Part shown: positions 1-10,811 of the stretch, in pieces
Numbering within the stretch: the first letter of the stretch is position 1
Layout: the number at the start of each line of letters is the position of its first letter
NCBI GenBank assembly: GCA_964452795.1
Contig: CAYVOE010000151.1
Coordinates: 1-10,811, forward strand
Origin: an uncultured Nitrospiraceae bacterium
GTDB lineage: Bacteria > Hydrogenedentota > Hydrogenedentia > Hydrogenedentales > SLHB01
Reading direction: 5' to 3'
DNA length: 10,811 nucleotides
Notes under the pieces: model-generated
The model's database searches: none
Told to the model about the DNA's origin: nothing
The model's input: the letters and a program-made list of their open reading frames with translations, nothing else
Position numbers and translations under genes: made by a program

Positions 1-662
1 TAGCCCAGGGTCAGCGAGCGACAGCGAGCGCCACCCTGGGATCAGGACCACACCCACCCCCGTCTTTTCCCCGAAGGGGATCCATACGTAGGCATACAGG
101 TCAGCCATTCGCTCGGTCTGTTCCGCCACCGACATGTGCCCCGGTCATCGCCGGCCTGTGAGGACTGCGCCCAACGGGGTCATGAGCCTGCCCCAACCCG
201 TCATTGCGAGGAGCGATCGCGTGCGCAAACGCTTGCGGCAGGAGGGTTTACAATGATCGAATCCATGCCGTTTGTGAGCGCACGGGCATAAGCGACGCGG
301 CAATCTCACCCGTGGTAGGACTACAGGCTTAGGTCAAAGGCTCATGTGAGATTGCCGCGTCGCTTATGTAGGGGTGCCCACCGAAGGTATGGGTGCAACC
401 AACGGTTGCTCCCCCGCATCCTCTTTACTCCTACAGGGGGTCCGCTCCTCGCAATGACGGGTGGGGGCACCCTCACCTCCCCATCCAGCGCAGTCCTCGC
501 AGTCATGCGACGGGTGGGGGCGTCGTCAATCCCGCTGCTGCCGTGTCTAATGGTTAGCCGGTATCGCTGCGTATGTATCCCCTTCGGGGAAAAGAACGGG
601 GGTGGGTGGTGGTGGACCTGATCCCAGGGTGGCGCTCGCTTACGCTCGCTGACCCTGGGCTA
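1..662. repeat. Large nested imperfect palindrome (structured repeat element, copy A). Concentric inverted-repeat pairs: P0 1-92 vs 571-662 (about 90 bp, about 6 differences); P1 158-170 vs 489-501; P2 196-215 vs 444-463 (20 bp perfect); P3 288-310 vs 345-367 (23 bp perfect). All are centred near 328. Non-coding; may extend left of the window.
   Basis: Direct reading: the reverse complement of 617-662 matches 1-46 with 2 mismatches, and the reverse complement of 571-616 matches 47-92 with small indels. acccgtcattgcgaggagcg pairs with cgctcctcgcaatgacgggt. cataagcgacgcggcaatctcac pairs with gtgagattgccgcgtcgcttatg. gtgaggactgcgc pairs with gcgcagtcctcgc (one G-T). The only ORF inside (346-621) has junk-like composition. 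Confidence 0.7.
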
Positions 663-775
663 AATCATGTATCCCCTTCGGGGAATTTTCCGCGGTTCGA
701 GTTCAGCCCCGAAAGGGTCGCGACGCAGGTCGACCTGAATCCCTGCGCATGTATCCCTTCGGGGCATCGTCCACG
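571..775 (+). repeat. Degenerate tandem array (period about 82-92 bp) of a 17-nt motif ATGTATCCCCTTCGGGG, containing a C(UUCG)G tetraloop hairpin. Copies at 573-589, 667-683 and 749-764, with an inverted copy at 69-87 inside P0. A C(GAAA)G GNRA-type hairpin lies at 707-717.
   Basis: Three direct copies were read off the + strand. The units also share gacctga(a)tccc near their 3' ends. The tetraloop stems are CCCC/GGGG and CCC/GGG. Confidence 0.6.
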
Positions 776-825
776 GCCAAGCGAGCGGTGAGTCTGGGCC
801 GGGGAAAGCGGTGGGGCGCCGGGGG

Positions 826-1179
826 TTACCGGCGCCCGTCCCGTTCTACGAGTTGCCAGCTTTGGTTGATGCTGGGGACGTGGATCCAGAAGAGGCTGCG
901 GGGGTCGATGTCTTCGGTCGCGGTGCTGCGTCCGAAACGGAGGTTCTGGGCGGCGTAGATCCAGTTTCCGTGGACCTCGAGGATGGTGAGCTCGGGGCCC
1001 TGCGGACCGAAGGTGACGACGTTGTCCCTTTGAAAGATGGGGGGAAGGCTCGAATCGGGAGGGGCGATCGCCTGGGCGTGGGCGGCCGACGGTCGTCCGT
1101 CGAGGTCGTTCCGGTCCACCCATACGAGCGCGGCCAGCACGGCGAGGGCCAGTCCGAGGATCCACTGGTTTCGATTCAT
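826..1179 (-). CDS. Small hypothetical protein, about 117 aa, with an N-terminal signal-anchor/TM helix (MNRNQWILGLALAVLAALVWV) followed by a soluble domain of about 90 aa; function unknown.
   Basis: ATG at 1179 is preceded by GGAGAG at a 5-nt spacing on the - strand. The ORF-track start at 1206 is a TTG lacking an RBS. A 9-bp GC hairpin (814-837) overlaps the stop codon. Confidence 0.55.
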   Translation of the reverse strand: MNRNQWILGLALAVLAALVWVDRNDLDGRPSAAHAQAIAPPDSSLPPIFQRDNVVTFGPQGPELTILEVHGNWIYAAQNLRFGRSTATEDIDPRSLFWIHVPSINQSWQLVERDGRR

Positions 1180-1405
1180 TCGTACTCTCCTTTGGAAATG
1201 CGGCAAACGGAGGACTTCGCCCGATTCGGGTTCGAGCGGGCTATAGCCTAAGCCCCGCCGGCGGCGGCGTCAACGGGCGCCGCGGACGTCGGGCGAAACG
1301 CAGGGCGAGGAGAGAACGATGACTGGGGCGAGACAAGGGCCCCGCACGCGACGACCCGGCCTGCGGCCGCCGCTCAACGGGGAGCCCCCGAGACGTCTTG
1401 AATGA

Positions 1406-1425
1406 AAACCCGCCGGGGCGGATTC
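1406..1425 (-). terminator. Weak candidate intrinsic terminator after the slyD-like gene: a short GC hairpin (ccgcc/ggcgg) followed on the - strand by GTTTTCATT.
   Basis: Hairpin at 1410-1421 with a downstream T-rich tract on the - strand. The stem is only 4-5 bp. Confidence 0.25.
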
Positions 1426-1852
1426 AGCGTATCTCGAGCAACTGAATGTCGAAGATCAGGTCCTGGCCGGCCAACGGGTGGTTGGCATCCAGCTTCACCA
1501 TTTCGTCGGTGACTTCCGAGACCACGGCGGACTGGGTCTGGCCGTCGGACCGACGCAACTGGAGCGGCAACCCCACCTGGGGCTCGATGTCCTCGGGAAA
1601 ACGCGTGCGCTCGACTTCCAGGATCATGTCTTCGCGGTAGGGGCCGTAGGCCTGGTCCGCGGCGATCCGCTCGGTTTTCGAGTCGCCGGGGCTCATGCCG
1701 ATGACGGCGTGCTCGAAGCCGGGGATGATGTTGCCTTCGCCGATGGTGAACCGCAGGGGCTCGCGATTTTCCGAGGTGTCGAATACGGTGCCGTCTTCCA
1801 GTCGTCCCGTGTAGTGGACGTGCACGGTGTCGCCTTGCTTCGCATGTGGCAT
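1424..1852 (-). CDS. slyD: FKBP-type peptidyl-prolyl cis-trans isomerase, SlyD/SlpA-like (142 aa).
   Basis: N-terminal GDTVHVHYTGRLEDGTVFDTS ... PLRFTIGEGNIIPGFEHAVIGMSPGDSK is the canonical FKBP fold signature with the SlyD-type IF-domain arrangement. ATG at 1852 with AAGGA 9 nt upstream. Confidence 0.9.
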   Translation of the reverse strand: MPHAKQGDTVHVHYTGRLEDGTVFDTSENREPLRFTIGEGNIIPGFEHAVIGMSPGDSKTERIAADQAYGPYREDMILEVERTRFPEDIEPQVGLPLQLRRSDGQTQSAVVSEVTDEMVKLDANHPLAGQDLIFDIQLLEIR

Positions 1853-1887
1853 TGGGGGAATTCCTTTTTCGATAGGGTGGGGGACGT

Positions 1888-1912
1888 AAAAAGGCCCGCC
1901 GAATCGGGCCCG
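1888..1912 (-). terminator. Intrinsic terminator-like hairpin plus U-tract on the - strand (GGCCCG-auucgg-CGGGCC then UUUUUA), located in the slyD 5' leader immediately upstream of the slyD RBS. Candidate attenuator, or the 3' end of a short sRNA.
   Basis: + strand reads gtaaaaaggcccgccgaatcgggccc: a 6-bp all-GC stem with a 6-nt loop and an A-run on + (a T-run on the - strand). Confidence 0.5.
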
Positions 1913-1966
1913 GAGGTCCTGTGTGGTCCCCTAACACGGATGGGAGACAATCTGATTTTCGGGCTT

Positions 1967-1995
1967 CAGTATCGTCGCTCGATGCGGCGATGTCA
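1967..1995 (-). promoter_or_regulatory. Candidate sigma70-type promoter on the - strand (TTGACA-N17-GATACT) that would start transcription about 50 nt upstream of the 1888-1912 terminator hairpin.
   Basis: Reverse complement of 1967-1995 is ttgacatcgccgcatcgagcgacgatact: a perfect -35, a 17-nt spacer and a 4/6 -10. Confidence 0.4.
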
Positions 1996-2097
1996 ACCGC
2001 CGGCCGTGGTTCGTGCGGCATTTACGTAAAGAGCGCCGTCTGCGGAGAGCCATCCCCCCGCAATTCAATGGCCCGGGGGGCGTAATCCCATGCCGCT

Positions 2098-2132
2098 GTT
2101 GACTTTCGCGCGCTATCGTGCTTAACTGGCGT
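2098..2132 (+). promoter_or_regulatory. Possible promoter for csp (TTGACT-N17-TTAACT), giving a long 5' UTR of about 110 nt, as is typical for cold-shock genes.
   Basis: ttgactttcgcgcgctatcgtgcttaact. The -10 match is weak. Confidence 0.25.
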
Positions 2133-2241
2133 TGTTGCGTTGGTAGGTCGTTCTCTGTCAAGGGGTACGCTGTGGTACATGGGACGGGGAACGGGTTAGG
2201 GTCTTTTCGGTAGCGGAAAGGCCTAGTGCGGAGGTGGACAC

Positions 2242-2445
2242 GTGGCAACGGGTACAGTAAAGTGGTTCAGCGACGAAAAGGGGTACGGATTCATCGTACC
2301 GGATGATGGAGGGTCGGACCTTTTTGTCCACCATTCCAACATCGAAATGCAGGGCTTCCGGACGCTTCAGGACGGGATGAAGGTGGTGTACGAGCCGAGT
2401 CAGGGCAAGAAAGGCCCCGAAGCGACCAACGTACGCCCGGCCTGA
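2242..2445 (+). CDS. cspA: Cold-shock protein, CspA family (67 aa, GTG start).
   Basis: [34 protein letters not shown] carries the RNP1-like KGYGFI and RNP2-like VFVHH motifs. GGAGG RBS at 2229-2233. Confidence 0.92.
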
Positions 2446-2468
2446 CGGCGTTTCTCGGGAAGAGGATG

Positions 2469-2505
2469 CCCCGGCGCTTTTGCGTCGGGGTTTCCTTTTT
2501 CTTTC
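2469..2505 (+). terminator. Rho-independent terminator of csp.
   Basis: ccccggcgc-tttt-gcgtcgggg: a 9-bp stem (one G-U) followed by tttcctttttctttc. Confidence 0.8.
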
Positions 2506-2700
2506 GGACAATGGCCTGGGCCTCGGTTGAAGGCCAACGGAATCCAAAAAGCACCGCTACCGGAATGGTTGCTTGCGGGCCGTGTTTCTTCGGTCCGCAG
2601 GCGGGACACATTCCGGGAAGTCGCAGGCCTGTGTCCGGAAAGGCCGTCGCGGCGAGGACGAGCGGGAGATGAGCGGGTCCGGCGTTGCCGGTGAAGGAGC

Positions 2701-2850
2701 CTACTCGGGCTCCTTGTCCGGCACGGTCAACGCGTCGAGCAAGATCTGCGCGAGCGCGAGCAGGACCATCCACGCCAATCCCGGCTGCCCGCGGCCGTCG
2801 TCGATCACGACAATCGCCGGTGCCACCGTCACCTTCCGAATGTGGGGCAT
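2701..2850 (-). CDS. Small hypothetical membrane peptide (49 aa: MPHIRKVTVAPAIVVIDDGRGQPGLAWMVLLALAQILLDALTVPDKEPE).
   Basis: ATG at 2850 with GGGAGGA 7 nt upstream on the - strand. The ORF-track start at 3027 lacks an RBS. One predicted TM helix. A hairpin (2695-2712) overlaps the stop codon. Confidence 0.45.
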   Translation of the reverse strand: MPHIRKVTVAPAIVVIDDGRGQPGLAWMVLLALAQILLDALTVPDKEPE

Positions 2851-3212
2851 CGTCCGAGTCCTCCCTGGTGGCGCGTAACGCGCGTCCCTAATGTACGCTC
2901 CGGAACGGCGTTGCGACAACACATTTTTCCGAACCGGCCGCACGGCGGGGCGGGCCAATCCGGTGCGTCCCTTGGTCGGTGAAACTCGCATGCGAGCGTC
3001 GCCAACTTGAGGCGTCGCTAACCACATCGGCTCCTGGGCAAGAACGGCCGAGTTTTCGGCAAACCACGTCCATTCAGTGACTTAACCCCGTCTTCGCCGC
3101 TTGGCATGAGGATTGTTTATTCAGGAAACGGCTCCCGGAGTACGTACGGCCCGGAGGCGATTGGGTGATGCGGCAAAGAGGAATCGGCTCGACCCGCGCC
3201 CCCGCAATTCTC

Positions 3213-3241
3213 GTTGAACGGCTGTGTGGCCTGAGCTATCG
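3213..3241 (+). promoter_or_regulatory. Possible promoter of the nfeD-flotillin operon (TTGAAC-N17-TATCGT).
   Basis: ttgaacggctgtgtggcctgagctatcgt, about 75 nt upstream of the nfeD ATG. Confidence 0.25.
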
Positions 3242-3315
3242 TAAGTGAGGCCATTCACACGACTCGGCACACGGCGCTCGAGGGGATTGCCGCGCGGCGA
3301 GCGAGGGAGACGCAT

Positions 3316-3927
3316 ATGACAACCATATTCATGGTGTGCGCGGTGGCGGGCTCGGTTATCGTGGTGGTCCAGTTCATCCTGTCCCTGGCGGGCGTCGGCC
3401 ACGACTTCGACTCCGACTTCTCGGCCGACGGGGCGGACGCGTTCGATCCCGGCGCCGGCCACTTCGATCATCCGCCCGGTCACGAGGGCGGCCATTTCTT
3501 CGGGATCCTCAGTTTTCGATCCGTGGTGGCGGCCCTGGCCGTCTTCGGCCTGGCGGGACTGGCGTCGGACACGGCGGGCTTTCCGCAGGGCGTGTCCTTC
3601 GTGGCGGCCCTGGCCGCGGGCGCGGCGGCGCTGGTGCTGGTGGCGTGGACCATGCGTTTTCTCTACGGCCTGCGCGACGACGGCACAGTGCACATCGAGC
3701 GGGCCGTGGGCCACACGGGCACGGTCTATCTGAAAGTGCCGGCGGCGCGGGCCGGAGCGGGCAAGGTCTTTCTAAACCTGCAGAACCGGACCGTCGAGCT
3801 TCAGGCGGTGACGGCGGAGGAAAGCGCCCTCCCGGCGGGGGCGCCTGTGGTGGTCGTGGGAGTCGTGGGTCCAAACACGGTGGAAGTGGAGCCGGTAGCG
3901 CGGGAGGAGAGACACGTCCATGCCTAG
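3316..3927 (+). CDS. nfeD: NfeD-like membrane protein (short form, YuaF/YqiJ-like; 203 aa): an N-terminal TM helix, a His/Asp-rich loop, two further TM helices and a C-terminal OB-fold beta domain.
   Basis: Membrane topology plus a C-terminal beta-rich domain (GTVYLKV...VVVVGVVGPNTVEVEPV). The gene overlaps the start of the downstream flotillin gene by 8 nt, which is the canonical NfeD-SPFH operon arrangement. GGGAGA RBS. Confidence 0.75.
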   Translation: MTTIFMVCAVAGSVIVVVQFILSLAGVGHDFDSDFSADGADAFDPGAGHFDHPPGHEGGHFFGILSFRSVVAALAVFGLAGLASDTAGFPQGVSFVAALAAGAAALVLVAWTMRFLYGLRDDGTVHIERAVGHTGTVYLKVPAARAGAGKVFLNLQNRTVELQAVTAEESALPAGAPVVVVGVVGPNTVEVEPVAREERHVHA

Positions 3928-5635
3928 TCTGTTTGTGAACATGCCGCTGGTGATGCTGGCGATCATCGTTCTGATCCTGTTCGTGGGCTTCGTGCTCCTG
4001 CTCGCGAACCGGTACAAGCGCTGCCCGAGCAACCGGGTCCTGGTGATCTTCGGTAAGGTGGGCACGGGACAGACGTGCAAAACCATACACGGCGGCGCGG
4101 CCTTCGTGTTGCCGCTGGTCCAGGACTATGCCTTCCTGAGCCTCGAACCCCTCCAGATCGAGGTGCCCCTGCGCGATGCCCTGTCCATCGAGAACATCCG
4201 GGTCAACGTGCCGAGCGTGTTCACGGTGGCGGTGGGCACGGAACCGGAGGTGATGCAGAACGCGGCCATCCGTTTGCTGGGCCTCGATAACAACCAGATC
4301 CGCAAGCAGACGGAAGACATCATCTTCGGTCAGCTCCGCCAGGTCATCGCCACGATGCACATCGAGGACATCAACCGCGATCGCGAGCAGTTCCTCGCCA
4401 ACATCCAGAATTCGGTCGAACCGGAGCTGCGCAAGATCGGCCTCGTGCTCATCAACGTCAACATCACCGACATCACCGATGCCTCGGGCTACATCGAGGC
4501 CATCGGACAGAAGGCGGCGTCCCAGGCGATTCAGCAGGCCCGGGGCGACGTGGCCGAGCAGGAGAAGCTGGGCGAGGTGCGCGTGGCCGAGGCCGAGCGC
4601 GAGAAGCTGGTCCAGGTGGCCAACGCCAACCGGTCGCGCGAGATCGGCATTCGGGAAGCCCAGCGGGACCAGGCGGTCCGGGTGGCCGAGCTCGAGCGCG
4701 AGCAGAAGGTCGCCGAACAGGCGGCCGTCTTCGCCCGCGACGCCCAGGTCAAAGACGAAGAGCGCAAGATGCGCATCGCCATGGCCGAGGCCAACGCCAA
4801 GGCCGTCCAGGGCGAGAACGAGGCCCAGGCCATCGTCGCCGATACCAATGCCCAGTTGCAGGTGCGCCAGGCGGCGGCCAATGCCACGGCCATCGAGGGC
4901 GAAAACACGGCCAACGCCGCCATCGCCGCGTCGAACGCCCAACTGCAGGTGAAACGGGCCGAGGCCTTCCAGCTCGGCGAGACGCGCAAACGCGAGGCCG
5001 AGGCCGCCGTGCTCGAGGCCCAGAACCGGGCGTTGGCGAAGGCCGCCCTCGCCGAGGCGGAAAAGGTGGAGGCGGAGCGCCGGGCCGAACTCGAAGCGCC
5101 CGCCAAGGCCGAGAAGGCCAGGGCCATCGTCGAGGCCGAGGCCGTTGCCGAACGCACCCGCATCGAGGCCGAAGGCGAGGCCAAGGCGATCTTCTCGAAG
5201 CTCGAGGCCGAGGCCCTGGGCCAGTACCAGATCCTGATGAAGAAGGGCGAGGGCCTGCGCGCCATCATCGAGGCCGCCGGCGGCGCCGGACCCGCCTTCC
5301 AGCTCCTCTTGCTCGAGCACCTGGACACCCTGGCTCAGACCGCGGCCCAGGCCATCTCGAACATCAAGTTCGACAAGGTCATCGTGTGGGAAGGGGGCGG
5401 ACAGAACGGCCACAGCAACACGGCCAGCTTTCTTCAGAGCTTCGCCCGCAGCATGCCGCCCATGCTCCAGATCATGAAGGACAACGGCGGCATCGAGCTG
5501 CCCGAATCCCTGGTCAAGATCGCCGAGGTCTCTTCCGACGGCGCGCGGCCCGCACCCGTCAAGGCCGACACCCCCGTGCCCAGGCCGAAGGACCCCGAGG
5601 AGGCCACCCCCATCGTGCCCCAGGCCCAGGCCTGA
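3920..5635 (+). CDS. floT: Flotillin-like SPFH/band-7 protein (FloT/YqiK family; 571 aa): an N-terminal membrane anchor, an SPFH domain and a long Ala/Glu-rich coiled coil.
   Basis: NRYKRCPSNRVLVIFGKVG...HGGAAFVLPLVQDYAFLSLEPLQIEVP is the characteristic flotillin SPFH N-terminus, followed by extended EA-repeat coiled-coil segments. GGAGGAGAG RBS. Confidence 0.88.
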   Translation: MPSLFVNMPLVMLAIIVLILFVGFVLLLANRYKRCPSNRVLVIFGKVGTGQTCKTIHGGAAFVLPLVQDYAFLSLEPLQIEVPLRDALSIENIRVNVPSVFTVAVGTEPEVMQNAAIRLLGLDNNQIRKQTEDIIFGQLRQVIATMHIEDINRDREQFLANIQNSVEPELRKIGLVLINVNITDITDASGYIEAIGQKAASQAIQQARGDVAEQEKLGEVRVAEAEREKLVQVANANRSREIGIREAQRDQAVRVAELEREQKVAEQAAVFARDAQVKDEERKMRIAMAEANAKAVQGENEAQAIVADTNAQLQVRQAAANATAIEGENTANAAIAASNAQLQVKRAEAFQLGETRKREAEAAVLEAQNRALAKAALAEAEKVEAERRAELEAPAKAEKARAIVEAEAVAERTRIEAEGEAKAIFSKLEAEALGQYQILMKKGEGLRAIIEAAGGAGPAFQLLLLEHLDTLAQTAAQAISNIKFDKVIVWEGGGQNGHSNTASFLQSFARSMPPMLQIMKDNGGIELPESLVKIAEVSSDGARPAPVKADTPVPRPKDPEEATPIVPQAQA

Positions 5636-5665
5636 GGGTCGTGGGTCGGCCCTGATGCAGGGGCA

Positions 5666-5711
5666 ATGAAAAACGACAGGCCCGGGCTTGCGTAAGAACA
5701 AGCCCGGGCCT
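5666..5711 (-). terminator. Intrinsic terminator for nrdR on the - strand. The hairpin aggcccgggcttg/caagcccgggcct (13 bp) is followed on the - strand by CGTTTTT. It may also act as a U-tract-less terminator for the flotillin gene on the + strand.
   Basis: A perfect 13-bp stem at 5678-5711 with an 8-nt loop; the A-run at 5668-5676 on + corresponds to a T-run on the - strand. Confidence 0.75.
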
Positions 5712-5782
5712 GTGGTCTGAAAGGTCCGTTAATTTCCGTGGGCCCCGCCGTTGCCCGTGACCGCTTCCCCGTGGAAAGGACC

Positions 5783-6232
5783 TCAGGTAAGAAGGTCTTT
5801 CAACTCGTTCATGAATTCGTTGAGGTCTTTGAACTGGCGATAGACGGAGGCGAAGCGGACGTAGGCGACTTCGTCGAGGCGGCGCAGGCGCTCCATCACG
5901 GCGAGGCCGATGTCTTCGGTGGAGACTTCGTGTTCGCTCGAGTTGAACAGGGAGCGTTCGACGTCGTCGATGAGGGCGTCCACCTGATCGAGGCTGACCG
6001 GACGCTTCTCGCAGGCCTTGAGGATGCCGCTCTTGACTTTCCAGCGGTCGAAGGTCTCGCGGCGGCCGTCTTTCTTGATGACCATCTGGGCGACTTCTTC
6101 GATGCGTTCGTAGGTGGTGAAACGTCGCCCGCACTTGAGGCATTCGCGGCGTCGGCGGATGGCGTCGCCTTCTTTGGATGACCGCGAATCGACCACTTTT
6201 CCCTCGAGGTGGTTGCAGAAGGGGCATCTCAT
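5783..6232 (-). CDS. nrdR: Transcriptional repressor NrdR (149 aa): an N-terminal zinc ribbon and an ATP-cone domain.
   Basis: [42 protein letters not shown] carries the conserved CxxC...CxxC ribbon, followed by an ATP-cone. Confidence 0.95.
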
Positions 6233-6270
6233 GGCGCGGTTTTCCGGTTAGTTTGGGGACATCGTAAGGT

Positions 6271-6315
6271 CATATTTTTCGAAATTACCTGCTCCTGTCA
6301 AGATATTATCACTTG
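6271..6315 (-). promoter_or_regulatory. Candidate nrdR promoter on the - strand (a perfect TTGACA -35 at 6301-6296, followed by an A/T-rich -10 region). A 17-bp imperfect palindrome caagatattatcacttg (6299-6315) overlaps the -35 and is a possible NrdR-box-like operator.
   Basis: Reverse complement is caagtgataatatcttgacaggagcaggtaatttcgaaaaatatg. The region is AT-rich and lies in the 90-bp gap between rsmD and nrdR. Confidence 0.3.
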
Positions 6316-6322
6316 AAATCTA

Positions 6323-6883
6323 TCATAACGGGTCCGATTCGTCAAGAAAGAACGTCAGCCCCGTGTCTCCGTACCGATTTCGGCGGCTGCACCGAAAGCC
6401 CGCCGCTTCCTCGGGCGGTTCCACGCGCAAGGCGTGTTCGATAATAATAACGCCGTGGGGAGCTAAAAGATTCGCGCTACGCAAGTTATGCAACAACCCC
6501 TTGTGGTCGGCGGCCTCGTAGGGCGGATCGGCAAACACGATGTCGTAGGGGGGATCGCCCGCGATCCGGTCCAGTCCGGCCGGCAGGGAAAGCTTGACGA
6601 CCCGGGCCTTCGGCCCCAGGCGGGTGGCCTGGAGATTGGCACGAATTGCTCGGAGAGATGCCTCGTCTTTGTCCACGAAGGTGGCCTCGGCGGCGCCGCG
6701 GCTGAGGGCCTCGATGCCGTTGGCGCCGCTGCCGGCGTAGAGGTCGAGGAACCGGGCCCCGGGAATTCGGGGTGCGAGAATATTGAAAAGCGATTCGCGG
6801 ACGCGGTCAAGGGTGGGGCGGACGCGGAGACCTTTGGGGGCATCCAGGCGATGGCCTCGGGCGGTGCCGCCGATGATGCGCAT
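6323..6883 (-). CDS. rsmD: 16S rRNA (guanine966-N2)-methyltransferase RsmD (186 aa).
   Basis: MRIIGGTARGHRLDAPKGLRVRPTLDRVRESLFNIL...FLDLYAGSGANGIEALSRGA...VFADPPY carries the RsmD/YhhF family motifs. ATG at 6883 with GGAGAGGAG upstream. The longer ORF-track N-terminus lacks an RBS. Confidence 0.88.
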   Translation of the reverse strand: MRIIGGTARGHRLDAPKGLRVRPTLDRVRESLFNILAPRIPGARFLDLYAGSGANGIEALSRGAAEATFVDKDEASLRAIRANLQATRLGPKARVVKLSLPAGLDRIAGDPPYDIVFADPPYEAADHKGLLHNLRSANLLAPHGVIIIEHALRVEPPEEAAGFRCSRRNRYGDTGLTFFLDESDPL

Positions 6884-7104
6884 GGGGGTCGGTCTCCTCT
6901 CCGTTGGCTCAAATCCGGGTACGGCCTTCATTTTACCGCGGAGGAAGGCACGGACGCAGCCAACGGGGCGGACCGGGTACCGGCGGGCGCTTCGGTCGAA
7001 GTACCTCCCGTCGCCGCAAGAGAAGCGTCGGCCGGGGGCGCGCTCAATGCGGAATTGCACGAAATCCAGACTTGCGGAGGTTGCGGGAAAGCAGGAGATG
7101 AGGC

Positions 7105-7423
7105 GGTGGATAACCTGTGGATAACTTGGGGAAAAACCATGGGGAAGGACAACGTTTTCGTGGATGAAAGGGGGCGACCGGGGCGGCGGTCCGATGGACG
7201 ACGGGCATATTCGCGGGGTCTTTGAAAATCCGGAATCAAAACCGATTTCTGGGGGTCGTGTTATAACCCATTTGAAATCAAGTATTTATGGCGACGTGTT
7301 CGCTGCGAGCCGGGGTGCGCCGTGGAAAGCCGAGGAAAACGCGACGAACCGCCGCGGAAAGGCGGGGAGTTTCCGGTCCGTTGTTCCAAGATGGCGCGGA
7401 GGGCGGCGCGGACCTGTGGATGA
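7105..7423 (+). promoter_or_regulatory. Cluster of four DnaA-box-like 9-mers in one orientation (TGTGGATAA, which is TTATCCACA on the - strand). They are at 7105-7113 (8/9), 7116-7124 (9/9; 11 bp from the first), 7159-7167 (7/9) and 7415-7423 (8/9). A short AT-rich tract lies at 7255-7292. Located in the 600-bp non-coding gap upstream of rsmD.
   Basis: Motifs were read directly from the sequence. No convincing ORF lies in 6884-7491. Confidence 0.4.
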
Positions 7424-7491
7424 CCGAGCGGTTTCGAGGGGTTTGGGGGCCCCGGGGGGACGTAAACGTCCTCCCGGGGCGGACCGCGTCG

Positions 7492-9003
7492 CTAGTGCTG
7501 TTGGGCGAAGGTTTTGATGCTGTCGAGGCGGGGCACGCTGTAGGTACCCATGATCATCTGGTCGAGAATGCTCTTCTCCGTGGAGTAGAGGCGGGCGTTC
7601 TCGAGGTCGATCTTTCCTTCCTTGTAGAGGCGATGGAGGTACTCCTCGAAGAGGAAGGAATGGGAGATTTTCTGTTGCATGCCGACGCGGATGGCGTCGG
7701 TGTCGCCCTCGAGGATGGCGTCGTTGATGGGCTTCATGTCGTTGAACATCATCTCGAGGGCGGGGATGCGGCCGCCGCCGACGCGGGGCACCAGGCGCTG
7801 GCAGATGACGCAGCGGAGGCAGTCCCGCAACTGGAGCTTGACGAGGTCGCGCTCGACGGGGTCGAAGAAGCTGACGACGCGGTTGATGACTTCGGAGGCG
7901 GTGTTGGAGTGGAGGGTGCTGATGACGAGGTGGCCCGTGGCGGCGGCGTTGATGGCGGAGCGGATGGTGTCGGGGTCGCGCATCTCGCCGATGACGATGA
8001 CGTCGGGGTCGTGGCGCAGGGCGCCGGTGACGGCGAGGTTGAAGTTGTCCACGTCGACGCCGATGCCGCGCTGGGACACGATGGACTTCTTGTTCATGTG
8101 GACGTACTCGATGGGATTCTCGATGCTCAGGATATGAAGGGTGCGGTTCGAGTTGATCCAGTCAACGAGGGCGGCCACGGTGGTGGTCTTGCCGCTTCCG
8201 GTCATGCCGGTGACCAGCAGGAGCCCGTGGTGTAGCTGGGCCAGGGATTCCAGTTGCTGGCGCGGCACGTTGAGCTCTTCGAAGGATGGAATCTTCTCCG
8301 GCAGGAAGCGGAAGGTAAGGTGGACCGAGCCGGATTTCATGAATGCGGAGACGCGCGAGTATCCCAGGCCCACCTGGTGGTAGTTGAAGCTGCACTGCTG
8401 GGTTTCCTGGAACTCCTGCCAGTCGCGGTCGGGCGCCACCTCCCGCAGGAGCGCCAGGATCTGGGGCGTGGAGAGCGGACCGAGGAGCTCGGAGAAGCGG
8501 GCCTGGCTGTCGATGCGGAACACCGGCGGCTGGCCCGGCGTGAGGTGGATGTCGCTGGCCTTGTACTGCACCATGGCCTTGAAGAGGAATTCGGGGCTGA
8601 TGTGTTCGACGCGGTAGCGGTCGCCCTGGATCCGCCAGACTTCGGGCAGTTGGAAGCATTCCGAGAGCTTGTCGACCGCTTCCTGCACGGAGGCGACGTC
8701 GCCGTTCTCGCCGTGGACTTTGAAAATGTGCCAGGGCCCCTCTTCGGAGATCTCGCAGATGTCGCCCGCGCCGGCGGCGCACTGGCGCAGGGATTCGAGG
8801 GCTTCGCCCGAGCAGCGGACGCGGAGTTGGTAGGATTCGAAATCCCCCTCGAATCCCGACCGTTCGGCATGGATTTCAACGGAGCCCGAGCGGGCGGTGA
8901 TTTTGCGGGGAGTGCCTTGCGTGCGAGCGAGTTCGCGTTCCGCGCCGGCGATGACCTCGCGGGCGCTGTTCCGGACACCGAGGCCGAGTACCACTTCTAC
9001 CAT
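7492..9003 (-). CDS. pilT: PilT/PilU-like type IV pilus retraction ATPase homologue (503 aa) carrying an uncharacterised N-terminal extension of about 140 aa. It appears orphan, with no other pilus genes in the window.
   Basis: Walker A LLLVTGMTGSGKTTT, an Asp box, Walker B DVIVIGEMRD and the His box LVISTLHS. PilT N-domain homology begins at ISPEFLFKAMVQYKASDIHLTPG. A start at 9003 (MVEVV) has AGGAG 8 nt upstream. The ORF continues in frame to 9090 without an RBS. Confidence 0.8.
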   Translation of the reverse strand: MVEVVLGLGVRNSAREVIAGAERELARTQGTPRKITARSGSVEIHAERSGFEGDFESYQLRVRCSGEALESLRQCAAGAGDICEISEEGPWHIFKVHGENGDVASVQEAVDKLSECFQLPEVWRIQGDRYRVEHISPEFLFKAMVQYKASDIHLTPGQPPVFRIDSQARFSELLGPLSTPQILALLREVAPDRDWQEFQETQQCSFNYHQVGLGYSRVSAFMKSGSVHLTFRFLPEKIPSFEELNVPRQQLESLAQLHHGLLLVTGMTGSGKTTTVAALVDWINSNRTLHILSIENPIEYVHMNKKSIVSQRGIGVDVDNFNLAVTGALRHDPDVIVIGEMRDPDTIRSAINAAATGHLVISTLHSNTASEVINRVVSFFDPVERDLVKLQLRDCLRCVICQRLVPRVGGGRIPALEMMFNDMKPINDAILEGDTDAIRVGMQQKISHSFLFEEYLHRLYKEGKIDLENARLYSTEKSILDQMIMGTYSVPRLDSIKTFAQQH

Positions 9004-9199
9004 GGAACCGACTCCTGTCGAGCCCGCGTCCCCCATGGAGCTGAGAGGCGACGCCCGTCGCTTCACAGCAAATTTGCGGGCTTCCCTCAATTTTCATACT
9101 ACCCGACCCCGGGTGGGGATTCAATCGCCGGTGTGGACGGTGCTTGAAGCCGATCCGGGGCGACGGGCACACTGGGCGGAGCAGGCGGAGAGGCACGGG

Positions 9200-10399
9200 A
9201 TGGACAGACGTATCCTGATGGTGGGGGTGGGGGCGAACCAGGTCGGCATGGTGCGCAAGGCGCGGGAAATGGGCCTGTACACCGTGGCGGTGGACGGCAG
9301 CGCGACGGCGCCGGGCCTGGCGGAGGCGGACGCCGCCGAGGTGACGGACATTTTGAACCCCGCGGAACTGGTGCGGGTGGCGCGGGCCCACGGGGTGGAC
9401 GCCGTGTATGCGGGGGCGGAGCCGGGGGTCGAAGCCACGGCCGCGGCGGCGGCGGAACTGGGCCTGCCCGGTCTGCCGGTGGAGGTGGCGTTCCGGGTGC
9501 GGAACAAGCTGGCCATGCGCGACTCGCTCGAGGCCCACGGGATCCCGGGGCCGGCGTACCGGGGGGTGACCGCGAGCGACGAGGCCACGGCGGCGGCGCG
9601 GGACATCGGGCTGCCGGTGGTGGTGAAACCGGCGGACGCCAACGCGAGCAAGGGCGTGCAGCGGGTGGATTATATCGAGGACGTGAGCCTGGCCTTCGCC
9701 ATGGCCCGCAAGCATTCCCGGTCGGGCACGGTGCTCGTCGAGGCCTTCATGGCAGGGGAAGAGCTCAATGTGGACGGACTGGTATTTGAGGGCCGCTACA
9801 TCCTGGGCGGGATGACGGGCAAGGCCCTGTCGCCGCCGCCGTATCGGTACGACGTGGGGATATTCATGCCGCCGCCGCTGGAACCCTCGGTGCGGGACGC
9901 GGTGGTGGACATGGTGGCGGAGGGGTTGCGGGCCCTGGGCTTCGAGAACGGCACGTCCCATGTCGAGGTGATGCTGACGGAAGACGGGCCGCGGATCGTG
10001 GAGGTGGCGGGGCGGGCCGGCGGCGGCCGGATTCCCACGGACCTGATCCCGCGGGTCTACGGCATCGATTACATGGCGGATTCGTTGCGGATCGCCCTGG
10101 GCGAGGCGCCGCGGGAAGTGCCGAAACACGAGCGGGGATGCGCCGTGTATTGGGTCGGGGCGCGTTCGGGGGTGGTGCGACGGATCGAGGGCGTGGACCG
10201 GGCCCGGAGCATGCCGGGGGTGGAAGACGTGGTGATGTCGGTGAAGCTGGGCGACGTGTTGGGCCACGTGGTGGATTGCGTGACGCGCGACCGCATCGGC
10301 TACGTGATGGCCGGCGGAGCGTCGGCCGAGGAAGCCATTGCCAACGCCGTGGCCGCCCGCGACGCCATCCGCGTGGTGACGGAACCGACGACGGGGTAA
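9200..10399 (+). CDS. ATP-grasp domain carboxylate-amine ligase, L-amino-acid-ligase (BacD-like)/PurT-like architecture (399 aa).
   Basis: Domain order is pre-ATP-grasp Rossmann (RILMVGVGANQ...YTVAVDG), ATP-grasp (LPVVVKPADANASKGV, EAFMAGEELNVDG, a glycine-rich EVAGRAGGGRIP loop) and a C-terminal cap domain. ATG at 9200 with GGAGAGG 6 nt upstream. Confidence 0.75.
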   Translation: MDRRILMVGVGANQVGMVRKAREMGLYTVAVDGSATAPGLAEADAAEVTDILNPAELVRVARAHGVDAVYAGAEPGVEATAAAAAELGLPGLPVEVAFRVRNKLAMRDSLEAHGIPGPAYRGVTASDEATAAARDIGLPVVVKPADANASKGVQRVDYIEDVSLAFAMARKHSRSGTVLVEAFMAGEELNVDGLVFEGRYILGGMTGKALSPPPYRYDVGIFMPPPLEPSVRDAVVDMVAEGLRALGFENGTSHVEVMLTEDGPRIVEVAGRAGGGRIPTDLIPRVYGIDYMADSLRIALGEAPREVPKHERGCAVYWVGARSGVVRRIEGVDRARSMPGVEDVVMSVKLGDVLGHVVDCVTRDRIGYVMAGGASAEEAIANAVAARDAIRVVTEPTTG

Positions 10400-10409
10400 C
10401 GGTGAATTG

Positions 10410-10811
10410 GGTACACCAGCCACCATCCTGCCGTCATGTCCCTGGTTAAGGATATATACGTAGCGATGCGGGCCAGTCATTGGGCGGGGCCGTTCTGGGA
10501 TCGACATCGGCTTCACCCGTCGTAGGATTACGAGGACTGCGCTTGGCCCGCTCCTTGCCATGACACATTCCGTCATTGCGAGGAGCGGGCTCCCGGGGCT
10601 GAACCTCGCCTGGGCGCCTTTGAACACATGCGCACCATTGCCGTCCCGAAGCGTCCATACAGGAGCGACGCGGCAATCTCACCTGAGCCTTTGATCCCTG
10701 TCCGCGAAGTCATCGTCATCCCACAGGTAAAGATTGCCGCGTCGCTCTGTCTGGGTGCCCACAGAGGGTGTGGGCAGAATCGATGTAAACCCGCCTTTCG
10801 TAAGCACTTCC
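10410..10811. repeat. Second copy (B) of the structured palindromic repeat element, in the same orientation as copy A and truncated by the window end. Conserved blocks: gaggactgcgc (10533-10543), ccgtcattgcgaggagcg (10571-10588), and the P3 arms gagcgacgcggcaatct (10663-10679) and agattgccgcgtcgctc (10731-10747).
   Basis: Block-wise identity to copy A, with identical linker lengths (27-28 nt and 74 nt) but unalignable linker sequences. The left flank (10416-10531) is homologous to A 47-157. The region after P3' (ctgtctgggtgcccacagagggtgtgggca) is homologous to A 364-396. Confidence 0.65.

Follow-up and report, generated by a model that had tools for sequence, protein, structure and literature searches.

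The window, that is, the whole stretch of DNA analysed, is an entire contig of 10,811 bp, and its left edge is thus the true end of that contig. The contig terminates in the same repeat at both ends: a nested, imperfect palindrome occupies positions 1–662, and a diverged copy of its inner element lies on the + strand at 10430–10811, where it is cut by the contig end. As the earlier note had recognized, no gene for an RT, IscB, TnpB or recombinase is present in the window, and whatever acts on the palindrome must be encoded elsewhere. A spurious ORF of 91 aa (346–621) within the palindrome has no exact match among recorded proteins and retrieved one NCBI protein in a homology search.

The 660-bp nested palindrome is real. 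It contains seven perfect inverted blocks of 11–24 bp, with centres at 327.5–331.5: 1–20/643–662 (20 bp), 23–46/617–640 (24 bp), 51–63/596–608 (13 bp), 63–81/577–595 (19 bp), 160–170/488–498 (11 bp), 196–215/443–462 (20 bp), and 287–309/346–368 (23 bp). For the core blocks, only 0.00–0.01 chance matches are expected in the window. The concentric arrangement around one centre, described in the earlier note as four inverted pairs, therefore stands, with two amendments: the “90-bp” pair resolves into four blocks over two mismatches and small indels, and the “13-bp” pair corresponds either to the 13-bp block at 51–63 or to the 11-bp perfect block at 160–170. The segments between blocks were correctly described as non-complementary and are of matched length; their complementarity is approximately random (17/27 for the linker and 44/78 for the inserts). 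The minimum free energy of positions 1–690 is −460 kcal/mol versus −287 ± 8.6 for shuffled sequences (z = −20.2), and the opposite strand folds equally well (z = −20.1).

The left outermost arm (1–46), which pairs with 617–662, contains a local hairpin formed by CCCAGGGT (4–11) and ACCCTGGG (33–40). It is followed by the inner part of the left outer arm (51–81), composed of CACCCACCCCCGT and the mini-hairpin CCCCGAAGGGG (69–79), which pairs with 577–608. The left flank module (82–159), beginning with GGATCCATACGTAGGCATAC, is only about 65–70% complementary to 499–576, and is homologous to positions 10440–10531 of the second copy. On the other side, the flank module and outer arm of the right half (499–662) carry the hairpin CCCCTTCGGGG (579–589) and the outer hairpin CCCAGGGT (623–630)/ACCCTGGG (652–659). 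Two more direct copies of the hairpin, ATGTATCCC(C)TTCGGGG, lie outside the palindrome on the + strand (663–767), at 667–685 and 749–767; extra hairpin repeats are found at 69–79, 579–589, 673–683, and 755–764. Because the 19-nt hairpin at 667–685 has an inverted partner at 67–85, and because a motif of Rfam type spans 623–685, the symmetry of the palindrome may extend about 23 nt to the left of position 1, beyond the contig end; the earlier note had likewise suggested that the element could be larger.

On the + strand of the inner part, the conserved block GAGGACTGCGC (160–170), which pairs with 488–498, is followed by a 27-nt linker of type A (171–197), by a CGTC-tagged head block CCGTCATTGCGAGGAGCG (198–215) that resembles the nuclease target NTS described below, by a 75-nt apical insert (216–290), and by a tail block AGCGACGCGGCAATCTCAC (291–309) with an NTS-like GCGG.AATC and a C after the stem. 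The left insert is not complementary to the right one and has no significant fold on its own. A central spacer (310–345), which holds GGTCAAAGGCTCA at 332–344, separates this left arm from the right arm, which lies on the − strand: a tail block (346–364; GTGAGATTGCCGCGTCGCT on the + strand), a 78-nt apical insert (365–442) with the sole conserved local hairpin (approximately 372–395, + strand), a head block (443–460; CGCTCCTCGCAATGACGG on the + strand), and a 27-nt linker with GCGCAGTCCTC at 488–498 (461–498).

The same succession is found in the second copy: GAGGACTGCGC at 10532–10542, the head at 10570–10587, a 76-nt insert, the tail at 10664–10682, an inverted spacer, the right tail at 10731–10746, and the first part of the right insert. 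Relatives with the same layout of blocks and linkers were identified in three metagenome contigs (L034, L035, and L036), in unrelated gene contexts: the L035 relative lies downstream of aroA (a translation judged by eye), and the L036 relative (735–1280) lies between two convergent ORFs that were not run through Pfam. Three complete and two truncated relatives were available for the family comparison. The terminal arms are not shared by the other copies, and the outermost module 1–46 is missing from the second copy, L034, and L036. Block GAGGACTGCGC is kept at 10–11 of its 11 positions in the second copy and in L034, L035, and L036. In the window copy, L034, and L036, the complementary blocks measure 11, 18, and 16 nt, the non-complementary linker 27–28 nt on the left and 27 nt on the right, and the apical insert 75 nt on the left and 76–78 nt on the right.

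Within this constant layout, the sequences are a mosaic. At least four types of insert and two types of linker are shuffled between copies, L036 has one left arm and two right arms, and the orientation of the spacer is flipped between subfamilies, with the second copy and L034 opposite to the window copy. In other members of the family, the position of 171–197 is occupied by a type-B linker that is unrelated to type A, so that long-range pairing is not conserved there. The earlier note had proposed to test the RNA reading by compensatory changes across copies; among five copies, the only segment with any such change is the local hairpin of the right insert, in which pairing is kept through two-sided changes at 2 of 8 pairs. 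Variable “spacers” or guides were considered as a reading of the inserts and dismissed, since inserts of one type are homologous from copy to copy. A search for an origin of the inserts in another repeat gave no further matches, and the split-arm pattern had no match in viral contigs; the apparently constant insert length in the genome matches is imposed by the search pattern (N{55,85}). A blastn search of positions 1–800 against plasmids and phages gave no match. The palindrome is a multi-copy, mosaic element and not a single gene-like locus; in independent Logan assemblies of this genome, contigs break at window positions 667 and 849.

Both inner helices are built from an arm of about 35 nt, (C)CGTCATTGCGAGGAGCG-n-AGCGACGCGGCAATCT. 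At least 28 genome loci from at least 10 bacterial phyla carry it, and viral contigs contain 106 arms in 93 stretches, 101 of them single. The arm is found as a single unit, as an inverted dimer, as a tandem array (arrays of about 200 nt, with partial tandem repeats of 25–42 nt), and as an in-frame insert in genes, including aminotransferase genes that read as DegT-type. In the window family, the apex of each arm is interrupted by an insert of 75–78 nt. Split arms also recur independently in Trueperaceae (L025 and L029), with inserts of about 55 versus 50–62 nt, and the SRM repeats of Bradyrhizobium carry nested hairpins at the apex. A literature search with the motif sequences returned unrelated primer matches only. 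ARAGORN did not bear out a tRNA-like fragment beside the arm in one locus (L008).

An SRM repeat is defined as carrying, directly behind its head, an inverted repeat of 20–50 nt that folds into a hairpin by itself. For the present arm, a self-folding hairpin closed by ATTGC/GCAAT was proposed but finds no support in energy calculations. With DNA parameters, single arms of the ATTGC type, with or without inserts, gave z values of about +1 to −0.8 relative to shuffled sequences (+0.9 to −0.8 for arms with their 75–78-nt inserts), and the unsplit canonical arm of L014 gave −0.3, versus −8.7 for a Bradyrhizobium SRM. By eye, a single arm has only a 5-bp ATTGC/GCAAT closure and G-A mismatches. Since single arms fold no better than shuffled sequences, recognition as a local hairpin is hypothetical. 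The inserts, taken alone, likewise fold no better than their shuffles.

The head and tail of the arm resemble a known nuclease target. In Neisseria, the NTS, CGTCATTCCCGCGMAVGCGGGAATCYRG, is the target of the ssDNA-specific nuclease SsnA, and related hairpins (SRM) flank Ssn genes in 71% of homologs (Chenal et al., 2025; PMC11893778). According to this published biochemistry, Ssn binds and cuts ssDNA only, does not bind RNA, depends on the C that follows the palindrome and on the 3 nt that precede it, and in vitro still accepts the NTS when its loop is extended or removed (PMC11893778). The window arm matches the NTS at 7/7 positions of the head CGTCATT and at 8/9 positions of the tail GCGG.AATC. 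Its head, CCGTCATT, is found at 198–205, at 453–460 (reverse complement), and at 10570–10577, and fits the oriented SRM head HGTCWY. Its tail, GCGGCAATC(T), which each of the four tail blocks contains, matches GCGGGAATC at 8/9 positions, and keeps the C after the palindrome.

The genes next to the arm point in the same direction. In two loci (L005 and L017), dimers of the ATTGC type lie on both sides of a GIY-YIG gene (PF01541) of 95–100 aa, and when GIY-YIG loci were chosen by their protein, 4/4 had flanking repeats of the same design, with compensatory stem variants (ATTCC/GGAAT, ATCCT/AGGAT, and CTCT/AGAG). The L017 protein has Y7/Y18/E65 where the catalytic residues of SsnA are Y6/Y17/E64 (PMC11893778). 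For proteins of the L005/L017 type, NCBIfam returned nothing informative and no named subfamily, and a PDB search gave weak UPF0213 matches only; some of the protein calls bear extensions encoded by the motif. Conversely, a GIY-YIG gene was nearby in 2 of 121 loci anchored on the motif, and none is encoded in the 10.8-kb contig. Such a proportion is expected where the gene is present once and its repeats are numerous, and the link between arm and gene runs from gene to motif only. A literature search on GIY-YIG proteins with mobile intergenic palindromic repeats returned organellar papers only.

The published SRM search string, HGTCWYN(0-2)YYVSBRHN(0-5)WNVSBRGN(0-2)RNCYNB, has no match in the window, nor in L005, L017, L034, L036, L038, or L042–44, and its one match in L014 is off-target. 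It misses even the Bradyrhizobium repeats and, since clear Ssn-flanking repeats escape it, it is a narrow operational filter. The likeness of the window to the NTS/SRM–Ssn system (GIY-YIG, cd10448; Chenal et al., 2025; PMC11893778) lies in the head CGTCAT with a stem that starts in AT(T), in the tail GCGG.AATC with its binding-critical C, in the oriented, high-copy clustering of the repeat around genes, and in the presence of the window-type arm on both sides of small, single-domain GIY-YIG genes in other genomes (L005 and L017); loop extensions are tolerated in the published assays. As differences, the window stem is ATTGC with an irregular G/A-rich segment instead of an 8–9-bp GC stem, the arm falls outside the published string and has no stable fold alone, each arm holds a 75–78-nt apical insert, the two arms form an inverted pair on a 300-bp scale inside extra palindromic layers, and this contig carries no ssn gene.

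A second relationship is with the CGTC-tagged REPs, a group that includes dRS3 of Neisseria and RPE-4/6 of Rickettsia and whose published members have an 8–9-bp stem, a 4–5-nt loop, and a CCA tail and mostly form head-to-head dimers with a 20–100-bp spacer (Di Nocera et al., 2013; PMC3733652). Like these REPs and their dimers and BIMEs, the window arm has a CGTC/TGTC tag, a stem that opens with AT, inverted dimers capable of forming a single large stem-loop, heterodimers with non-identical partners, conserved or structured spacers, locations 3′ of ORFs, in-frame intragenic relatives, and mosaic clusters. However, it measures about 35 nt, ends in a CTC tail, and is arranged as a tail-to-tail pair in a 660-bp composite. 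Measured against the definition of a CGTC REP (a CGTC/TGTC/CCTC tag, a stem, a loop, and a CCA-like tail), it has the tag and the AT, whereas its stem, loop, and tail depart from the definition. The inverted arms around a spacer, the alternation of several REP-type units, and the mosaic combinations are those of a BIME. The palindrome was thus wrongly considered atypical of REPs in the earlier note: its inner helices are a CGTC-headed, REP-type repeat that crosses phyla and flanks Ssn-like GIY-YIG genes.

REPINs are REP doublets mobilized by RAYT, a domesticated IS200-like Y1 transposase. They offer a parallel in that a single-copy gene for a nuclease acting on ssDNA hairpins is flanked by its own repeat while many non-autonomous inverted doublets are located elsewhere. 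Here, however, the nuclease is of the GIY-YIG instead of the HUH/Y1 type, the core arms have no GTAG head, and no RAYT was found in any inspected locus.

Other explanations of the palindrome were considered. It might be a REP/BIME repeat that is active as RNA, as a 3′ UTR hairpin blocking 3′ exonucleases or as a signal for termination or processing, with Ssn irrelevant here. The positions of the two copies are compatible with this, as about 160 nt separate copy 1 from the stop codon of a minus-strand gene (826–1179/1206) and copy 2 begins some 30 nt after that of an ATP-grasp gene; REPs favour the 3′ side of ORFs, and many are thought to be active as RNA (PMC3733652). The extreme stability of the fold, on both strands, is also in its favour. 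We nevertheless consider it rather unlikely: no site resembling an intrinsic terminator was found, the primary sequence of head and tail is strictly kept across phyla, which suggests recognition by a protein and not a generic stem, and Ssn does not bind RNA (PMC11893778). Roles at the RNA level and roles of Ssn on DNA are not mutually exclusive. A large structured ncRNA gene, with helices P0–P3 around multi-branch junctions and the 75–78-nt inserts as domains, is a markedly weaker candidate, and no support was found for the OMEGA/HEARO-like, retron-like, or new ncRNA proposed in the earlier note. Block and linker lengths are kept in three independent copies, and the right-insert hairpin does preserve its pairing; however, single arms, tandem arms, and arms within ORFs also exist, as befits a repeat and not a gene, the exchange of linkers A and B leaves long-range pairing unmaintained at that position, and the symmetry of the strands designates no sense strand. 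Rfam 15, which includes HEARO/OMEGA, retron, and riboswitch families, gave no match at the gathering score in the whole window; at E ≤ 10, positions 1–900 returned nothing relevant beyond a weak likeness to Acido-Lenti-1 (RF01687). This likeness comprises a two-hairpin layout at 623–685, the linker GGCUAA-U-AUG, and a UUCG loop, but reaches 21.5 bits versus a gathering score of 37 and concerns only the outermost module and its flank, not the core of the palindrome. The other sub-threshold likeness, a core resembling the SAH riboswitch in canonical arms (GAGGAGCGCnGCGAC; 21.8 bits versus 37), was judged to be due to chance. ARAGORN detected no tRNA or tmRNA, and a scan of positions 1–1400 detected no promoter or terminator.

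Two further readings concern the ends of the element. The palindrome starts with TA-GCCCAGGG and finishes with CCCTGGGC-TA, has long terminal inverted repeats (1–81/577–662), and belongs to a dispersed, multi-copy family, as would a classical MITE derived from a DDE-type IS and mobilized in trans, with a target-site duplication such as the TA of IS630/Tc1-like elements. Yet the outer arms (1–46/617–662) are exactly the part that is missing in other copies, and so are not the termini of the family; what is conserved is a set of internal blocks and not the ends. Moreover, the contig has no left flank on which a target duplication could be scored, no transposase lies beside any inspected locus, and no plasmid or phage record is similar; a MITE is therefore improbable. 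That the palindrome is an assembly artefact, either a fold-back or a chimeric contig end, is extremely improbable, even though it sits exactly at the contig end and independent Logan contigs confirm the sequence only inward from 667. Its imperfect arms and non-complementary linkers are unlike fold-back chimeras, and the same architecture recurs inside independently assembled metagenome contigs (L036, 735–1280, and L034) as well as at the opposite contig end.

Most likely, then, the 660-bp element is no new RNA gene but an unusually large variant of a known bacterial repeat. It is probably a composite of the BIME kind, made up of REP-type repeats that are Ssn-related and carry a CGTC tag, and it probably acts as DNA; a cruciform-forming DNA element was the nearest of the options offered in the earlier note. 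Its functional core would, on balance, be the tail-to-tail (head-out) inverted pair of the arm CGTCATTGCGAGGAGCG...AGCGACGCGGCAATCTC, wrapped in further inverted modules, and the arm itself is plausibly a variant of the Ssn-related hairpin repeats known as NTS/SRM or “CGTC-tagged REP”. The sequences show the repeat nature of the element, the architecture of its family, the spread of the arm over phyla, and its place beside GIY-YIG genes, and the biochemistry of Ssn on the NTS is taken from the literature; a cognate Ssn in this genome and its action on split arms are inferred. The cognate nuclease, if present, is encoded elsewhere.

In such a model, the duplex form of the element would be inert. 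Pairing of the conserved blocks, either locally or arm to arm, would follow once the region is single-stranded (on the lagging-strand template, during repair, or in DNA that enters by transformation or conjugation), and would display the CGTC head, the stem beginning in AT, and the following C to a small, single-domain GIY-YIG Ssn nuclease. The nuclease would bind the motif and nick the ssDNA a few nt 5′ of the head and, given the inverted order of the arms, either strand would hold one arm in a cleavable orientation. Copies may spread and shuffle by recombination or template switching, possibly with nuclease-dependent mobilization; the conserved blocks would be held by selection for protein recognition and by homogenization against other genomic copies, and the linkers and inserts would drift. 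The outermost layers (1–81/577–662) are outside the shared family and are left unexplained by the repeat model.

In the split-arm design, an outer and an inner helix are separated by two unpaired strands of similar length, and the spacer can be flipped. That this design constitutes a distinct functional form of Ssn-type repeats, and not the decay of a palindrome, is a speculative proposal that we consider unlikely. One possibility is that a split arm serves as a four-way-junction ssDNA substrate that places nuclease cuts on both strands; another is that it is a non-autonomous element mobilized by nucleases of the Ssn family. If Ssn were to mobilize split arms, a transposition-like spread driven by this nuclease family would be documented for the first time.

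In practice, the value of this analysis is that a striking 660-bp palindrome is not mistaken for a new class of RNA and takes its place with repeats of the REP/BIME type. There are also consequences for annotation, as these repeats break assemblies, give rise to spurious ORFs and to extensions at the N or C terminus, and are also present in frame within real genes. Ssn-related repeats were described in 2025, mostly from Pseudomonadati (PMC11893778). If the link with Ssn is confirmed, the scientific gains would be modest: these repeats would extend to an arm with an ATTGC stem that is nearly identical over at least 10 phyla, is common in viral contigs, and is missed by the published SRM search string. 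In addition, the apex of the arm would tolerate inserts of 55–80 nt in nature, in parallel with the extendable NTS loop in vitro, and this tolerance of the loop or apex would be relevant to the use of Ssn enzymes as programmable ssDNA tools.

Positions 1-662 of the window form a nested, imperfect palindrome, in which an exhaustive anti-diagonal scan identified seven perfect inverted blocks (1-20/643-662, 23-46/617-640, 51-63/596-608, 63-81/577-595, 160-170/488-498, 196-215/443-462, and 287-309/346-368), all centred at 327.5-331.5. When the left half was globally aligned with the reverse-complemented right half, poorly matching stretches lay between these blocks. As a single strand, the region folds at -460 kcal/mol, compared with -287 +/- 8.6 for shuffles (z = -20), and the opposite strand has an equal folding value. 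The earlier note's description of the palindrome is therefore accurate; only the block sizes differ slightly.

The locus is not unique: the palindrome is a repeat. The two blocks with the highest conservation are found again at the far end of the contig (CCGTCATTGCGAGGAGC at 10570; AGCGACGCGGCAATCT at 10664 and, inverted, at 10731), where alignment delimited a diverged second copy of the inner element, W2, running from about 10430 to the contig end and cut there. The window, a complete NCBI contig of 10,811 bp, thus carries the repeat at both ends, and positions 1 and 10811 both lie inside copies. Breaks at window positions 849 and 667 occur in two independent Logan assemblies of this organism (99.6-99.9% identity); the repeat evidently fragments short-read assemblies. 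In addition, a metagenome scan recovered three relatives in unrelated contexts: L034, L035 (cut), which is 3' of an aroA-like gene, and L036, between two convergent ORFs (the latter two contexts as read from translations only).

The genes on the contig are ordinary chromosomal ones: a small ORF (826-1206, minus strand), an FKBP isomerase, a cold-shock protein, a 203-aa ORF lacking a Pfam match (3316-3927) directly upstream of a Band-7/flotillin gene, NrdR, an RsmD-like methyltransferase, a PilT-like ATPase, and an ATP-grasp ligase. No transposase, reverse transcriptase, TnpB/IscB, recombinase, or GIY-YIG gene was found on its 10,811 bp, which bears out the earlier claim that no RT, IscB, TnpB, or recombinase gene is adjacent. 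A mini-hairpin repeat, ATGTATCCC(C)TTCGGGG(AA), occurs four times (573-591, 667-685, and 749-767 on the plus strand, 67-85 on the minus strand); three of these copies are direct and spaced 82-94 nt, from the palindrome interior into the 3' region of the 826-1206 gene. Positions 623-685 (+), which cover the right outer hairpin, GGCUAAAUCAUG, and the CCCCUUCGGGG hairpin, match the Rfam family Acido-Lenti-1 below threshold (21.5 bits vs. a gathering score of 37; E 0.006-0.02); they may constitute a small repeat family of their own and give a clue to the lineage of the organism.

Three complete copies were compared: W1 (window 120-545), L034, and L036. All three share a design of complementary blocks of 11 nt (GAGGACTGCGC), 18 nt (the CGTC-tagged head of each repeat unit, or arm), and at least 16 nt (its tail). 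Linkers, which separate the 11-nt block from the head, measure 27-28 nt in the left arm and 27 nt in the right, and the inserts that split the arm apex measure 75 nt and 76-78 nt, respectively; complementarity is near-random in both. The family is a mosaic. Linkers are of two unrelated types, mixed in the other copies and identical on both arms of W1, which gives W1 added symmetry. Inserts are of at least four types, recombined among copies, and part of the W2 right insert is the reverse complement of the L036 left-insert type; in L036 itself, a single left arm is combined with two right arms. Neither inserts nor single arms fold more stably than shuffles, and the sole conserved local hairpin, in the right insert, shows a few compensatory changes. 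The central spacer (with GGTCAAAGGCTCA) has opposite orientations in W1 and L036 (window 310-345; L036:912-955) vs. W2 and L034 (window 10683-10730; L034:174-224), with arm inserts constant in orientation, the kind of flip/flop that recombination between inverted arms would be expected to produce.

A search for the two core blocks at a distance of 55-85 nt, run on a single genome of each species, returned at least 28 loci from at least 10 phyla (among the matches listed, Pseudomonadota, Chloroflexota, Bacillota, Bacteroidota, Campylobacterota, Thermodesulfobacteriota, Omnitrophota, KSB1, Planctomycetota, and Deinococcota). Inspection of these loci showed that the canonical unit is an arm without a split, about 35 nt long (GTCATTGCGAGGAGCG-n-AGCGACGCGGCAATCT), whose sequence, GTCATTGCGAGGAGCG-n-AGCGACG(C/T)GGCAATC, is near-identical across at least 10 phyla. 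It occurs as inverted dimers with spacers of 30-70 nt, as periodic arrays of about 200 nt in Dehalococcoidia (L009, L014), and with partial head repeats of 25-42 nt in tandem. In viral contigs (IMG/VR), 93 stretches also contained the unsplit arm; of the 106 arms in them, 101 lacked an inverted partner within 160 nt, and the single arm is therefore the basic unit. Beside a complete arm in five loci (L005:5100-5300 and 5620-5900, L007, L012, L016, L030), head plus about 12 nt recurs in tandem with a 25-42-nt period, a pattern suggestive of slippage or abortive copying that took place repeatedly at the head.

In L031-L033 and L037, an aminotransferase gene reading as DegT/DnrJ/EryC1-type contains a single in-frame arm directly after an IEDCAQALGA motif (L031:1524-1600; L037:10218-10380), an arrangement resembling the insertion of RPEs within Rickettsia genes; in L037 the arm is present as three tandem 42-nt (14-codon) copies. 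Truly split arms like those of the window were found in Trueperaceae (L025, L029), in an alphaproteobacterium (L028), and in L008. In the Trueperaceae loci (L025:2436-2640; L029:738-970), both arms are broken at the same point by AT-rich inserts of about 50-62 nt that are unrelated to the window inserts, although the design is the same; it thus occurs independently in Deinococcota. Two canonical arm dimers (L014:2434-2576 and 2882-3024) weakly match the SAH riboswitch (21.8 and 18.7 bits; gathering 37). We judged this to be chance, as GAGGAGCGCnGCGAC resembles the riboswitch core, a resemblance that could produce false riboswitch calls.

Among the neighbors of the 28 loci listed, only one nuclease recurs, a small GIY-YIG protein (PF01541) of 95-100 aa, whose gene abuts the repeat in L005 and L017 with ATTGC-type dimers on either side. 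When homologs were sampled by protein alone, not by motif, same-design repeats immediately flanked the gene at all four distinct loci (Bradyrhizobium L038-L041; L042; L043; L044-L047), with stems varying in a compensatory way (ATTCC/GGAAT, ATCCT/AGGAT, CTCT/AGAG); in L042, one arm is 5' of the gene and an inverted arm 3'. Extensions of protein calls P0014, P0027, P0038, and P0104 at the N- or C-terminus (CHCERSVAIS, RLPRRCGSSQ*, and DSSLRSE*, for example) are translated flanking repeat, gene-calling artefacts that the repeats cause.

This is the situation published for Ssn, a family of small GIY-YIG ssDNA nucleases with Ssn-related motifs (SRM) in the flanks of 71% of homologs (Chenal et al., 2025; PMC11893778). 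SsnA of Neisseria meningitidis, a 94-aa single-domain protein (cd10448), binds the hairpin repeat NTS (CGTCATTCCCGCGMAVGCGGGAATCYRG) in ssDNA only, not in dsDNA or RNA, and cleaves a few nucleotides 5' of it; binding depends critically on the C that follows the palindrome, and cleavage on the three nucleotides that precede the palindrome, whereas its loop can be removed or extended (PMC11893778). CGTCATT (7/7) and GCGG.AATC (8/9) are common to NTS and the window arms, whose stem differs by a complementary C>G / G>C swap, and the L017 protein has Y7/Y18/E65 where SsnA has catalytic Y6/Y17/E64. Repeats of this sort had earlier been grouped as CGTC-tagged REPs, which include Neisseria dRS3 and Rickettsia RPE-4/6; they lie 3' of ORFs and also within genes, and their dimers can fold into a single large stem-loop; the enzyme was not known in 2013 (Di Nocera et al., 2013; PMC3733652). 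We class the window element as a variant related to SRM/NTS repeats that probably acts as they do. We prefer "related variant" to "proven member" because the literal SRM degenerate string had no proper match in the arms or fetched repeats, single ATTGC arms had no stable predicted fold, and both the cd10448 membership of the GIY-YIG proteins and an ssn gene in the source genome are putative.

A structured ncRNA gene, as the earlier note had proposed for the palindrome that it correctly observed, is unlikely, because no tRNA, Rfam family, sigma-70-like promoter, or intrinsic terminator was detected in or near the element, which is strand-symmetric, and because linkers swap between copies and the arms behave as repeats; that note's interpretation stands in part. 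A classical MITE is likewise unlikely: the terminal layers (1-81/577-662) are exactly what the other copies lack, and among the housekeeping genes next to the 28 loci listed there is no transposase. The imperfect arms, together with copies in the interior of independent contigs, exclude an assembly artefact. As with REPs, the element may also affect the 3' ends of neighboring transcripts, which would be compatible with an Ssn mechanism and could operate alongside it.

The element is thus an unusually large, layered, split-arm form of a known bacterial repeat type. Alongside its observed repeat nature, architecture, distribution, and gene association, the published Ssn biochemistry would by analogy apply to the window locus; a function of the split-arm four-way design itself, or its mobilisation by Ssn, seems improbable. 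As duplex DNA, the element would be inert. In single-stranded form, pairing of the conserved blocks would expose the head, stem, and C determinants to an Ssn-family nuclease encoded in trans. This enzyme would nick 5' of the head, and the inverted layout would provide one cleavable arm per strand. Recognition and homogenisation may then keep the blocks, with linkers and inserts drifting at fixed length.
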